Shown: positions 1-64,000 of the stretch, piece after piece
Numbering within the stretch: position 1 is the first letter of the stretch
Layout of the letters: every line of letters begins with the position of its first letter
Virus record (IMG/VR): IMGVR_UViG_3300036715_000363
Coordinates: 7,717 to 71,716 of that record
From: a virus
Reading direction: 5' to 3' (one strand)
DNA length: 64,000 bases
Notes under the pieces: model-generated
Told to the model about the DNA's origin: nothing
Database searches by the model: none
Seen by the model: the letters and a program-made list of their open reading frames with translations, nothing else
Made by a program: the position numbers and the translations under genes

Positions 1-379
1 TTATTTTTTCAGTTAATGGTAATTCTGGTAATACTTTAACCTTTGGTAAATTTTGATACCGAATGTCTTTAACTAAAGGTGTAATTGGTAATGATTCTAC
101 TAATAGTAAATCAACATACTCTATTTTTTTAACTAGTGGTGTTTTTGGTAATACTTTAACTAATGGTAAACCAAAATATACTATTTTTTCAACCAAAGGA
201 GTTTCTGGTAATGATTCTATCAACGGTAAATTAATATACCATACTCTTTCAGCTAATGGTGATTCTGGTAATGATTCTACTAAAGGTAAATTATAATACT
301 CTATTGTTTTAGCTATAGCTGCAGCAGCTATAGCCTCATCATTAAATTCACTATATTCTATATCATCAATTTTAATCAT
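1..379 (-). CDS. 22-aa leucine-rich-repeat protein, paralogue 1 (runs off the window's left edge; not in ORF track)
   Basis: ATG at 379 with AAGGAG SD; starts MIKIDDIEYSEFNDEAIAAAAIAK then LPxxPLxxKIxYxxLP repeats like 18316..18786 and 33877..34470; frame open to position 1. Confidence 0.85.
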   Translation of the reverse strand, partial: MIKIDDIEYSEFNDEAIAAAAIAKTIEYYNLPLVESLPESPLAERVWYINLPLIESLPETPLVEKIVYFGLPLVKVLPKTPLVKKIEYVDLLLVESLPITPLVKDIRYQNLPKVKVLPELPLTEKI

Positions 380-416
380 TTTATTTCTCCTTTAAAAGTG
401 TGGGTGTTTAGTACAA

Positions 417-1043
417 TTAGATTTTATATAAATCAATATGTGTTTTAAATATTTCTATTACTTTATCTGTTACTTCTTGTAGTTCTTTATTAGCATCTAC
501 TTTTATTATATTTGAGATATTATATTTAATAGCGTCTCGATAACCATTAATAATAGCTATTTTAAAATTATCTCCAGAGCTATCAAAATTATCTAAAGCA
601 ATATTACGGGCTTTCATTCGTTCTTTTGAAGTAGATAAATCTACATCTAATAAAATATCAAATGTAGTTTTAAGTATTTTTGTATTGGTATATAAAATCT
701 TAGCCAATTCGTTATTTCTACCAACTACTTGATACGCATTAAAAGATAAAATATATCTATCTATTAAAATAAAATCAACAGTGCTTTGTTTCATATAGTC
801 ACTTAATGCCGATACTGATCCCATCATAGCTAATACCTCTGTATTACCAGAGACATAGTTACTAGAGTCTAATACTAGTTCACGTGTAGCTTTACCTAGA
901 ACTGTTGCACTAAATGGACTGACGACCTCTACAGTTAATCCTTGAGCTATTAAAAACTCTTTAACTGTATTAATCATAGTAGACTTACCACTACCATCTA
1001 TTCCTTCAAATGAAACAATGAGTTGTTCTTTAAGCTTGACCAT
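417..1043 (-). CDS. tmk: thymidylate (dTMP) kinase
   Basis: P-loop FEGIDGSGKST, DRY motif, YQ, DAN C-terminal motif. Confidence 0.92.
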   Translation of the reverse strand: MVKLKEQLIVSFEGIDGSGKSTMINTVKEFLIAQGLTVEVVSPFSATVLGKATRELVLDSSNYVSGNTEVLAMMGSVSALSDYMKQSTVDFILIDRYILSFNAYQVVGRNNELAKILYTNTKILKTTFDILLDVDLSTSKERMKARNIALDNFDSSGDNFKIAIINGYRDAIKYNISNIIKVDANKELQEVTDKVIEIFKTHIDLYKI

Positions 1044-1222
1044 ATTTTTTTAAATAACCTTTTTAAATGTCGTAAAGTAACTGATACATTAATAATAATA
1101 GCTACCAGTAATGAAAGTATAAAAGCAAATAATAAAAAAAGTACTGGGCCTATCATTACTGATATATAGGCCACAGCACTTTTAAAGTATTCTGCTTTTT
1201 TTAAGCAAAATAATCTCATCAA
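998..1222 (-). CDS. small membrane protein
   Basis: ORF with one long hydrophobic segment, in operon direction. Confidence 0.4.
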   Translation of the reverse strand: MMRLFCLKKAEYFKSAVAYISVMIGPVLFLLFAFILSLLVAIIINVSVTLRHLKRLFKKIWSSLKNNSLFHLKE

Positions 1223-2014
1223 TTAACCTTTAGCTATTTTAGTAAAATTATCAATCACATCTTTAGATAAAATTAAGTGTTGTTTAGCTGTAGCTAAATT
1301 AAAAACATTATATCTACCAATAGAGTTAATGACAAATATAGACCCAGGTTTAATACGGTGTTCAGTGTCATTACTAACCACTACAGAAAACTGATTACCA
1401 CAGTTTAAAGTAATGTCAGCAACAGTTACTGTTGTATCAAATACACGGCCTGTAAATTTCACACTCTGTATCATATCGTAATATAATACATTTTCTTCTT
1501 TACCAGTAATAATATCTTCATTAAGCATGCCTAAAATATGTTTAGCAGGCGCCTTATAAACTTCATCGACTCGTGTAGAGTCAGGCGTCATCCCCCAAAT
1601 ATATACTTTACCTAAATTAAACTTATTTAACCTATCTATGTGTATATAATAATTATCCACTTCTTTATAAATTTGATCAATATCTTTGCAGATATTGGTC
1701 GTCTTTACATAGTTGTGAACCATTACAGTTTTTAATGGGTCTGGACTATCTTTACTAATATAAAATCTAACACGCTTAAATGTTTTAGTGAATTTTAAAG
1801 TCACCATATAAGCATCGCCAATATCAACTGTATTAATCAATATAGCGTTGCCAGTCTTTACTACACCGTAGAATGACAAGATGTTTTGTTCAATACTTAG
1901 TATTAAAGAGTGAATACGTTTTACGCCAGAGAATGCATCGTCGTAAATCTTTTCTGAACCAGTTAAATCTAGTTCGTCAGCATCTTCCGCAGTTTCTATA
2001 ATTTCAGTCATCAT
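1223..2014 (-). CDS. hypothetical protein
   Basis: 263-aa ORF with AGGA SD. Confidence 0.7.
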   Translation of the reverse strand: MMTEIIETAEDADELDLTGSEKIYDDAFSGVKRIHSLILSIEQNILSFYGVVKTGNAILINTVDIGDAYMVTLKFTKTFKRVRFYISKDSPDPLKTVMVHNYVKTTNICKDIDQIYKEVDNYYIHIDRLNKFNLGKVYIWGMTPDSTRVDEVYKAPAKHILGMLNEDIITGKEENVLYYDMIQSVKFTGRVFDTTVTVADITLNCGNQFSVVVSNDTEHRIKPGSIFVINSIGRYNVFNLATAKQHLILSKDVIDNFTKIAKG

Positions 2015-2040
2015 AATTTCCTTTTTTAATTAATTACTTT

Positions 2041-2346
2041 TTAAGTATCTGTGTTAGAAGGTACTTTTAAATTAGAGTACTCACTAGTGAGTATTGCTAA
2101 TTCATTTTCTGTAATTGGGGTTTTATCAAAATGAGTTTCACGTGTATATAGCTTAGATAAAAGCCTATCAGTAGCCTTCCTTGACTCCACTAAGTCAAAG
2201 TGATGTTGGTCACATGAAAGGTTTCTATTGCCACGAGAGACGCGGTAACTGCGTATATCGGCATTAATGGCTAGTAATCGTTTCTTAACAGCCACTCTTA
2301 AAACAGACAAGGCAGATAATAATTCCACTTTAGTCATAATTGGCAT
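2041..2346 (-). CDS. hypothetical protein
   Basis: 101-aa ORF with AGGA SD. Confidence 0.6.
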   Translation of the reverse strand: MPIMTKVELLSALSVLRVAVKKRLLAINADIRSYRVSRGNRNLSCDQHHFDLVESRKATDRLLSKLYTRETHFDKTPITENELAILTSEYSNLKVPSNTDT

Positions 2347-2568
2347 TTTTTAATTCCTTAAGGTTAATTTTTTTAACAGAACCTCTATTAAATTCATCTT
2401 CGTAACGATTTTTATTTTTTAACTTTACTTTATTTTTAGGCTTTCTATTATCTTCAGCAAAGTTCTCTTCAAAACGTTTTTTACTAGACATTTTTCATCC
2501 CATTTAAATTTAATATTTACTAACACATAATTATGTTAGGTTAATTAAAATAAATATCACATACACGT

Positions 2569-2599
2569 AAAAAAATACTCACCTAAGTAGGTGAGTATT
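2569..2599 (-). terminator. intrinsic terminator after tRNA
   Basis: stem aatactcacct/aggtgagtatt with A-run on plus strand (U-tract on minus). Confidence 0.7.
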
Positions 2600-2607
2600 A
2601 ATTTTAT

Positions 2608-2683
2608 TGGTCTCCGCAGAATGATTCGAACATTCAAATGCCATCTTAGAAGGATGGTGCCTAATCCATTCGGCCTTGCGGAG
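2608..2683 (-). tRNA. tRNA-Arg(UCU)
   Basis: CTCCGCA/TGCGGAG acceptor stem, anticodon arm CCATC-CTTCTAA-GATGG, T-arm GAATG-TTCGAAT-CATTC, encoded CCA; 76 nt. Confidence 0.93.
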
Positions 2684-2691
2684 CTTTTACT

Positions 2692-3585
2692 TTAAGCCAG
2701 CACAACCATATTACTAGGCTGCACTTTTTCACTGAGAAGATTGTTAAAGCTCTTTTCAGGTATTTTATCACCCGATACAACCGTACTAATAACAACACTA
2801 TTGATGATCTCATACATCACAATATTGCTGAATACATGCATTGCCATGTTCATAATCCAGGGCATGTCAATTTGTCTAGCATTAATTGTAAAAGCTTTTA
2901 CACTTATACCATCTAGCGTATAGTTGACACATGAATACTTGCTTTTTATTTCACGTTTCAAATATTTTAAATATTCTTTATAATTAATTTCTAAATCAGT
3001 ATTAAAAGAAAATTTATCTTTACCTTCAGCAGATAAAGAATCAATAGCTGGACAATTAATAAATTCAAAATCTTGCGGCGCGTATTCATCATTTAAAAAT
3101 GCACGTGCGCGCACATCGTTAGCAAATAATAGTGATTGATCTGCTATTGTTAAATCTAATCTACGGGTAGAAAACATAGATAACAAATGACTAAGACGAT
3201 TTAAAGTACGAACCTCAGTGCCTTCTAAAGCTTTCAAATACCCTTCTATTGCAGGTGGGTATAATTTTACAACTTGCTCTAGTAGACTAGACTCAGTTTT
3301 GATTTCGTCATATTCCGTCCCATCATTAATCTGACCAGCCATACAAACCGTTACTTCGTTATCATCCAGTTTCTTTTTTAAGTCTTTAGATAACTCAACA
3401 CCCAAAACTATATAGCGAAACATAACTGGGTATGTATAATTTACATCTGGATTAAAAGAAAGTGTTAAGAACTGTGTATTTTTACCAAGTACTTTTTTTA
3501 GATACGAGGCGGCGATAACTGAATCTAAATTACTATTATCGTAGATAACGCGCGTAACTAAAGATAATTTAACTTCTGCATTCAT
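2692..3585 (-). CDS. hypothetical protein, possible degenerate DHH-like N-terminus
   Basis: 297 aa; VIYDNSNLDSVIAA loosely resembles DHH motif 1; AGGAG SD; early-type promoter upstream. Confidence 0.55.
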   Translation of the reverse strand: MNAEVKLSLVTRVIYDNSNLDSVIAASYLKKVLGKNTQFLTLSFNPDVNYTYPVMFRYIVLGVELSKDLKKKLDDNEVTVCMAGQINDGTEYDEIKTESSLLEQVVKLYPPAIEGYLKALEGTEVRTLNRLSHLLSMFSTRRLDLTIADQSLLFANDVRARAFLNDEYAPQDFEFINCPAIDSLSAEGKDKFSFNTDLEINYKEYLKYLKREIKSKYSCVNYTLDGISVKAFTINARQIDMPWIMNMAMHVFSNIVMYEIINSVVISTVVSGDKIPEKSFNNLLSEKVQPSNMVVLA

Positions 3586-3643
3586 TATGAATCTCCTTTA
3601 AATATATTAAATATTAATACAAGAGTGTACTGATATCAATATA

Positions 3644-3651
3644 GTTATATA
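3644..3651 (-). promoter_or_regulatory. early-type phage promoter core TATATAAC
   Basis: one of 9 intergenic minus-strand copies; resembles phiKZ early promoter TATATTAC. Confidence 0.55.
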
Positions 3652-3670
3652 GCGCTGAAATTATCTAGAA

Positions 3671-4705
3671 TCATTTACTTATTACAATATCTTTTTTAGT
3701 AAAACTATATATATCTTTAATGTCTTTATTTAAAGATAATTTATATAAATAGTCGTGAGACATATTAGCGATATTAATAGTTACTGTATCGTCGACATTT
3801 ATATATGTCTTCCCTAAAGATATAATTAGATCACCAGGAACCATATCAACTACTTGCGCCACCATATTTAATAATAATGCAAACATAGCAACATCATACG
3901 GTAAATATAATAAAGCATTAGTCTCTAAGAAATCTACTTTTAAAGATAATACCCGTTTTCCATCTTTATAAGAATTAACAAAATAATGCTGCATAGTTTG
4001 TCTAGGTGATTCACCAGATTTACCTAATAAAATATTATCAATAGGACTTAATTCATTAAAAGGTATATTTTCTGGAATCCAGGATGTTATTACGTGACTA
4101 CTATCAAACTTACTATTATTTAATCCATATATTAAATTTTGTAATTGGTCTATTTTATTGTACGAAGAATGATGTTTAAATTCTTCATAGGTTATTTCAC
4201 TACCATCTTCTTTAGTAGCGCCGCTGCTTTGTAAGACTGTGTAATCTAAATCTATCTTTACTAACTTATCAGTAGCAATTCTATCATCGGTTAATACTGG
4301 CATATCTGGTAAAAATCTACTGAATGGTACATTTCTCCAAATAGATGGATAGGATGGTCCTGTGCTATTTAGTATAACTCTACTAATATCACTAATCATC
4401 TTTACTTTTATTTTATAAGCAACATCATTATTAACGTCGTCAGATATAAACTTTTTACGCTCAACTAAGTCTACTATATCCGTAGATTTGACAGAACTAT
4501 ACTTCTCACTAAAAGCCATCTCATCTTTTAAATAAGAATTACCTTTAATAAACCACAACAGTTCTTCAATTAAAGTATCTGTATTTATTAATTCTTTATT
4601 AAGTATTGGAAAGCCTTCTTCTAAATTAAAAGTAAGCATGTGTCCAAAAATACATAACTTACTAGATTCGTGTATCTTTCCTAATAATTTTAAATAATCT
4701 CTCAT
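3671..4705 (-). CDS. thymidylate synthase-like protein lacking catalytic motifs
   Basis: MRDYLKLL, FNLEEGFP, EELLWFIKG, IDQLQNLI, LYLPYDVA are TS-like; PCH replaced by PRQ and RSxD absent. Confidence 0.75.
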   Translation of the reverse strand: MRDYLKLLGKIHESSKLCIFGHMLTFNLEEGFPILNKELINTDTLIEELLWFIKGNSYLKDEMAFSEKYSSVKSTDIVDLVERKKFISDDVNNDVAYKIKVKMISDISRVILNSTGPSYPSIWRNVPFSRFLPDMPVLTDDRIATDKLVKIDLDYTVLQSSGATKEDGSEITYEEFKHHSSYNKIDQLQNLIYGLNNSKFDSSHVITSWIPENIPFNELSPIDNILLGKSGESPRQTMQHYFVNSYKDGKRVLSLKVDFLETNALLYLPYDVAMFALLLNMVAQVVDMVPGDLIISLGKTYINVDDTVTINIANMSHDYLYKLSLNKDIKDIYSFTKKDIVISK

Positions 4706-4708
4706 GTA

Positions 4709-4942
4709 CTATGTCTTTCGTTTTAATAAAATATATACTATATAAAAAGTAAATAATATATTTAATACAGGAATAGCTGATAAATCTTTACCACAGTTAA
4801 TAAAACTCAATGTAGGTAAATTATTTTCTTCATGTAAATTTAAGCAAGTATATAAAATAGCACTAAATAACATAAAGAAAAAATGTATAGAGCCAATCCC
4901 AGTAATTATAATTAATATATTTAAAATTTCATGAGTTGTCAT
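4709..4942 (-). CDS. small membrane protein
   Basis: two hydrophobic segments, 77 aa. Confidence 0.5.
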   Translation of the reverse strand: MTTHEILNILIIITGIGSIHFFFMLFSAILYTCLNLHEENNLPTLSFINCGKDLSAIPVLNILFTFYIVYILLKRKT

Positions 4943-5216
4943 TTTCTTTATCCTTTCTCTTTTTTAATTCAGCTTCAACTACGCTAAGTTTCCAAAAAGC
5001 TTTAGTAGAATTTTTTGACATCCTATCTACAACAAAATCAGGTTCTGGGAATTTACCAAGCGATACTAAGTTCCATAAGCTACTACCTCTAGTAAATCCA
5101 AATAAAGTTGCTATTTCTTTAGTAGACCTCATAGGTTCTCTAGGTTTAGTACTAATATTATCTCTAGGTGATGTGTTTAAACATGAATTAGTAGCAACTC
5201 TCTTCTTTATTATCAT
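4929..5216 (-). CDS. AlpA/excisionase-like HTH protein
   Basis: STKEIATLFG..SSLWNLVSLGKFPEP..W pattern. Confidence 0.6.
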   Translation of the reverse strand: MIIKKRVATNSCLNTSPRDNISTKPREPMRSTKEIATLFGFTRGSSLWNLVSLGKFPEPDFVVDRMSKNSTKAFWKLSVVEAELKKRKDKENDNS

Positions 5217-5287
5217 TTTAAAATTCTCAAATATAGTTATGTTAATAAGGTACCCATAACAATATTGTGCTTTGACTGATATAAATA

Positions 5288-5866
5288 TTAAACCTTAGCT
5301 AATTGAAGTGAATTTTGATTTTGATACTTGCCACCACGCTCATCATAAGTAACGTCACAAGGTACGTCAGCTTTAAAAAATAAGAATTGTGCTATACCCA
5401 TATTAGCGTGTATCTTCATGGGTAAAGGAGTTGAGTTAGCTATCTCAATTACAACATTACCTTTAAAACCTGGTTCAATAGGCGTCACATTAATAATAGC
5501 ACCACATCTAGCCAATGTAGATTTACCTACACACAGTACCATCACATCTCTAGGTATATTAAATACTTCTTTAGTTACACCTAGTATGTAACTGTTAGGC
5601 GGTATGATACAAAATTCACCTTTATGTGGAACCAAAGCATCTTCAGAAAATTCCAATGGATCAATCACGACACTGTTAATGTTGGTAAAGATTTTAAATT
5701 CATCTTGTAAGCTAACATCATAACCGTACGAACTTAAACCATATGACAATATACGTCTACCATCTATATCTTTATTTATAGATTCATCTGAAAATGGATG
5801 AATCATTGGTGAGGCATAAGTCAAATTACATCTTTGAGAAATTTCTATATCAGACATTATACTCAT
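5288..5866 (-). CDS. dcd: dCTP deaminase
   Basis: SYGLSSYGYD, GKSTLARCG, TPIEPGFKG, GKYQNQ. Confidence 0.95.
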   Translation of the reverse strand: MSIMSDIEISQRCNLTYASPMIHPFSDESINKDIDGRRILSYGLSSYGYDVSLQDEFKIFTNINSVVIDPLEFSEDALVPHKGEFCIIPPNSYILGVTKEVFNIPRDVMVLCVGKSTLARCGAIINVTPIEPGFKGNVVIEIANSTPLPMKIHANMGIAQFLFFKADVPCDVTYDERGGKYQNQNSLQLAKV

Positions 5867-6045
5867 TTTGTAATACCGTCTTTAATAATATTTTCCATAG
5901 CTTCAACCATACCTAACATCTGAACTACTTTATATTTATTTAAAGTCATATCTTCCTTGTTATTTAATCCTTCAAGCTCTACACGCATAGCTTTTAAATT
6001 AATTTGAACGCATGTAGTAGCTTGCTTATTATCACCTGTTATCAT
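5863..6045 (-). CDS. hypothetical protein
   Basis: 60-aa ORF coupled to neighbours. Confidence 0.5.
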   Translation of the reverse strand: MITGDNKQATTCVQINLKAMRVELEGLNNKEDMTLNKYKVVQMLGMVEAMENIIKDGITK

Positions 6046-6445
6046 TTTTATCTTCCTTATTTATTATTTCAATAATACTCATGTTTATAGGTATATTAAA
6101 ATCTTTTAATTTAATATAACCTTTAGCACCACCCATTATGCTATTTGTTAAGATAACAACTTCTATACCATTCTGCTGTAGGTAATCTATATTAATTAAA
6201 TTAAGTCTATTTAGTCTAGTAAGTAGAAGTCTTCTAATCAAAGTAAATAAATGGTATACATTAACATTATCTAACTCAGTAATTTTATTACTAGACTCAA
6301 AAGTTAACCACCACCCACTACACAATAATTGTAATAGACTTTTATCATATTCTGTATTTAATTCATTTAGTATCTCTAGTAAATATTCAACATTAACTTT
6401 ACCACCTAATGTTGGTTCAAAATGAATATTCTTAACTACTTTCAT
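6032..6445 (-). CDS. hypothetical protein
   Basis: 137-aa ORF in operon. Confidence 0.6.
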   Translation of the reverse strand: MKVVKNIHFEPTLGGKVNVEYLLEILNELNTEYDKSLLQLLCSGWWLTFESSNKITELDNVNVYHLFTLIRRLLLTRLNRLNLINIDYLQQNGIEVVILTNSIMGGAKGYIKLKDFNIPINMSIIEIINKEDKNDNR

Positions 6446-6454
6446 TATTAATCC

Positions 6455-6775
6455 TTAAAATAATTCATCAAATAAAATTTTATTTGTATCTAAGTAGTTT
6501 TTAATTGTTTCACCATGGCATCTATTAGGTGAACAAAAACAACCTAATCTTAAAATGCCTTCTTTCTTACCTACTTCATGTAATCTTTTTAATTCTTGAT
6601 AAAAAATACAATTAGCTTTTATATTTTCATAAAAGTATTTTTCATACATATCGCAAACAGTGTTTCTACTCATACCTGGTTTAATAGGGTAAGGATTTCC
6701 TAGTGGTGAACCTCTACCTATATATTGAGCAGTAGGATAATCATTTATCTTAACTATTACTATTTCATAAGACAT
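6455..6775 (-). CDS. DUF4326-like protein
   Basis: YIGRGSPLGNPY and LGCFCSPNRCHG motifs. Confidence 0.8.
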   Translation of the reverse strand: MSYEIVIVKINDYPTAQYIGRGSPLGNPYPIKPGMSRNTVCDMYEKYFYENIKANCIFYQELKRLHEVGKKEGILRLGCFCSPNRCHGETIKNYLDTNKILFDELF

Positions 6776-6785
6776 TATTACTCCT

Positions 6786-7979
6786 TTATTTTAATTGCTT
6801 TAATACATAAGTGGTGGCTGATTTAACTGGATTAATATCTTTATATTTAGATGCTAGTTCAGTTACATTGAGTTTATAAACTGGATCATTTATTAGGTTA
6901 TTTATAGCTTCTTTAATAACATCAACAGAAGATCTATTTTTAATACATATTCCAAATTTAGATGATTCAATGATATTAGATAACATTCGTTGTTCAGGAT
7001 GCGTCGGTATAGTTATTTGTACTTTACCTTGCAGTAAAGTCTTTTCTACAATACCGTGACTAGAGTGAGAAATGAGTATATAATCTTCATCTTTTAAATT
7101 ATCTATGTTTATTAATTTATCAGATATTTTAAAACTATCAGTACTATAAGTGCAAATAATATCTGAATCAATATTAGGAATAACACAAATCGCATCATAC
7201 TCTTCTAGAGCTACTTTAAGAACTATATTAAAATATTCTTTTTGTATATATACAAGTATTTTTTGTTTACCATTATTTGAAAAATTAATATTTGTATTGC
7301 TGATAGGTAGTACAGTATTAATAGAACCTATATATTCGCCATTAGTTCTAACTGAATAATGATCTAATTCTTTAATAGTGGTTAGTAAACTCTTACGATT
7401 AAATAAGTTAGAGATATTAGAAATTTCACTAGCATGTCTACTAGTTAAAACATAGTTAATAGATTTAATTAAAGCATTATCACAATATTCTAACTGTTTA
7501 ATATCTATATCTAAATCATGTCTAATACTAGGCATTGGATATACTAGTGGTGGTATTTCAAATCCTGTGCCAAATAAAACAATCTTTATGCGAGTAATAA
7601 AACTAACTAATATAGCTATTGGAGAATGATCGGCTATTATAATGTCTGGTTTTAATGATTCAGTTATATTACACCATCTATTAGTATATTTTAATAACTC
7701 TAGATTATTACCCCAACCAAGACTTAAAAGAATACAAGAATAGTTTAACTGTCTATTAAGATAAACGGTAGGTAAAGGTTCAGTTGGTCCTAATATAAAT
7801 TCAAATTTATTAGGAGTCAATAATTTAGCAGCAATATCTAATTTTTTATGATCCACTATAAAGGTTACATTATGTCCTTCATTTCTTAAAGAAATAGCTA
7901 AAGCTATATCCTTAACTAAGTGACCGTTATAATTACCTAGCTCCCAAACAAACACAATATTATTAGAAACATTATTCAT
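6786..7979 (-). CDS. GT-B fold glycosyltransferase (GT1/GT28-like)
   Basis: WELGNYNGHL, GHNVTF, KPDIIIAD, ISHSSHG..IPTHPEQ nucleotide-sugar-binding region. Confidence 0.85.
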   Translation of the reverse strand: MNNVSNNIVFVWELGNYNGHLVKDIALAISLRNEGHNVTFIVDHKKLDIAAKLLTPNKFEFILGPTEPLPTVYLNRQLNYSCILLSLGWGNNLELLKYTNRWCNITESLKPDIIIADHSPIAILVSFITRIKIVLFGTGFEIPPLVYPMPSIRHDLDIDIKQLEYCDNALIKSINYVLTSRHASEISNISNLFNRKSLLTTIKELDHYSVRTNGEYIGSINTVLPISNTNINFSNNGKQKILVYIQKEYFNIVLKVALEEYDAICVIPNIDSDIICTYSTDSFKISDKLINIDNLKDEDYILISHSSHGIVEKTLLQGKVQITIPTHPEQRMLSNIIESSKFGICIKNRSSVDVIKEAINNLINDPVYKLNVTELASKYKDINPVKSATTYVLKQLK

Positions 7980-8028
7980 TTAGTTATACTCCTTTTCATA
8001 TACTTACCACACCTAGTAAATATTTAAT

Positions 8029-8063
8029 AAAAAAATATACACTGGAATTATCCAGTGTATATT
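8029..8063 (-). terminator. intrinsic terminator
   Basis: aatatacactgga/tccagtgtatatt hairpin plus A-run. Confidence 0.7.
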
Positions 8064-8101
8064 AAAAGTATTTAATAATCACACATACTTTAAAATAAAA
8101 A

Positions 8102-8659
8102 TTACTGAGGATCTTTACTATAGAACTGTGAGCCACACATTTCTACTACTTCAATATCTTGCCATTGTATATTACCATTTAAAGATAAAAAAGCTTGTTG
8201 TAACTTAGTACTTGGAATAGCTGGATCAAATCCATTACCAGTAATTAACTTAACCATGCGAAGTCTCATCGTAGGCGTTAATGTAATCGCGGCAGCAATA
8301 TCCTCGGTAGTGTCTACATCTTCTTCATATTTAATATTATAAATATCCAGAATACCTTTATATATTTCAATATCAATATCACCATAAACATTTTTTAATT
8401 CAAGTAACATTTCATTTAATATATCTTCAATAACTTTTTTATCATCTTTTATTAATCCATCTAATAAATTATGCTTATTCATACTGTCGTCATTTACATG
8501 AAAACCATTTTTAGAAAGAATACTACAAACAAATATTATTATTGCGTCATTCACAATTTTAAATTCTTGTTTACCTGTGTGTGTTAGTAGATCAATAGTA
8601 ACTTTATGACTAATTTCTCTATACATGTAATCGCGGATATCTTTGACATTATTACTCAT
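8102..8659 (-). CDS. hypothetical protein
   Basis: 185-aa ORF with AGGA SD. Confidence 0.65.
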   Translation of the reverse strand: MSNNVKDIRDYMYREISHKVTIDLLTHTGKQEFKIVNDAIIIFVCSILSKNGFHVNDDSMNKHNLLDGLIKDDKKVIEDILNEMLLELKNVYGDIDIEIYKGILDIYNIKYEEDVDTTEDIAAAITLTPTMRLRMVKLITGNGFDPAIPSTKLQQAFLSLNGNIQWQDIEVVEMCGSQFYSKDPQ

Positions 8660-8677
8660 TTACTTTTCCTTTTAAAA

Positions 8678-9262
8678 TTAAACTTTTGTTAATATAAAAT
8701 TACTTCCATTTATTGAAAATTCTTTAATAAAACCATCAGGTATTTTTTCTTCAATAAGCTTATTAACAATTTCTTTAAAGAATATTGATATGTCCTTAGA
8801 TGGTGGTTTAGATATAGGTCCTAATGAAGCCATTAACATACCCAATCTAATTGCACTTAGGTTTTTAAATTCTATACCCACAGGTATGTCATTCCAAGTA
8901 AGTGTATCCTCAATCCTAACATAGACAGGTATTTCATCACCCATCTCTACTCTTTTACCAGAAGCATAACTAACAGAACTAACTGTAGATACTAAGTTAG
9001 TATTATAGTCAATTCTCTCTCTTTGTATTTCATCTAGTAATAATTGTTTATTTAAAATTATATATTTAAATAAGGTGTGTTTATCATTATAGTATTCTTT
9101 ATAATAAATACGTAAATATGATCTAAATATTCTCTTTGTTATAGCCTGTACTCTAGTAACAGTTAAACCATATTTTACAGATACGTCTTGATATGATTCA
9201 AACACTAAAACATCTTCAGCAATTGATAAATTACGTAATGTTTGTTTCTCTGGCGATGACAT
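8678..9262 (-). CDS. early protein with possible N-terminal HTH
   Basis: SYQDVSVKYGLTVTRVQAI resembles a sigma-region-4-type HTH; follows early promoter. Confidence 0.55.
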   Translation of the reverse strand: MSSPEKQTLRNLSIAEDVLVFESYQDVSVKYGLTVTRVQAITKRIFRSYLRIYYKEYYNDKHTLFKYIILNKQLLLDEIQRERIDYNTNLVSTVSSVSYASGKRVEMGDEIPVYVRIEDTLTWNDIPVGIEFKNLSAIRLGMLMASLGPISKPPSKDISIFFKEIVNKLIEEKIPDGFIKEFSINGSNFILTKV

Positions 9263-9320
9263 AATAAAACTCCTATAAAAATTAAAATGATTAATACATT
9301 AAAGTATTAGTTTCATAGTA

Positions 9321-9328
9321 GTTATATA
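9321..9328 (-). promoter_or_regulatory. early-type promoter core TATATAAC
   Basis: catagtagttatatatg on plus strand, identical 17-mer at 14909 and 15407. Confidence 0.7.
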
Positions 9329-9345
9329 TGTTTGATTATTTATTC

Positions 9346-9380
9346 AAAAAAAATAGAGACTGGAATTACCCAGTCTCTAT
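9346..9380 (-). terminator. intrinsic terminator after thyA
   Basis: atagagactgg/ccagtctctat hairpin with A8. Confidence 0.8.
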
Positions 9381-9386
9381 AATTTA

Positions 9387-11501
9387 TTAAGCCGCCATTG
9401 GAGCTTTTATAGTATCGCCTGAAGAATAATTTACTAATGAAATATCTTCTGGGTTGATACGTGTAAATACACCTTCAATTTCACTCAAGTCTGTAATAGG
9501 TTTAATATTATCAGATAAGAGTAATGTAGGTGGCACGTGTAATTGACGTGTTAACTGTTCTTCTAATGCTTCAAAGTGATTGCTATATAGGTGAGCATTA
9601 GCTGCTTGTATAATTACCTTACCAGCAGTAAGACCAGATAACCGACACATAATCTCTAAGAACAAAGCAGTGCTAGCTATGTTAAATGGAGCCCCTAAAA
9701 AGAGATCCCATGACATGGGTGTTCAAAATAGTTCGTTAGACTATCTCCGCCTAGTATGGTGAGTACTAGAACAGCTATATGTCGCCATATAGATCAGACT
9801 ATATCACAATCTTAATTTCTAAGATTCTTTTCTTTTCGGATCACTTGATCCTACTCTACTCCCTTATCTCTTTACAGAGTGGTTTCGATAGTCGTTGGGC
9901 TTTTAAAGTAAATAAGAGTAGTTTTTATATTTTTCTTTAATACTAGTAATTCTGTAAATTATTAATGCTGGAGAAACATTTAAATTTCTACTTGCATCTG
10001 TTACAGAATTATAAACAACATTATCAATCTTTACTTTCCTGGCATTAGTAGGTATCATATTTTTTGCTTTAATAGCATCTGATAATTTCTTCTTTGTTTC
10101 AGGAGTATGTTGTTTACCGTAAAATGGATTTAATTCACCTACTCTAAGTTTCGCTTGTTCAGAAATTTTAGTTCGTTGTTCATCAGTTAATGTCCAGGTA
10201 GTAGTATGCTTCTTACCAGTACGTGCTTCTGATAAACGTTTCTTAACTTCGGGAGTGTGTGTTTTACCATACATTCCATTGTTAGAACCTTTTCGACCAT
10301 ATATTAAAATTCTTTCTTCTTGCGTTAGCTTAGTTATTGTATCAGCTAAGGTATCTTTCATTTGGTTTATAATATTTTCTCTGTTTGGATGCAAAGTAAT
10401 ATTATCACCACCATAAACTCCTAAACCAATATTTAATAATGAGGGTGAATCTTTATTATTAATAATTAATTCTTGTTCAAGACTATAAGCAGCTTCTCTT
10501 GTTTCTGTTGGAAATATCCCTAGCTCTAAATTACATCTTCCCGTATTCCAAAGATTTTGTAAATTTAAATTCTGGTGAGCATTTCTATTGAGTGTCTGTA
10601 TATGTTCATTAAACCTATTATTAATATCCACTGAACTACCAATATAAAACTGACCAGTGTACGTGTCAGTTAAAACATAAGCACCAATAATACTCATACC
10701 GCACTCCTAATAAATTATAGACATACTATTAGGACTACCATTTAAATATTACTATTATTTACTTATTTAGCAACGGATTGTCTCTTAGAGAGTTTCCCGT
10801 TTTAGAAAAGTTTTTCAATTAGCATTACTGCTAAAAGCCGCTCAAGGTTAACGGATGGTCATTACGACATTCAATATACCGTTAGCTGGAATAAAACGAT
10901 AGTCCATATGACAAGCTGGTAAAGCTACTTTATCAATATCACCAGGATTCCAACCAGTAACAATAATACGACGATCACTAGGATTAGTAATAATAGTACG
11001 TAGAGCTACTTCTAGTTGGTTGATTGTTTTCTTATAAATAAGAACGTCTTTATTAGCTAGAAAAGGATCAATTTTTCTAGCAGCCAATATATATCCATAT
11101 TCCTCTAGATGAATAGCTGTATCTTCATCTTCACCAGATACCTCATAATAGTTATCCCACTCAGTCCACTGTTTACCATAAATAGGACCTAGATCATCTT
11201 CACCTTTACGGAAAGGATTATCTAACCATGCAGGAGTTTCATTAGCGTTCTGGTTCCATACATTGCATCCTAAGGCTCTGAAATCAGCAGCACTAGTATA
11301 TCCTCGAAAGAATCCTAATAGCTCACCCTTGACACCTTTAAAGGCTAATTTCTTAGTAGTTACAGCTGGGAACAAACCACTAGATAAATCAAACTCTACT
11401 TGAGCGCCTATTAATGTTCTACACGTGATATTTGTTCTGCTATTAAATATATCAATACCTTCATCACGACACTTAATCATTAAGTCTAAATAATTTCTCA
11501 T
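9387..11501 (-). CDS. thyA: thymidylate synthase, two exons (11501-10851 and 9713-9387)
   Basis: exon 1 has LGPIYG, SDRRII, LPACH and ends MTIR; exon 2 starts SWDLFLGAPFN; joining restores the RSxD motif. Confidence 0.93.
9714..10850 (-). mobile_element. group I intron in thyA
   Basis: P1 exon CCGU pairs intron GCGG (U-G at splice site); R-like CAACGACTA near 9890-9898, S-like GATATAGTC at 9797-9805; ends in G before exon 2. Confidence 0.88.
9903..10697 (-). CDS. intron-encoded GIY-YIG homing endonuclease (I-TevI-like)
   Basis: GAY...FYIGSS, R..EH, NUMOD3-type repeats MYGKTHTPE and FYGKQHTPE, C-terminal HTH. Confidence 0.9.
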   Translation of the reverse strand: MSIIGAYVLTDTYTGQFYIGSSVDINNRFNEHIQTLNRNAHQNLNLQNLWNTGRCNLELGIFPTETREAAYSLEQELIINNKDSPSLLNIGLGVYGGDNITLHPNRENIINQMKDTLADTITKLTQEERILIYGRKGSNNGMYGKTHTPEVKKRLSEARTGKKHTTTWTLTDEQRTKISEQAKLRVGELNPFYGKQHTPETKKKLSDAIKAKNMIPTNARKVKIDNVVYNSVTDASRNLNVSPALIIYRITSIKEKYKNYSYLL

Positions 11502-11590
11502 ACACTACTCCTTTTAAAATAATATTACTTCACTTTAACCATGACTTCAGTAAAAATACTAGGCATTTCAATTTTCTTCATATCGAACCT

Positions 11591-11920
11591 TTACTTATTT
11601 AATTTATTTAATTCAAATTGTCTAACCAATTCTTTATGTTTATCTTTACTAACATAAAAAGTAAAATCAAAAGTATTATTATTTATTAATGCAGTAATAA
11701 TAGTACGTGGTATAGGATTTTTAGTATCAGGAGATAAATATTCTATTGAAACACATTTGATAGCTTTAAAATCAAATGACACATCATCATTTATTTGTGG
11801 ATTATTTAATAGATTACGTAAATCTGAAACTTCTTTAGTTAACTCTTCACTGGTTTTTTCTAAATATTTTATACGATATTTAAGATATTTATATTCTTCA
11901 GTCATTGCTATTTTAAGCAT
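11591..11920 (-). CDS. hypothetical protein with N-terminal coiled coil
   Basis: 109-aa ORF. Confidence 0.6.
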   Translation of the reverse strand: MLKIAMTEEYKYLKYRIKYLEKTSEELTKEVSDLRNLLNNPQINDDVSFDFKAIKCVSIEYLSPDTKNPIPRTIITALINNNTFDFTFYVSKDKHKELVRQFELNKLNK

Positions 11921-11971
11921 TTATCTTTTACCTTTCTTTAATTTATTAGGTTGCATATTAACCCAACTCAT
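11920..11971. repeat. 52-bp direct repeat, copy 1
   Basis: matches 13495-13546 with one mismatch. Confidence 0.9.
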
Positions 11972-12100
11972 ATTTCTATTTTCAGCTTCATATATTTTAG
12001 TTGCAAATAAATCAAAAGCTAATGGCGTAGTAATATTAGTACCAGAATTAAAGCCAGAAACAATTACTCTAATAGCATCTACTACTTTGTGTTTATACAT
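11921..12100 (-). CDS. 59-aa hypothetical protein (not in ORF track)
   Basis: MYKHKVVDA...MSWVNMQPNKLKKGKR*, AAGGA SD, abuts next gene. Confidence 0.5.
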   Translation of the reverse strand: MYKHKVVDAIRVIVSGFNSGTNITTPLAFDLFATKIYEAENRNMSWVNMQPNKLKKGKR

Positions 12101-12334
12101 AATTTTATCCTTTTAATTTACTTTTAATAAATTTAATAAAATAATCTAAACCAATAAATACTGATGCAGAACCCATTAGAAAAGCATAACATAGAGCTAA
12201 ACCAATACCGGCATACATAGACCAAACTGATAATGCATTTAATATATCCATGATTTACTTTCTAAAGAAATATGTTTTCACTAAATTTAACTGCAGGTGC
12301 TAATATTCTTTCTTTCATTTACTAAATCCTTTAT

Positions 12335-12592
12335 TTAGAAAATAACTTTAAATTCATCAACAATAAAATAAAATACATTCGGTGTAATGTAAAATAATAT
12401 CCATGCATAACACGTAATAACTATTAGCATTAATATCCTGAACGATATACGTCTAAGACGTTTATTACTGTAGTATGTGCTATTGAAGTGTTTAAAATTT
12501 TCACTTAATTCAATATAAAGATTTAATACTACTAATGAAAATAATAATATCGTTACTATAATAACTGTTATTGCATTAAATGTTTCATTCAT
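12335..12592 (-). CDS. small two-TM membrane protein
   Basis: two hydrophobic segments. Confidence 0.55.
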   Translation of the reverse strand: MNETFNAITVIIVTILLFSLVVLNLYIELSENFKHFNSTYYSNKRLRRISFRILMLIVITCYAWILFYITPNVFYFIVDEFKVIF

Positions 12593-12602
12593 ATTTAATT
12601 TC

Positions 12603-12971
12603 CTAAATTTTTACTACATAGTAAGAAGTTCTCCTCTTTATTGCTAAATCTATCATGTGCTCAGTGCCTTTAGATTTACCATCCCAGAATGCTATTAAAT
12701 GAGTCGCTACTTTACTCATTTCAACATTGCGCGCATACCCTGCACCTTTACCTAAGTTATCCCAATCAGCTGGATATTCTTTACATGGTAAGTTATGCTC
12801 TTTACAGTAATTAATAATTAACCTATCAGCACCAGTTTTAGCAGCACCAGAAATAAATAATATTTTCTTATCTTTATTTCTTTCAATCATTCTACTAATA
12901 TAACCACTAAATGTAGCATAGTCATCGTAGTTACGACTACCAGCTACAATTATACACATGTCGTAATTCAT
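12603..12971 (-). CDS. SLOG/YspA-like (DUF2493-type) protein
   Basis: IIVAGSRNY, ISGAAKTGAD, AGYARN, FWDGKSKGT. Confidence 0.85.
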   Translation of the reverse strand: MNYDMCIIVAGSRNYDDYATFSGYISRMIERNKDKKILFISGAAKTGADRLIINYCKEHNLPCKEYPADWDNLGKGAGYARNVEMSKVATHLIAFWDGKSKGTEHMIDLAIKRRTSYYVVKI

Positions 12972-12993
12972 ATAAACTTTCCTTTAATAAATA

Positions 12994-13275
12994 TTATAAT
13001 CCACCAATTTTCTTATAATGTAATAATAATAAATCAATGATATCTGTATTTAATTTATTTTGCATTAAGAATAAATCTAATTCAGTTTGTGACATTTTGC
13101 CTTTATAATCAGTTACATCTACTGGTGGATTAAATCTATATTTTATTTCATTAAATAAAGTATCTATGTCAGCATTAGATAAAATTGTTTCTAAGTTTGA
13201 TGGAATATAATTTAACTTTCGTTTATTTTTAAGTTCCAATGCAGTTTGTTTAATAACTTTTTCATAAGCATCCAT
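12994..13275 (-). CDS. hypothetical protein
   Basis: 93-aa ORF with AAGGA SD. Confidence 0.6.
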   Translation of the reverse strand: MDAYEKVIKQTALELKNKRKLNYIPSNLETILSNADIDTLFNEIKYRFNPPVDVTDYKGKMSQTELDLFLMQNKLNTDIIDLLLLHYKKIGGL

Positions 13276-13293
13276 TTTAAAATTATCCTTTAA

Positions 13294-13482
13294 TTAATCA
13301 TTATTATCATATTCAGCTAATTCTAACTCTACTCTATCATTTTCAGCTTTAATACATTTATCACAAACATCATATAACACACCAGAACTACCTTCTTCAA
13401 AATCACGGTGTGGAGTAACTTCTACATTAGTACTTTTACACCAATCACAAGTAGATAATTCTTTACAATTTTTCTTATCCAT
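13294..13482 (-). CDS. small zinc-ribbon-like protein
   Basis: CDWC...CDKC, AGGAG SD. Confidence 0.6.
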   Translation of the reverse strand: MDKKNCKELSTCDWCKSTNVEVTPHRDFEEGSSGVLYDVCDKCIKAENDRVELELAEYDNND

Positions 13483-13494
13483 TATTACTACTCC

Positions 13495-13546
13495 TTTATC
13501 TTTTACCTTTCTTTAATTTATTAGGTTGCATATTTACCCAACTCAT
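13495..13546. repeat. 52-bp direct repeat, copy 2
   Basis: matches 11920-11971. Confidence 0.9.
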
Positions 13547-13558
13547 CTTACCAATATA

Positions 13559-13566
13559 GTTATATA
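13559..13566 (-). promoter_or_regulatory. early-type promoter core TATATAAC
   Basis: conserved intergenic motif. Confidence 0.65.
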
Positions 13567-13593
13567 TGACTACATAAAAATATGACCCACATT

Positions 13594-13633
13594 AAAAAAA
13601 ATATATTAGACTGGTGTAAGCCAGTCTAATATA
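13594..13633 (-). terminator. terminator of tas-like gene
   Basis: tatattagactgg/ccagtctaatata hairpin with A-run. Confidence 0.8.
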
Positions 13634-13643
13634 ACTTAATTAC

Positions 13644-14864
13644 TTATGCTACTTTTTTACCTTTATCAACAGATGCTATACCGTGAACCATACCAAGTTT
13701 TGCAACTGAGTATTCGTCAGCCACTGGTAAACCTTCTAAGGCACGCCATACAGCATACAGGTCAACTAAGAAGCGTTTGATCATGTAGCGTATTGCCATG
13801 TTGTGTTTATGTAAGTCAGTCTTTTCATCGTGTCTAGGGCTGTTATTTAAACGATGTTTATAGTCATAATAAATCTGACCATATTTACTATACTCAGTTT
13901 CAACAGCGTAACCACGACTCTTTAAGAAAGATGTTACTTCATAATCAATCTTATTATTAGAATCAGAATCATATTCAAAACCTAATGTAGTAGCCATCTC
14001 TAACCGCTTACCAGCTCCTAACTTTACACCATCTACCTTAGTAACACCGGTCCGTAAAAAGCTACCACCCAATACACCAACTAGCTTTGTCTTTAAGAAT
14101 GGATTGAAGGTTATAGAGTTACGCACTGCCATCTCACCGTCTTTAGATTTATACTCCACTTTTTCAAGACACCATTCTTTACGTGAACGACCGACACTAC
14201 TAAATGCAACTGGATAACGATCATGTGCTAACATTACTTTACCAAGGTTTTCTGGATTTGATTTAAACTGCGCAACTTCCCAACCTGGTATGACATGTTC
14301 TTTACCTAATTCATCGGTGTAATGACCAATTTCCACAGCATCTAATCCAGCATACTTCCACAGACTAGATGAATATTCTGCTGCCGCTATATCTATTTCA
14401 GATATAATCACACCAGCCATCTGTGGACCAATGCCCTCAATATTTGCTAGGAACTTATCATAGATAGGAACACCTTTTAAAGCATTACCTAACTGATTAA
14501 ACTGGGATTCTTCATTTTCAAGAATCTTCATGTAGTTGTCAACTAAGATAAGTTCACCATACTCAGTAATTAGATCATCACCTTTAAACTTTTTCATTGA
14601 AGGTAATTTACCAGACACAATACCCGTTTCTTCACTGAAGTTTTCTTCAATGATACCATCAGTTATGCGCTGGTAAGATTTGCGAAGCTTGGCTAGTAAT
14701 TTCTTACTCTCTTTATCCAGCTGTTCTTCAGTCATGCCGTTAGTTTCTAAACCTACCTTCACTTTGAAGATAGCGGTTACGCGGTTACCAGTTTGTATAC
14801 GTAACTTTTGCAAGTCATAAGTACCACGAACCATAGTGCGAATAAGTGAGTTAATTAATTCCAT
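13644..14864 (-). CDS. TIGR-associated Tas-like protein (IS110/Nop RNA-binding fold, no N-terminal nuclease; TasA-like)
   Basis: starts directly at coiled coil LIRTMVR..LQKLRIQTGNR; LANIEGIGPQMAGVIISEID..SSLWKYAGL; FNPFLK; YYDYKHRL..H.HNMAIRYMIKRFL.DLY..W; adjacent 36-nt dual-repeat array. Confidence 0.82.
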   Translation of the reverse strand: MELINSLIRTMVRGTYDLQKLRIQTGNRVTAIFKVKVGLETNGMTEEQLDKESKKLLAKLRKSYQRITDGIIEENFSEETGIVSGKLPSMKKFKGDDLITEYGELILVDNYMKILENEESQFNQLGNALKGVPIYDKFLANIEGIGPQMAGVIISEIDIAAAEYSSSLWKYAGLDAVEIGHYTDELGKEHVIPGWEVAQFKSNPENLGKVMLAHDRYPVAFSSVGRSRKEWCLEKVEYKSKDGEMAVRNSITFNPFLKTKLVGVLGGSFLRTGVTKVDGVKLGAGKRLEMATTLGFEYDSDSNNKIDYEVTSFLKSRGYAVETEYSKYGQIYYDYKHRLNNSPRHDEKTDLHKHNMAIRYMIKRFLVDLYAVWRALEGLPVADEYSVAKLGMVHGIASVDKGKKVA

Positions 14865-14915
14865 TTTACTACTCCTATAATAGACTCAATACAAAATTGT
14901 ATTAACATCATAGTA

Positions 14916-14923
14916 GTTATATA
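14916..14923 (-). promoter_or_regulatory. early-type promoter of tas-like gene
   Basis: TATATAAC core in conserved context. Confidence 0.7.
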
Positions 14924-14945
14924 TGACTAAATATTAATAGAATAT

Positions 14946-14980
14946 AAAAAAAATAGAGACCATTACAGTCTCTATTTTTT
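14946..14980 (-). terminator. terminator closing the array transcript
   Basis: aaaaaatagagac-cattaca-gtctctatttttt hairpin. Confidence 0.8.
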
Positions 14981-15378
14981 ATACTTTGGATCATTGGGTT
15001 ACTACGTTTCCGTGATACATTAGTGATTATTGGGTTACTTTCTTTGTTTGATACACTAATAAAACTTGGTTTACTTTGCCTGGGTGATACATTAGACAGT
15101 TTTGGTTTACTTAAATTTTCTGATACATTTAAAGCTGTTGGTTTACTTTTTAGATTTGATACACTATTTTAAAATGGTTTACTTCTCTTGGTTGATACAT
15201 TTTTTGATTCTGGTTTACTCTTCTTGAATGATGCACTAATTTCCAATGGTTTACTTAGCCCTTTTTGATACACTATTATTTTTTGGGTTACTTATTTCTT
15301 CAGATACACTATCTTTAATTGGGTTACTTCCATTGCTTGATACACTATTAATACCTGGGTTACATTGATTTACTGATA
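14981..15378 (-). ncRNA. TIGR-type guide-RNA array, 11 units of 36 nt
   Basis: plus strand TGG(G/T)TTACT at 14995,15031,15067,15103,15139,15175,15211,15247,15284,15320,15356 alternating with TGATACA(C/T)T at 15013,15049,15085,15121,15157,15193,15229,15266,15302,15338 and partial 15374; 22 unique spacers of 9 nt (one of 10). Confidence 0.88.
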
Positions 15379-15413
15379 AAAATATAATACATTTCTGTAG
15401 TATATTCATAGTA

Positions 15414-15421
15414 GTTATATA
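15414..15421 (-). promoter_or_regulatory. early-type promoter of the array
   Basis: TATATAAC core about 35 nt upstream of first unit. Confidence 0.7.
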
Positions 15422-15445
15422 TGGTTATATTTATTTAGAAACAAC

Positions 15446-15474
15446 TAAATAGAGGGCACTACACCCTCTATTTA
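15446..15474 (-). terminator. hairpin/terminator upstream of array promoter
   Basis: taaatagaggg/ccctctattta. Confidence 0.6.
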
Positions 15475-15525
15475 TTATGCACGTTCAGCTATTCCTTTGT
15501 GCATTAAAATAAAAAATAATAATAT

Positions 15526-16821
15526 TTATTTTGATTTAACTACTAACTCAATATTTCTAATACCCTGCTCCACTATATTTAAAGCCTTGGCTGTATTACC
15601 ACGACTAAAGTTAAATGATGAAGCTGATGTATTATAAATAATAATTGATGAGCGTAACATTAATCTATAGCTTGCTAATAAATATTTAATTAACAGATCA
15701 GCTAAAAAAGGTATACTTAGGATAGCATCAGCAAATATATCGTGTGCACCATATCTAGATAAATGCGTAATTAAGGTATTATATTCTCTACTAGCGGCAA
15801 TAGTATCATCTACAGTATCTAATATTTTAATTAAATAATCTATATCAACATCTTTAAATAAAACATGGTCTGAAAATATTGGTAAACCAAATTTATCTTT
15901 ACGTACTACAGTCATATAAAAATTTTCATACTGTTGTTTTAAACTATCAATATTATCTAATTTATAACTACCGTTTAAAGGCGTATCTATTTCTAAACTA
16001 CTTAAACCTAATAATACATCAGATACATAAAAATTATTTTCTGGTGTAGAATTAATCTTCTTAACAGAAGGTAGTTTAATAGAACCTAAAATTAAATGTT
16101 CTAAAGACTTAAACATTTTTACAAAGTTATCATTATATCCAGTAACAGGTGATAATAAAGTTTTTATAGAACTAAGAAAATCATCTTTAGTAAACTTACC
16201 AGTTAATCGTAATAATCCTGTTGAAAAATTACTTGCTGTTTTAAGTTCTTTTAAATATTCATCTTTACCAGTAACTGCTTTACCTTCAGATCCAACTCTA
16301 CAGTTTTTAGTAACTCGTACATTAAAACTAGCTTTAGATTTATATGACTTTAATTCATTTAAGCGAATGCGTAATCTAGCAGATTTTCTATTCTGAAATT
16401 GAATGAATACATAATTGGCTTGTGAGTTATCTACCATTTTCTTAATAACATTACCTAAAGAACTACCTACAGACTTTATAGCACCAAAAATTACTTCACC
16501 TAATTCTTCTGTACTTATTACTTCAATAGAATTATCTTCAAAAGATTTTACACTATTAGTAATAACTCCATTCATACTTAATATACGTAAATCACCTTGT
16601 ATATCTTCTTTAGATATAGTTAATGAATTATTATTAGTGCCATTTATATAAACTTCATATAAATTTTCTATAGCTATTAAGTTATTTTCAGTATCTGTAG
16701 ATATACTATCAATATCATTATTAATTAAATCGTTATTATTAGATATCTGGTTTAATTCATCATCATAATCTAAACTATCAATTATTGTTGGATCTATTTC
16801 TTCTAAAACTATATCATTCAT
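15526..16821 (-). CDS. putative internal head/virion protein
   Basis: acidic N-terminal region with A/S-X-E sites (AIE, SKE, SFE, STE) followed by amphipathic helix, as in 42822 and 44237. Confidence 0.55.
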   Translation of the reverse strand: MNDIVLEEIDPTIIDSLDYDDELNQISNNNDLINNDIDSISTDTENNLIAIENLYEVYINGTNNNSLTISKEDIQGDLRILSMNGVITNSVKSFEDNSIEVISTEELGEVIFGAIKSVGSSLGNVIKKMVDNSQANYVFIQFQNRKSARLRIRLNELKSYKSKASFNVRVTKNCRVGSEGKAVTGKDEYLKELKTASNFSTGLLRLTGKFTKDDFLSSIKTLLSPVTGYNDNFVKMFKSLEHLILGSIKLPSVKKINSTPENNFYVSDVLLGLSSLEIDTPLNGSYKLDNIDSLKQQYENFYMTVVRKDKFGLPIFSDHVLFKDVDIDYLIKILDTVDDTIAASREYNTLITHLSRYGAHDIFADAILSIPFLADLLIKYLLASYRLMLRSSIIIYNTSASSFNFSRGNTAKALNIVEQGIRNIELVVKSK

Positions 16822-16838
16822 AATAATACTTTCCTTAC

Positions 16839-17006
16839 TTAATCGTTAAATTTTAAATGTTTATTTGATGTTACTTCTTTTGGTAGCTTGCCAGTAGCAT
16901 ATGAAGTTTTGGTAGAAGTTTGACAAATTTTAATTGCTTCTGGTTTAGTTCTACCTGTCTTCATTACTGCTTCCACACATTTAGATACTTTAGTTCCTTC
17001 CGGCAT
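16839..17006 (-). CDS. 55-aa basic protein (not in ORF track)
   Basis: MPEGTKVSKCVEAVMK..., AAGGA SD, fills gap. Confidence 0.5.
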   Translation of the reverse strand: MPEGTKVSKCVEAVMKTGRTKPEAIKICQTSTKTSYATGKLPKEVTSNKHLKFND

Positions 17007-17022
17007 TATATATTATCCTTTA

Positions 17023-17754
17023 TTAATTAAAGTATTTTTCATATTTATTCATTCTTAAATATCTTACACTCGATACGTGGGTTCTATTTATATCGCAGGC
17101 GCTTCTATTTCCATAGATTACTTTCTTACTTTTAGAACAGGTAACTTCCACATTCTTAAACCATATTTGTGGATTACAATTTCTAGTTAGCCCACATAAA
17201 CGTCTATCTTTATTTAAACCACCCATACCGCCATTATAAGCTGCATCAGCAAAGTTAATTCTTTCTGCTGTATCAGATACATTATAGAGTGTTTTATAAT
17301 TATCTCTAGTCATTAAAATGATAGATCTAATTTGTAAGTCTGGTCTCTGTATTATATTTGACCAAGACATTTCTTTTAATTCAGCATAATGTCTTCGTCT
17401 TAAATCAGCTAAGTTATCACCACGCACAGTACCATTAGCAGCATAAGAGACCGTGAGTTGTCCTAAACCTGCGCCAAATTCTCGACTAGTCTTTAATTGA
17501 GAGGTAGGACTCCAGCATCTAGAATTAGTTAAACTAATACAAGATTCTTGTTCAATTAAACCACCTAGATACCAAGGAGTAGGTAATTCACTAAAATATA
17601 ATTTTTGTTCCTTAACTACTACTGGTAATAATGGTATTGCTTTAGCTGGTATATATGTCTTTACATCTACTGCTTTTGCATCTCTAACATTAATTAAAGA
17701 CAGAAGTGTATATAAAAACAAACTAATAATAACTATAATTTTCCAATTAAACAT
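17023..17754 (-). CDS. lytic transglycosylase-type endolysin with N-terminal TM/signal
   Basis: IEQES, GLGQLT, AAYNGG motifs; hydrophobic N-terminus. Confidence 0.85.
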   Translation of the reverse strand: MFNWKIIVIISLFLYTLLSLINVRDAKAVDVKTYIPAKAIPLLPVVVKEQKLYFSELPTPWYLGGLIEQESCISLTNSRCWSPTSQLKTSREFGAGLGQLTVSYAANGTVRGDNLADLRRRHYAELKEMSWSNIIQRPDLQIRSIILMTRDNYKTLYNVSDTAERINFADAAYNGGMGGLNKDRRLCGLTRNCNPQIWFKNVEVTCSKSKKVIYGNRSACDINRTHVSSVRYLRMNKYEKYFN

Positions 17755-18089
17755 TAGCTAGATACTGCCGCGAATACTAGAATTGAAATAGCTACCATTA
17801 TTAGACCAAAGCCAATAACTGCTAACCCAGCACCATTAGAACTCTCTAGAGCTTTCTTTATTAATACTTGTAAATCAGCTTCTGGATAATCCATTAAAGC
17901 TTTTCTAGACATATGCAGAATAGCCGTATAGATAACAGTCTTTGATAAAAAAAGAATCATTGCTACAGTACTAGCACCAAACTCTAATTGCTTAATTAAA
18001 CCAAAATCAGGGTCAGTAGCTACCCATAAAGCAATAACTAATAATGTACCAACAAACATATAGATGTTACGAAAGCGATATTTATTCAT
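17754..18089 (-). CDS. putative holin
   Basis: three TM segments, coupled to endolysin. Confidence 0.6.
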   Translation of the reverse strand: MNKYRFRNIYMFVGTLLVIALWVATDPDFGLIKQLEFGASTVAMILFLSKTVIYTAILHMSRKALMDYPEADLQVLIKKALESSNGAGLAVIGFGLIMVAISILVFAAVSS

Positions 18090-18244
18090 TTAAAACTCCT
18101 AAGTTATATTACATTAACAACAATAAAAAGAATCAACTTCATAGTCACAGCTAAAAAATGATAATCGGTCTGCTTCTATATTAAATATTTGATACCTCAT
18201 TTGAATCTCCTTAAAAAAAAATAATACTTCAAATGATTGGGGTT

Positions 18245-18274
18245 AAAAAAATAGGGAAATCAATCCCTATTTTT
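18245..18274 (-). terminator. intrinsic terminator
   Basis: aaaaataggga/tccctattttt. Confidence 0.7.
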
Positions 18275-18315
18275 AATTAGTTAATCCTTTTCACGCTTCT
18301 ATTTACAATTCCTAA

Positions 18316-18786
18316 TCAATGTTTAACTAATGGTAAATTACGATACCATACCTTTTTAGCTAAAGGAGTATCTGGTAGTTTAGTTACCAGAGGTAAATCT
18401 TTATACCAAACCTTTTCAGCTAAAGGTGTGTTTGGTAATATGTTAACCACTGGTATATCAAAATACATTATTTCTTTAGCTAAAGGAGTATCTGGTAATA
18501 CTTTAACTAATTGTAAATTAACGCAATATACTATATTAGCTAAAGGAGTATCTGGTAATACTTTTACCTTTGGTAAATTAACGTACTCTATTTTTTTAGC
18601 TAAGGGTGTGGATGGTAATGATTCTACTAGTGGTAGGCTAACATACGACACTTTTTCAGCTAGAGGTGTTTCTGGTAACTTAGTTACCAGAGGTAAATCA
18701 ATATACCGAATGTCCTTAGCTATAGCTGCAGCAGCTATAGCCTCATCATTAAATTCACTATATTCTACATTATCAATCTTAATCAT
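18316..18786 (-). CDS. 22-aa leucine-rich-repeat protein, paralogue 2
   Basis: MIKIDNVEYSEFNDEAIAAAAIAK plus about 6 repeats of (I/V)xYxxLPLVxxLPxTPLAxK. Confidence 0.85.
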   Translation of the reverse strand: MIKIDNVEYSEFNDEAIAAAAIAKDIRYIDLPLVTKLPETPLAEKVSYVSLPLVESLPSTPLAKKIEYVNLPKVKVLPDTPLANIVYCVNLQLVKVLPDTPLAKEIMYFDIPVVNILPNTPLAEKVWYKDLPLVTKLPDTPLAKKVWYRNLPLVKH

Positions 18787-18836
18787 TTTGAATCTCCTAA
18801 TATAAATAAAGAAATTGTACAGTAACGTTCATTAAA

Positions 18837-18844
18837 GTTATATA
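18837..18844 (-). promoter_or_regulatory. early-type promoter core TATATAAC
   Basis: conserved motif; context very similar to 57957. Confidence 0.65.
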
Positions 18845-18891
18845 TGGTTGAAAAATAAATGAAATCAAATATTTTAAATAAAGATATAAAA

Positions 18892-18924
18892 CATTACTAC
18901 TAGGTCATTGACCTAGTAGTAATG
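18892..18924 (-). terminator. hairpin/terminator ending tail operon
   Basis: cattactactaggtca/tgacctagtagtaatg. Confidence 0.7.
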
Positions 18925-18950
18925 AATTTAATTTTGTATATCTCCTTAAA

Positions 18951-19235
18951 TTAATACAAACCTTCTCCGAATACATTGCAGAATACTGTATTATCTTCTA
19001 AAGCTTCAATCTCATGCCATTCATTTTCTTTTAAAAGAATAGGTTGTGAGTCTTTATTTAAAGTATAAGTATTATTTTCTTTGCGTACTATAATACTACC
19101 ATTATGACACTGCGTAGCATGTGCATAAGCATGTTCATGTTTAGGTAAGCCTTCACCTAAATTAGCATGGAAAGTATTTATAGTAGCTCCATTAATACTA
19201 AAAGTAAATTTAGGTGCTATTAATGTTGTACTCAT
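18951..19235 (-). CDS. cupin-fold protein
   Basis: LPKHEHAYAH and WHEIEALED motifs. Confidence 0.75.
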   Translation of the reverse strand: MSTTLIAPKFTFSINGATINTFHANLGEGLPKHEHAYAHATQCHNGSIIVRKENNTYTLNKDSQPILLKENEWHEIEALEDNTVFCNVFGEGLY

Positions 19236-19486
19236 ACAGATGTTAATCCACTAGTAGTAGGTTGAGGAGCTGGTGCTGGTGGAGGAGGTGGTGGTACATA
19301 TGCAGCTATATCGCCATACATTCCAGCTACAGCATTATTAAATAGAGTTACGCCATGAGGCTCGACATCGTTTGGACTAGCGCCAAATGGAATCTCAGTA
19401 GGAAACTCTTCAAACTTTACTACTAGACTAATAAAAGTACTTTCGGCATTTATATATGCTGGCGAATGTGCTGATTGAATATTCAT
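19232..19486 (-). CDS. tail fibre assembly-like protein
   Basis: PFGASPND.EPHG..LF..A.AG.YG.IA.Y motif. Confidence 0.7.
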   Translation of the reverse strand: MNIQSAHSPAYINAESTFISLVVKFEEFPTEIPFGASPNDVEPHGVTLFNNAVAGMYGDIAAYVPPPPPPAPAPQPTTSGLTSV

Positions 19487-19509
19487 TACTATTTTCCTTT
19501 ATAAAATAA

Positions 19510-20340
19510 TTAAGCCACGCGTACAAATAAGTTAATATAAGTATATGAAGTTGATTGATTACCGCAGCAGTTGTTAGCAACAGCTGAAGCAATAACGCTA
19601 CCCATACACCTCCAAGTACCAGCTGGTAATGATATACCATTATTAACAAATGGCTGAGAAGGTATATTAGTATATAATGAATTAACAGTTAATGCATAAC
19701 CAGTAGAATTAATATATGAGGACCCAATAGCATCATAAGTAGTAGCAGCACTAGTACCATCTACACCTGCTGGACCTTGAGAGCCAGTAGCTCCTGTAGC
19801 ACCTTGAGGACCTGTAGCACCAATAGCACCTTGTGGACCTGTTGCTCCAGTAGCACCTGTAGGGCCTTGTGGACCTACAGCACCAGCAGCAGCAGTTACG
19901 CAATTAGCAAATATAATATCAGTTAAAGATGGACTTACATTCAATGTAAAGCTAGTACCGTTGGTAGCTACATAGTCAGTAGTATCTAACAGTATACCAT
20001 TTTTATATACGTCTAGATAACCAACCACGTAATTAAATGTTTTTACTGGATTTGTACTATTTATAAATTCAGCTCTATTAGTAGTACCGCCACCAGAACT
20101 ACCAGCAGCGCTAATCATGATGCTAGTAGCATCTGGATAACTAATAGATACACCTGAACCAGATACTAAATTTAATGCACCAGCTTTATTGTTTAAAGTA
20201 CTTACTACAGTAGTACCAATGGCAGATAAATCACTCTGTAGTGCGGCGTCTGCATTAGTACGATTTGTTATTTCTGTGTTTAGTTGGTCCACTGTAGCAG
20301 CATTAACTGGTATGGGTGGATTACTTAAATATCTAGACAT
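19510..20340 (-). CDS. short tail fibre with collagen-like segment
   Basis: [10 protein letters not shown] (Gly-X-Y) run; C-terminal [10 protein letters not shown] fibre tip. Confidence 0.75.
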
Positions 20341-20362
20341 ATAAATATTTCCTTAATAAAAA

Positions 20363-20473
20363 TTATGGTGAAGGTGGTAAGCCGGCTATCATAGCATCGA
20401 GAGTAGGCGTTATACCTGTACCTGTTTTAGCAGCATTAAATATGGAATACCAATAATCCCATACTCTTGACAT
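20363..20473 (-). pseudogene. 36-aa remnant of fibre-chaperone C-terminus
   Basis: MSRVWDYWYSIFNAAKTGTGITPTLDAMIAGLP resembles C-termini of 24171 and 29998 proteins. Confidence 0.4.
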
Positions 20474-20534
20474 ACAAGAATCCTTTAAAAATATCTACTA
20501 CGATATAACTGAATATATCGTAGTAGATATAAGT

Positions 20535-21035
20535 TTAATTAACTACACTAGGATCTACTAAAGGTGTTAAATCCATTCCAGGCTTAGTGATAGAATCCAT
20601 TAAGAAAAAGTTATTACGTTGAGTAACAAACCAAGCACCGAATGCAGGTAAATCAGTATCAGTAATTGGCATTGTAGTACCATTACTAAACTTCAGTACT
20701 GTATTAGTTACGCCATGTTGAGTAGCTAAAGAATATTGCATTAAGCCATTAGCATCATCACTAGTAAAACTAACTAAGTAATCATTACCATTTAAGCTAT
20801 AATTACTACCTGTGTTCATTGCTACTTTTCTATCATTGTAATCGCTAATGGCTTTAAGATTAGCATCTTCTACTATAGTTACTACATTGTTTGAAAATAC
20901 TAATTGCTCATATGTTTTAGTAACTTGTGGTATATCCCCATTATAAGGAAAATAACCATTAGCTAACATATTATCATCAGCTACTTCACCAGCTAAAGTA
21001 ACACTATTATCTGAACTAACTCTAATATAGATCAT
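20535..21035 (-). CDS. tail fibre-associated protein (DUF4376-like)
   Basis: follows fibre gene; size and helical C-terminus. Confidence 0.5.
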   Translation of the reverse strand: MIYIRVSSDNSVTLAGEVADDNMLANGYFPYNGDIPQVTKTYEQLVFSNNVVTIVEDANLKAISDYNDRKVAMNTGSNYSLNGNDYLVSFTSDDANGLMQYSLATQHGVTNTVLKFSNGTTMPITDTDLPAFGAWFVTQRNNFFLMDSITKPGMDLTPLVDPSVVN

Positions 21036-23047
21036 GTATTTCTCCGTGGTAAATTAAAGACTTGTGGTATGTTACAACTTCTATTGCTTTCACCAATCAA
21101 TGCATTGTAACCATTGTAACCCCAACCATATAGGTTACCTTTAGCAGTTAAGCATAGCAATATACGACCATTACCTGATTGACATGAATGCCCCATCATA
21201 ACTGCAGTTTCATCTAAAGGTAATAGTACTCTATGGAATGTAGTATTTCCAATTGTTCCACTACCAACAGTTACGTCATACATTTTACCAGTACCACAGT
21301 AACCTTCATTATTATAACCAGTAACCCATAAACTACCATCAGTCAATATAACGAAGGCCTGTGTTCTATATGACCACGTATGACTATTACTACCATTTGA
21401 TAATAATGTAGCCACGTTAGATAATACTTGTATTGGTGTAGGTGTATTATTAATATTACCATTACCAACTTGACCATAACTATTATGTCCCCACGCCCAT
21501 AATGTACCATCAGATTTTAACATTTGGCAAGTAACAGGGCCACCACCGAAACATGCAATATCTACTACATTAGTAGAATTTAATACAGATACTGGTATAT
21601 TAGTATTAGTAGTGCCACCATTACCTAAGCCACCCCATGTATTACATCCAGATGCTTTAACAATGTTAGTACTATTAGGTAAAGTAATCATCATTACCAA
21701 AGTAGATGAATAATTAGCGACAGTATCATAATAACCAAATCCACCACTAGCTTTAACAGATAACACACCACTAGCTACACCAGCCCACGCATTAGTAACA
21801 TCTAATCCAGTTAACTGACTAGAATTATTACCATTACCTAATTGACCATAACTATTATAACCGGCTACTTTAATTCTACCATCGCTAGTTAATACTACTA
21901 AGCACCCGAGATAATTGCCTAATACAAATACATTTTTAGGATTAGTACCCACCCACGACATTAAAGTAAATGATGTTCTATTAGTAGTATCACCTAAACC
22001 TAATTGCCCATTACCGTTATAACCGGTGCCGTATAAATAACCATCATTTTTTAATATAACAAAGAAATTAGTAGTAATATCAAATCCACCACCAACAGGT
22101 TGTTTATAAGCATCGACTACACCCACTGCTGCTAATGTAGGTAGTGGTACTACGTTAGTATGGCCTAAACCACATTCACCGTTATTATTATAACCCCAAG
22201 TATAAAGTGATCCATCATTCATTAGCGCATATGCTACACCTCTATGGAAACCACCTACTTTTTTAATACCACTGGTGTTAGGTATATTTACTTCAGCAAA
22301 ATTATTAACACCATAACCAGTATCATAACCATCAGCATTAGCATGTCTGCCAGTAGTAGTACTATCATAAGCTGTTGAATTACCAGCACTAGTATATAAT
22401 TTACCATCCATCACCATAGCCATAACGTTATGACCTGATTCAGAAAGATAAGTAATTTTAGATGGATTAATTACTTTAGTTAAATCTGATTTAAGAGCAA
22501 TTCCACCAAGGTCTGTAGCATCTACAGTAACTTTTAATTGTGTACCATCCCAACCTACTTTTACTACGTTTGGTAATTGACCAACGCCAGTACCTTGTTG
22601 CACAGGAATAAAACCTCTAACTGTATCTGCATCTAAACCAGAACCACTACCATCTAAAGATTTTACTTTAGCAAATACATCAGCAGCAGTATACACTGCG
22701 CTAGGTAGAGCGGCATTAGCAATAGTAGATACAGTAGTTAAAGATGCATTTAAAGCATTATCGCCACTGATACGATTATTAATTTCTGTGTTTAAATCTG
22801 TTTGAGAAGCATAACTAGTAGATGTAGTACCACTTGACCCAGTATTACCCAATAATGTATTTACAGCAGCGGCATCTACAGAGCTTAATATTTGTATACC
22901 AAAAGTAGTAGCGCCTAAATTTAATAAAGCACTGGTAGCAGTATTAGCACCAGTACCACCTAATGAAACTGGCGTAATTGAAGAACTACCAGTACCTGAA
23001 CTTGTTCCATTAGTACTAGTAGATTCTGAACTTAAATAACGTGGCAT
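21032..23047 (-). CDS. tail fibre/receptor-binding protein with RCC1/BLIP-II repeats
   Basis: DGSGSGLDAD fibre motif; repeated DG.LY.WGYN..GQLG.G. Confidence 0.85.
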   Translation of the reverse strand: MPRYLSSESTSTNGTSSGTGSSSITPVSLGGTGANTATSALLNLGATTFGIQILSSVDAAAVNTLLGNTGSSGTTSTSYASQTDLNTEINNRISGDNALNASLTTVSTIANAALPSAVYTAADVFAKVKSLDGSGSGLDADTVRGFIPVQQGTGVGQLPNVVKVGWDGTQLKVTVDATDLGGIALKSDLTKVINPSKITYLSESGHNVMAMVMDGKLYTSAGNSTAYDSTTTGRHANADGYDTGYGVNNFAEVNIPNTSGIKKVGGFHRGVAYALMNDGSLYTWGYNNNGECGLGHTNVVPLPTLAAVGVVDAYKQPVGGGFDITTNFFVILKNDGYLYGTGYNGNGQLGLGDTTNRTSFTLMSWVGTNPKNVFVLGNYLGCLVVLTSDGRIKVAGYNSYGQLGNGNNSSQLTGLDVTNAWAGVASGVLSVKASGGFGYYDTVANYSSTLVMMITLPNSTNIVKASGCNTWGGLGNGGTTNTNIPVSVLNSTNVVDIACFGGGPVTCQMLKSDGTLWAWGHNSYGQVGNGNINNTPTPIQVLSNVATLLSNGSNSHTWSYRTQAFVILTDGSLWVTGYNNEGYCGTGKMYDVTVGSGTIGNTTFHRVLLPLDETAVMMGHSCQSGNGRILLCLTAKGNLYGWGYNGYNALIGESNRSCNIPQVFNLPRRNT

Positions 23048-23058
23048 GTGTAAAACTC

Positions 23059-24057
23059 CTATGTTTTGTTGGATTCGATAATAAAGTAACTTGCAGAATT
23101 AATATTTAAACCTGGTTTAAATACACAACATGTATTTAATAAATCAGCAATATCATTAGCACCATATTTACCTAAGGATATAATATCTGTCGTGGCTACC
23201 ATAAATCCAGTTGGTGAACCTTTACGCAGAGATATAGTAAATGTTTTGTTAGTTAATATAGCTGCATCGAATACTGTCTTTACTTTAAATGTAGCTGTAT
23301 TCTTTTTAATTAATACAGGTGCATTTAATATTAAAAAGTCAGCATCAGTAGTATCTATGTGGTCTATTGCCCAATAATAAGTATTATCACCAATTAAGTT
23401 AGTAGCATCTATAGTTACATCAATACTAGAGCCGCTAGATAAAAAATCACTACTAGGTATTAGTTTAAATCTTTTAATAGCATACTCTTGTATTTCTGTA
23501 ACTACCCAATCTGATAAAGCTTCAAATGCAGGAACGTCTGTAAGAATAATAGCATTACGAACACGTTCTAAAGCAGTGACTACAGATTGGAAACCATATA
23601 CATCAGATAATAAATGATTATGTAAAGATGGGTTATATTCTAAAGGTTTGTTTAAAATACTCATCCAGTCTACTGGACGCTGATCCATCATTACTGTCTC
23701 GTATAGATTTATTATACCAGTAGCATCATTCTGATAATATCCACCTAATACCTGATAATTAATTCTAACTGTAGGAGATACAGTTTGATTCAGTATTAGT
23801 ATTACTGTGCATATTTCTTTACCATATAACAATGTAGCATCTTGTAATAATTCCACACACTGATAATCAGTACCACGTGTTAAAATATTATTTGTTTGCG
23901 CGTCGTAGACTTGTAAAGATTCTGTAAAAAAAGCGCCATACTGAGGTGCTACACCTCTAATTTGATTAGTAGATAGAGTAGCTACTTCTCCAAAGACTAA
24001 ATTATCAGGATTCAAACCTGTAGGGTCTAGCCCATATCTGTATATTGTTGTACTCAT
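23059..24057 (-). CDS. phiKZ-like tail/baseplate structural protein
   Basis: LDPTGLNPDNL, YQVLGG, W..I.NKP.EY.PS.H.H motifs typical of jumbo-phage tail proteins. Confidence 0.65.
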   Translation of the reverse strand: MSTTIYRYGLDPTGLNPDNLVFGEVATLSTNQIRGVAPQYGAFFTESLQVYDAQTNNILTRGTDYQCVELLQDATLLYGKEICTVILILNQTVSPTVRINYQVLGGYYQNDATGIINLYETVMMDQRPVDWMSILNKPLEYNPSLHNHLLSDVYGFQSVVTALERVRNAIILTDVPAFEALSDWVVTEIQEYAIKRFKLIPSSDFLSSGSSIDVTIDATNLIGDNTYYWAIDHIDTTDADFLILNAPVLIKKNTATFKVKTVFDAAILTNKTFTISLRKGSPTGFMVATTDIISLGKYGANDIADLLNTCCVFKPGLNINSASYFIIESNKT

Positions 24058-24170
24058 ACCAGCCCTTCATTATTTATGTTTAATAACATCAATACTCATT
24101 ATCAAAAGATTACTAGTTAAACATTATATATACAGTATTTAGTGACTAGCCGAAGCTAGTCACTAAATAT

Positions 24171-24551
24171 TTAACTAACTACAAAACTATCAAATGTAGG
24201 AGCTTGATTAATTACATCTGTGATATTGTCTGGAATGGGTTTAGTACCAGCAACAACTTCATCTTCATAATCTTCAAAATATGCCCACATAGCGCCACGC
24301 CATGCAGTAAACTGCATACTAAGTTTTTGATATCTATTAGCATAACCAGCATAACCACACGCAGTATCTATATTATCAAATCCATTAGCTAGAGCAGTAT
24401 CTGATAATATTTTACGTACAATTGTTTTACCTTCAGCAATTTTAGCTAAGATATTGACATTTTTAAATGCATCAGTATCTACAGAAACTTTTACTTTTTT
24501 CTTAAGTAAACCTGTACCAACCATTTGAAACATATCTTTCATATTTGCCAT
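24171..24551 (-). CDS. tail fibre assembly-like protein
   Basis: A..GFDNI.TA..YA...WR..MW motif, shared with 29998. Confidence 0.6.
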   Translation of the reverse strand: MANMKDMFQMVGTGLLKKKVKVSVDTDAFKNVNILAKIAEGKTIVRKILSDTALANGFDNIDTACGYAGYANRYQKLSMQFTAWRGAMWAYFEDYEDEVVAGTKPIPDNITDVINQAPTFDSFVVS

Positions 24552-24572
24552 TTATTTACCTCTGTATTAATA

Positions 24573-25262
24573 TTAACTATTTTCTAATAAAAGTTTACTC
24601 TCATTATTATTACCTAATAATAAATTTAGGTCTGGCAATTGAAATTGTTTACTAATAGTTATTTTTACTAATTCAGTAGCTGCCTGAATACCTAATTTTT
24701 GATCACCACTTCTAGATTGATTTATTAGACTTTCTAAAGTAGCTATTGCTGGTATAATACGCGTAGCATATTCAGGATGCATACGCATAGTACCAAAATG
24801 GTCAGCAGGTATTGAGCCTTGACTAATCATATAATTTTCAGCTCTGGTAATTAACTCTAATAACCATTCTTCCTGTTGTGCTGCTTCATGAGCTTCTGGT
24901 AAAGATAAGTCTTTAAATTTACGTAGTGGTTCTAACTTAACCATACACTCTTCAATGAAAGTGCGCTCTGCAATAGCTGCATCAATATTTTTTTGAACAG
25001 TTAAAGCCATGGCATCTATCTCGACGATATCTGCTTGACCTTCTAATTGATCTACTTCATCACTACTATCAATTAATCGTTGAGCTTTAATACGTTGAGC
25101 TTTTTCACGTAGTTTAGAAGCTTCAAACATTTTAATAGAATTATCACGTTCTTCATGTAAATCACAAAGAATAGCATAGGCAGCATCTGGTGTATGACAG
25201 GCACCTGCGATAAAATAAGCTATTTGAAAATTATGGTTTTTTCTATTATTTGATGAATTCAT
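24573..25262 (-). CDS. coiled-coil hypothetical protein
   Basis: 229-aa helical ORF. Confidence 0.65.
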   Translation of the reverse strand: MNSSNNRKNHNFQIAYFIAGACHTPDAAYAILCDLHEERDNSIKMFEASKLREKAQRIKAQRLIDSSDEVDQLEGQADIVEIDAMALTVQKNIDAAIAERTFIEECMVKLEPLRKFKDLSLPEAHEAAQQEEWLLELITRAENYMISQGSIPADHFGTMRMHPEYATRIIPAIATLESLINQSRSGDQKLGIQAATELVKITISKQFQLPDLNLLLGNNNESKLLLENS

Positions 25263-25376
25263 TTTACTATCCTTTTTAAATAAGTTAGATTACACATAAT
25301 AGATAAGGATAGTAAATAATTAATATTTAATTAGAATCCACATAAAAACATTTTAATTCCTTAAAAGAACTATTTA

Positions 25377-25913
25377 TCATGGAGTAGATAACCAAGTAAC
25401 TGCATCGACATCTGCTACCGTTGTAAGTGTTAATAAATAATTACGCTTAGTATTAAATGCTAAAAGCTTAGTAGACTTATAAGCAGAACCATCAGCTAGC
25501 ACTTGTCTAAATTGACCATAACTATGCACTATATAAGTCTTAGGTTGTATTACACCATTTACAACTGGCCTAACAGCATAAACGTTTGAATAACCACTAG
25601 GTGCAGATGGTGTAGGTGCTGTAGCTGATACTGCACCAATTAAATTAAGCTGGTCTACCTCAGTGCTATCATACATGTTAGGAGAACCTAAAGCGCTACT
25701 AACAAATCCAGCCATAATATCTGCTTGACATGCTGCACTTAATTCACTTAACTTATCATTTACTAATTGCATAAAAATAATAGCATCTAGGTCAGCCTGT
25801 AATGGTAATGGATCACCACCTAACCAATTTAAATCATTGTAGTTAAATGTATCACCATAACAATCCACCATTACGGTAGGGTAGTTCGCACTAATACAAT
25901 CTAAATAATTCAT
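25377..25913 (-). CDS. DUF4376-like tail fibre-associated protein
   Basis: I.AGF.SSALG...YDS...DQLNL.G; ends V.AVTW. Confidence 0.7.
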   Translation of the reverse strand: MNYLDCISANYPTVMVDCYGDTFNYNDLNWLGGDPLPLQADLDAIIFMQLVNDKLSELSAACQADIMAGFVSSALGSPNMYDSTEVDQLNLIGAVSATAPTPSAPSGYSNVYAVRPVVNGVIQPKTYIVHSYGQFRQVLADGSAYKSTKLLAFNTKRNYLLTLTTVADVDAVTWLSTP

Positions 25914-26417
25914 TTAAATTTCCTCCGTAACACTAAAACTAGATTTATTTACACCACCCATATTACCAGCTGCGCTCCTATTCACATACCAAGTACCAGC
26001 AGTAGCACCTACTCTAACAGAATAAGTAATTGAACTTAGAGATGTCGTAGTATCATCTATTATAATTGCTACAGAACTACCAACACCTACTGTAGAATAG
26101 CCTATTAATGTTGAATTTTTAAATACTGCTACAGTCATTTTAGCAGTAGTAGTACTATTGTCAACAAAACAAGCAAACTCAATTGACATATTAGATCCAA
26201 CTACATCAGGCGTAACTGTTAAAGAGCTTAATTGTGTACCAGCAGTAACTAAAGGAGCTGTACTACCAACAGCTATAACAGTCGTACCTGACACTTGTGA
26301 AACACTACCACGAGATTTTTTACCTACTCCACCAAATGCTAATGGAATAACATCACCAGACTGAGCATTTTGTACTAGACCTAATGTATTTAATTTTAAA
26401 GGTGTGATTGAAGTCAT
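25914..26417 (-). CDS. tail fibre tip/structural protein
   Basis: beta-rich S/T/G composition in fibre cluster. Confidence 0.55.
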   Translation of the reverse strand: MTSITPLKLNTLGLVQNAQSGDVIPLAFGGVGKKSRGSVSQVSGTTVIAVGSTAPLVTAGTQLSSLTVTPDVVGSNMSIEFACFVDNSTTTAKMTVAVFKNSTLIGYSTVGVGSSVAIIIDDTTTSLSSITYSVRVGATAGTWYVNRSAAGNMGGVNKSSFSVTEEI

Positions 26418-26472
26418 TATTCCCTCATATCAAAAAATGTACACCCTAAATAAATTAGGGTGTACTAATTAA

Positions 26473-28503
26473 TTATAATTGTATTCTAGGTGTAATACGT
26501 ATCAACATAGTAGTAGAACTAATAGCTTCACCAACTGACGCAATATAACCAGATGAAGGTACAGTAGAAGTTAACATACCAGCCGTAGTATTATTTACAA
26601 AATAAATAGCACCTACAGTTAAACCACCACTTTGTCCAGTAACAGTATCCCATTGAGCAGTAGTTTGTGTTAATAAGTCAGCTGTCTTAATAATACCAAC
26701 AGCACCAGACGCAACAGCGGCAGTATTTAATCCAGTTATTAATGATTGTGCTGCGGCATTAGCTATACCCATCTTAAATGTATTACCGCCGGATATATAT
26801 ACCGGAGCACCAGGATTAACTGAACCAGCTTCACCGTTAGTTAATGATGCAGCATTAGCAGTAGATGTAGAACCAGCAGTAACACGGCCATATGTGTCTA
26901 CAGTTACTGATTGATAAGTACCAGGAGCTACAATACCTGAAGCTAAATCTAAAGTTGGATTACCAGCTACGCCATCTGGATTAGTAATAGTCAATCTAGG
27001 TTGTACAGCTAGAGTACGTTGAGCCCATGTATTAGCAGCAGTTCTAACAGCAAAGCCAGTACCTGCTAAAGCTAATATAGCAGCTAAGTCACCAGTTAAA
27101 CCAAACGTAGGATTACCTGCAACACCGTCTGGATTAGTAATTGATATACCAGCACTAGGAGCAACTAAAGTACGTGCAACATATGTTCCAGCAGCAGTAC
27201 GTGTAATCGTGCCATTAGTAGCTACAGCAGCTAAACCTGTGAGTTCTGGAGATACTGGTTGTGCACCAATATCAGAAGGAGTAGCAGTAGTACCAGCAGT
27301 AACTCTACCATAAGTATCTACTGTTAGCTTTGTGTATGTACCAGCTGTAACTATACCAGTAGCTAAGTCTAAAGAACCTGCGTTATAACTAAATCTAGCT
27401 GTAGTATTTAATGATAATTGATTACCTGTTTTAGTTAAACCATTACCAACAGTAACATCACCTAAACCATTAGTCTGTGTAAATGCTAAGTTAGTAGTAC
27501 CTAAAGTATAAGGACCTGACGTAGTTAAACTCCAAGTAGAATTACTAAAGCTCGCACCATTAGTAACATAGAAAGTAGCACCAGCAACTATCTCAGCACT
27601 ATTATTCCAATCAGTAGGTAAAGTTAATGCAGCCGAAGAACCATTAAATATATAAGGGCCGTTCTGAGCAGCATTAGTTTGACCAGTTAATAAAATACGG
27701 TCACCAGCTGAAGCTACGACACCATCAAAAGTAGATGTACCTGGGTTAGCTATATTAATATTAGTAGATGCTAAATATTTAACTGATGGTTTAGGTACTA
27801 AGCCAGCAGCAATAGCGTCGGCATATTGTTTTGTAACTGGGTGTAAAGCTTGCGTAGGATCAGCAAATAACGTAATGTTACCTGTCATTGTTCCGCCGGA
27901 TAGCGACAGATATACTGAATTTAATAATGGAGTTAAATCTCCAGCAACAACAGCAGAACTATTTGTAACACGACCATAAGCATCTTGTGTTGTTTTTTGT
28001 AATGTGCCGCCACCGCCATTTGTTACTGTAGCTAAGTCAAATGTAGGGTTACCTGCTACGCCATCTGGGTTAGTAATAGTAACACGTGCAGACGCTGTTA
28101 AAGAACGCTGTACCCATGTATTAGAAGCGCTACGCACAGCAATACCAGTTCCAGATAAACCTTCTAATGCAGCTAAGTCACTATTCAAACTAAAAGTAGG
28201 ATCTCCAGCAATACCATCAGAGTTAGTAATAGTAATACCAGCAGCAGGTTGTATTAGGTTACGAGCAGCATAAGTATTTACACCAGTACGTACTAAGTAA
28301 CCAGTAGTGTTTAAAGCTTGTATAGCGTCTAGTGACGCACCCCAAGCTTGAACAGCTACGCCGATACCTAATCCTAAGTTAGTACGTGCTGTAGCAGTGT
28401 CTACAGCACCAGTACCACCCATTGTAATATCAATAAAGTCACCAGTCTGCAATAGTTGAAATGCACCTGTTGAATCTATGACTAAGGGTTTTTTAATTGC
28501 CAT
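26473..28503 (-). CDS. long tail fibre protein
   Basis: repeated ITNPDGVAGNPT and VDTYGRVTAG motifs, TKQYAD. Confidence 0.8.
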   Translation of the reverse strand: MAIKKPLVIDSTGAFQLLQTGDFIDITMGGTGAVDTATARTNLGLGIGVAVQAWGASLDAIQALNTTGYLVRTGVNTYAARNLIQPAAGITITNSDGIAGDPTFSLNSDLAALEGLSGTGIAVRSASNTWVQRSLTASARVTITNPDGVAGNPTFDLATVTNGGGGTLQKTTQDAYGRVTNSSAVVAGDLTPLLNSVYLSLSGGTMTGNITLFADPTQALHPVTKQYADAIAAGLVPKPSVKYLASTNINIANPGTSTFDGVVASAGDRILLTGQTNAAQNGPYIFNGSSAALTLPTDWNNSAEIVAGATFYVTNGASFSNSTWSLTTSGPYTLGTTNLAFTQTNGLGDVTVGNGLTKTGNQLSLNTTARFSYNAGSLDLATGIVTAGTYTKLTVDTYGRVTAGTTATPSDIGAQPVSPELTGLAAVATNGTITRTAAGTYVARTLVAPSAGISITNPDGVAGNPTFGLTGDLAAILALAGTGFAVRTAANTWAQRTLAVQPRLTITNPDGVAGNPTLDLASGIVAPGTYQSVTVDTYGRVTAGSTSTANAASLTNGEAGSVNPGAPVYISGGNTFKMGIANAAAQSLITGLNTAAVASGAVGIIKTADLLTQTTAQWDTVTGQSGGLTVGAIYFVNNTTAGMLTSTVPSSGYIASVGEAISSTTMLIRITPRIQL

Positions 28504-28519
28504 GTTATTTTACCTCTTT

Positions 28520-29122
28520 CTATATTGTAATTGGTTGTTCAATTTTAATGATAAGCTCTGTTGTTGAAATAGCTCTACCAACCTGACATATAAACTGACC
28601 TATATCAGTAGGTACATTTATAGTTAATAGTCCGGTATTAATATCTAAAAAATATTTTTTATTAGGAACTAAACCACCAACCATACTAGTAACAGCATCC
28701 CACTGTTGAGTAGTACCAGTTAGCTTACCTGAAAATAATATATTACCTAAACCACCTCCGCTTAGGATAGAATTAGAAGATATAATACCAATTAAATCTT
28801 TTTTATCAATATTAGTCGCTACTGCTAAATCAACACTAGCACCTGCTAAACTATATACTGGTTGTCCAAATATAAAATTATTTGTTGTATTATTTATTAT
28901 TGTTGCTTGTGGGGTAGTATTTAACTGAGTTTGCACTGCAGCAGTAATTTCTGCAACAGTCTCAGTATTGACGGCATTAATAGTATCGGTGATTATCTGA
29001 TTTAATGCTGCCGGATCTATATTAGTTCCATCAATAGCGCTTGTTATATTTACTGTACCATTACCAGATATATTAGAATTAGGTGTTGTTACGATTCTAT
29101 GAGTTACGTTTCCTTGACTCAT
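28520..29122 (-). CDS. fibre-related structural protein
   Basis: C-terminus (QWDAVT..GGL..G.AIS.T...I.I) paralogous to the C-terminus of 26473..28503. Confidence 0.6.
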   Translation of the reverse strand: MSQGNVTHRIVTTPNSNISGNGTVNITSAIDGTNIDPAALNQIITDTINAVNTETVAEITAAVQTQLNTTPQATIINNTTNNFIFGQPVYSLAGASVDLAVATNIDKKDLIGIISSNSILSGGGLGNILFSGKLTGTTQQWDAVTSMVGGLVPNKKYFLDINTGLLTINVPTDIGQFICQVGRAISTTELIIKIEQPITI

Positions 29123-29493
29123 ATCACCGTTTCCTCATAACCCTCCAACCTTATTACAACACCATCAACGTCACTCATTATAAAAACTTTTTCATTAGTT
29201 GTAAGTTTTATATTATCGCGTAAGTAAACATCGTCTGAAGATACTTTTATATTCTTTTCAACATAGTCTACTAAGGTAGGCATGTTACCAGTACTTATTG
29301 CTATGTTTATTTTTGCTGATGAAGTTTCATTTGTATTTAGTAAACAAATATTGCAATTTACGAAAGTTACATAATTAGGTACAGTATATATAAGTTTAAA
29401 AGCATTAGGAGTTAGTATGGTTTTACCCAATAATCCTTTTTTTAAAGCTGGTGCTTGGTCTGCGAAACTATAACCGGATAGGATCTTACCCAT
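29119..29493 (-). CDS. small structural protein
   Basis: beta-rich 124-aa ORF in tail cluster. Confidence 0.55.
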   Translation of the reverse strand: MGKILSGYSFADQAPALKKGLLGKTILTPNAFKLIYTVPNYVTFVNCNICLLNTNETSSAKINIAISTGNMPTLVDYVEKNIKVSSDDVYLRDNIKLTTNEKVFIMSDVDGVVIRLEGYEETVI

Positions 29494-29518
29494 AATATCT
29501 TCCTAATTTTAAAAACAT

Positions 29519-29968
29519 TTATTTAATTGCCATTAATGGTGTTTCCGTTATTAAATGTAAATCATTAAATACATCCAACCCTGCACCTTTAAGAGCACCC
29601 GCAGCTAGTTCATAACAGAACCAGGAATTATCATCTCCCCAATCCCGAGTTGTGCCTAAACCTAAGCCGATAACACCTTTATAATCATAACCTTTACCTA
29701 ATTGCTCAGTTAAGAAATCAATACCTGCTTGCAAATTAGGTACGTCGTAAGTAATTAATTTTACTATCTTGTCATTACCTACCATAGACTTCTCATCACC
29801 ACAGCAGACACCTTTAAAAGGTACTGCTTGATAAACCTTATCTCCTGCATAAATATAACAGTGAGAAGATAAGGCGAGGCTGAATCGACTACGAGGCAAT
29901 ACCCATCTAACAAAATAGGATACAATACTAAAGTTATTCTTTGTAAACTTTATAGTTATTTGACTCAC
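29519..29968 (-). CDS. permuted papain-like amidase (YaeF/YiiX-like)
   Basis: SHC upstream, QLGKGYD, WFCYEL (His before Cys). Confidence 0.75.
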   Translation of the reverse strand: MSQITIKFTKNNFSIVSYFVRWVLPRSRFSLALSSHCYIYAGDKVYQAVPFKGVCCGDEKSMVGNDKIVKLITYDVPNLQAGIDFLTEQLGKGYDYKGVIGLGLGTTRDWGDDNSWFCYELAAGALKGAGLDVFNDLHLITETPLMAIK

Positions 29969-29997
29969 TATGATAAACCTCTTTAATTAAAAAAATA

Positions 29998-30555
29998 TTA
30001 AGCAGGCCACGCTAACACAGGAAGTGCTGCAAATACATCTGCAATACTTGCTGGCGCTGGAGTGGTACCCGCAGCTACTGCTGCTTTTAAATCACTTAAT
30101 GCTGCCCAAGTTTGTAATCTAACCATATTAGCATAGATACCTTTATTTTTAATAGCGATCTCTGTAGATGTTGGGTTATCTGACAACACTGAATTAGCAT
30201 ATCCTGCTGCTGAATTAATACCATCAAAATCAGCAGTGGCTGCAAAGTCATCTAAACTCTTTTGCACTTGGTGAGCATAATCTACCTTTGTATTAACTAA
30301 TTGTGCAGCTAATTCTTCAGGTGTAAAATTAGTAGCTACCCATGTAGTAGACCAAACGCCATTTATTAAAGATGGAATACTTTCTACATATTTCTGAGTA
30401 GTCGTGTTAGGTGGAGATGATACATAGTTTAAATTAGCATAACCATAATCAGCTAAAAAAGTATCATCCATAACTTCTGGAAAACATACATTTGGAAATG
30501 TATTTTTAAAATCTAATTCACTTACTAATGCTTGTGTAGATGTGTTGATTAACAT
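29998..30555 (-). CDS. tail fibre assembly-like protein
   Basis: VQKSLDDFA...DGI.SA..YA; ends LP.L.WP. Confidence 0.7.
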   Translation of the reverse strand: MLINTSTQALVSELDFKNTFPNVCFPEVMDDTFLADYGYANLNYVSSPPNTTTQKYVESIPSLINGVWSTTWVATNFTPEELAAQLVNTKVDYAHQVQKSLDDFAATADFDGINSAAGYANSVLSDNPTSTEIAIKNKGIYANMVRLQTWAALSDLKAAVAAGTTPAPASIADVFAALPVLAWPA

Positions 30556-30627
30556 AAAGATATCCTTTAAAAATAAAAGTTAAATAACTATGCTAAATAT
30601 TTTTATAAATGGCATAGTTACTATTTT

Positions 30628-31536
30628 TTATAAATAACCGGGACTAGATGAAACAGCGCCTAGTAGATTACGCGCCATACCTAAAGCAGTGCCTGGCGTT
30701 ACAGTATCCCCACTAAAAGTATATTTTTCAGTTCTGTTAATACTTGTACCAGAATTATTTATTATAGTTTCACCACCACCAAATATACCCACTGTCTTAT
30801 TACTTGCTCCCGCATAATAACACATGGCATCAATTAATGCAGTGGCTGCTGTAACTACGTCGCCAGCATAAGTATATTTATCACTATAACTATTTAATGT
30901 AAATGTATTATCTACACCGCCAGTAATTATAGCAATAGTGCCATCAGTTACAGCTGCGCCACCAAACTTAGCTATTCCTAAATTTGTACCACTAGATACA
31001 GTTTCATCACTAAATGCATATTTTTTAGTAGCCGCATAAACTGCATTACTAGCACCAAATCCACCAACTATTAAACCATAAGTAGGATTACCAGTAGCTA
31101 CTTCATAAGCGGTGGCATAACCAAGAATAGTACCATTACTAACGGCATTACTAGCGTATGTATATTTATCAGTAAAATCTTGATAGATTCCACTGTCTGT
31201 TTGACCACCACTAAAGAAACCAATAGTACTACTACTGAATCCCACTCTATTTTCATAACTAGCTAGTGCGGATGCACTTACACAAGTATCTCCAGCATAG
31301 GTATATTTATCACTTAAGCTTGTATTATACCCGCGTGCAAATATTCCAACCGTAGAATTACCAGTACCAGTTAATGCATATCTAGCCTGTGTTAGTACAG
31401 TAGGATTTGTTACTGAATCTGTTGCGTAAGCATATTTATCAATATAAGTAGTTGAAGCATCACCACCAGCAAAGATAGCTGCTGGTGTGGCACTAACTAC
31501 ACCTAATGCATTATGTGTTAGGTGTCTTAAAAACAT
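30628..31536 (-). CDS. Kelch-like beta-propeller protein
   Basis: repeated GIF.GG...DKYTY..D.V...T.L units. Confidence 0.7.
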   Translation of the reverse strand: MFLRHLTHNALGVVSATPAAIFAGGDASTTYIDKYAYATDSVTNPTVLTQARYALTGTGNSTVGIFARGYNTSLSDKYTYAGDTCVSASALASYENRVGFSSSTIGFFSGGQTDSGIYQDFTDKYTYASNAVSNGTILGYATAYEVATGNPTYGLIVGGFGASNAVYAATKKYAFSDETVSSGTNLGIAKFGGAAVTDGTIAIITGGVDNTFTLNSYSDKYTYAGDVVTAATALIDAMCYYAGASNKTVGIFGGGETIINNSGTSINRTEKYTFSGDTVTPGTALGMARNLLGAVSSSPGYL

Positions 31537-31547
31537 AGATTATTCCT

Positions 31548-33224
31548 TTATAGTAATTTACCATAAACAGTAACACCACCATCAGTAGACATGAAATATA
31601 AAAAGTCAGTACCAGTTGATTGTAAAGATGTACGGCCAATAGCTGTTAGGTATGCTGAGAATGAAGCAGCGGCAGCGCCAGTACTAGGCAGTTGCCAGAT
31701 TATACCAGCGGGCATTGTAATAGCAGCGGAACCACCATTAACTAACTCTATTAATAAATCACTATATATACCAGCAGCAGCAAAACCACTAAATGCTAAA
31801 GTAAGTGCACCACCAACTGTAAGCTTTTGTACGTTAGCTGTATCAGCAGCAAATGTAACAGTGCCCGTAGTTACTGTACCTTTATCTACTTCAGTAAATG
31901 ACTGAGGACCATTAAATGTATTTGCATTTGTAGTTAATACACCTGCTATATCAGCAGCATCTAAAGTAACATTACCAGATAAAGCTTTACCGTTGACAGT
32001 AGTTGTTTTAGGAACAAGTAAAGCATCAGCACTGGTTCTAGCAGTTACTTCATCACTAAGATCAGTAGATACTGAAGCACTAACAGATAATATTGATGAA
32101 TCGACATAAGTAATATCCGCTTTAGTAGCTTCAACACTTACTGCTCTAGTTACTTCAGTTAGTAAATCACTTTGAAGTGCTAAGCCAGAAATACTTCCCA
32201 TTGTAGGTAAGTTATCTACTGTGTTTGATAAAGCTAATAAATCTGTTTGATCTGCTTTTAAAGCTATGGCAGTATTAACATCTTCAGATACTGCTAAGGT
32301 TGGTAGTGTTGCGTTAATAGTATTAACTGCTGTCTGCGTAATAGCTAAATCCGTAGATAAAGCATAAGCATTTAAACTACTGGTTGTAGGTAATGCAGCT
32401 ACAGTGGTTTGTAAAGCATCTAAAGCAGCCTGAGTTGCTAAACCAGCAGTACTACCTGTAGTTGGCAAATTAGCTACAGTATTAGATAATGCTGTCAAAT
32501 CTGTTTGATCTGCTTTAGCAGATAAACCAGTATCTACGTAACTAGTATCTGCTTTAGCAGATAAACCAGTATCTACGTAACTAGTATCTGCTTTAGCAGA
32601 TAAACCAGTATCTACGTAACTAGTATCTGCTTTAGCAGATACTACGGCCTGTAATGATGATACAGAAGCTTGTGTAGCTAAACCAGATACAGCAGCTGTT
32701 ACATCGCTAGATAAAGCTAAAGTAGGTAAAGTAGTATTAATAGTATCAATAGCACTTTGTGCTGCTGACATATCAACCTGATCTGCTTTAGTACCTACAA
32801 TAACAGATAAAGCACCAACAGTAACTTGATCAGCTTTAGCTGTAATTGCTGTAGATAAAGCATCAACTGTAACTTGATCAGCTTTAGTAGCTAACGAATT
32901 AACAACATTTGATGCATTAGCTTTAGAAGCTAAAGCTAAATCTACCGCTGTTTGATCAGCTTTAGCTGTAATTGCTGTAGATAAAGCATCAACTGTAACT
33001 TGATCAGCTTTGCTATCAAGAGCAGCTTGTTGAGCAATGCTTACTTGTTTATTAGCATCACTAGTGTTATTAATTTGGTCAATACCTAACAATACCTTAT
33101 TGTTACTTACTGATTGTAAGTTAGCAAGAGTGATTGTATAGTTTGCACCGTTAGATATTACTGGTATTTGTTCTTGACCAGTAATAGTTGATATCTGTGG
33201 TAATTGTGATAATTTGCGATCCAT
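31548..33224 (-). CDS. coiled-coil tail fibre
   Basis: KLSQLP N-terminus, many KADQ repeats, C-terminal STDGGVTVYG domain. Confidence 0.75.
   Translation of the reverse strand: MDRKLSQLPQISTITGQEQIPVISNGANYTITLANLQSVSNNKVLLGIDQINNTSDANKQVSIAQQAALDSKADQVTVDALSTAITAKADQTAVDLALASKANASNVVNSLATKADQVTVDALSTAITAKADQVTVGALSVIVGTKADQVDMSAAQSAIDTINTTLPTLALSSDVTAAVSGLATQASVSSLQAVVSAKADTSYVDTGLSAKADTSYVDTGLSAKADTSYVDTGLSAKADQTDLTALSNTVANLPTTGSTAGLATQAALDALQTTVAALPTTSSLNAYALSTDLAITQTAVNTINATLPTLAVSEDVNTAIALKADQTDLLALSNTVDNLPTMGSISGLALQSDLLTEVTRAVSVEATKADITYVDSSILSVSASVSTDLSDEVTARTSADALLVPKTTTVNGKALSGNVTLDAADIAGVLTTNANTFNGPQSFTEVDKGTVTTGTVTFAADTANVQKLTVGGALTLAFSGFAAAGIYSDLLIELVNGGSAAITMPAGIIWQLPSTGAAAASFSAYLTAIGRTSLQSTGTDFLYFMSTDGGVTVYGKLL
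32508..32641. repeat. perfect 39-bp tandem repeat (about 3.4 copies), in frame
   Basis: atctgctttagcagataaaccagtatctacgtaactagt x3 encodes SAKADTSYVDTGL. Confidence 0.9.
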
Positions 33225-33238
33225 TTAAATCTCCTAAA

Positions 33239-33724
33239 TTAATTAAGTAAATAACTACCATCTTCTGCTAATATTCTTCCACCATCTTCAAAAAGTAATT
33301 TATCTTGTATGGTAGCTAAAACGGTTTGTTTAAAGACTGTGTCACTAACCTTCTTATACAAAGATGGGTTCATATCTTGCGATAAAGTTAAATTAACTAT
33401 AAAGCACATGTCATTTAAATTTAAACTATAATTTGTTCTATGTGATAATACAAATTTATTAAAACCTTGGTTAAAACCGAATTGAACATAAACAGTGATA
33501 TTTAAGTAATCATCCGTTCTAACCGTGTCTAATTCAAAAGCACAATCCGAATCAATTTTACCTGGGATATATTTAATATTAAAATAATCTGAAGTAAATG
33601 AATAATTAAGTTGAGTATTAAATTCGGTGACTATTAAATCTTTTATTTGATTTTCTAAATCAGTTATATCTGTTACATTGTTAGCCATAAAATAATCTCC
33701 TGTAGAGAGTAATAAAATACTCAT
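33239..33724 (-). CDS. hypothetical structural protein
   Basis: ends LLFEDGGRILAEDGSYLL; true start probably MANN. Confidence 0.6.
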   Translation of the reverse strand: MSILLLSTGDYFMANNVTDITDLENQIKDLIVTEFNTQLNYSFTSDYFNIKYIPGKIDSDCAFELDTVRTDDYLNITVYVQFGFNQGFNKFVLSHRTNYSLNLNDMCFIVNLTLSQDMNPSLYKKVSDTVFKQTVLATIQDKLLFEDGGRILAEDGSYLLN

Positions 33725-33837
33725 ACCATGTAGAATTTATTATAACGTAAAACATACTACATACACTAGGATTAATTTCCTAGTGTATGTGGTATTAATA
33801 TTAAGCTTGTGTAGCGTCCAATAAAAAAAATACAATC

Positions 33838-33869
33838 AAAAAAATAGAGTAGTGTTAGCTACTCTATTT
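33838..33869 (-). terminator. intrinsic terminator
   Basis: aaatagagtag/ctactctattt with A-run. Confidence 0.7.
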
Positions 33870-33876
33870 ATAATTT

Positions 33877-34470
33877 CTAATAAATATTTAACAATGGTAA
33901 ATCTTTATACAAAGTTTCTTTAACTAAAGGCATTGGTGGTAATAATGTAACCAGAGGTAAATTTTGATACCATACCTTTTTAACTAGTGGTGTTTCTGGT
34001 AATACTTTAACATTTGGTAAATTTTGATACCATATATTTTCAACTAAAGGAGTATTTGGTAATATTTTTACCAATGGTAAACAAATATACTCTATTTTTT
34101 CAACTAGTGGTGATTCTGGTAATGACTCTACCAATGGTAGATTAGCGTACTTTATTTTTTTAGCTAGAGGTGATTCTGGTAATACTGTAACCTTTGGTAA
34201 ATTAACATACCAAACGCATTCGACTAATGGAGTATTTGGTAATGATTCTACTAAAGGTAAATCACCGCATTCTATTGTTTTAGCTAGAGGTGATTCTGGT
34301 AGTACTGTAATTAATGGTAAACCAATATATACTATTTCTTCAGCTAGAGGTGATTCTGGTAATGATTCTACCATTGGTAAATCAAAATATACTATTTCTT
34401 TAGCTATAGCTGCTGCAGCTATAGCTTCATCATTAAATTCCGTATATTCTACATTATCAATTTTAATCAT
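33877..34470 (-). CDS. 22-aa leucine-rich-repeat protein, paralogue 3
   Basis: MIKIDNVEYTEFNDEAIAAAAIAK plus about 8 repeats. Confidence 0.85.
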   Translation of the reverse strand: MIKIDNVEYTEFNDEAIAAAAIAKEIVYFDLPMVESLPESPLAEEIVYIGLPLITVLPESPLAKTIECGDLPLVESLPNTPLVECVWYVNLPKVTVLPESPLAKKIKYANLPLVESLPESPLVEKIEYICLPLVKILPNTPLVENIWYQNLPNVKVLPETPLVKKVWYQNLPLVTLLPPMPLVKETLYKDLPLLNIY

Positions 34471-34483
34471 TTTAAAACTCCTT

Positions 34484-34553
34484 TAAAAGTGTGAACATAT
34501 AGTTACAAATTTTACTAAACATTCACACTTTTATTAGTAAAATTTGTAACTAT
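34484..34553. repeat. interlocked inverted repeats (12 bp and 20 bp)
   Basis: 34484-34495 complements 34522-34533; 34499-34518 complements 34534-34553. Confidence 0.85.
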
Positions 34554-34606
34554 GGGGTATTATTTTATTAACACTGTGATATTTTATTTATCTTTATAAA
34601 TAAAAA

Positions 34607-35491
34607 TTAATATGTATCTTCAGGCATTATTTCATCACCTGCCATTACTTCATCACCAGCAACAGGTAAAGTTTCTTGTTGTTCTACGCCAGTTACTGCA
34701 TTTACAAAACTACTAAAGTTACCAGAAAGGAATAACTTTTTATTAAGATCTGTAGACGGATCATTAAAAGCAGTTAATAATTTATTAAGACTAGCTTGCA
34801 TTGATTTAATTAAATTAGAAGAATTATCAAGATATGAAACTACACCTTTACTCCATTCTTCTAAATCAATTTCACCAGTTTCATATTGTGCTTTTAAATC
34901 ACTCAATGTAATAAACTCACCTAGCTCAATTACATTTTCTTCTTTCTTCAGTGATGCTAAATCAAAACTAGAATCAACAGCAAAATCAAAAATAACACCA
35001 AGATGTACTTTACCAACATCATCACTATTATTGTAGATTAAGGTTAGTCCATATGAGTTAAGATAAGCACCATAATTAGTTTTAGTTTGTGCTTTAATTT
35101 CACTAGTAAACGTTAAACCTATTTCTTCTTCCAATTCACGGAATGCATCATCAATCATAAATTCAATAATTGATTCACCTTCAGCTGGCATTGTTTCAAT
35201 GTGTCCACCAAGACCAATTGAGAATTTAGCATGTAGGCGATTTTCATCACCAGCTTTACCGCGACGATACATGTATACTTCTTTTTCACCTGTAAGAGGG
35301 CTTGGTTTGCTTAATACTACATATGGAATAATTTGTAAAGTACTGTCATCTGTTTCGCAAATAGCGCGATCAACTAAACGAAAGTTCTGTTCATAGAAGC
35401 TTTTTGATTTATCTTCTAAAATGAATAAATCAGTTCCTTTAATACCAAATGAATCTAAAAAACTTTTATCAATAACTAATGCATTTTTCAT
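34607..35491 (-). CDS. Nudix hydrolase
   Basis: QIIPY, SIGLGGHIE, AFRELEEEIGL Nudix box, VGKVHLG. Confidence 0.88.
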   Translation of the reverse strand: MKNALVIDKSFLDSFGIKGTDLFILEDKSKSFYEQNFRLVDRAICETDDSTLQIIPYVVLSKPSPLTGEKEVYMYRRGKAGDENRLHAKFSIGLGGHIETMPAEGESIIEFMIDDAFRELEEEIGLTFTSEIKAQTKTNYGAYLNSYGLTLIYNNSDDVGKVHLGVIFDFAVDSSFDLASLKKEENVIELGEFITLSDLKAQYETGEIDLEEWSKGVVSYLDNSSNLIKSMQASLNKLLTAFNDPSTDLNKKLFLSGNFSSFVNAVTGVEQQETLPVAGDEVMAGDEIMPEDTY

Positions 35492-35559
35492 GTGTTCTTC
35501 CTTTTTTCTATTAAAATAAAGTAATGCGTACTTGTGTACAATGTATTAACTAACACAGT

Positions 35560-35602
35560 AAAAAATATACATAGACTAGATTTTACTCTAGTCTATGTAT
35601 AT
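35560..35602 (-). terminator. intrinsic terminator
   Basis: atatacatagactaga/tctagtctatgtatat with A-run. Confidence 0.7.
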
Positions 35603-35606
35603 ACTT

Positions 35607-37349
35607 TTAAATAACTATAACATCTTTAATACTACAACCAAATAAATAATTATTAGATTTAAATAACACTTTATCAATACTACCACCAGCATTATTTTTT
35701 ATTAACATATTACTACTACTACCGTAATATAAATTATTATTTACTGGTAAACTAAAATCACCAAACGACACAGTGCTAAAATTATTTAAGTTTCTTAATT
35801 TTACAGCATATGAATCTAAAGGTAAAGGTAAGTCAATATATTGAGCACCACTTAACGTTTTATATTTACCAATAAAATCAAATGAAATAATATTATTTCC
35901 TAAGAAACTACTAACTGGTCTAACACTATAAGTTAAGTATGAGACATCGGAATAACTATCAATAGCAGAAATGTATTCACCTGGTTCTAAATCAACAGAA
36001 CTAGTATTAACGAATACTGTATCACTACTAATATTACTAATTACTGAATTAAAATTATTATCAATAATACCGTCATCTAAGAACTTAATACATGGATTCC
36101 AAGATGCAGTATAATTCATACTAGTATCAGCAGCTGATAATAATTCACCTACACCATTTAAATATTCACCATTTACTAAAGGAGTGCTACCTGTTATATT
36201 TATACCTTGTACTGGTTTAACTAATAAATAAAAACCACCATCACTAAGTGCTTTTAAATCTAACGCAGTAAATGGTGCAGTAGTAGGAATAGAATTTCCA
36301 ATGTATACTCTAGTAAAACCAATATCTACACTGATGTCAGAATTATAACGTGTAATTTTAAAAAAGCCTTGATTATTACTGTTATAAGGTACAGATGCAT
36401 TATAAGGTTTTGTTACTATATAAAAATAGTCATCTAAACCAGGTCTAATAAATTCAGCAACACAGTCAAGAAGAGTCATTGTATTATTTAGACTGCCATC
36501 TAAATTATAACTAGTAATTATAGTACCTGTATTATCTAAAGTAACTAATTTGCTTTTAGTTAAAATATATTCTTTAGATGTATTAACACCAACAAAAAGT
36601 AAATCATCACTAGACAATACATACCCAGTAATATCTATTAACAAATTACTAACTGTTATTGTAGAGTAAGTGTTTCCTAAATCATAACTCACATCTAAAG
36701 AAAAAGAACCAAATAGTCTAAATGAAGAACTATTCATCTTTACTATTTTATTTAAAATAAAAGTTGTAATGTTTCTAGTATTTATTAAGAAATAAAAATC
36801 ATTATTAATAACATCATTAGTCATTAAAATTAATGATTTTGCAGGCACTACATAATCTATCTGAATTAATAAATTATCTTCAGAATTATCAATGATAGGC
36901 GGTTTAGGATTTAAACTAATAGTGTAACTACCATAGTACAAATAAGATAAAGAATTTGCTACTACAGTAACTTCTCTCTTAGCTAATGGATTAGCTGGAT
37001 CATAATGCGGTATAGGCGTATCTATATAGTCTTCTGGATAGACAGTTATACCTAATGCATTAGTTAGACTAGGCATTAAGTCTGATAGCATTACATCGAG
37101 CGTAGACAGTATATCTAAGTCAGTAGTTAACGCATCTTTAAAAGAAGTTCTATTGTAATAAATATTAGTACTATTATCATAAATTCCACCAGATAGAGGT
37201 AATAATGTTATTACTGTATTTGATCTATTTATAGTAGGATCAATACTAATTGGATCACTTTTTACTAACTGACTAAAATCTAAAGTAACATTATTAGTTT
37301 CTTTTATCTTAGTATTTAGTAAATCATTTACATACTCGTCATAAGTCAT
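35607..37349 (-). CDS. putative virion structural protein
   Basis: N-terminal NT......IYYNR...A.SL.Y.G domain seen in phiKZ-like tail proteins; beta-rich. Confidence 0.6.
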   Translation of the reverse strand: MTYDEYVNDLLNTKIKETNNVTLDFSQLVKSDPISIDPTINRSNTVITLLPLSGGIYDNSTNIYYNRTSFKDALTTDLDILSTLDVMLSDLMPSLTNALGITVYPEDYIDTPIPHYDPANPLAKREVTVVANSLSYLYYGSYTISLNPKPPIIDNSEDNLLIQIDYVVPAKSLILMTNDVINNDFYFLINTRNITTFILNKIVKMNSSSFRLFGSFSLDVSYDLGNTYSTITVSNLLIDITGYVLSSDDLLFVGVNTSKEYILTKSKLVTLDNTGTIITSYNLDGSLNNTMTLLDCVAEFIRPGLDDYFYIVTKPYNASVPYNSNNQGFFKITRYNSDISVDIGFTRVYIGNSIPTTAPFTALDLKALSDGGFYLLVKPVQGINITGSTPLVNGEYLNGVGELLSAADTSMNYTASWNPCIKFLDDGIIDNNFNSVISNISSDTVFVNTSSVDLEPGEYISAIDSYSDVSYLTYSVRPVSSFLGNNIISFDFIGKYKTLSGAQYIDLPLPLDSYAVKLRNLNNFSTVSFGDFSLPVNNNLYYGSSSNMLIKNNAGGSIDKVLFKSNNYLFGCSIKDVIVI

Positions 37350-37688
37350 TTACTTATCCTTAATTGTGGAAAATGATCTAGTTTCTAATTTATCAAACAA
37401 TCTTTCAAATACTCTATGACCAACGATGAATTTATAGTTATCAGCTAAGCTAGTAATCTCATACTTTTTAACACCTTTGCTGTCAGTTATGATTTTTGTT
37501 AATTCAAATACACCTGCTGTAGGATTTACAGTAAAGAAATTAATACCATCAACATCATAGTAGTTAGGTTCATTTTTGAGTACTATATTTTTAGCACCTG
37601 GAACCGTTATACCATAACCAACTAGCACTGGCTCATTTACTAAATATGATTTTATTTTTTTAAATATTTTAAACATTTTATTTTCCAT
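37350..37688 (-). CDS. hypothetical protein
   Basis: 112 aa, abuts neighbours. Confidence 0.6.
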   Translation of the reverse strand: MENKMFKIFKKIKSYLVNEPVLVGYGITVPGAKNIVLKNEPNYYDVDGINFFTVNPTAGVFELTKIITDSKGVKKYEITSLADNYKFIVGHRVFERLFDKLETRSFSTIKDK

Positions 37689-39062
37689 TTAAAAAGTTTG
37701 ATATGAAACTGTTTTCTTTAAGAACAAAGTTAATAATGAAGTAGTCTTATGTTGGCTAGCGAATATGCCTGAACCATTTAACTGTATCACTAAATGATTG
37801 TATACTACTACTCCTTCTAATTCATTTAAGAAACCATTCTCTAATAACACTAATTTACAAGGTTGTCCTGGGTAAATAATAGAACCATCGGAATGTTCCC
37901 AAGTAATATTAATTAGTGAGCCATTTTTTTGCTGAACTTTAGAATACTCAACAAAAGGATTACTCGATATACCATCACTAGCATTAGGAGCATAGTTTAA
38001 AGTATCTGCTCTAGCTTTTAATGCTACTTCTGTATTCAGATTAGCCCTAGCACCTACAGGTCCTTCAGCGGTCATTGTGACAGGTTTAGCCATCATTGCT
38101 TTAGCATCTGTTAATTTAAAACCCACACCAGAATTTAAATGACTATTCTCAGCATCATCGTGATAAGATACATCGCTAGTAGCAATTACATAAGTAGTAT
38201 CTCCTGCTACTCTAAAAGTTTTTTCTATTCCAGTATATCTTTCTTTAGGAATATTATAAAAAATAATCTTAGGAGAATTGCTTTTAAATCTATCAGTATT
38301 AAAGAGCGGATAAACAAACCACGTTCTTTTTTCTTTATAGACTTGTAAGTATGTGCCTATATCAGAGTTATATACTCCACCCATTTTATGTTGTATAAAA
38401 GTAGGAACTGAATGAAGTAATGTACCATGTGGTATAATCACATGTTTCTTTACTTCTAAGTTATCTGGCTTTACTACATCTACAGCATCTATTACGGGCT
38501 TACCATCGACTAATATTTTTAATGATTCACCAGCCATAATACCATATATTAATTTATCAGCAGCGATATTATTAAACGTACCGCCCATAGTTTTAATTCT
38601 TAATGGTTCTAAATCTCTATTTATTAATTGAAATTTAATTTCTATTATAGCAGCTAAGTCTTGCGATGTTTTATTAGTTAAGCCAGCAGATATACCAGAA
38701 AGACTAGGATTCTCCTCAGGTAAGAATACTGCCTTATATCTTTCCATATTTACTGGATTATTAGCAACGTTACTACCTACCGTTGAATTTAAAGGCTCTC
38801 TAACTAAAGTAAGCTCTAAATTATTTCTGTATGGATATACGTTGTGAATATATTCACCGACAGACATTATTACTACTATGTGGTTTACATCACCAATATT
38901 ATTAGCATAGTCTCGAATATAATCTACGTTCAATACTTTCATGGTAGTCAAGTCTTTATTGACCGTATGTACTAAAGCCGTATACCTATATAAAACTAAT
39001 GGAGCTGGTTGTTGTATTATTCTGTTTACTTCAGCCCAAAGTATTGTTTTAGTTATGTCCAT
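37689..39062 (-). CDS. phiKZ-like virion structural protein
   Basis: 457 aa within coupled late block. Confidence 0.65.
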   Translation of the reverse strand: MDITKTILWAEVNRIIQQPAPLVLYRYTALVHTVNKDLTTMKVLNVDYIRDYANNIGDVNHIVVIMSVGEYIHNVYPYRNNLELTLVREPLNSTVGSNVANNPVNMERYKAVFLPEENPSLSGISAGLTNKTSQDLAAIIEIKFQLINRDLEPLRIKTMGGTFNNIAADKLIYGIMAGESLKILVDGKPVIDAVDVVKPDNLEVKKHVIIPHGTLLHSVPTFIQHKMGGVYNSDIGTYLQVYKEKRTWFVYPLFNTDRFKSNSPKIIFYNIPKERYTGIEKTFRVAGDTTYVIATSDVSYHDDAENSHLNSGVGFKLTDAKAMMAKPVTMTAEGPVGARANLNTEVALKARADTLNYAPNASDGISSNPFVEYSKVQQKNGSLINITWEHSDGSIIYPGQPCKLVLLENGFLNELEGVVVYNHLVIQLNGSGIFASQHKTTSLLTLFLKKTVSYQTF

Positions 39063-39655
39063 CTTCTACCACCAAATACCCTACTAGTTAATAATCCTGA
39101 TATAGATTCACGCTCAGGTAGTTCTTCTTCATCAGCTTTATTAATCGTAATTATGCCAGATGAAGTATCGCTTAGTTGTGTAGATAAAATATTTCTATTA
39201 AAAAAACCATCTTTACTAATATTTACTAGACTAGACATTTTCTGAGCTAATAATGAATCTACTATATCGCGTGTAAATTCATGTCTAGCATGTACATACA
39301 CTAAGTTAGCAAACTCATCCATTGCTATCAAGTCATCTATAGGCGCATTACCTACGTTGATTCCTTGCTCTAATCTTTTCTTCCAGCCCAGTAAATGTGC
39401 ATTAATAGCGTCGTAAATATCTTTAATGTCCTTGTAATTTACTATCTTAATGTTAATGCCGTTTTTATAATAATCTACCATAGTACTGATTGTAGCCATA
39501 GTAGTAAACCATTGTGAGGTTAATTCTTTATCTATAGCTTTATCTCCTACGGTAGGAGTACCAAATATTTTAATATAGTCCACACTCATGGACTCTATAT
39601 TAGGTACTCGTATCTTATAAAAGTAATCCCATATTTTAGCTGTCGTGTCTATCAT
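39053..39655 (-). CDS. phiKZ-like conserved protein
   Basis: 200 aa; APIDDL..MD.FA; block context. Confidence 0.6.
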   Translation of the reverse strand: MIDTTAKIWDYFYKIRVPNIESMSVDYIKIFGTPTVGDKAIDKELTSQWFTTMATISTMVDYYKNGINIKIVNYKDIKDIYDAINAHLLGWKKRLEQGINVGNAPIDDLIAMDEFANLVYVHARHEFTRDIVDSLLAQKMSSLVNISKDGFFNRNILSTQLSDTSSGIITINKADEEELPERESISGLLTSRVFGGRRWT

Positions 39656-39671
39656 ATTAACCTCAGCAGTT

Positions 39672-41084
39672 TTAGCCTATTGCGGCTTTTATTAAAAGGA
39701 TTATAATAGGTAAGTAATAGAACTGTTCTAATCTACCCCATTGTCTAAAGTTTTTAACTACAGAATATAATCTAGTAGGATTTACTACATTACCTTTTAA
39801 ATAATCCATTGTAATTATTTCTAATAAACTTAATGGCGCGTCACCTTTATAAAATGCACTAGAGAATACATAGTAGTCATCTACCAACACATCTTTTATT
39901 ATTGGTGTCGTTACATTATCATCTATATATACATCAGTTAATATCTGAGATAAGTCACCAGTAGTAGTTGGTACTTCTTTTAAATTATCGTAAGATACAT
40001 ATTTTAACACAGTCTCAGGATAATCTACGTATATAAAACCTTCTGTATAAAAAGGATTTAATACAACTTCATTATAATTGGAGCTACTACGAAGACTCTG
40101 ATCTGGAACTAATGGATAGGTAGTAAACTGTATACCACTGAATCTAAATCCATTTAGCATTGGGTTGCCACTAAATAATCTATACGTAACTAAACCCATC
40201 TTTTTATTAGCATGTCTTAGTATATCTATATTTCTATTTATTAAAGCTGTCCATAATGTATCTTGTCCTAAATTAGGATCTTTATCTAAATTTAGTACAC
40301 GTGTAGATCTAATTTCTTTAGCATCAAAAGTAGACACTACCTTCATTATAAATTCTACAACTAAACTATCATAAGCTGCAAATTTTTGACCAGGTATAAT
40401 CAATGTATTATACTCGGTATTAAAAAAAGCATTAAAGAAATACTGACATACTTCGTCATAAAGTATATTTAGATTAGCTATATTTTTATAGTCTTCACTA
40501 ACTATGTTAGGATTTTTATTAGCTGCTAAGAAATCTTTATAAAAGTAAACTGTCTTAATTACTTTACTTTCTAAATCTTTATATCTTTCACTATCTTTAG
40601 TAATATTAGCGGTTAATGCATAAGAAATAGTAAATACTGAATCTCTATTAAAGGTCTTTCTGCTTACTTCTTTAATAGTAAAGATACCATCAAAACCATC
40701 ACCTATATCAGCAACAAACATATCTCCTATGTTTGGAACTAAAGGAGGATATACGTTAGCTTCACCAGTCACTAAAGTAGTACTAGTTTCTGAATCTTCA
40801 GTAGATGATAATGGAGCAGTTACCATTAATTCAAGTCTAGTTATTTTTGAATATTGCTGATATACACTACTTTGACCATTATCTAATTCTTTTAGATCAT
40901 TGTGATTAGCAACTACCTGACTATAATAATCTACTGTATAAGAAGAACCGTCTACGTAAGATATAGTAGATGTTAGCGGAGTATAAGCATCATCTGTTAT
41001 TACGCCTTTATACTCCGTTGGTTCTACTTTAGGTAGATTAGGTTTTACTTTATTTACTACTGGTTTAGCCTTTGCAATAGCCAT
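39672..41084 (-). CDS. phiKZ-like virion structural protein
   Basis: PNIGDMFVADIGDG, LEQFYY.P motifs. Confidence 0.65.
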   Translation of the reverse strand: MAIAKAKPVVNKVKPNLPKVEPTEYKGVITDDAYTPLTSTISYVDGSSYTVDYYSQVVANHNDLKELDNGQSSVYQQYSKITRLELMVTAPLSSTEDSETSTTLVTGEANVYPPLVPNIGDMFVADIGDGFDGIFTIKEVSRKTFNRDSVFTISYALTANITKDSERYKDLESKVIKTVYFYKDFLAANKNPNIVSEDYKNIANLNILYDEVCQYFFNAFFNTEYNTLIIPGQKFAAYDSLVVEFIMKVVSTFDAKEIRSTRVLNLDKDPNLGQDTLWTALINRNIDILRHANKKMGLVTYRLFSGNPMLNGFRFSGIQFTTYPLVPDQSLRSSSNYNEVVLNPFYTEGFIYVDYPETVLKYVSYDNLKEVPTTTGDLSQILTDVYIDDNVTTPIIKDVLVDDYYVFSSAFYKGDAPLSLLEIITMDYLKGNVVNPTRLYSVVKNFRQWGRLEQFYYLPIIILLIKAAIG

Positions 41085-41086
41085 TT

Positions 41087-42703
41087 TTATCTCGCTTTAT
41101 TTGCGCTAGCAACTACATATGTAATTGCTACAGTTTTAGTCGATTGTTGATTAGCTCTTAAATACTCTAAGCTAGGTCCACGTAAATCTTTTAAAAAATC
41201 ACTAGGCTTACCAAATATACCATTACCAGGATTAAAAGATAATCCAGTTAAGTACCTATAAAGTATATTAAAGTCTGCGGCAGTGATACGTCTATTTAAA
41301 CCAAGAGAAGTAATGCCAGGTAGATTACGCAGTATTTCATTTATAGCAATAATTATCTTAAGAAAAGCTTTAGGATATAATCTTAATCTATCTATAGCGG
41401 CTCTATCTAACATTGTTAAGTCAGTAACAATTGCAAAGCGTACTCGACTATTTACTCGTAAATCTAAATCATTGGCAGCACGTACGTTTAGATTACTATC
41501 GCATACTAAACTATTACTAGGCTCTAAATTTTTAAAAGTATATAGGTCTAATTGTAATATAGATTTATATCTCTTACCAATAAATGGATATTCAGATTTC
41601 ATAATAAACTCTAGAATATCTTGATCTATTGTTATATCACCTAACTCTTCTAAATTTAATAAATCTCTTTTATTATTTTCTACTTCACATAGAGCAAAAA
41701 ATACACTACCAGTACCGTTAGGAGTAGTTTCGGCTATGAATTCATCAGTATCTGGTATATTGATAACTGGTTTTAATTCTAAAGCATGAGTAGCTTGTTC
41801 TTGTGCTTCAAAATAATGTAAAGCATTTAAACTACTAGTATAAGACTGAGGCACTAAATCTATATCTAACTCATTTCTATTAGAGTTAATGAACCTATTA
41901 TCCAACATCTGGTTATGTACCATTATTGGATAAATTACATTACACATTGAAGGACGCTCATAAGTAAACTTATAAGAGAAGCTAATTGTCCATGAGGAAT
42001 TAGCATCATCCTTCTCAGGCTTCTCTGGGTTGCCCTGAAAGTCGAATAGACCCACTATCCTAGATTGAGTTTCACTAATGGCTCTAATAGACTGTTTACC
42101 ATCTAGAGTACCTATTGTAGTAAATCTATTAGAAGCATGTGAATCAAAGTACTCTTCAAATGTTTCACCATATCCTTCAACATTTTCTCTAAGTGTATAT
42201 ACTTCATTTAGTAAATCAAAAAATGGTTCTGGTACTGAATAATGGTAATTGATTTTATGTAGATTCATTTCTCTTAATTGAGAAGAATGCATTCTAATAT
42301 CATCTCTCCATCTCAATACCTCTGTCTTACTACTAGAACGATACTTAAAGTTAATAGTAACATCTGTAGTAACATAGCTAGGCTTAATATATACACTTAA
42401 AGCAGTATCTGAAAATATTGGTAAATGTTCTTTTCTAGTAAGGGCAATATTACCTAAAGCATCAGGTGTATATTCTTCTATTACTTCAATATGAATAAAC
42501 TTATTATTTAAGTATTCAGCATCTCTATTATTCTCACCAATGTTTGTGCCTGGTTGCTGCATTCTATCCATATCACCAGGAAATAATATTTTTACATCTT
42601 TATCTATCTTAGTTATTTTCTGTATATCTTTTATTACACTGATAGCTATTGGTCTAGATATAGACTGCATTACTTCAGGTATAGTCATACTTACATTTGG
42701 CAT
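41087..42703 (-). CDS. phiKZ-like virion structural protein
   Basis: 538 aa; YPIMVHNQ; block context. Confidence 0.65.
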   Translation of the reverse strand: MPNVSMTIPEVMQSISRPIAISVIKDIQKITKIDKDVKILFPGDMDRMQQPGTNIGENNRDAEYLNNKFIHIEVIEEYTPDALGNIALTRKEHLPIFSDTALSVYIKPSYVTTDVTINFKYRSSSKTEVLRWRDDIRMHSSQLREMNLHKINYHYSVPEPFFDLLNEVYTLRENVEGYGETFEEYFDSHASNRFTTIGTLDGKQSIRAISETQSRIVGLFDFQGNPEKPEKDDANSSWTISFSYKFTYERPSMCNVIYPIMVHNQMLDNRFINSNRNELDIDLVPQSYTSSLNALHYFEAQEQATHALELKPVINIPDTDEFIAETTPNGTGSVFFALCEVENNKRDLLNLEELGDITIDQDILEFIMKSEYPFIGKRYKSILQLDLYTFKNLEPSNSLVCDSNLNVRAANDLDLRVNSRVRFAIVTDLTMLDRAAIDRLRLYPKAFLKIIIAINEILRNLPGITSLGLNRRITAADFNILYRYLTGLSFNPGNGIFGKPSDFLKDLRGPSLEYLRANQQSTKTVAITYVVASANKAR

Positions 42704-42760
42704 AATAATTACCTACGTTTTAGTTAATCATTAGATTATCTGCTTTTTTAAAATTTACAT

Positions 42761-42801
42761 AAAATATACTCCTAGACAAATTAATGTCTAGGAGTATATT
42801 T
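42761..42801 (-). terminator. intrinsic terminator
   Basis: aaatatactcctagaca/tgtctaggagtatattt. Confidence 0.75.
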
Positions 42802-42821
42802 ATTTTACAAACTAAGTAAGA

Positions 42822-44168
42822 TTACTTACCAGATTTCCAGTTGCTAATAGAAGCAGCAACATAGTTCAGAGCCAAGTTACCACCCTTAGAAGCTTCTTTC
42901 TGTGGGAAAGATGCATAAACACGAACAGTTTCACCTAAAGATACCATTAATTTTTTAATGGCAGCAATAGTTTTCTTTTCTTTTTCAGCAACTTCTTTGT
43001 CATCTTTATTTTCTTTACCAGCTAAAGACATAGCATTTTTCATAGCAGCTTCAATTGCTTTATCTGCTTTATCAAATACTTTAGAAACACCTTCAGAAGC
43101 TTTAACAGCTTTGCACAAAGAAATAACTTCATTACAAATCTTAATTGCTTCATCTTTTTTAGCAGTGTCGCATTTTTCTTTAACTTCTAGATCTTCTTTT
43201 TCAGCAGTTACAGATTTAGTGATAACAACACCACTTTCTTCTTCTTCATCAGTACCTTCAATTTTTTCAACATATACAACTATATAAGAACCAGATAACA
43301 TTTCTTTACTAGCGCGTAATGTTGAAGCTTCTTCAGAATCAAGACCAATAGTTTCAGCTAATTTAGTATCTGTTGCACCTTGTGGCTTAGAAATACTATC
43401 CATAGCATCAAAAGCTTCTTTAGAACTTTTTGCATTAGCTACTCGTTGCATAACAGCTGCAACTGTTTCAGCAGCTGATTTAGCAGAACCGAGTTCTTCT
43501 TTAATATTAGCAATAGCTCCCATAAGACGAGATACTTTGAAAGTACCATCTTCATTAAAAGCAGTAGCAATAGCTGCATTTTCAAATTCTTCAGTTTCAA
43601 TTACAGATGTGCCTTGTGCGCATTTCTCACGCAATGCTATAGCACGTTTTTCCATACGTACGTTAGAATCTGTAAGGAACTTGTAAAAGTCTACAAGCTT
43701 AGCCCAGATTTTTTTGAAACCAGCAACAATAGCTGCCCATATTTTTTTAACTGTTTCTACAATACCTTCAACAGTAATACGCGTAGCAGTAATACGTGAG
43801 CTACGTGAACCAAAAGATTCAGTTGCTGGAACAATGCTAGAACCACGAACACCAAGACGACGACAGATAGATTCTACAGCAACTTCAGTAACGCGAGCTG
43901 CGTCTTCTGACATGCCTTCACCACCTTCATCAATTGTATCAGCAGCAACATCACCAATAGCTTCTAAATCTTCAGCACCTTCTTCAGCATCTTCAATAGC
44001 TGCTTGAACTTCTTCAATTTCATCATGGCTATCTTGAACTGCTTGATCAGCTTGCATTGCATCAGCAGCGCCCGCATCAACACCTTCAGCCATTTCAACA
44101 CCAACGCTACCTTCATCTTCCATTACTGCTACCAGACCTTTACGACGAATACTCATGAGATTCTCCAA
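42822..44168 (-). CDS. internal head (inner-body family) protein
   Basis: acidic propeptide, AVES, ATESF, TVEG then amphipathic IWAAIVAGFKKIW helix, typical of phiKZ internal proteins. Confidence 0.8.
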   Translation of the reverse strand: MENLMSIRRKGLVAVMEDEGSVGVEMAEGVDAGAADAMQADQAVQDSHDEIEEVQAAIEDAEEGAEDLEAIGDVAADTIDEGGEGMSEDAARVTEVAVESICRRLGVRGSSIVPATESFGSRSSRITATRITVEGIVETVKKIWAAIVAGFKKIWAKLVDFYKFLTDSNVRMEKRAIALREKCAQGTSVIETEEFENAAIATAFNEDGTFKVSRLMGAIANIKEELGSAKSAAETVAAVMQRVANAKSSKEAFDAMDSISKPQGATDTKLAETIGLDSEEASTLRASKEMLSGSYIVVYVEKIEGTDEEEESGVVITKSVTAEKEDLEVKEKCDTAKKDEAIKICNEVISLCKAVKASEGVSKVFDKADKAIEAAMKNAMSLAGKENKDDKEVAEKEKKTIAAIKKLMVSLGETVRVYASFPQKEASKGGNLALNYVAASISNWKSGK

Positions 44169-44236
44169 ATTTAAATTTAATTAACAAACACTAGTGTGTG
44201 GAAGTATTTCTACCTCAAACAATTAGCAAAAATATT

Positions 44237-45772
44237 TTAACTATAAGCTTTTATTAAAGACTTACAATATTGAGTAGATGCATTTAAATGTTTAATTGCA
44301 TAGTTCTGTAATGTTAAGCTACCTGATATAAAAGTAACATCTATGAAACCCGCTTTCAAAGATATAAAGTGAATTAAAGACTCTCTAGTAGATACTTGTT
44401 CTTTAGATTTGTATAAGAACCCAAGGTAATCACGTAGTCCAGACTTTAAACTCTCTTTAATTTTTATTACTTCATCAAATACTTTATCCTGCTTAATACC
44501 GATATCACAAATCATAGTTAACTCTTCTAGATATTTTTCGAGATTATCTATATTTATAAATGGTACTTCTTCAGGTACATTACTTTCATTAACTTCAAAC
44601 CCTAAGAATATCTTAGAGTGTTTATAAGCTTCTTCTATTAACTCATTACTAGCTAAAACTTTACTAGGTGCATATCCTAATAAAATTTCATCACCAGGTA
44701 ATAGTTTATTATAAGCATAAGTATCTAAACCTTCATGATCAGGTTCATATCCTTTCACAGTCTTTTTAGTGAATCCTGTAAATGAAATATCTTCAACCAT
44801 AAATCTGTTAGGTTTATTAACATCACCTTTAGATACTCTACTAATTAAAGTTTTAGTACTGGCTAAATTATTACGAACCTTTATTAAAATTTCATTTGTG
44901 TAAGCATTAAATAATTCTAAAAATACAGAACTATTTTTATCAAAATTAAAATTATCTTTTATTTTTAATAATTTAATATATTCTTTACTTTTATATAACT
45001 CTTCTTCACTATTAAATTCTTTTTTAGTAGTTAAAGACTTATAAAGATTTAAGGCTTCTTTTAATTTAACAATTTTAGCTTTGTAAGATTTAAAAGTAAA
45101 TATATGCTTCTTAGCAAATTTAACAATAGCAATAGATGATTTAATTAATGAAGATAATATTTTCTCTATAGAATAAAGTATACCTCTACCTACCGCCTTA
45201 ACTAAATCTGGACCATGCGCTACACCTAATCCAGCAACATATTTAATACCATCTAAAGCAGCGTTACCAGCATAACTAGCGCCGTCTAAAGCAGCCTGTC
45301 CTAAATAAGAACCAGCTGATTTTAAATGATCAGAAAAGTCTTCACTACTAACACTATAACCAGTATCACTATAATGCTCTCTGAGGCTCTCTATAGCTTC
45401 TTTAGTCTCTTTATTTGCTTCAGTAGGTGTCTCTGTATCATCTTCGGCTTTATCATCTTCAGGAGCCGCTGGTTTGGCTTCAGCACTATTATCTTTTTTA
45501 ACATCTGGTTCATCTGTATCGCTATCATCTTCAGTAGCATCTTTAGGTTCGGAATCTGTTGCAGGTGGTGTATCATCAGCCGGAGGCTCTGAAGAATCTA
45601 CTGGTGGTTCTTCTTCAGCTTTTTTAGCTTCAGATAAGTCTTGATATAAATTATCAAAATCATCACCTTTAGATTCTTCAATTTTAGCTTCTGCTACTTT
45701 GTCTACATTCAACTCAGAATCTTCGAAAGAAAGAATTCTTTTGCGTTTCATTTTAAATTTTTCTATTGACAA
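44237..45772 (-). CDS. internal head protein
   Basis: acidic Pro-rich propeptide with SFE/AIE/SSE sites. Confidence 0.65.
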   Translation of the reverse strand: MSIEKFKMKRKRILSFEDSELNVDKVAEAKIEESKGDDFDNLYQDLSEAKKAEEEPPVDSSEPPADDTPPATDSEPKDATEDDSDTDEPDVKKDNSAEAKPAAPEDDKAEDDTETPTEANKETKEAIESLREHYSDTGYSVSSEDFSDHLKSAGSYLGQAALDGASYAGNAALDGIKYVAGLGVAHGPDLVKAVGRGILYSIEKILSSLIKSSIAIVKFAKKHIFTFKSYKAKIVKLKEALNLYKSLTTKKEFNSEEELYKSKEYIKLLKIKDNFNFDKNSSVFLELFNAYTNEILIKVRNNLASTKTLISRVSKGDVNKPNRFMVEDISFTGFTKKTVKGYEPDHEGLDTYAYNKLLPGDEILLGYAPSKVLASNELIEEAYKHSKIFLGFEVNESNVPEEVPFINIDNLEKYLEELTMICDIGIKQDKVFDEVIKIKESLKSGLRDYLGFLYKSKEQVSTRESLIHFISLKAGFIDVTFISGSLTLQNYAIKHLNASTQYCKSLIKAYS

Positions 45773-46355
45773 TGTCTATTGACTTATTCTTACCAAAGAC
45801 AATAAAACAAAATGTTAATAAATCTTTAAAACCACCTTCATGAGAAGTCCAGCAACTCAACGCTTCTATCAAACTTTCATTCTCAAATAAAGAATTAAAT
45901 TCACTTCTATAAGTGGGTGTAGCTTTAGGTACATTTTCTTGTTTTAAAGATGGACCACCAACTAATCTAATCCAGGTTTCAACGTTAACAGAACGCTTAC
46001 CTTCACTAATAAATTTGATAGTGTCATTTAAAAATTCAATATGTAGATTACTATAATACTTACTACTACGTTGTAAGTCTAACCAATATCTAAAGTTGTT
46101 TACATTAAAACAATCTAATACTTCTTGTAAAACAGTTTCTCTAAACTCAAATGAACGAATAATCTTTTCATCAGCATCAAACTCTTCATAAACTTTAGTA
46201 ATACCTGGATGATAAAGGAATGGTTTATCATCCTCAATAACAGGCTTACTTAATTTCATAGGTATGAAGTTATCAATTTTATCGTCTTTTACACTTTGTA
46301 ATAGTTTACTATTTTCTACAGATAAGAACCCGCTTTGTAAAATAGCTAATTTCAT
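45753..46355 (-). CDS. phiKZ-like conserved protein
   Basis: 200 aa in head block. Confidence 0.6.
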   Translation of the reverse strand: MKLAILQSGFLSVENSKLLQSVKDDKIDNFIPMKLSKPVIEDDKPFLYHPGITKVYEEFDADEKIIRSFEFRETVLQEVLDCFNVNNFRYWLDLQRSSKYYSNLHIEFLNDTIKFISEGKRSVNVETWIRLVGGPSLKQENVPKATPTYRSEFNSLFENESLIEALSCWTSHEGGFKDLLTFCFIVFGKNKSIDIVNRKI

Positions 46356-46357
46356 TT

Positions 46358-47257
46358 TTAAACCCCTTCAATTTTAGCCATCTTATATTCTAAAGTATCT
46401 ATACGACTTTGCAAGTAATCTATTTCTTTTTCTACTTGCATGTCAGCTTTACCTGAGTTAGCATTCTTTAAGTTTAATAGACGCAGTTCTAGCATACGCT
46501 TCTTATCTTTAAATGCAGCATAGCGATCAGCTTGCCATTCAGCATATAACATACGGATACGATAGATAGGATTGTTATCAAACCCTACTAACAGTCCTGT
46601 ACCAAATGGATCTATATCTGATTCTTTAAATGCAGAAGATACTGTACTATAGTTTTTAGAATTAACAATGATATCTGGTACAGCTAATAACTTCTTAGCA
46701 AATTCTTCTGGCTTCTCACTATAGACAGCAAGTAAACTAGCAAATGTAGGTAAGTCTTTATTAATAGTCTTAATCTGCATTGGTGTCAGTTGGAAAGAAT
46801 CAGGCGCACCTTCATCATGCAATACATTAGTTTCTTCAGCATAAACTAAAGTAAGTAAGTTTACAGAGTGACGTGATATAAATGATATCTGATCAGCCGC
46901 TCTAACTAAAATAGTTTTTACAGCAGACATACCGTCTTTAATAACGTCAGCTTCTAATGTATCTTCTAACTTTTCATTTACAATATTTAAGTTAGCTAGA
47001 ACATTTGGTAAAGCTTTAGTAATTTCTAAAACAAAATTCTTTTCAGTAGTCTTCTTATCAAAGTTTCTATAAAAGATATTATTTAAATCTTTAGCTTTAT
47101 CTGATTTAAATTTATTTGATTTAAAATATAAAGCAGCTTCAGTATAGGCTGGTATAGAGCCGTCAGACAACTCTTTTTGAGTTATTCTAACGTCATCCAT
47201 AATAGTACTCTTATTAAAGCGTGGCAATAGTATTGAAATAAAATCAACTATTTTCAT
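46358..47257 (-). CDS. virion structural protein (start taken at MKIVDF)
   Basis: AAGGA SD; NPIY.IR...AEWQ..RY with C-terminal coiled coil. Confidence 0.65.
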   Translation of the reverse strand: MKIVDFISILLPRFNKSTIMDDVRITQKELSDGSIPAYTEAALYFKSNKFKSDKAKDLNNIFYRNFDKKTTEKNFVLEITKALPNVLANLNIVNEKLEDTLEADVIKDGMSAVKTILVRAADQISFISRHSVNLLTLVYAEETNVLHDEGAPDSFQLTPMQIKTINKDLPTFASLLAVYSEKPEEFAKKLLAVPDIIVNSKNYSTVSSAFKESDIDPFGTGLLVGFDNNPIYRIRMLYAEWQADRYAAFKDKKRMLELRLLNLKNANSGKADMQVEKEIDYLQSRIDTLEYKMAKIEGV

Positions 47258-47267
47258 AATTTTGTCC

Positions 47268-48455
47268 TTAGAATTGTGCAGGGCTACCTGCATTTAATGA
47301 TTTCAATATGTCCATTATTTCTGGACCTTTATTTTTATTGCTAGCTTTAAGATCTTTAACACTAACTTCTGTAGCGCCAGATATACCACGCTGATAGAAA
47401 GTTACACGTTCCCAATCTCTATCGACTACTACAATAATCATAGCGTATGTATTCTCAAAAGCTTTTTGACGAATACGTGGATTAGATAATTTGCCTGATA
47501 ATTGTTTTTCTAATTCAGCAGCACCTACTTCACTCAATATAAAGATATTAGATGCGCTAACTAATGATGGGTTATTAGAAATGATGCCATATTTCTTAGA
47601 ACGGTTTACGCGGTCAAGAATTTGCTTATATACACCGGACTCATCATTCAACAAAGCTTTCTTATGTTCGTCAATTAAATCTTGACAGAATATTAAATCT
47701 TTAATTAAACTAATACGCCCAGATCTAAATGAATGGAAGCGTTCTACTAGCGTATTATCTTCTTTTTTAATAGCTAGTAAATGAACCATACTTTCTGTAG
47801 GGATAGATGTTGTAGCTAATCTAATGTTAACTGGGATAGTTACTTTATCTTCACCAACACCTATATCAATGTTAATTAACTTACCTACAGCCAAATTAGA
47901 TAAATCTGGAATAGTTTTAGTTACGAAATCTTTATCAGCAGAAGCACCGTTAGGTTTTGCTTCTTCATCATGTAAATGTACTTTATTTAATTCATCAATA
48001 AATTCTGTGGTTACTATTGAACGAGTCATCTGACGCATTTCTGATTCCATGGCTACTTTATTTGTAGTAGTAGGTAATCTAAACTTATAGGCAGATATTG
48101 CTGTAGTATGGCGCTCATTCATACTTTCATTAATATATGTTAAATCATTAAAATGACGGTCAGGATTTAAACGATCTAAAGCTTTGATCACATGCGCATT
48201 TTGTAAATTAGTTGATAGTGCTATAGCTTGTAAATAGTAACCAGAAAAAATACTTAGCACTGATTGTAATACATCGTTAGTATAATCTAAGTTTAAACAA
48301 TCTGCGGAAATAATAGTCAGTGGCTCTACTCTAGCTATTTTCGTAGTGTCTATTAAAGACTTAGTATTGTAATTAGTACCTAAACGCATTGCCATGTCGT
48401 ACATATTACCAATCTTTTGGATAAAACTTTCTAATTCAGAACCAACTGATGCCAT
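47268..48455 (-). CDS. virion structural protein (start taken at MASVGS)
   Basis: GAGAGG SD; ARVEP, SGYYLQA, DLIFCQDLI motifs. Confidence 0.65.
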   Translation of the reverse strand: MASVGSELESFIQKIGNMYDMAMRLGTNYNTKSLIDTTKIARVEPLTIISADCLNLDYTNDVLQSVLSIFSGYYLQAIALSTNLQNAHVIKALDRLNPDRHFNDLTYINESMNERHTTAISAYKFRLPTTTNKVAMESEMRQMTRSIVTTEFIDELNKVHLHDEEAKPNGASADKDFVTKTIPDLSNLAVGKLINIDIGVGEDKVTIPVNIRLATTSIPTESMVHLLAIKKEDNTLVERFHSFRSGRISLIKDLIFCQDLIDEHKKALLNDESGVYKQILDRVNRSKKYGIISNNPSLVSASNIFILSEVGAAELEKQLSGKLSNPRIRQKAFENTYAMIIVVVDRDWERVTFYQRGISGATEVSVKDLKASNKNKGPEIMDILKSLNAGSPAQF

Positions 48456-48494
48456 TTTGAAACCTCTCTTAAAATGTGTAGTTACGGAGAAAAT

Positions 48495-49577
48495 ATGAGT
48501 AACGCAACAAAACCACCTGTAACATATAGTCTTGATGATTATTTCCAATCTATGCCTATAGGCTCAATAGATAAAGCATTAACCAATAACTTATATGGTA
48601 TTAACCATAGACAGATACCTAATTCTTTGTTATCAAACAAAGATGTTTATGGTCTTACTTTCTTTGTAAGACCACAATTAAACTTAGATGAAAATAATGT
48701 TAAAAATGAAAGATTATTATATTCTTTATTAACCTCTACTGATACGAGTATACAAAGATTTGTTAGAACTACATTAGATCCTAGATTAGTACATGGTAAA
48801 CCAGGTACATCGCCATTATCTTGCCCTATTATGGATAATACTCAAGCATTCATTCCAGTGCTTAGTAATAACATAACAAATATTAGTGGATGGCCAGATA
48901 TGGCTCTGCCGACCTTTACTTCTAAACCAGGTATTTATGAAGAAGCGTACTCACAAGCAGATGGCGTAGTAACTAACTATACCTCATTTGATATGGATGC
49001 TACATTCAGAAATACTCGTGGTGACCCAATACTTTATATGTTTTATATATGGGTTCATTATCAGTCTTTTGTTTTTCAAGGAATATTACAACCTTATCCT
49101 GATTTCATTGTTAGTAATACATTAGATTACACGACTAGAATATATAGATTAGTGTTAGATGTAAACAGAAAATATGTTAAGAAAATTGCAGCTGTTGGAG
49201 CAGCTTTTCCTATTAGCGTACCTATTGGTCAATTCTTTGATTATACAACAGACAAACCTTATAATGATCAATCTAAAGATATAACTATAAGATTTAGATG
49301 TATGGGGGTAATAGCACTAGATGACATATTAATTTTTGAGTTTAATGCCACCGTAGTAATCTTTAACCCGATGATGGGTGATAGGTATAGAGAAGCTAAT
49401 ATGGTTAAGATTAGCTATGATTTATTACAGCAGTTTAACAATAGAGGTTATGCTAGGATTGAACCAAAAACTTATGAATTAGAGTGGTGGGTTCCTAAAG
49501 ATTTACACGCAGCAAAAACAGGCGCCTTTCTTAAAGCAAATTTAAATTGGGCTGACCAAACTGTAATAGGAGAATAA
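48495..49577 (+). CDS. virion structural protein (start taken at MSNATK)
   Basis: GGAGA SD; FFVRPQLNL, DYTTRIYRLVLD. Confidence 0.65.
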   Translation: MSNATKPPVTYSLDDYFQSMPIGSIDKALTNNLYGINHRQIPNSLLSNKDVYGLTFFVRPQLNLDENNVKNERLLYSLLTSTDTSIQRFVRTTLDPRLVHGKPGTSPLSCPIMDNTQAFIPVLSNNITNISGWPDMALPTFTSKPGIYEEAYSQADGVVTNYTSFDMDATFRNTRGDPILYMFYIWVHYQSFVFQGILQPYPDFIVSNTLDYTTRIYRLVLDVNRKYVKKIAAVGAAFPISVPIGQFFDYTTDKPYNDQSKDITIRFRCMGVIALDDILIFEFNATVVIFNPMMGDRYREANMVKISYDLLQQFNNRGYARIEPKTYELEWWVPKDLHAAKTGAFLKANLNWADQTVIGE

Positions 49578-49580
49578 TAG

Positions 49581-52526
49581 ATGTCAAATATTGTAAATTA
49601 TACACCAGTACCTTTAAGTTCGTTAATGGCTAATATAACACAGTATCGTTATAATCCATCAAATATACAAAGAGTCATACTAAGTCATTTAAGTGATGTA
49701 ACAAATGGCGTAGTAGATATTGTTGATCCAACAAATCCATTTATATTTTTATTAGAAGCTAGTAGTGTTTGTACAGCTGCAGCTATAACTGAAAATGACT
49801 TAAATACACAGCGACAATATCCTGCTTTAGCTAACTCTATAGATGACATATATTTACATATGTCTGACGTAGATTATATAAATAGATTTGCTTCACCTAG
49901 CGATACTATATTCTCTATGCTAATACAGTTAAATAGTTTAAAAGAAAATATGGTAGATTCTCCTAGTGAAGAATGTGCTAAAGTAACGATACCTCGTAAT
50001 ACTTTCTTTACAGTGAATGGGATGGTTTTTAGTTTACAGTATCCGATAGATATTAAAGTATTTTATAATGGCGCTATTCAAATAGAGTATGTAGCAGACG
50101 TTATTAGTCCATTGCAAGCACTGACTACCAACATCATTGATCATACCACTAGAACTGATCCTAATGGGCTGGTGTGGCTATATTTTGATTTACCTATTAC
50201 TCAGTTTAATTTAAACACTCAACAGTTTTCTGTAATGGCATCAACTTACTTTAGTGACAACATTGCTTTTACTGATCAGTATTATTATTGCAGGGCTTAT
50301 TATAAAAATTCAAATAGTACTGGTTGGGTTGAAATGCTTACTACTCACACTGAACAAGTGTTTGATTATAGAACGCCTACAATGGTATTAAAGGTTTTAG
50401 GTAAGACTTTAAATGTTTCAATACCACAAGTTTATATAAATGCAAATCAGGTTGATGGTGATGTTAGAATTGACGTCTATACAACCAAAGGTGAGTTAAA
50501 TGTAAACATGATTAACTTCTCCATGAATTCATTTAAAACTTCGTTATATGCCGTTGATGAGTATAAAGATACTTCAGCATATACAGCTGCAATGAATAAT
50601 GTAGCAATGATTGCATATTGCGATAAGTTACTAGCTGGTGGTGGTGATGGTTTAACATTCGAGCAATTACGTGCTCAAGTTATATCTAACTCAACTGGAC
50701 CAAGAACATTACCAATCACGAATCAACAATTAATATCAAGTGTAAATAATTACGGCTTTTCAATAGTTAAAGATGTAGACGTTGTAACTAATAGAATATT
50801 TTTAGCTACTAAGCCATTACCAGCTCCAAGTAATCCTAAGTTAATCACAGCTGCTACATTAAGTATAGACACACTAATTAATACTTTTGAGCAACTGAGT
50901 ACCTTATCAACTATTAAAAATAATGGTACTAGATTAACAATTACACCAGATACTTTATATTTAAGTAACAATGGAATAATTACAGTCTATCCAGATAACT
51001 TAACAAAAGCTATCTTCGCTATGTTACCTAGTGATAAAGTTAGCATTGTTAATAAAAATAAATTTATATTTAGTCCATTCCACTATGTGTTAGATAATAC
51101 AAGCGATGAGTTTATTACCAGAGCTTATTATTTAAATTCACCTATAGCTAATGGGTTAAGTTTTATTTCACAGAATCCTACAGCTTTAGCGGTAGTAAAT
51201 ACAGCTAGTTATGGTTTAGTAAGAATAGATAATGGTTATAAACTAACTATCATTACTAAGTCTGATGACATGTATAAGTCTATAAACGATGCTAATAAAA
51301 ATGTACAACTAGCTTTCATACCTACTGGAGAAACAGTTAGAGCATATGTTAATGGCACGTTATTAAATAAGACTGGTAGTGGAGAGTCTATATTTGAGTT
51401 TGAATTAGATACTAACTTTGATATTGATAATTTAGATAATTTATACTTTACTAACTTTAAAATGTTTAATACATCAGACATTCTATCGGATACACCATTA
51501 AAGAATAAGTTTGAAATATTCTATACAACTAATTCAGTACCTGTTAACTTTAAACCAGATAATGCTTCAACAGAATTAGGTTTGTTTATGTTACCAGCAA
51601 ACTCCATTGCTATTACTAAAGAAGTAGTTGACTTAACATTAGGTTTAACATTATCAGATCTATGGACTAACTCTAGATCAGTTGTAAATTATAATTCATA
51701 TCAAACATATAGCGAAGATGTTCCGCTTTATTATGCTAAAGACGTGTATCAAATAGATCCTACCACAAACAGTATTTTCAGTTTTGTAGATTCTGGTTAT
51801 GGTGAAACTCAAATTACATATAACATTTTAAACCACGCTGGAGATCCTGTATTAAATCCAGATGGCACACAAGTCTACTCGCATAGAGCTGGTGATGTAA
51901 TGTTAGATGATAGTGGTAACCCTATACCTAGTTCCGGTGTGAATACATTAAGACATGTAGATATGCTGTTTTTAGATGGTGTATATTACTTTACTACTGA
52001 TCCCGCATATAGAGCTTATATTAAGGAAGTAGCAGATGTTCTATCTGGTTATATTACTGTTGACTTAGTAAATATTACTAACACATTGTTAGAACAAACT
52101 AGAATCTATTACTATGCTAAACGCGAGTTAGGTTTAGTTAAGGTATTAAATAAAGATAGCATTACTACTACTATTGAATCTAGTCAAAGCTTTGTAGTTA
52201 ACTATTACGTAAGTAGTAGTGTTTATGGTGATATTAATATTAGAAATAACATTATTAATAAAACTGTAAATATACTAAACAGTGCTGTTGCGGGTACAAC
52301 TATCGCTATTAGTGATGTGATAGATACTTTAAAAGCTACATTTGGTACTGGTGTCATTGCTGTATCAGTTACTGGATTAGGTGGTAAAGCTAATTACGAT
52401 GTAGTTACGTTAGTTAATGATCAAGATGCATTATCATTAAATAAAATATTAGTAGAGCTAAATGACGGTAGTTTAATCGCTGTTGAAGATGTTACTGTTA
52501 ACTTTTATGATCATAGTTTAACTTAA
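49581..52526 (+). CDS. large virion protein, baseplate-wedge-like
   Basis: 981 aa; DPTNPF.FLLE, YTTKG, GG.DGL.FEQLR. Confidence 0.65.
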   Translation: MSNIVNYTPVPLSSLMANITQYRYNPSNIQRVILSHLSDVTNGVVDIVDPTNPFIFLLEASSVCTAAAITENDLNTQRQYPALANSIDDIYLHMSDVDYINRFASPSDTIFSMLIQLNSLKENMVDSPSEECAKVTIPRNTFFTVNGMVFSLQYPIDIKVFYNGAIQIEYVADVISPLQALTTNIIDHTTRTDPNGLVWLYFDLPITQFNLNTQQFSVMASTYFSDNIAFTDQYYYCRAYYKNSNSTGWVEMLTTHTEQVFDYRTPTMVLKVLGKTLNVSIPQVYINANQVDGDVRIDVYTTKGELNVNMINFSMNSFKTSLYAVDEYKDTSAYTAAMNNVAMIAYCDKLLAGGGDGLTFEQLRAQVISNSTGPRTLPITNQQLISSVNNYGFSIVKDVDVVTNRIFLATKPLPAPSNPKLITAATLSIDTLINTFEQLSTLSTIKNNGTRLTITPDTLYLSNNGIITVYPDNLTKAIFAMLPSDKVSIVNKNKFIFSPFHYVLDNTSDEFITRAYYLNSPIANGLSFISQNPTALAVVNTASYGLVRIDNGYKLTIITKSDDMYKSINDANKNVQLAFIPTGETVRAYVNGTLLNKTGSGESIFEFELDTNFDIDNLDNLYFTNFKMFNTSDILSDTPLKNKFEIFYTTNSVPVNFKPDNASTELGLFMLPANSIAITKEVVDLTLGLTLSDLWTNSRSVVNYNSYQTYSEDVPLYYAKDVYQIDPTTNSIFSFVDSGYGETQITYNILNHAGDPVLNPDGTQVYSHRAGDVMLDDSGNPIPSSGVNTLRHVDMLFLDGVYYFTTDPAYRAYIKEVADVLSGYITVDLVNITNTLLEQTRIYYYAKRELGLVKVLNKDSITTTIESSQSFVVNYYVSSSVYGDINIRNNIINKTVNILNSAVAGTTIAISDVIDTLKATFGTGVIAVSVTGLGGKANYDVVTLVNDQDALSLNKILVELNDGSLIAVEDVTVNFYDHSLT

Positions 52527-52529
52527 AAC

Positions 52530-52567
52530 AAAATAGATAGATACCCTAAAGGTATCTATCTATTTTT
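52530..52567. terminator. bidirectional terminator between convergent genes
   Basis: aaaatagatagatacc/ggtatctatctatttt. Confidence 0.85.
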
Positions 52568-52577
52568 AATTATGTAT

Positions 52578-53627
52578 TTATGTCACGCGTTCATTCAACC
52601 ATTCAGCTAAACCTAACATACTAGAAACTACTAAATCAATACCAGATACTATTTTATTTACTTCAACAATATCTTCTACTTTTCTAATGAGTTCAACTTT
52701 AGTACTATTAAAGTCATCTAACTGTTTTACAGGAGTAATTGTATCGCCTAAATTACTAATGCTATCAGTTAGTTTATTAACTGACGCAATGGATTCTTTA
52801 GGTAGATTAGCGACTATATCTAAGTTCGTAACAACGGAACCATTCTTAATACCTAATGCAATATTAAATAAAGTAGGTTCAATAAAATCTATACTTGTCA
52901 TGGTTAATAACTTAGCATATTGTGAGCTATTAAAGAAATCATTTAATCCATTAATGATTTCTTGTATTCTGTCACCAGAGTTAGTTAACCAGTCTATTTC
53001 TAGAACGCTTAAATCACAGAGTGGCGTATTGGCAATATTTACAAATGTTTGACCAGACATAAATATCATATTCTTATTAGTAATAAATGCTTCTAAGAAA
53101 TCGGAATACTTAGTATTTAAAGTATTGACTTTCTCTTTTAGTTCGTTTATCTTAGAAAGAAATGCTTCCAAATCTACTTCTACATCATCAGAGTCAACCA
53201 TAGTTTTAAGTTCCTCTACTTTAGTACTAAATTCTTCTTGAGTCTTTACTAATGACTCTTTAATAAATCTAATAGAAAATTGATAATTTACTTTACTAGG
53301 ACTGGCACTAAATTCTTCGATACTTATTTTTTCTTTTAAAAACTTACCAAAATAAGTGTCTATTAATTTAGCATCTTCTTTACAAATGACGCCGCGACTA
53401 TCTAAGCCGTTTAATATCTCTTGATTATCGACGAGTTGTAATGCATCACTGTTTATCTCAACCAATTTTTCAGATATTATTTCAAATATATTTCTACGTT
53501 GTTCTTGCATAGCCGGAGGTTTATTATCTTCCTCCATTTTAGCCAACAGAGCATTTCTTTCTTCTGCTAAGTCTGGATCATCTACAGGAACTATATCGTC
53601 TAATACGTCAGCGTTTAAATCACTCAT
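52578..53627 (-). CDS. putative virion protein
   Basis: 349 aa, acidic; F...PS.VNY motif. Confidence 0.6.
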   Translation of the reverse strand: MSDLNADVLDDIVPVDDPDLAEERNALLAKMEEDNKPPAMQEQRRNIFEIISEKLVEINSDALQLVDNQEILNGLDSRGVICKEDAKLIDTYFGKFLKEKISIEEFSASPSKVNYQFSIRFIKESLVKTQEEFSTKVEELKTMVDSDDVEVDLEAFLSKINELKEKVNTLNTKYSDFLEAFITNKNMIFMSGQTFVNIANTPLCDLSVLEIDWLTNSGDRIQEIINGLNDFFNSSQYAKLLTMTSIDFIEPTLFNIALGIKNGSVVTNLDIVANLPKESIASVNKLTDSISNLGDTITPVKQLDDFNSTKVELIRKVEDIVEVNKIVSGIDLVVSSMLGLAEWLNERVT

Positions 53628-53629
53628 TT

Positions 53630-54091
53630 TTAACCCTTAGCAGCAAGTTCAGCCAATATACAAACCATAGAGTTATAAGTATCGGTTATCTCTAGGCTAT
53701 TATTTTTAATCATATCTATAGCTTCTTCATCTAAGATTTGATTTAATCCAAAGAAATCAGTTACAGCTGTTTCTTTGTTTAGGCAGTAAACTTTACCACG
53801 TGGGTGTGCAATCATGTAACGGAATTCATAAAACTTTAAAGTATAAACTAAGATAGTTTCAAAATCTATAAAAGCGCGCTCATTAATAGTACTAAGGATA
53901 TTAGAGATTCTAATAGCTTCAGATACTCTATATACTGCTTGAATGTCATCTACTTTTGATGTAGGTAGAGCACAGCTATCAGCTAAAGCTTTACCTATTG
54001 CTATACTAGTGACAAAACTACGTGGTCTTAAACCCATTGATAAGTTATTTAAAAACTCATCATTTTCTTTTGATAAATTATACATTCTCAA
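53630..54091 (-). CDS. hypothetical protein
   Basis: 153 aa in operon. Confidence 0.6.
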   Translation of the reverse strand: MRMYNLSKENDEFLNNLSMGLRPRSFVTSIAIGKALADSCALPTSKVDDIQAVYRVSEAIRISNILSTINERAFIDFETILVYTLKFYEFRYMIAHPRGKVYCLNKETAVTDFFGLNQILDEEAIDMIKNNSLEITDTYNSMVCILAELAAKG

Positions 54092-54100
54092 CCTTTCTTC

Positions 54101-55408
54101 TTAGGATAATAATTTTAGTTCAGCGCTTTTTACAAATAATTCATTGTGGGTAATTTCTTCCAACATCTGCTGAAATAATAAATCCTCACGTACACTACCA
54201 TTAATACTGAACACGTAGTTAGATATCTTATTAAAGAAACTATCATAAATTTTAGTATTCTTAATAATGTTATCCATGTCATTTAGATTAGCTACTAAAA
54301 TAGATAAATCATTTTTATCTAAATTTAAAGAACTAATTTTTTCTATGTACTGGTGACGTATTCGAACATAGCGAATTTTTAATTCATCATAGGTCATGTC
54401 TCTAAAATTATCACCAAAGAAATATATTACAGTCCCATAGAACATTGTAATTAAAATAGCTAATGGTATCATTCCGCCAACAATAAAGAATATTATTAAA
54501 GCAGATCTATAAACAATGAAATATAAAAAGTCAGCACTGCTCAATAAATAATAAGTAAAGTTATTTTTTTCAGGTGCATTTCTATAAAACTTATCTAGAG
54601 CAATAATTAATTCACGTCCATATCCAAATCTAGCTGCAAAATTATCAGCTACTTGTTCAGAAGATGTATTGTCATATTTTTTATTATCCATTAAACTACT
54701 TACACCATCTAAGTAGCGTTTGTATAACTTAGTACCAAATATTATACGACTATCTTCATTTACTAAATCGTCAAATGATTTAGAATCTATTTCTAATTTA
54801 TCACTTAACTCTTTAAATAAATAAGTGCGTTTAGATTTATCACCATCAGTCTTAACAGTTAAAGATAAATCAGCTAATATTTGGTTAGTTGATGACAGTC
54901 TATCGCTTAACTCATAGTAAGTAAATGCGTGACCTAATTCATGTAATATAATTGCTACGACTTCAGGGACAGTAAATCCAGACTGAAAAGCATTAATTAC
55001 GTCAATATATAAAGAGTGGGTATATTCTGAAAATATTCCACTTACTTTAGCAGAGGCTAAATCAATATACCCTTCTTTATTTTTAAATTCTTTAATTAAT
55101 TTATCTTGGTTCTTTTCTTCATAACCTTTAACGTGGTCAGGTAATAAGACATGGTTCTTATTAACTGGGAATACCATTATAGCACCAATACATACTGTAT
55201 CAAAATTAAATTTAATACGTAGACCTAATCTTTTAAAGATTATTTCTTCAATAGGTTTAGCAAATTCTAATTTACTTAATTCTTTTCTACTAATTGATGG
55301 TGTTTCTTTAATATATTCTTGGATGGTATAAAATCCAGCCTCTAATAGACTACCAAAGTTGTCGTTTTGAAAATCTATTGATTCGGTTATCAACTTCATT
55401 AACTTCAT
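54101..55408 (-). CDS. virion protein with zinc-metallopeptidase motif and hydrophobic segment
   Basis: AIILHELGH, EQVADNFA.RFGYG, long hydrophobic stretch. Confidence 0.7.
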   Translation of the reverse strand: MKLMKLITESIDFQNDNFGSLLEAGFYTIQEYIKETPSISRKELSKLEFAKPIEEIIFKRLGLRIKFNFDTVCIGAIMVFPVNKNHVLLPDHVKGYEEKNQDKLIKEFKNKEGYIDLASAKVSGIFSEYTHSLYIDVINAFQSGFTVPEVVAIILHELGHAFTYYELSDRLSSTNQILADLSLTVKTDGDKSKRTYLFKELSDKLEIDSKSFDDLVNEDSRIIFGTKLYKRYLDGVSSLMDNKKYDNTSSEQVADNFAARFGYGRELIIALDKFYRNAPEKNNFTYYLLSSADFLYFIVYRSALIIFFIVGGMIPLAILITMFYGTVIYFFGDNFRDMTYDELKIRYVRIRHQYIEKISSLNLDKNDLSILVANLNDMDNIIKNTKIYDSFFNKISNYVFSINGSVREDLLFQQMLEEITHNELFVKSAELKLLS

Positions 55409-55481
55409 TTTTATACCCTTTGTAAAAAATAATAGGTCGTTATATTAATTGTAGGAATATTTACAACTAGAGAGGTTTAGC

Positions 55482-57518
55482 ATGTCTGAAAAACAACTTG
55501 TGCGTGAATGTAGATTTGCAGTACATTTCCCAGCAGTAGATGGTATAGACGTAGATACTCATCTTATTAAAGAACAAGTTCATAATAGTGATGGTACCAT
55601 TACCCCAAACATTAGATTTGTTCAAGATTACAAAAGAAGTTTTTATGTAACTAAAAAAGCTTTCAGAAATCATAAGCAAAAAAAAGAATGGGAAGACATA
55701 GATAAATTAATAAAATATCAATGTACAGAAAATGAATTAAGAAATACTGTAGCTAAAGCATTAGGTAAATCTTGGACAAAAGATAATATGCGTAGATTAA
55801 GTAATGATCCATATTTATACGGATCTGACATCTCTTCTACTTCATGCATTAAGCAATCATACTTTGATAAATTTCCAGGCGCGCAAAGTAAATATACGGT
55901 AGCTACATTCGATATTGAAACTGATGTAGTAGGTGAACGTAATGAAATAATTATTGCTACATTAGCTTTTAAGAATATGATATTTACTGGTGTACTAAAA
56001 AGTTTTGTTAGTGGAATTAATGAACCAGTTAATAGAATATTAAAATGTGCAGATAAATATATCGGCGAGTATATTGAAAAATTAGATTTAAAGATAGAAG
56101 TATTTCTAGCCGATACTCCGGAAGAATTAGTACAAACTATATTTGCTAAAGCGCATGAATGGATGCCAGACTTTGTAGCTATTTGGAATATAAATTATGA
56201 CATACCTAAAGTAATTGAAGCGTGTAAGAATGCTGGATTAGATCCTAAACAAATATTTAGTGATCCTAGTGTTCCAGAGAAATTAAAGTTCTTTGATTAT
56301 ACTGAAGGTAAGAAGAAAAAAATAACAGCCAGTGGAACAGTATCACCTATTAATCCAGCAGCACAATGGCACGTATTAACAGCGCCTGCATCTTTTTATG
56401 TAATAGATGCAATGTGTATGTATAAACAAATTAGAACAGGTACGCCTGAAGAACAGTCTTATTCTTTAGATGCTATTCTAAATAAAGAGTTAGGTATTAG
56501 AAAATTAGCTTTTAAAGAAGCTGATGATTACCATGGTCTAGAGAAACACCAATTTTTACAATCTCATTATAAGTTAGAATATATTGTTTACAATATGTTT
56601 GATTCATTATCTATGTTGGAATTAGATAAGAAAACAAATGACTTATCATTCACTACTGGTGTGTTTGCTGGGTGTTCAGATTTTGCTAGATTTAATTCAC
56701 AGCCTAAGAAAGCAGTCGATACTTTACATTTCTATGCATTAGCTAATGGCAAAGTAATAGGTAGTACTGGTTCTGGTGATGACCCTATGGATAGTCAGAC
56801 CTATGGGTTAGGTGGATGGATTGTTATGTTACCTTCTCATTTAGTTACAGACAATGGGATGAACTGTATATCTGAATATCCTAATATAAATACTAGCGTG
56901 CGTGTAGCGATGGCTGATTAAAAAACGTCTAAATATAGATACTATTTCTTATTTTAAAATTAAAGACGCTTATAGTCCAACTACAAAGAAACTTGTAGAT
57001 TGAATCTTTTGAATTGCTGGAAACTCCTTAGAGCTATACTACCAAAGCAGATAGTGAAAACTAATATGTCATGGTTTGAAAAGTGTATAGATTGGACAAT
57101 CAGCAGCTAAGACTCTAAACTCGTAAGAGCATGAGTAAAGTTCAACGACTATCCCGTAGCTGGGAGTACACTCAAGTGAGTGGAAGTGGAAGACTGCCTA
57201 GATATTAGGTAGATGATATAGTCTGTTCTATATGGAGACATATAGCTGAGTTTAATTACTCGGGTCTAAATTAACGAATTAGACTGAACATAAAAGTTAG
57301 ACGTTGCAGCCGCATATCCTAACGGTGGTATATGTTTTAATATATCTAAAGAAACGACTGTAAAGGAGATGGTTGAGGTTAAAGGTATGCCGGAGTACAC
57401 AGCTAAGATGCAAGGAATTAATCTATCTGGTGGCTCTACAAATGCTTTAGAATATTGCACTACTATGTTTGGTTTTCCTGATTTACCTGACTTACTAAAA
57501 GAGTTTACTAATACATAA
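55482..57518 (+). CDS. split family-B DNA polymerase, N-terminal subunit (3'-5' exonuclease plus motif A); exons 55482-56918 and 57297-57518
   Basis: ExoI FDIETD, ExoII WNINYD, SYSLD, ExoIII YNMFD; spliced junction gives D-LDVAAAYP (DxxSxYP-like); position fits phiKZ gp82. Confidence 0.82.
56919..57296 (+). mobile_element. ORF-less group I intron (378 nt)
   Basis: P AATTGCTGGAAA near 57013, Q AATCAGCAG near 57098, R TTCAACGACTA near 57141, S GATATAGTC near 57215; exon ends in U, intron ends in G. Confidence 0.85.
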
Positions 57519-57550
57519 AAAAAATAGAGAGGATAAAACCTCTCTATTTT
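57519..57550. terminator. bidirectional terminator
   Basis: aaaatagagagg/cctctctatttt. Confidence 0.8.
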
Positions 57551-57956
57551 GTTATCGTAATTTCAATGCTTTCTTCATCGTAACTAAAAGAAGAATAACA
57601 TTAATACCAGGGACCATCATTAATGGTAGTCCTCTTAATAATACCTTATCTGGTACGTTGCTATTTTTAATAACGTGTAACCAGATAAGTAAAACAGATA
57701 TTGTTAAACTAGTCATTCATCCTCCCGCTTTCTCCAGTATGGCGAATTTCTTATGTTACCACGATGATCTTTTTCTTTATATACAAGAACATCTTCAATT
57801 CGACAAGGTGAGTCTAATTGAAGAGTGCCATTAATGGCATCCTCTATTCCAGATATTGTTGATGATATGCAATCAAATACATTTTCATTTAAAAAACTAA
57901 ACATATACTTCTCCAAACAAAGTGATCCAATACGAAAGTGCACTAGATTCAATATA

Positions 57957-57964
57957 GTTATGTA
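57957..57964 (-). promoter_or_regulatory. early-type promoter variant TACATAAC
   Basis: context nearly identical to 18837 promoter. Confidence 0.55.
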
Positions 57965-58093
57965 TGGTTGAAAATAAATGGAATCAAAAAAAAATACACA
58001 CGATATAAAAATGATCCAAAATTATTAATACTAAATAAAGTATTTATTATAGTTAACATTTTATAATTCCTCATTTATAATAAATTAAATCAC

Positions 58094-58133
58094 ACTATCA
58101 TACTAGAGGCGTAAACGCCTCTAGTATGATAGT
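58094..58133 (-). terminator. long hairpin/terminator
   Basis: actatcatactagaggcgt/acgcctctagtatgatagt. Confidence 0.65.
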
Positions 58134-58313
58134 AGTTTATGTTTCTGCTTTACATGAAACTTTTATTTCATTCCTGTTTTCTTTATACTCTTCTAACACT
58201 AAAACAACAGCACTATAATGAGAATCCGTTATTACTTTATGTACCTTAGCAGGATTGTTACCTACCGTTACTTTAACGCGAAACTTTAATTGTGACATAC
58301 ATACTACTCCTTT

Positions 58314-58661
58314 TTAATAAGCTTCAAACATTTCTTCTAATGCCAATTTATTTAATTCTTTTTTAGAAGGAACTAAAGTCTTTTTTGGTATGAGTGGGAT
58401 TTCAATTAATCCACTCATGATACGTACCTTATTTAATACATGTACACCTGCGAGTAAACATGATTCTACGTCGTGTATATCTATAGTCGGTAATGATAGA
58501 TTATACAATGGATCTTGGCCATACGGTGTATCGTCATCTGGTTCAGTTCGTTTTGTTATTCTAACTATACCGTTGTTTGTTTCTATGTAAATATTAAATC
58601 TACATATTCCGTTCATGCATGGATAAATAATACTGCTTTTATAAAACTTTGAATTACTCAT
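58314..58661 (-). CDS. hypothetical early protein
   Basis: AGGAG SD, 115 aa. Confidence 0.65.
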   Translation of the reverse strand: MSNSKFYKSSIIYPCMNGICRFNIYIETNNGIVRITKRTEPDDDTPYGQDPLYNLSLPTIDIHDVESCLLAGVHVLNKVRIMSGLIEIPLIPKKTLVPSKKELNKLALEEMFEAY

Positions 58662-58675
58662 TTTACAGCTCCTTT

Positions 58676-58984
58676 TTAAAAACTACTGTTATAATTAAGT
58701 TTAATACGAATAGTACCTTTTTCCGTACTTAGTAATAAAGCGGGTGCAGTTACTACATCTTTTGCAAATGTTAAATTAATAAACTCTTCAATATAAAGTT
58801 CATTTTCTTTTTTATTTGCGAAAATTAAATCTAGACATACATTTAATTTACCTACTAAATAAATTAAAGTTGTACTAGATGTTATATCTAACCAATGAAT
58901 ACCTTTTACATCCTTTAATGCATTATCTTTTAATTCCACTTGATCTTTAATACATTCAACAATTGCTTTGAATTCTTCAATCAT
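58676..58984 (-). CDS. hypothetical early protein (start taken at MIEEFK)
   Basis: GGAG SD, downstream of promoter. Confidence 0.6.
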   Translation of the reverse strand: MIEEFKAIVECIKDQVELKDNALKDVKGIHWLDITSSTTLIYLVGKLNVCLDLIFANKKENELYIEEFINLTFAKDVVTAPALLLSTEKGTIRIKLNYNSSF

Positions 58985-59036
58985 TTTAATACTCCATAAG
59001 TTAAAATTAATACAGCATTGTATTAACGTCATATTA

Positions 59037-59044
59037 GTAATATA
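59037..59044 (-). promoter_or_regulatory. early-type promoter TATATTAC
   Basis: exact phiKZ early consensus in the conserved context. Confidence 0.65.
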
Positions 59045-59065
59045 TGTTTAATTATAAATAGAAAC

Positions 59066-59096
59066 AAAAAAAATAGAGGAGCATTAGCTCCTCTAT
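59066..59096 (-). terminator. intrinsic terminator
   Basis: atagaggagc/gctcctctat with A8. Confidence 0.8.
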
Positions 59097-59100
59097 CAGG

Positions 59101-59607
59101 TTAATGTTTGAAATGGTATCTTTGGTAGAACCACTCAGACTTTCTTATACTTACTAACTCTATTAATTCTTTAGAAGTTAGAGTAGCTATAGCTACTCTA
59201 GCATTAAAAGGAAATTTAAAGAAAGACTTGTACTTCTCTATTATTTTATTTTCTATTTCATCGGGTATTACAGTGGCACTTGCGGCTATTGCTGCTACTG
59301 CTGCCTCCATAGAATTAACCCTACTAAGGTACGAGCATGTGTTCTCGTACCAATACATCTCAGGGTTAGATGTACTGTATTTCAACACAATTGCATCTTT
59401 TAGTGACAACAACATGTCACCAAATGCATCTGTTGTTATAGCGTAGCGCTCACCCTCTACAACGAGAGTATTACCAACCACTTCTACTTTTTGGTTGGGA
59501 TTATGTTCAATATTGCCAACATATATTTCATTTATTTCTTTAGCAGCTTCAATAGCTGCCTGAATTTCTTTAACATCTTTTCCAGCTAAAGATAAAATTA
59601 CTTTCAT
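59101..59607 (-). CDS. hypothetical early protein (start taken at MKVILS)
   Basis: AGGAG SD; single-gene cassette. Confidence 0.65.
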   Translation of the reverse strand: MKVILSLAGKDVKEIQAAIEAAKEINEIYVGNIEHNPNQKVEVVGNTLVVEGERYAITTDAFGDMLLSLKDAIVLKYSTSNPEMYWYENTCSYLSRVNSMEAAVAAIAASATVIPDEIENKIIEKYKSFFKFPFNARVAIATLTSKELIELVSIRKSEWFYQRYHFKH

Positions 59608-59666
59608 GATAGTTCTCCTAATATAAATAAAGAAATTGTTATACATTATGTACAATGTTCAATATA

Positions 59667-59674
59667 GCTATATA
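59667..59674 (-). promoter_or_regulatory. early-type promoter variant TATATAGC
   Basis: same flanks as other copies. Confidence 0.55.
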
Positions 59675-59740
59675 TGACTGAAAAAAAATGCATTCAAACA
59701 TATACTACACTGAAATTAATCAGTGTAGTATATAATTTAA

Positions 59741-60373
59741 TTAGCTATAAAAGCTCATTATGTTTTGTTTAGCTTTTTCAGTAAAACCTTTATTAGTAGT
59801 CTTTTCCAAATCAACTTGTTTTAAACTAGCTGCGCGTGTTGAAGGTTCAGCTGTAAGTTTAATAAGATTAAGAATGTTTTGGAAACCAGCGATAGAAGCT
59901 GGATCTAAATTAACCACTTCAAAGAAACGAAATACATAACGGTCATTAAAAACACCGTCAGCATAGTTGTTAAAGAAAGCTAATAATACTGTCCACGCTT
60001 TCTTGAATTCTTCTGGATCAAGATTAACAACATTCTTAATTAAGTTCCATAAAGACTCTTGATGTTTAGAACCATCTACTTGAGTCATTTTAATACCAGG
60101 CGCCATATCACTAATGTATGAATTAATAATACCAATTACATATTTTTGTGATGTAGTACCAGTAGTGGTCAAATTAGCAACTAAATCACTGAAAGGTGTA
60201 ACTACAGGAGCTGTTTGTTTAGGTGTAGCTGCTGGAGTAGGTTTAGTTACCATTACTACAGGTGCAGCTGCTGGTGCTTGCTGGGTTTGTTTAGAATTTG
60301 TCTTAGGTTGCGTTGAAGTATCTTGTGTTCCTACTTCAGACACTTCTGGTGTTTGTGTTGTGTTATCAGCCAT
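59741..60373 (-). CDS. phiKZ-like conserved protein (start taken at MADNTT)
   Basis: low-complexity N-terminus, Y...MAPG, F.DRYVFRF. Confidence 0.65.
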   Translation of the reverse strand: MADNTTQTPEVSEVGTQDTSTQPKTNSKQTQQAPAAAPVVMVTKPTPAATPKQTAPVVTPFSDLVANLTTTGTTSQKYVIGIINSYISDMAPGIKMTQVDGSKHQESLWNLIKNVVNLDPEEFKKAWTVLLAFFNNYADGVFNDRYVFRFFEVVNLDPASIAGFQNILNLIKLTAEPSTRAASLKQVDLEKTTNKGFTEKAKQNIMSFYS

Positions 60374-60407
60374 AATGTTTTCCTTTATAAAATTAAAATA
60401 TTGCAAA

Positions 60408-61715
60408 CTATGTTAAAGATTTAGTTAAGTCTAATTTAGCTAGCGCTAGTGCAGTACCGTGCATTTTACCCATAAATAAATTAAGAATATTACTACCGTA
60501 GTCAGAAATAATCAAAGATAGACCTGATGGGTTTGCACTAAGTTTTAAACCTAGACAACATTTACAATAGCTAGAGCCTTTAGACCTACAAAACATTGGT
60601 GAACGTTTAAATATAGATTTACCAATGTATTTTTTTGCGCCTTCTTCATCTGCAATGAGAATAGATTTATTACCCTCTATAGAATAAGTACCAATAAGTT
60701 TTTTATAATTAGTTACATCTATTTGTTTAAATACGCCATTAGTAGTACCACAGTCATCATCGCCTACTGTAACTGCACTAGAAGCACGTAATAATTCTTT
60801 AGTTAGTACACCACCCAATTGAGTAAGTTTACCACGACTATATGAACCAATGCGTAAGCTATCATTTAGTTGTGGGAATTTATCTATCTCCCAACCTTCT
60901 TCTAAAGAATTTAAAACAGGACTAATAGTAGTAGACTCTTTAATGCCTGGGTCAGCACCAAACATTAAATATAAACGTTTTCTAACAATACCACGCATCT
61001 TAGCACCAGTAGCAAAGTTATCACCACCTGGATCACCTTTTAGATAATCAGCGTCGAACTTTAATAACTCACTTTCCATTTCAGCCACTACTGCTGGGTC
61101 TGTTAAACGACCTTTATATTTTTCCAATAATTCTTTCTTAAACTTAGCCAGTCCTGTAGGAGCTGTCATTGTTTTTTCAGTAGCAGCCCATACAGCTAAT
61201 TGTGTAAATCCTGTTAAGTAAGATAGTGAGTCTACAAACTTAATATAGTCTTCCACATATATCTTAGAGAAATCTCTCCTAGCAGTAGGTAGTAAATCAT
61301 CCTGTAATAGAGGCGCTATTATATCTTCTACTTTTTTAACCGATACTGGTCCATTCATGTAAGGTATTACATTACCAAATGCATAAACGATAGATATTAA
61401 GTTAAATAATAAATTACCAATAGTTGTTTCTACCTTACCTTGTATATTTGAACAAATAGATGAATCAGCAACAACTATATCTTTAAATCTAAACAAAGGT
61501 TCACCACCTTTATAATTATCTATCTTTTCTAATGTACCTGCTTCGTCCATTACAATAAATATACCACTTGGTGTCTGAACTATCCTACCGATAAAAGGAT
61601 CTGTCTTGTATGCTTCTGGTGCTTCCTTAACGATAGAAAAAGCATTAATTATCCAGTCTTTTCTTTTATAACAATTATTATCAATAGCGAACTTTAAATA
61701 GTCTTCTATATTCAT
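60408..61715 (-). CDS. RNA polymerase beta'-like C-terminal subunit (virion RNAP; phiKZ gp80-like by position)
   Basis: SL.EG, R.GSY.RG..T..GG bridge helix, DDCGT, RSPMFC..CKCCLG zinc site, M..MH trigger loop. Confidence 0.85.
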   Translation of the reverse strand: MNIEDYLKFAIDNNCYKRKDWIINAFSIVKEAPEAYKTDPFIGRIVQTPSGIFIVMDEAGTLEKIDNYKGGEPLFRFKDIVVADSSICSNIQGKVETTIGNLLFNLISIVYAFGNVIPYMNGPVSVKKVEDIIAPLLQDDLLPTARRDFSKIYVEDYIKFVDSLSYLTGFTQLAVWAATEKTMTAPTGLAKFKKELLEKYKGRLTDPAVVAEMESELLKFDADYLKGDPGGDNFATGAKMRGIVRKRLYLMFGADPGIKESTTISPVLNSLEEGWEIDKFPQLNDSLRIGSYSRGKLTQLGGVLTKELLRASSAVTVGDDDCGTTNGVFKQIDVTNYKKLIGTYSIEGNKSILIADEEGAKKYIGKSIFKRSPMFCRSKGSSYCKCCLGLKLSANPSGLSLIISDYGSNILNLFMGKMHGTALALAKLDLTKSLT

Positions 61716-62566
61716 TCTGTTTTATCCTCTATTTTAAATTTATCAAACTGCATAGAAAGATTAACTAAAGCATTGTCCATTTTACTAATATCGTTTAGAT
61801 CATTAAAAAATAAACTATTAAATTCTCTATAACCTAATATGACATTATCCTTAGTTTCTTTTGCCAACATTAATAAAGAAAATAAATGCACTACCATTTC
61901 TTCTGCTACTTTATCTTTAAATACTTCTTTAACAAAAGGTAAATAGATTTTTAACCTGTAGTTAGGTTTAGCACCAGAATTTACTAATACTGAGCCTACG
62001 TTATTATTGTTACCAGTAAACTTATTAAATAGCTTTAAGTTATTTAATATTTTTCTTTTCTCATCATCTACTAATTCTTCACTCTGCTGACTTAAACCAT
62101 CATAAAGATATTTTTCTAAATAAACTATTAACTCACTATTTATATCAGCAATTAAAGAAAATATCATATCGCTGGATAGTGTGCAGTTTTGTGATAATAT
62201 TTCAGCTATCTTTTCTTCATCAGTTAAACTAGATTCTAAAATTCTAACTGGTGTTTCATAATCATCAATGTGCTGTAATAAATATAATGCATAGACTACT
62301 TCATTCTTTTGATGTAAAGTAGTGTCATCATCTAAAGTTATTTTATGTGTTGATAAAATAAAGTTTAAATACTTATTTACTTCTGCTATAAATTTATCTT
62401 GTAGGTCATCTGAAGACAAAGAAGAACTAATTGATAACATATTTTCAAATTCTAAATCATAATCAGGATATTCAAATAACTCAAATAAGTTAAATGATAT
62501 TCTTAGTACAGCTGCTAATTCTGGTGTGAATCTAGTGCCTATGTAATCATTAATATTTGTTTCCAT
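61712..62566 (-). CDS. phiKZ-like conserved protein
   Basis: 284 aa coupled to RNAP subunit. Confidence 0.65.
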   Translation of the reverse strand: METNINDYIGTRFTPELAAVLRISFNLFELFEYPDYDLEFENMLSISSSLSSDDLQDKFIAEVNKYLNFILSTHKITLDDDTTLHQKNEVVYALYLLQHIDDYETPVRILESSLTDEEKIAEILSQNCTLSSDMIFSLIADINSELIVYLEKYLYDGLSQQSEELVDDEKRKILNNLKLFNKFTGNNNNVGSVLVNSGAKPNYRLKIYLPFVKEVFKDKVAEEMVVHLFSLLMLAKETKDNVILGYREFNSLFFNDLNDISKMDNALVNLSMQFDKFKIEDKTE

Positions 62567-62695
62567 TTTTAATCCCTAAATAGTCAGTACCACTCAAAGC
62601 ATTTGTAATATTTATTAAAAAATAATATTATTTTTAATAACGTTCCTTATACTTTGGTAAAAAACCAATTAATTAATTTAATAAGGAAAGTGCAA

Positions 62696-63229
62696 ATGAA
62701 AACAACGCAAAACAAAAAGAATAAAATTGGTCAAGAAATGAAACGTTTAATGGATGAGAAAAAGAAGACTTATCAAAGCTGGAGTATGTTGGAAGATATA
62801 TATAAAGCATGTGCTAACTCTGTAGTATCTACACTACAAGAGACTTCTAATATACTTAACTCTGTAGAAGTTAACAAATATCCAAACATTAAAGCTGAGT
62901 TAGGAGTACTCTCCGTGGCTCTTGCTAAAGACTGCGAAGAATTCTCTAAACAGTTACAAGCCATTCATGCATTACACGCAGATAAGAAGGGTTTAATTAC
63001 TACGCCTGATGATGTATCATTAAACCTAGACGTGTATGAAAGTTATGTAGCTTTCAATTCACAATTTGTAGGTGTGACCACTAATACTATTGTAAGTATT
63101 AGTGAGAAGCTAGAAGTAATTTATGGTCTCGAGAATCCTACACCAGTTACTGATGATGGTGAGGCGGTAGCGCAACCGATTGATGAGTCTGAAATTTTTG
63201 CACCTAAAACTGAAACAACTGGAGAATAA
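62696..63229 (+). CDS. hypothetical helical protein (start taken at MKTTQ)
   Basis: AAGGA SD. Confidence 0.65.
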   Translation: MKTTQNKKNKIGQEMKRLMDEKKKTYQSWSMLEDIYKACANSVVSTLQETSNILNSVEVNKYPNIKAELGVLSVALAKDCEEFSKQLQAIHALHADKKGLITTPDDVSLNLDVYESYVAFNSQFVGVTTNTIVSISEKLEVIYGLENPTPVTDDGEAVAQPIDESEIFAPKTETTGE

Positions 63230-63231
63230 AC

Positions 63232-64000
63232 ATGGATGAAAAAGTCACAAAAACTACTAAGGCAAAACCAGCTGCTGAACCTGTAGTAGTAGAAACACCT
63301 ATTATAGATGATAAACAAACTACAGTTGAAGAAGCTGTAGTAGCAAAAGTAGAAGAACCTATTATTACCGCTGAGCAAATTATTGAAGAACCTGTAATAA
63401 CAAAGAAAGCACGTGCTCAGCAAAACTGTACACAAGAATTAGAAACATCATATACTACAACTATTGATCCTAACCTAGAAGTAATTTCAATGCCTTCTGG
63501 TTTAACTGATGATGTATCGACTATCCTTAATGATCTACCTAATATTAACTTGGTTGATACTGCAAAAGGTCGCGAGTGGGGAGAAATATTGCGCGATGGC
63601 TTAGAATATAATACATTTATGGAAACATATGTGCCTACTTTAGAAGATCCTAAAGCTGATTTCAGACAGACTGTTAAATCAGAATCTGGCCACCTAGCTG
63701 GTGTGGAGCCTAAGTTTGTTAGTAAGACAAATGAAAAGCTAACTGGTGAGCGTGGTGCTATTCGTTTAATGGCGCACTTAGGACTAGGTACATTGTTCCA
63801 AGCTCCTCTTTGGCATACCGGTATATGGATTACATTCAAGGCACCAACAGAAGCTGACCTAGTTGAATTCCAACGTATTGTTGCTAGCGATAAAATTGAA
63901 TTTGGTCGCCACACTTATGGTCTAGCATTCTCTAACTTAATGTCATATACTTCTGACCGCTTAATTAATTTTGCTCTGTCACACGTTTATGATACTACTT
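63232..64000 (+). CDS. hypothetical phiKZ-like protein, truncated by window end (not in ORF track)
   Basis: GGAGA SD, MDEKVTK..., open to 64000, includes PLWHTGIWITFKAP. Confidence 0.75.
   Translation, partial: MDEKVTKTTKAKPAAEPVVVETPIIDDKQTTVEEAVVAKVEEPIITAEQIIEEPVITKKARAQQNCTQELETSYTTTIDPNLEVISMPSGLTDDVSTILNDLPNINLVDTAKGREWGEILRDGLEYNTFMETYVPTLEDPKADFRQTVKSESGHLAGVEPKFVSKTNEKLTGERGAIRLMAHLGLGTLFQAPLWHTGIWITFKAPTEADLVEFQRIVASDKIEFGRHTYGLAFSNLMSYTSDRLINFALSHVYDTT

What the first reader, a model, noticed from the sequence alone, without database searches (positions are those of the whole stretch)
13594..15474. RNA-guided TIGR-Tas-type system in a phiKZ-like jumbo phage
Seen: 11 units with 36-nt period, reading on the minus strand TATCA-[9 nt A]-AGTAA(A/C)CCA-[9 nt B]-A(G/A)TG, all 22 spacers different, directly upstream of a gene with the IS110/Nop RNA-binding fold. 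Spacer pairs A/B in transcript order: GTAAATCAA/GGTATTAAT, AGCAATGGA/ATTAAAGAT, GAAGAAATA/AAAAATAAT, AAAAGGGCTA/TTGGAAATT, TTCAAGAAG/GAATCAAAA, ACCAAGAGA/TTTTAAAAT, AATCTAAAA/ACAGCTTTA, GAAAATTTA/AAACTGTCT, CCCAGGCAA/AGTTTTATT, AACAAAGAA/ATAATCACT, CGGAAACGT/ATGATCCAA. Known: alternating edge/loop repeats with two 9-nt spacers, processed to 36-nt guides for a Nop-domain protein, define TIGR-Tas, where each spacer reads one DNA strand without a PAM. Inference: the phage carries a programmable repertoire of 11 guides, probably against AT-rich DNA (competing phages, mobile elements or host genes). I cannot tell whether this lineage has been described.
Basis: partly seen in the sequence, partly recalled or inferred. 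Interest (0 to 1): 0.95.

Follow-up and report, generated by a model that had tools for sequence, protein, structure and literature searches.

The report
TIGR-TasA guide-RNA system, jumbo phage
This fragment of a giant phiKZ-like phage carries a genuine TIGR-Tas system, a kind of RNA-guided DNA-binding system first published in 2025: eleven two-part guide units next to a nuclease-free Tas protein with two extra inserted modules, so it is a new example of a known kind and its targets are still unknown.

Summary
On the minus strand, window 15378-14982 holds 11 units (ten of 36 nt, one of 37) of the form TATCA-[spacer A]-AGTAA(A/C)CCA-[spacer B]-A(G/A)TG. All 22 spacers differ. The array has its own promoter-like motif and terminator, and a 406-aa gene follows at 14864-13644.

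That protein is a Tas protein by sequence (PDB TasR 9mty E 5e-9; NCBIfam TIGR_Tas_endo 96.7 bits, cut-off 100) and by fold (VIA Z 18 to TasH and TasR). It starts at the coiled coil, so it has no nuclease domain and is TasA-type. It keeps the Tyr/His pair that processes guides in dual-repeat systems. It carries two insertions of about 50 aa with no match among solved structures.

Relatives: 129 of 160 related loci have 36-nt arrays. The insert-bearing form sits in 114-315 kb phiKZ-like metagenomic phages. Near-identical phages share only about half their units, so arrays turn over.

No target was found. Matches to the phage's own DNA do not exceed mispaired-guide controls.

The most likely function is RNA-guided binding and silencing of foreign or host DNA, by analogy with published TasA work. 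This is inferred, not shown.

This scan has found the same kind before in several other jumbo phages. Verdict: new member of a known kind (Faure 2025; Xu 2026).

The parts
15446..15474 (-). Terminator-like hairpin that ends the upstream 431-aa gene and bounds the module on its 5' side
   Evidence: stem of 13 pairs on the minus strand
15406..15422 (-). Promoter-like motif ATATATAACTACTATGA in front of the array. Probably an early promoter of the phage's own RNA polymerase (inferred).
   Evidence: three exact copies in the window (9313, 14908, 15406, all minus strand); nine related minus-strand sites. (review PMC7598289, passages): jumbo phages that encode RNA polymerases have a conserved AT-rich motif of about 10 nt at early promoters.
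14982..15378 (-). Dual-repeat TIGR array of 11 units: 5'-truncated edge TATCA, spacer A (9 nt; 10 in unit 4), loop repeat AGTAA(A/C)CCA, spacer B (9 nt), edge A(G/A)TG|TATCA. The last edge is truncated to AGTA.
   Evidence: Folded as RNA it is less structured than shuffles (z +2.88; all 100 shuffles fold at least as well), as expected of a dual-repeat rather than stem-loop array.
14948..14980 (-). Rho-independent terminator directly after the truncated last edge repeat
   Evidence: 15-pair stem followed by a T run. Faure 2025 (section 4) describes this ending as typical of TIGR arrays.
14908..14924 (-). Second exact copy of the promoter-like motif, in front of tas. Array and tas are therefore probably separate transcription units (inferred).
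13644..14864 (-). tasA, 406 aa. Coiled coil about residues 1-130, with a small tip insertion at about 72-88. Nop-type C-terminal domain with two insertions at about 177-224 and about 272-326. Candidate guide-processing pair Y385/H394. No nuclease domain.
13602..13633 (-). Terminator after tas
   Evidence: 13-pair stem followed by a T run
13557..13566 (-). Variant copy of the promoter-like motif (CATATATAACTATATTGG) that starts the next downstream unit. It bounds the module on its 3' side.

Best explanation
This is a self-contained dual-repeat TIGR-TasA module of a phiKZ-like jumbo phage.

The array is transcribed from its own phage promoter as one precursor that stops at the terminator at 14980-14948. 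TasA binds the precursor as a coiled-coil dimer and cuts it within the edge repeats, probably with its own Tyr385/His394 pair. This yields eleven tigRNAs of about 36 nt, of the form UAUCA-A-AGUAA(A/C)CCA-B-A(G/A)UG.

[quoted passage not shown] Because the protein has no nuclease domain, the outcome would be binding, meaning a block of transcription or replication, and not cleavage.

The targets are most likely not the phage's own genome. Host DNA or rival mobile elements are more likely.

Shown here: the array anatomy, the family and fold of the protein, the absence of a nuclease domain, conservation of the Tyr/His pair, co-occurrence of arrays with this protein family, and array turnover.

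Inferred from published work on other Tas proteins: processing, dimer binding, tandem-spacer targeting and repression.

My odds: about 0.9 that it is a TIGR-TasA locus, about 0.5 that its natural role is silencing of non-self or host DNA. The confidence given below (0.85) is for the identity of the locus and the guide-RNP mechanism, not for the natural role.
For: ARRAY
- 11 units with the published TIGR grammar: two alternating 9-nt repeats, 9-nt spacers, truncated edge repeats at both ends and a terminator. This was compared with Faure 2025 section 4.
- Positions 2 and 7 of the repeats can pair in all the window's repeats (G-C, G-U or A-U).
- These two positions covary across 101 non-redundant related loci: G-C 2444, A-T 711, G-T 474, non-pairs 123 of 3752 repeat instances. 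This matches the box C/D pair described for TasR.

PROTEIN
- phmmer against PDB: TasR 9mty E 5.4e-9, TasH 21kl E 1.9e-5.
- NCBIfam NF052498 'TIGR-Tas system RNA-guided endonuclease': E 1.8e-27, 96.7 bits against a cut-off of 100, covering model positions 1-215 of 215.
- AlphaFold model: pLDDT 87.4, pTM 0.81.
- Foldseek: the top 10 hits are all TasH or TasR chains, E 1e-6 to 5e-5.
- VIA-align: TasH Z 18.3 (209 aligned, rmsd 2.8) and TasR Z 18.1 (193 aligned, rmsd 1.9). These alignments start at chain residues 66 and 111, after the HNH and RuvC domains, and at model residues 3-4.
- SpTasH Y289 aligns with Y385. H296 lies 2 residues before H394 (catalytic residues taken from PMC13421893).
- Y385 is at least 90% conserved and H394 is invariant in 48 sequences. 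Both are kept in the short-form relatives.

FAMILY CONTEXT
- 2563 homologues at E<=1e-3.
- 129 of 160 fetched related loci have period 36 as their best periodicity next to the gene.
- No neighbouring gene is conserved with tas in 10 long-form loci, so this is a one-protein module.

TURNOVER
- Three phages with 97.5-99% identical Tas share only 14-18 of 31-39 units.
- Metagenome contigs from 4 runs of 4 studies, 95-99% identical over tas, carry array variants that differ by whole units: 100 letters replaced by 28, 44 by 8, 65 by 29, and one step back of 36.

FUNCTION BY ANALOGY
- FpTasA binds 36-nt RNAs (Faure section 5).
- TasA and dead TasR repress transcription (Xu 2026 section 12).
Against: - No RNA data exist for this locus, so transcription, processing and the 36-nt size are unproven here.
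- No target was found for any guide.
- The NCBIfam score is just under its curated cut-off, and the Pfam PF02371 hit is also below its cut-off (20 against 21.3 bits).
- The His of the proposed processing pair is offset by two residues from SpTasH H296 in the pairwise alignment.
- The published repression data are for MbTasA and two inactive TasR proteins, not for an insert-bearing dual-repeat TasA.
- The two insertions, about 100 aa in total, have no known fold and could add or change an activity.
- The last position of each spacer is semi-conserved (A in 8 of 10 nine-nt A spacers, T in 8 of 11 B spacers). The variable part may therefore be 8 nt, which lowers specificity.
- Of the 14 listed strain differences inside tas, 9 change the residue. 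I make no claim about selection from this.
Confidence: 0.85

Rival explanations
1. The guides regulate the phage's own genes. TasA acts as a programmable repressor of the phage's own transcription programme or replication, and the targets lie in the phage genome.
For: - Xu 2026 lists 'regulation of the viral lifecycle' as one possible role (discussion).
- In a 315-kb relative (G006) one guide has a contiguous 17-of-18 match to that phage's own DNA. Hits with at most 2 mismatches number 8 for 39 guides, against 3.7 expected from 117 mispaired controls.
Against: - Window record (71.7 kb): the best match outside the array has 2 mismatches. The distribution equals that of 110 mispaired A/B controls in both half-site orders.
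- Complete 310-kb relative G001: 22 canonical guides have no hit under 2 mismatches. With gaps allowed there are 4 hits for 35 guides against 3.3 expected.
- The guide that matches in G006 has a near-identical copy in G001 that finds no site there.
- Arrays differ by about half their units between phages with 97.5-99% identical Tas. That is not expected of fixed regulatory sites.
- Only 26% of this phage's genome is held, so this test is incomplete.
Confidence: 0.1
2. The two inserted modules give this jumbo-phage TasA clade an extra activity beyond simple binding. Examples would be recruiting a partner enzyme, binding flanking DNA, or directing the RNP into or away from the phage nucleus.
For: - The insertions at about 177-224 and 272-326 are absent from the roughly 287-aa phage TasA forms. 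They are present in all 12 long-form loci compared.
- They are modelled with high confidence in the full-length model (blocks with pLDDT 86-96).
- They contain invariant residues: Y182, D184, G279, R287, A291, G295, L314.
- The long form is found on contigs of 114-315 kb. Among the 120 best database relatives, 12 have a longest contig of 200 kb or more.
- Xu 2026 states that dual-repeat Tas proteins keep a compact Nop core (section 6), so this clade is an exception.
Against: - The segment folded alone (pLDDT 77.8) has no structural match above Z 3.7 among 48,161 chains. That is noise level, so no activity can be named.
- There is no conserved acidic or histidine cluster typical of a nuclease. 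I inspected by eye and ran no formal test.
- No partner gene is conserved next to tas.
Confidence: 0.15
3. The locus is not a TIGR system. It could be an IS110-type transposase with a bridge RNA, a small CRISPR array, a coding tandem repeat, or a decayed relic.
For: - PHROGs and one GenBank record label relatives 'transposase'.
- Pfam's only near-hit is the IS110 C-terminal family PF02371.
- A 52-aa ORF overlaps the array.
Against: - NCBIfam IS110 scores 20.1 bits against a cut-off of 140 and matches only profile positions 123-262 of 343.
- No N-terminal domain precedes the coiled coil.
- There are eleven tandem units rather than one bridge RNA.
- The repeats are 9 nt, and PADLOC finds no defence-system (including Cas) protein in tas or either neighbouring gene.
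- All three frames of the array carry stops.
- The gene is intact, with promoter, ribosome-binding site and terminator. Its key residues are conserved across 48 sequences.
Confidence: 0.03

Closest known systems
Dual-repeat TIGR-TasA, e.g. FpTIGR of Flavonifractor plautii (Faure et al., Science 2025, PMC12045711; I read sections 4, 5, 6, 8, 10, 24 and the figure legends)
   Same: A solo Nop-domain effector without a nuclease. The array has two alternating short repeats with two 9-nt spacers per 36-nt unit, truncated edge repeats at the ends and a terminator. It is a single-protein module and is phage-borne.
   Different: - The protein is about 120 aa longer than the roughly 287-aa phage TasA relatives, owing to two insertions of about 50 aa plus a coiled-coil tip insertion.
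- The host is a phiKZ-like jumbo phage.
- Array and gene each have their own phage promoter-like motif.
- I had no FpTasA sequence for a direct comparison.
SpTasH of Salicola phage CGphi29 (PDB 21kl, 9w03 and others; PMC13421893, passages read)
   Same: Shared coiled coil and Nop domain (Z 18.3, 21% identity over 209 residues). Phage-encoded with a dual-repeat array. The Tyr/His guide-processing pair is conserved (Y289/H296 against Y385/H394).
   Different: SpTasH has an N-terminal HNH nuclease and cuts DNA, and it uses 8-nt spacers. The window's protein has no such domain and has about 100 extra residues inside the Nop domain.
TaTasR (PDB 9mty; Faure 2025)
   Same: Closest solved sequence (E 5.4e-9). 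Z 18.1, 29% identity over 193 aligned residues. Uses 36-nt tigRNAs with 9+9-nt spacers.
   Different: TaTasR has an active N-terminal RuvC domain. Its repeats start with UG and end with CCA. Here the repeats start with A(G/A) and end with (U/C)CA.
MbTasA and catalytically dead TasR as RNA-guided transcriptional repressors (Xu et al., bioRxiv 2026, 10.64898/2026.09.09.750476; I read the abstract and sections 5, 6, 10, 12, 13)
   Same: Nuclease-free Tas RNPs that bind DNA and silence genes. This is the functional model I adopt.
   Different: The preprint characterises insertions in stem-loop systems and says that dual-repeat Tas keep a compact Nop core. This locus is a dual-repeat system with large insertions. 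No experiment exists for this clade.
IS110-family RNA-guided recombinases (IS621, ISCro4) and box C/D Nop5/Nop56/58
   Same: Shared Nop-type RNA-binding fold: ISCro4 Z 13.1, Nop5 Z 7.5, Prp31 Z 7.4.
   Different: There is no DEDD or RuvC domain, no single bridge RNA, and no fibrillarin or L7Ae context.

Membership tests
TIGR-Tas (dual-repeat type) | Array of two distinct alternating 8-12-nt repeats separated by spacers of about 9 nt, giving 36-nt units repeated several times | tested here: met
   11 units. Edge repeat A(G/A)TGTATCA, loop repeat AGTAA(A/C)CCA, spacers of 9 nt (one of 10). There were 10 pattern matches against 0 in 100 shuffles. The definition comes from Faure 2025 section 4.
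TIGR-Tas (dual-repeat type) | [quoted passage not shown] | tested here: met
   The array starts with TATCA at 15378 and ends with AGTA at 14982. A terminator lies at 14980-14948.
TIGR-Tas (dual-repeat type) | Adjacent gene for a Tas protein, i.e. a coiled coil plus a Nop domain of the Tas family | tested here: met
   PDB by sequence: TasR E 5.4e-9, TasH E 1.9e-5. Foldseek top 10 are all Tas chains. VIA Z 18.3 and 18.1. NCBIfam NF052498 scores E 1.8e-27 at 96.7 bits, which is 3.3 bits under its cut-off.
TIGR-Tas (dual-repeat type) | [quoted passage not shown] | tested here: met
   Both repeats have the form A-R-N4-Y-C-A. Positions 2 and 7 are pairable in all the window's repeats. Across 101 loci, 3629 of 3752 instances are pairable, with A-T and G-C lineages (the pattern allowed only R at position 2 of edge repeats and Y at position 7, and overlapping matches can count an instance twice). 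The physical pair is inferred.
TIGR-Tas (dual-repeat type) | Tyr/His pair on the C-terminal loop of the Nop domain that processes pre-tigRNA. It is reported as conserved in dual-repeat systems and absent from stem-loop systems. | tested here: met
   Y385 aligns with SpTasH Y289. H394 lies 2 residues after the position aligned with H296 (residues from PMC13421893). Y385 is at least 90% conserved and H394 is invariant in 48 sequences. Both are present in 19 further relatives. Catalysis was not tested.
TIGR-Tas (dual-repeat type) | Dimerisation through the coiled coil | tested here: inconclusive
   The long N-terminal helices 2-37, 46-68 and 102-129 superpose on the coiled coil of TasH and TasR. 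No valid evidence on the dimer itself was obtained.
TIGR-Tas (dual-repeat type) | The array is processed into 36-nt tigRNAs that are bound by the Tas protein | not testable with these tools
   This needs small-RNA or RNP sequencing.
TIGR-Tas (dual-repeat type) | Tandem-spacer recognition of DNA, with A pairing to one strand and B to the other | not testable with these tools
   No natural target was identified. This needs a binding assay.
TasA subtype (as opposed to TasR or TasH) | No N-terminal RuvC or HNH nuclease domain | tested here: met
   Model residues 3-4 align with residue 66 of the TasH chain and residue 111 of the TasR chain, so the protein begins where their nuclease domains end. 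The ORF starts at 14864 behind an AGGAG motif. No nuclease family was found in Pfam at E<=10.
IS110-family RNA-guided transposase | N-terminal DEDD (RuvC-like) domain plus a C-terminal catalytic domain, with a full-length match to the family model | tested here: not met
   NCBIfam NF033542 scores 20.1 bits against a cut-off of 140 and covers only profile positions 123-262 of 343. Pfam PF02371 scores 20 bits against 21.3, over residues 138-178 only.
CRISPR-Cas | Single repeat of 25-36 nt with spacers of similar size, together with cas genes | tested here: not met
   There are two alternating 9-nt repeats. PADLOC finds nothing for tas or either neighbouring gene. Only those three proteins were scanned.
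phiKZ-like (nucleus-forming) jumbo phages | Shared core genes with phiKZ-like phages. Hallmarks are the nuclear-shell protein, a tubulin and split multisubunit RNA polymerases. | tested here: inconclusive
   Three of three large proteins tested have relatives in 221-290 GenBank phage records, and the listed records are jumbo phages including 201phi2-1, Goslar and KTN4. The record is rated 26% complete. The hallmark genes themselves were not searched, and only 72 kb is held.

The most novel reading that the evidence does not exclude
The insert-bearing TasA is the effector of a clade of TIGR systems specific to phiKZ-like jumbo phages. The clade has four proposed features:

- An early-expressed guide repertoire.
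- Unit-by-unit turnover of guides between near-identical strains.
- Arrays of 5 to about 50 guides.
- Two inserted modules that form a new functional domain, for example for partner recruitment, extra DNA contacts, or placing the RNP relative to the phage nucleus.

On this reading the phage uses the system to silence host or rival DNA that lies outside its shielded genome.
Probability: 0.2. Interest if true: 0.7.

Novelty: new member of a known kind. Interest (0 to 1): 0.4.

Why it matters
TIGR-Tas is a young field, first published in 2025. The natural targets and roles of the nuclease-free TasA form are an acknowledged open question (Faure 2025 discussion; Xu 2026 discussion). This locus adds four things.

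- It is a clean, compact example, about 1.9 kb with its own signals, that could be expressed as it stands.
- TasA with two large insertions is the form carried by phiKZ-like metagenomic jumbo phages. It is absent from the cultured phiKZ-like phages in GenBank: only phiRSL1, a different jumbo phage, has a relative.
- Arrays change by whole units between strains whose Tas is 97.5-99% identical. This bears on the unknown mechanism of spacer gain.
- Tests against the phage's own genome were negative, with proper mispaired controls.

None of this changes the kind. In the held library, 0 papers contain both 'TIGR-Tas' and 'jumbo', and neither main paper's text contains 'jumbo' or 'phiKZ'. Their supplementary tables cover 20,096 tas loci. 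I could not open them, and they may well list this clade or even this contig.

Tried and rejected
1. Self-targets. I joined each guide's halves in both possible orders, rc(A)+B and B+rc(A), and scanned three sequences: the 71.7-kb record, the complete 310-kb relative G001 and the 315-kb relative G006. I compared the hits with mispaired A/B controls. Nothing exceeded the controls except a weak excess in G006. The papers I read do not state the half-site order in words, so both orders were kept.

2. Targets in public collections. I did not scan for them. By my own estimate, an 18-mer is expected to occur by chance in collections of tens to hundreds of gigabases. Xu 2026 makes the same point.

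3. Nearest relative. The closest locus I could read is 58% identical.

4. Expression. The look-up of sequencing runs listed 4 DNA holders and no RNA holder. This says nothing about expression.

5. Dimer. Complex prediction with two copies gave 'no answer': median score 0.41 against a mark of 0.42, controls 0.00-0.02. This is not evidence either way.

6. Insertion fold. The segment 170-332 was folded alone and searched with VIA-align against 48,161 chains. The best Z was 3.7 (WWE domains), with SAP/LEM-like helices at Z 2.5-3. All of this is at noise level, and a missing match does not show that the fold is new.

7. Rfam. No family matched at E<=1 in 13400-15700. PADLOC found nothing.

8. Conserved neighbours. 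tblastn of 12 window ORFs against 10 long-form loci found only tas shared, apart from a 243-aa ORF in 2 loci and an adjoining ORF in one of these.

9. A contig joint from 13572 to 15406 in run X4 would delete the whole module. It has only 21 letters on its shorter side, and both ends lie in the repeated promoter motif, so I rejected it as a repeat artefact.

10. Spacer composition. Spacer A is 53% A in the window, but this is not consistent in relatives. I draw no conclusion.

11. The first, looser array parser produced many false chains in AT-rich DNA. I replaced it with chained parsing.

This call is the same report with that field added.


Full report
WHAT IS THERE

Read on the minus strand, window 15378-14982 is a 397-nt array of eleven units. 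Each unit reads TATCA, spacer A, AGTAA(A/C)CCA, spacer B, A(G/A)TG. Ten units are 36 nt long. Unit 4 is 37 nt because its spacer A has 10 nt.

Tandem Repeats Finder sees periods 36 and 72. The junction pattern (loop repeat, N9, edge repeat) matches 10 times with at most 1 mismatch. It matched 0 times in each of 100 shuffles. The 71.7-kb record holds no second array.

The array is not coding. All three frames carry stops (14, 3 and 16). As RNA it folds worse than its shuffles (z +2.88). That fits a dual-repeat array and not a stem-loop array.

SIGNALS

- The array is preceded by the 17-mer ATATATAACTACTATGA at 15422-15406.
- It is followed directly by a terminator at 14980-14948.
- The same 17-mer recurs exactly at 14924-14908 in front of the 406-aa gene, and at 9329-9313.
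- Nine related sites, all on the minus strand, lie in the window.
- A terminator follows the gene at 13633-13602, and a variant of the motif at 13566 starts the next unit.

A review of jumbo-phage RNA polymerases describes early promoters of such phages as phage-specific, highly conserved AT-rich motifs of about 10 nt (PMC7598289, passages). I therefore read array and gene as two separate, probably early, transcription units. This is inferred and no transcript data exist.

THE PROTEIN

Family libraries give weak or mislabelled answers:
- Pfam gives only a sub-threshold IS110 C-terminal hit.
- PHROGs calls the family 'transposase'.

Comparison with solved structures is clear:
- By sequence, the matches are TasR (9mty, E 5.4e-9) and TasH (21kl, E 1.9e-5).
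- NCBIfam's TIGR_Tas_endo model scores 96.7 bits (E 1.8e-27) over its whole length, 3.3 bits under the cut-off. The IS110 model scores 20 bits against a cut-off of 140.
- An AlphaFold model from 48 sequences has pLDDT 87.4.
- Foldseek's ten best PDB hits are all TasH or TasR chains.
- VIA-align gives TasH Z 18.3, TasR Z 18.1, an IS110-family recombinase Z 13.1, and Nop5 and Prp31 about Z 7.5.

The structural alignments begin at model residues 3-4 and at residue 66 of the TasH chain and residue 111 of the TasR chain. The protein therefore starts where the nuclease domains of those enzymes end, which makes it TasA-type.

The Tyr/His pair that cuts pre-tigRNA in SpTasH is Y289/H296 (PMC13421893, passages). 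It is reported as conserved in dual-repeat systems (Xu 2026 section 10). It corresponds here to Y385 and, two residues further on, H394. Y385 is at least 90% conserved and H394 is invariant.

INSERTIONS

Compared with the roughly 287-aa TasA of smaller phages (about 40% identity), the window's protein has three additions:
- a short insertion at the coiled-coil tip (about 72-88);
- an insertion at about 177-224;
- an insertion at about 272-326.

The last two flank the conserved GRSRK...ITFNPFLKTKL segment. They are confidently modelled in the full-length model. Folded alone, the region finds nothing above Z 3.7 among 48,161 chains. That shows neither a known nor a new fold.

Xu 2026 states that dual-repeat Tas proteins keep a compact Nop core (section 6). 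This clade departs from that generalisation.

RELATIVES

- There are 2563 homologues at E<=1e-3. The 120 best are 378-461 aa long and 47-96% identical. Twelve of them have a longest contig of 200 kb or more.
- Of 160 related loci fetched from viral and metagenome collections, 129 have 36 as their best periodicity next to the gene. Most of the others are short contigs.
- The nine long-form viral loci lie on contigs of 114-315 kb.
- Five of five of their records tested also encode the window's 981-aa protein.
- That protein and two other large window proteins have relatives in 221-290 GenBank phage records. All records listed are jumbo phages, among them 201phi2-1, Goslar, KTN4 and RP12.
- The window's record is rated 26% complete. 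The phage is therefore a phiKZ-like jumbo phage. I did not test the nucleus genes.
- Among 50,697 GenBank phage records, only Ralstonia phage phiRSL1 has a Tas relative at E<=1e-5.

REPEATS ACROSS THE FAMILY

- The long-form relatives keep the edge repeat AGTGTATCA and a loop repeat that ends in CCCA. One of them (L010) has the window's AGTAAACCA.
- Their arrays hold from 5 to about 50 units.
- Across 101 non-redundant loci, both repeats have the form A-R-N4-Y-C-A.
- Positions 2 and 7 covary: AACGAGTCA lineages against AGCGAGCCA lineages. The counts are G-C 2444, A-T 711, G-T 474 and non-pairs 123. This is the behaviour described for the box C/D pair of tigRNAs (Faure section 8).

TURNOVER

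Three phages whose Tas proteins are 97.5-99% identical share only 14-18 of their 31-39 units. The shared units are in colinear order with blocks of unshared units between them. Phages at 79% Tas identity share 0 of 46 and 23 units.

For the window itself, contigs from four metagenome runs cover the locus. The runs come from four studies of microbial mat and sediment. They cover tas at mostly 95-99% identity but carry array variants:
- 100 letters replaced by 28;
- 44 letters replaced by 8;
- 65 letters replaced by 29;
- one step back of 36.

Each variant changes the length by a whole number of 36-nt units. The two longer replacement stretches (28 and 29 letters) contain a loop-repeat-like word flanked by different spacer letters.

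Caveats: these are short assembled contigs laid at 85% likeness, some joints have only 30 letters on one side, and one of the runs may be the window's own source.

TARGETS

None was found.
- In the 71.7-kb record, the best off-array match of any joined guide has 2 mismatches. The distribution equals that of 110 mispaired controls.
- In the complete 310-kb relative, real and mispaired guides behave alike.
- In the 315-kb relative, one guide has a 17-of-18 contiguous self match. Hits with at most 2 mismatches number 8 against 3.7 expected. This is a weak excess that its sister genome does not reproduce.

Self-regulation is therefore not supported, but only a quarter of this phage's genome is held.

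MECHANISM

By analogy with FpTasA, which binds 36-nt RNAs, with SpTasH self-processing, with the TasR structure and with repression by TasA and dead TasR, I propose the following. A TasA dimer processes the transcript into eleven guides. It then binds sites of 16-18 bp through both spacers and blocks them without cutting. The likely targets are host or rival DNA.

The semi-conserved last spacer positions (A in 8 of 10, T in 8 of 11) suggest that the variable part may be 8 nt, as in SpTasH.

COMPARISON AND VERDICT

All sequence-testable defining features of dual-repeat TIGR-TasA are met. RNA processing and DNA binding cannot be tested with these tools.

This scan has already reported the same kind in several other jumbo phages, including insert-bearing TasA. 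The locus is a new member of a known kind.

Its most interesting aspects are the jumbo-phage-specific insertions and the unit-wise array turnover.

Noticed in passing
L186 (NC_010811.2, Ralstonia phage phiRSL1) 2947-5346: phiRSL1 is the only cultured GenBank phage with a relative of this Tas (ORF034, annotated 'transposase', 30% identity). An unannotated 1.4-kb gap follows that gene. The gap holds a chain of 66 nine-nt repeats spaced about 18 nt apart, which is about 33 dual-repeat units. This could be a cultured model for jumbo-phage TIGR systems.
   Followed up: partly
window, minus strand, at 59674, 59044, 57964, 18844, 15421, 14923, 13566, 9328, 3651: A conserved motif CATATATAACTA(C/T)(T/A)ATGA or ...ATTGA occurs at these sites. 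It usually lies just after a terminator T-run. It is often followed by a small inverted repeat (AATAC..GTATT) that would form a 5' hairpin in the transcript. It is probably the phage's early promoter.
   Followed up: partly
window 15492/15493: Contigs of two metagenome runs (X1, X4) carry 947 extra letters here, between the upstream gene and the array's promoter. Some strains therefore have an additional insert at this point.
   Followed up: no
window 14982-15378: The last position of spacer A is A in 8 of 10 nine-nt spacers. The last position of spacer B is T in 8 of 11. The truly variable part may be 8 nt per spacer.
   Followed up: partly
window 12603-12971 (-): A 122-aa protein with a SLOG-family YspA-like domain (Pfam PF10686, E 7.7e-13) lies four genes downstream of tas.
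   Followed up: no
window 13294-13482 (-): A 62-aa protein with two CxxC pairs (zinc-ribbon-like) lies directly downstream of tas. It has no Pfam or PADLOC hit and is not conserved next to tas in relatives.
   Followed up: partly
G006:C1 near 50157 (relative of 315 kb): One guide of that phage's array (spacers CAGTAACTG / TTGTCGAAC) matches its own genome at 17 of 18 contiguous positions in the order B + rc(A). The sister genome G001 shows no corresponding hit.
   Followed up: partly
window 13644-14864: Of the 14 strain differences listed inside tas by the laid metagenome contigs, 5 are synonymous and 9 change the residue. Seven of the nine lie in the N-terminal coiled-coil part.
   Followed up: partly
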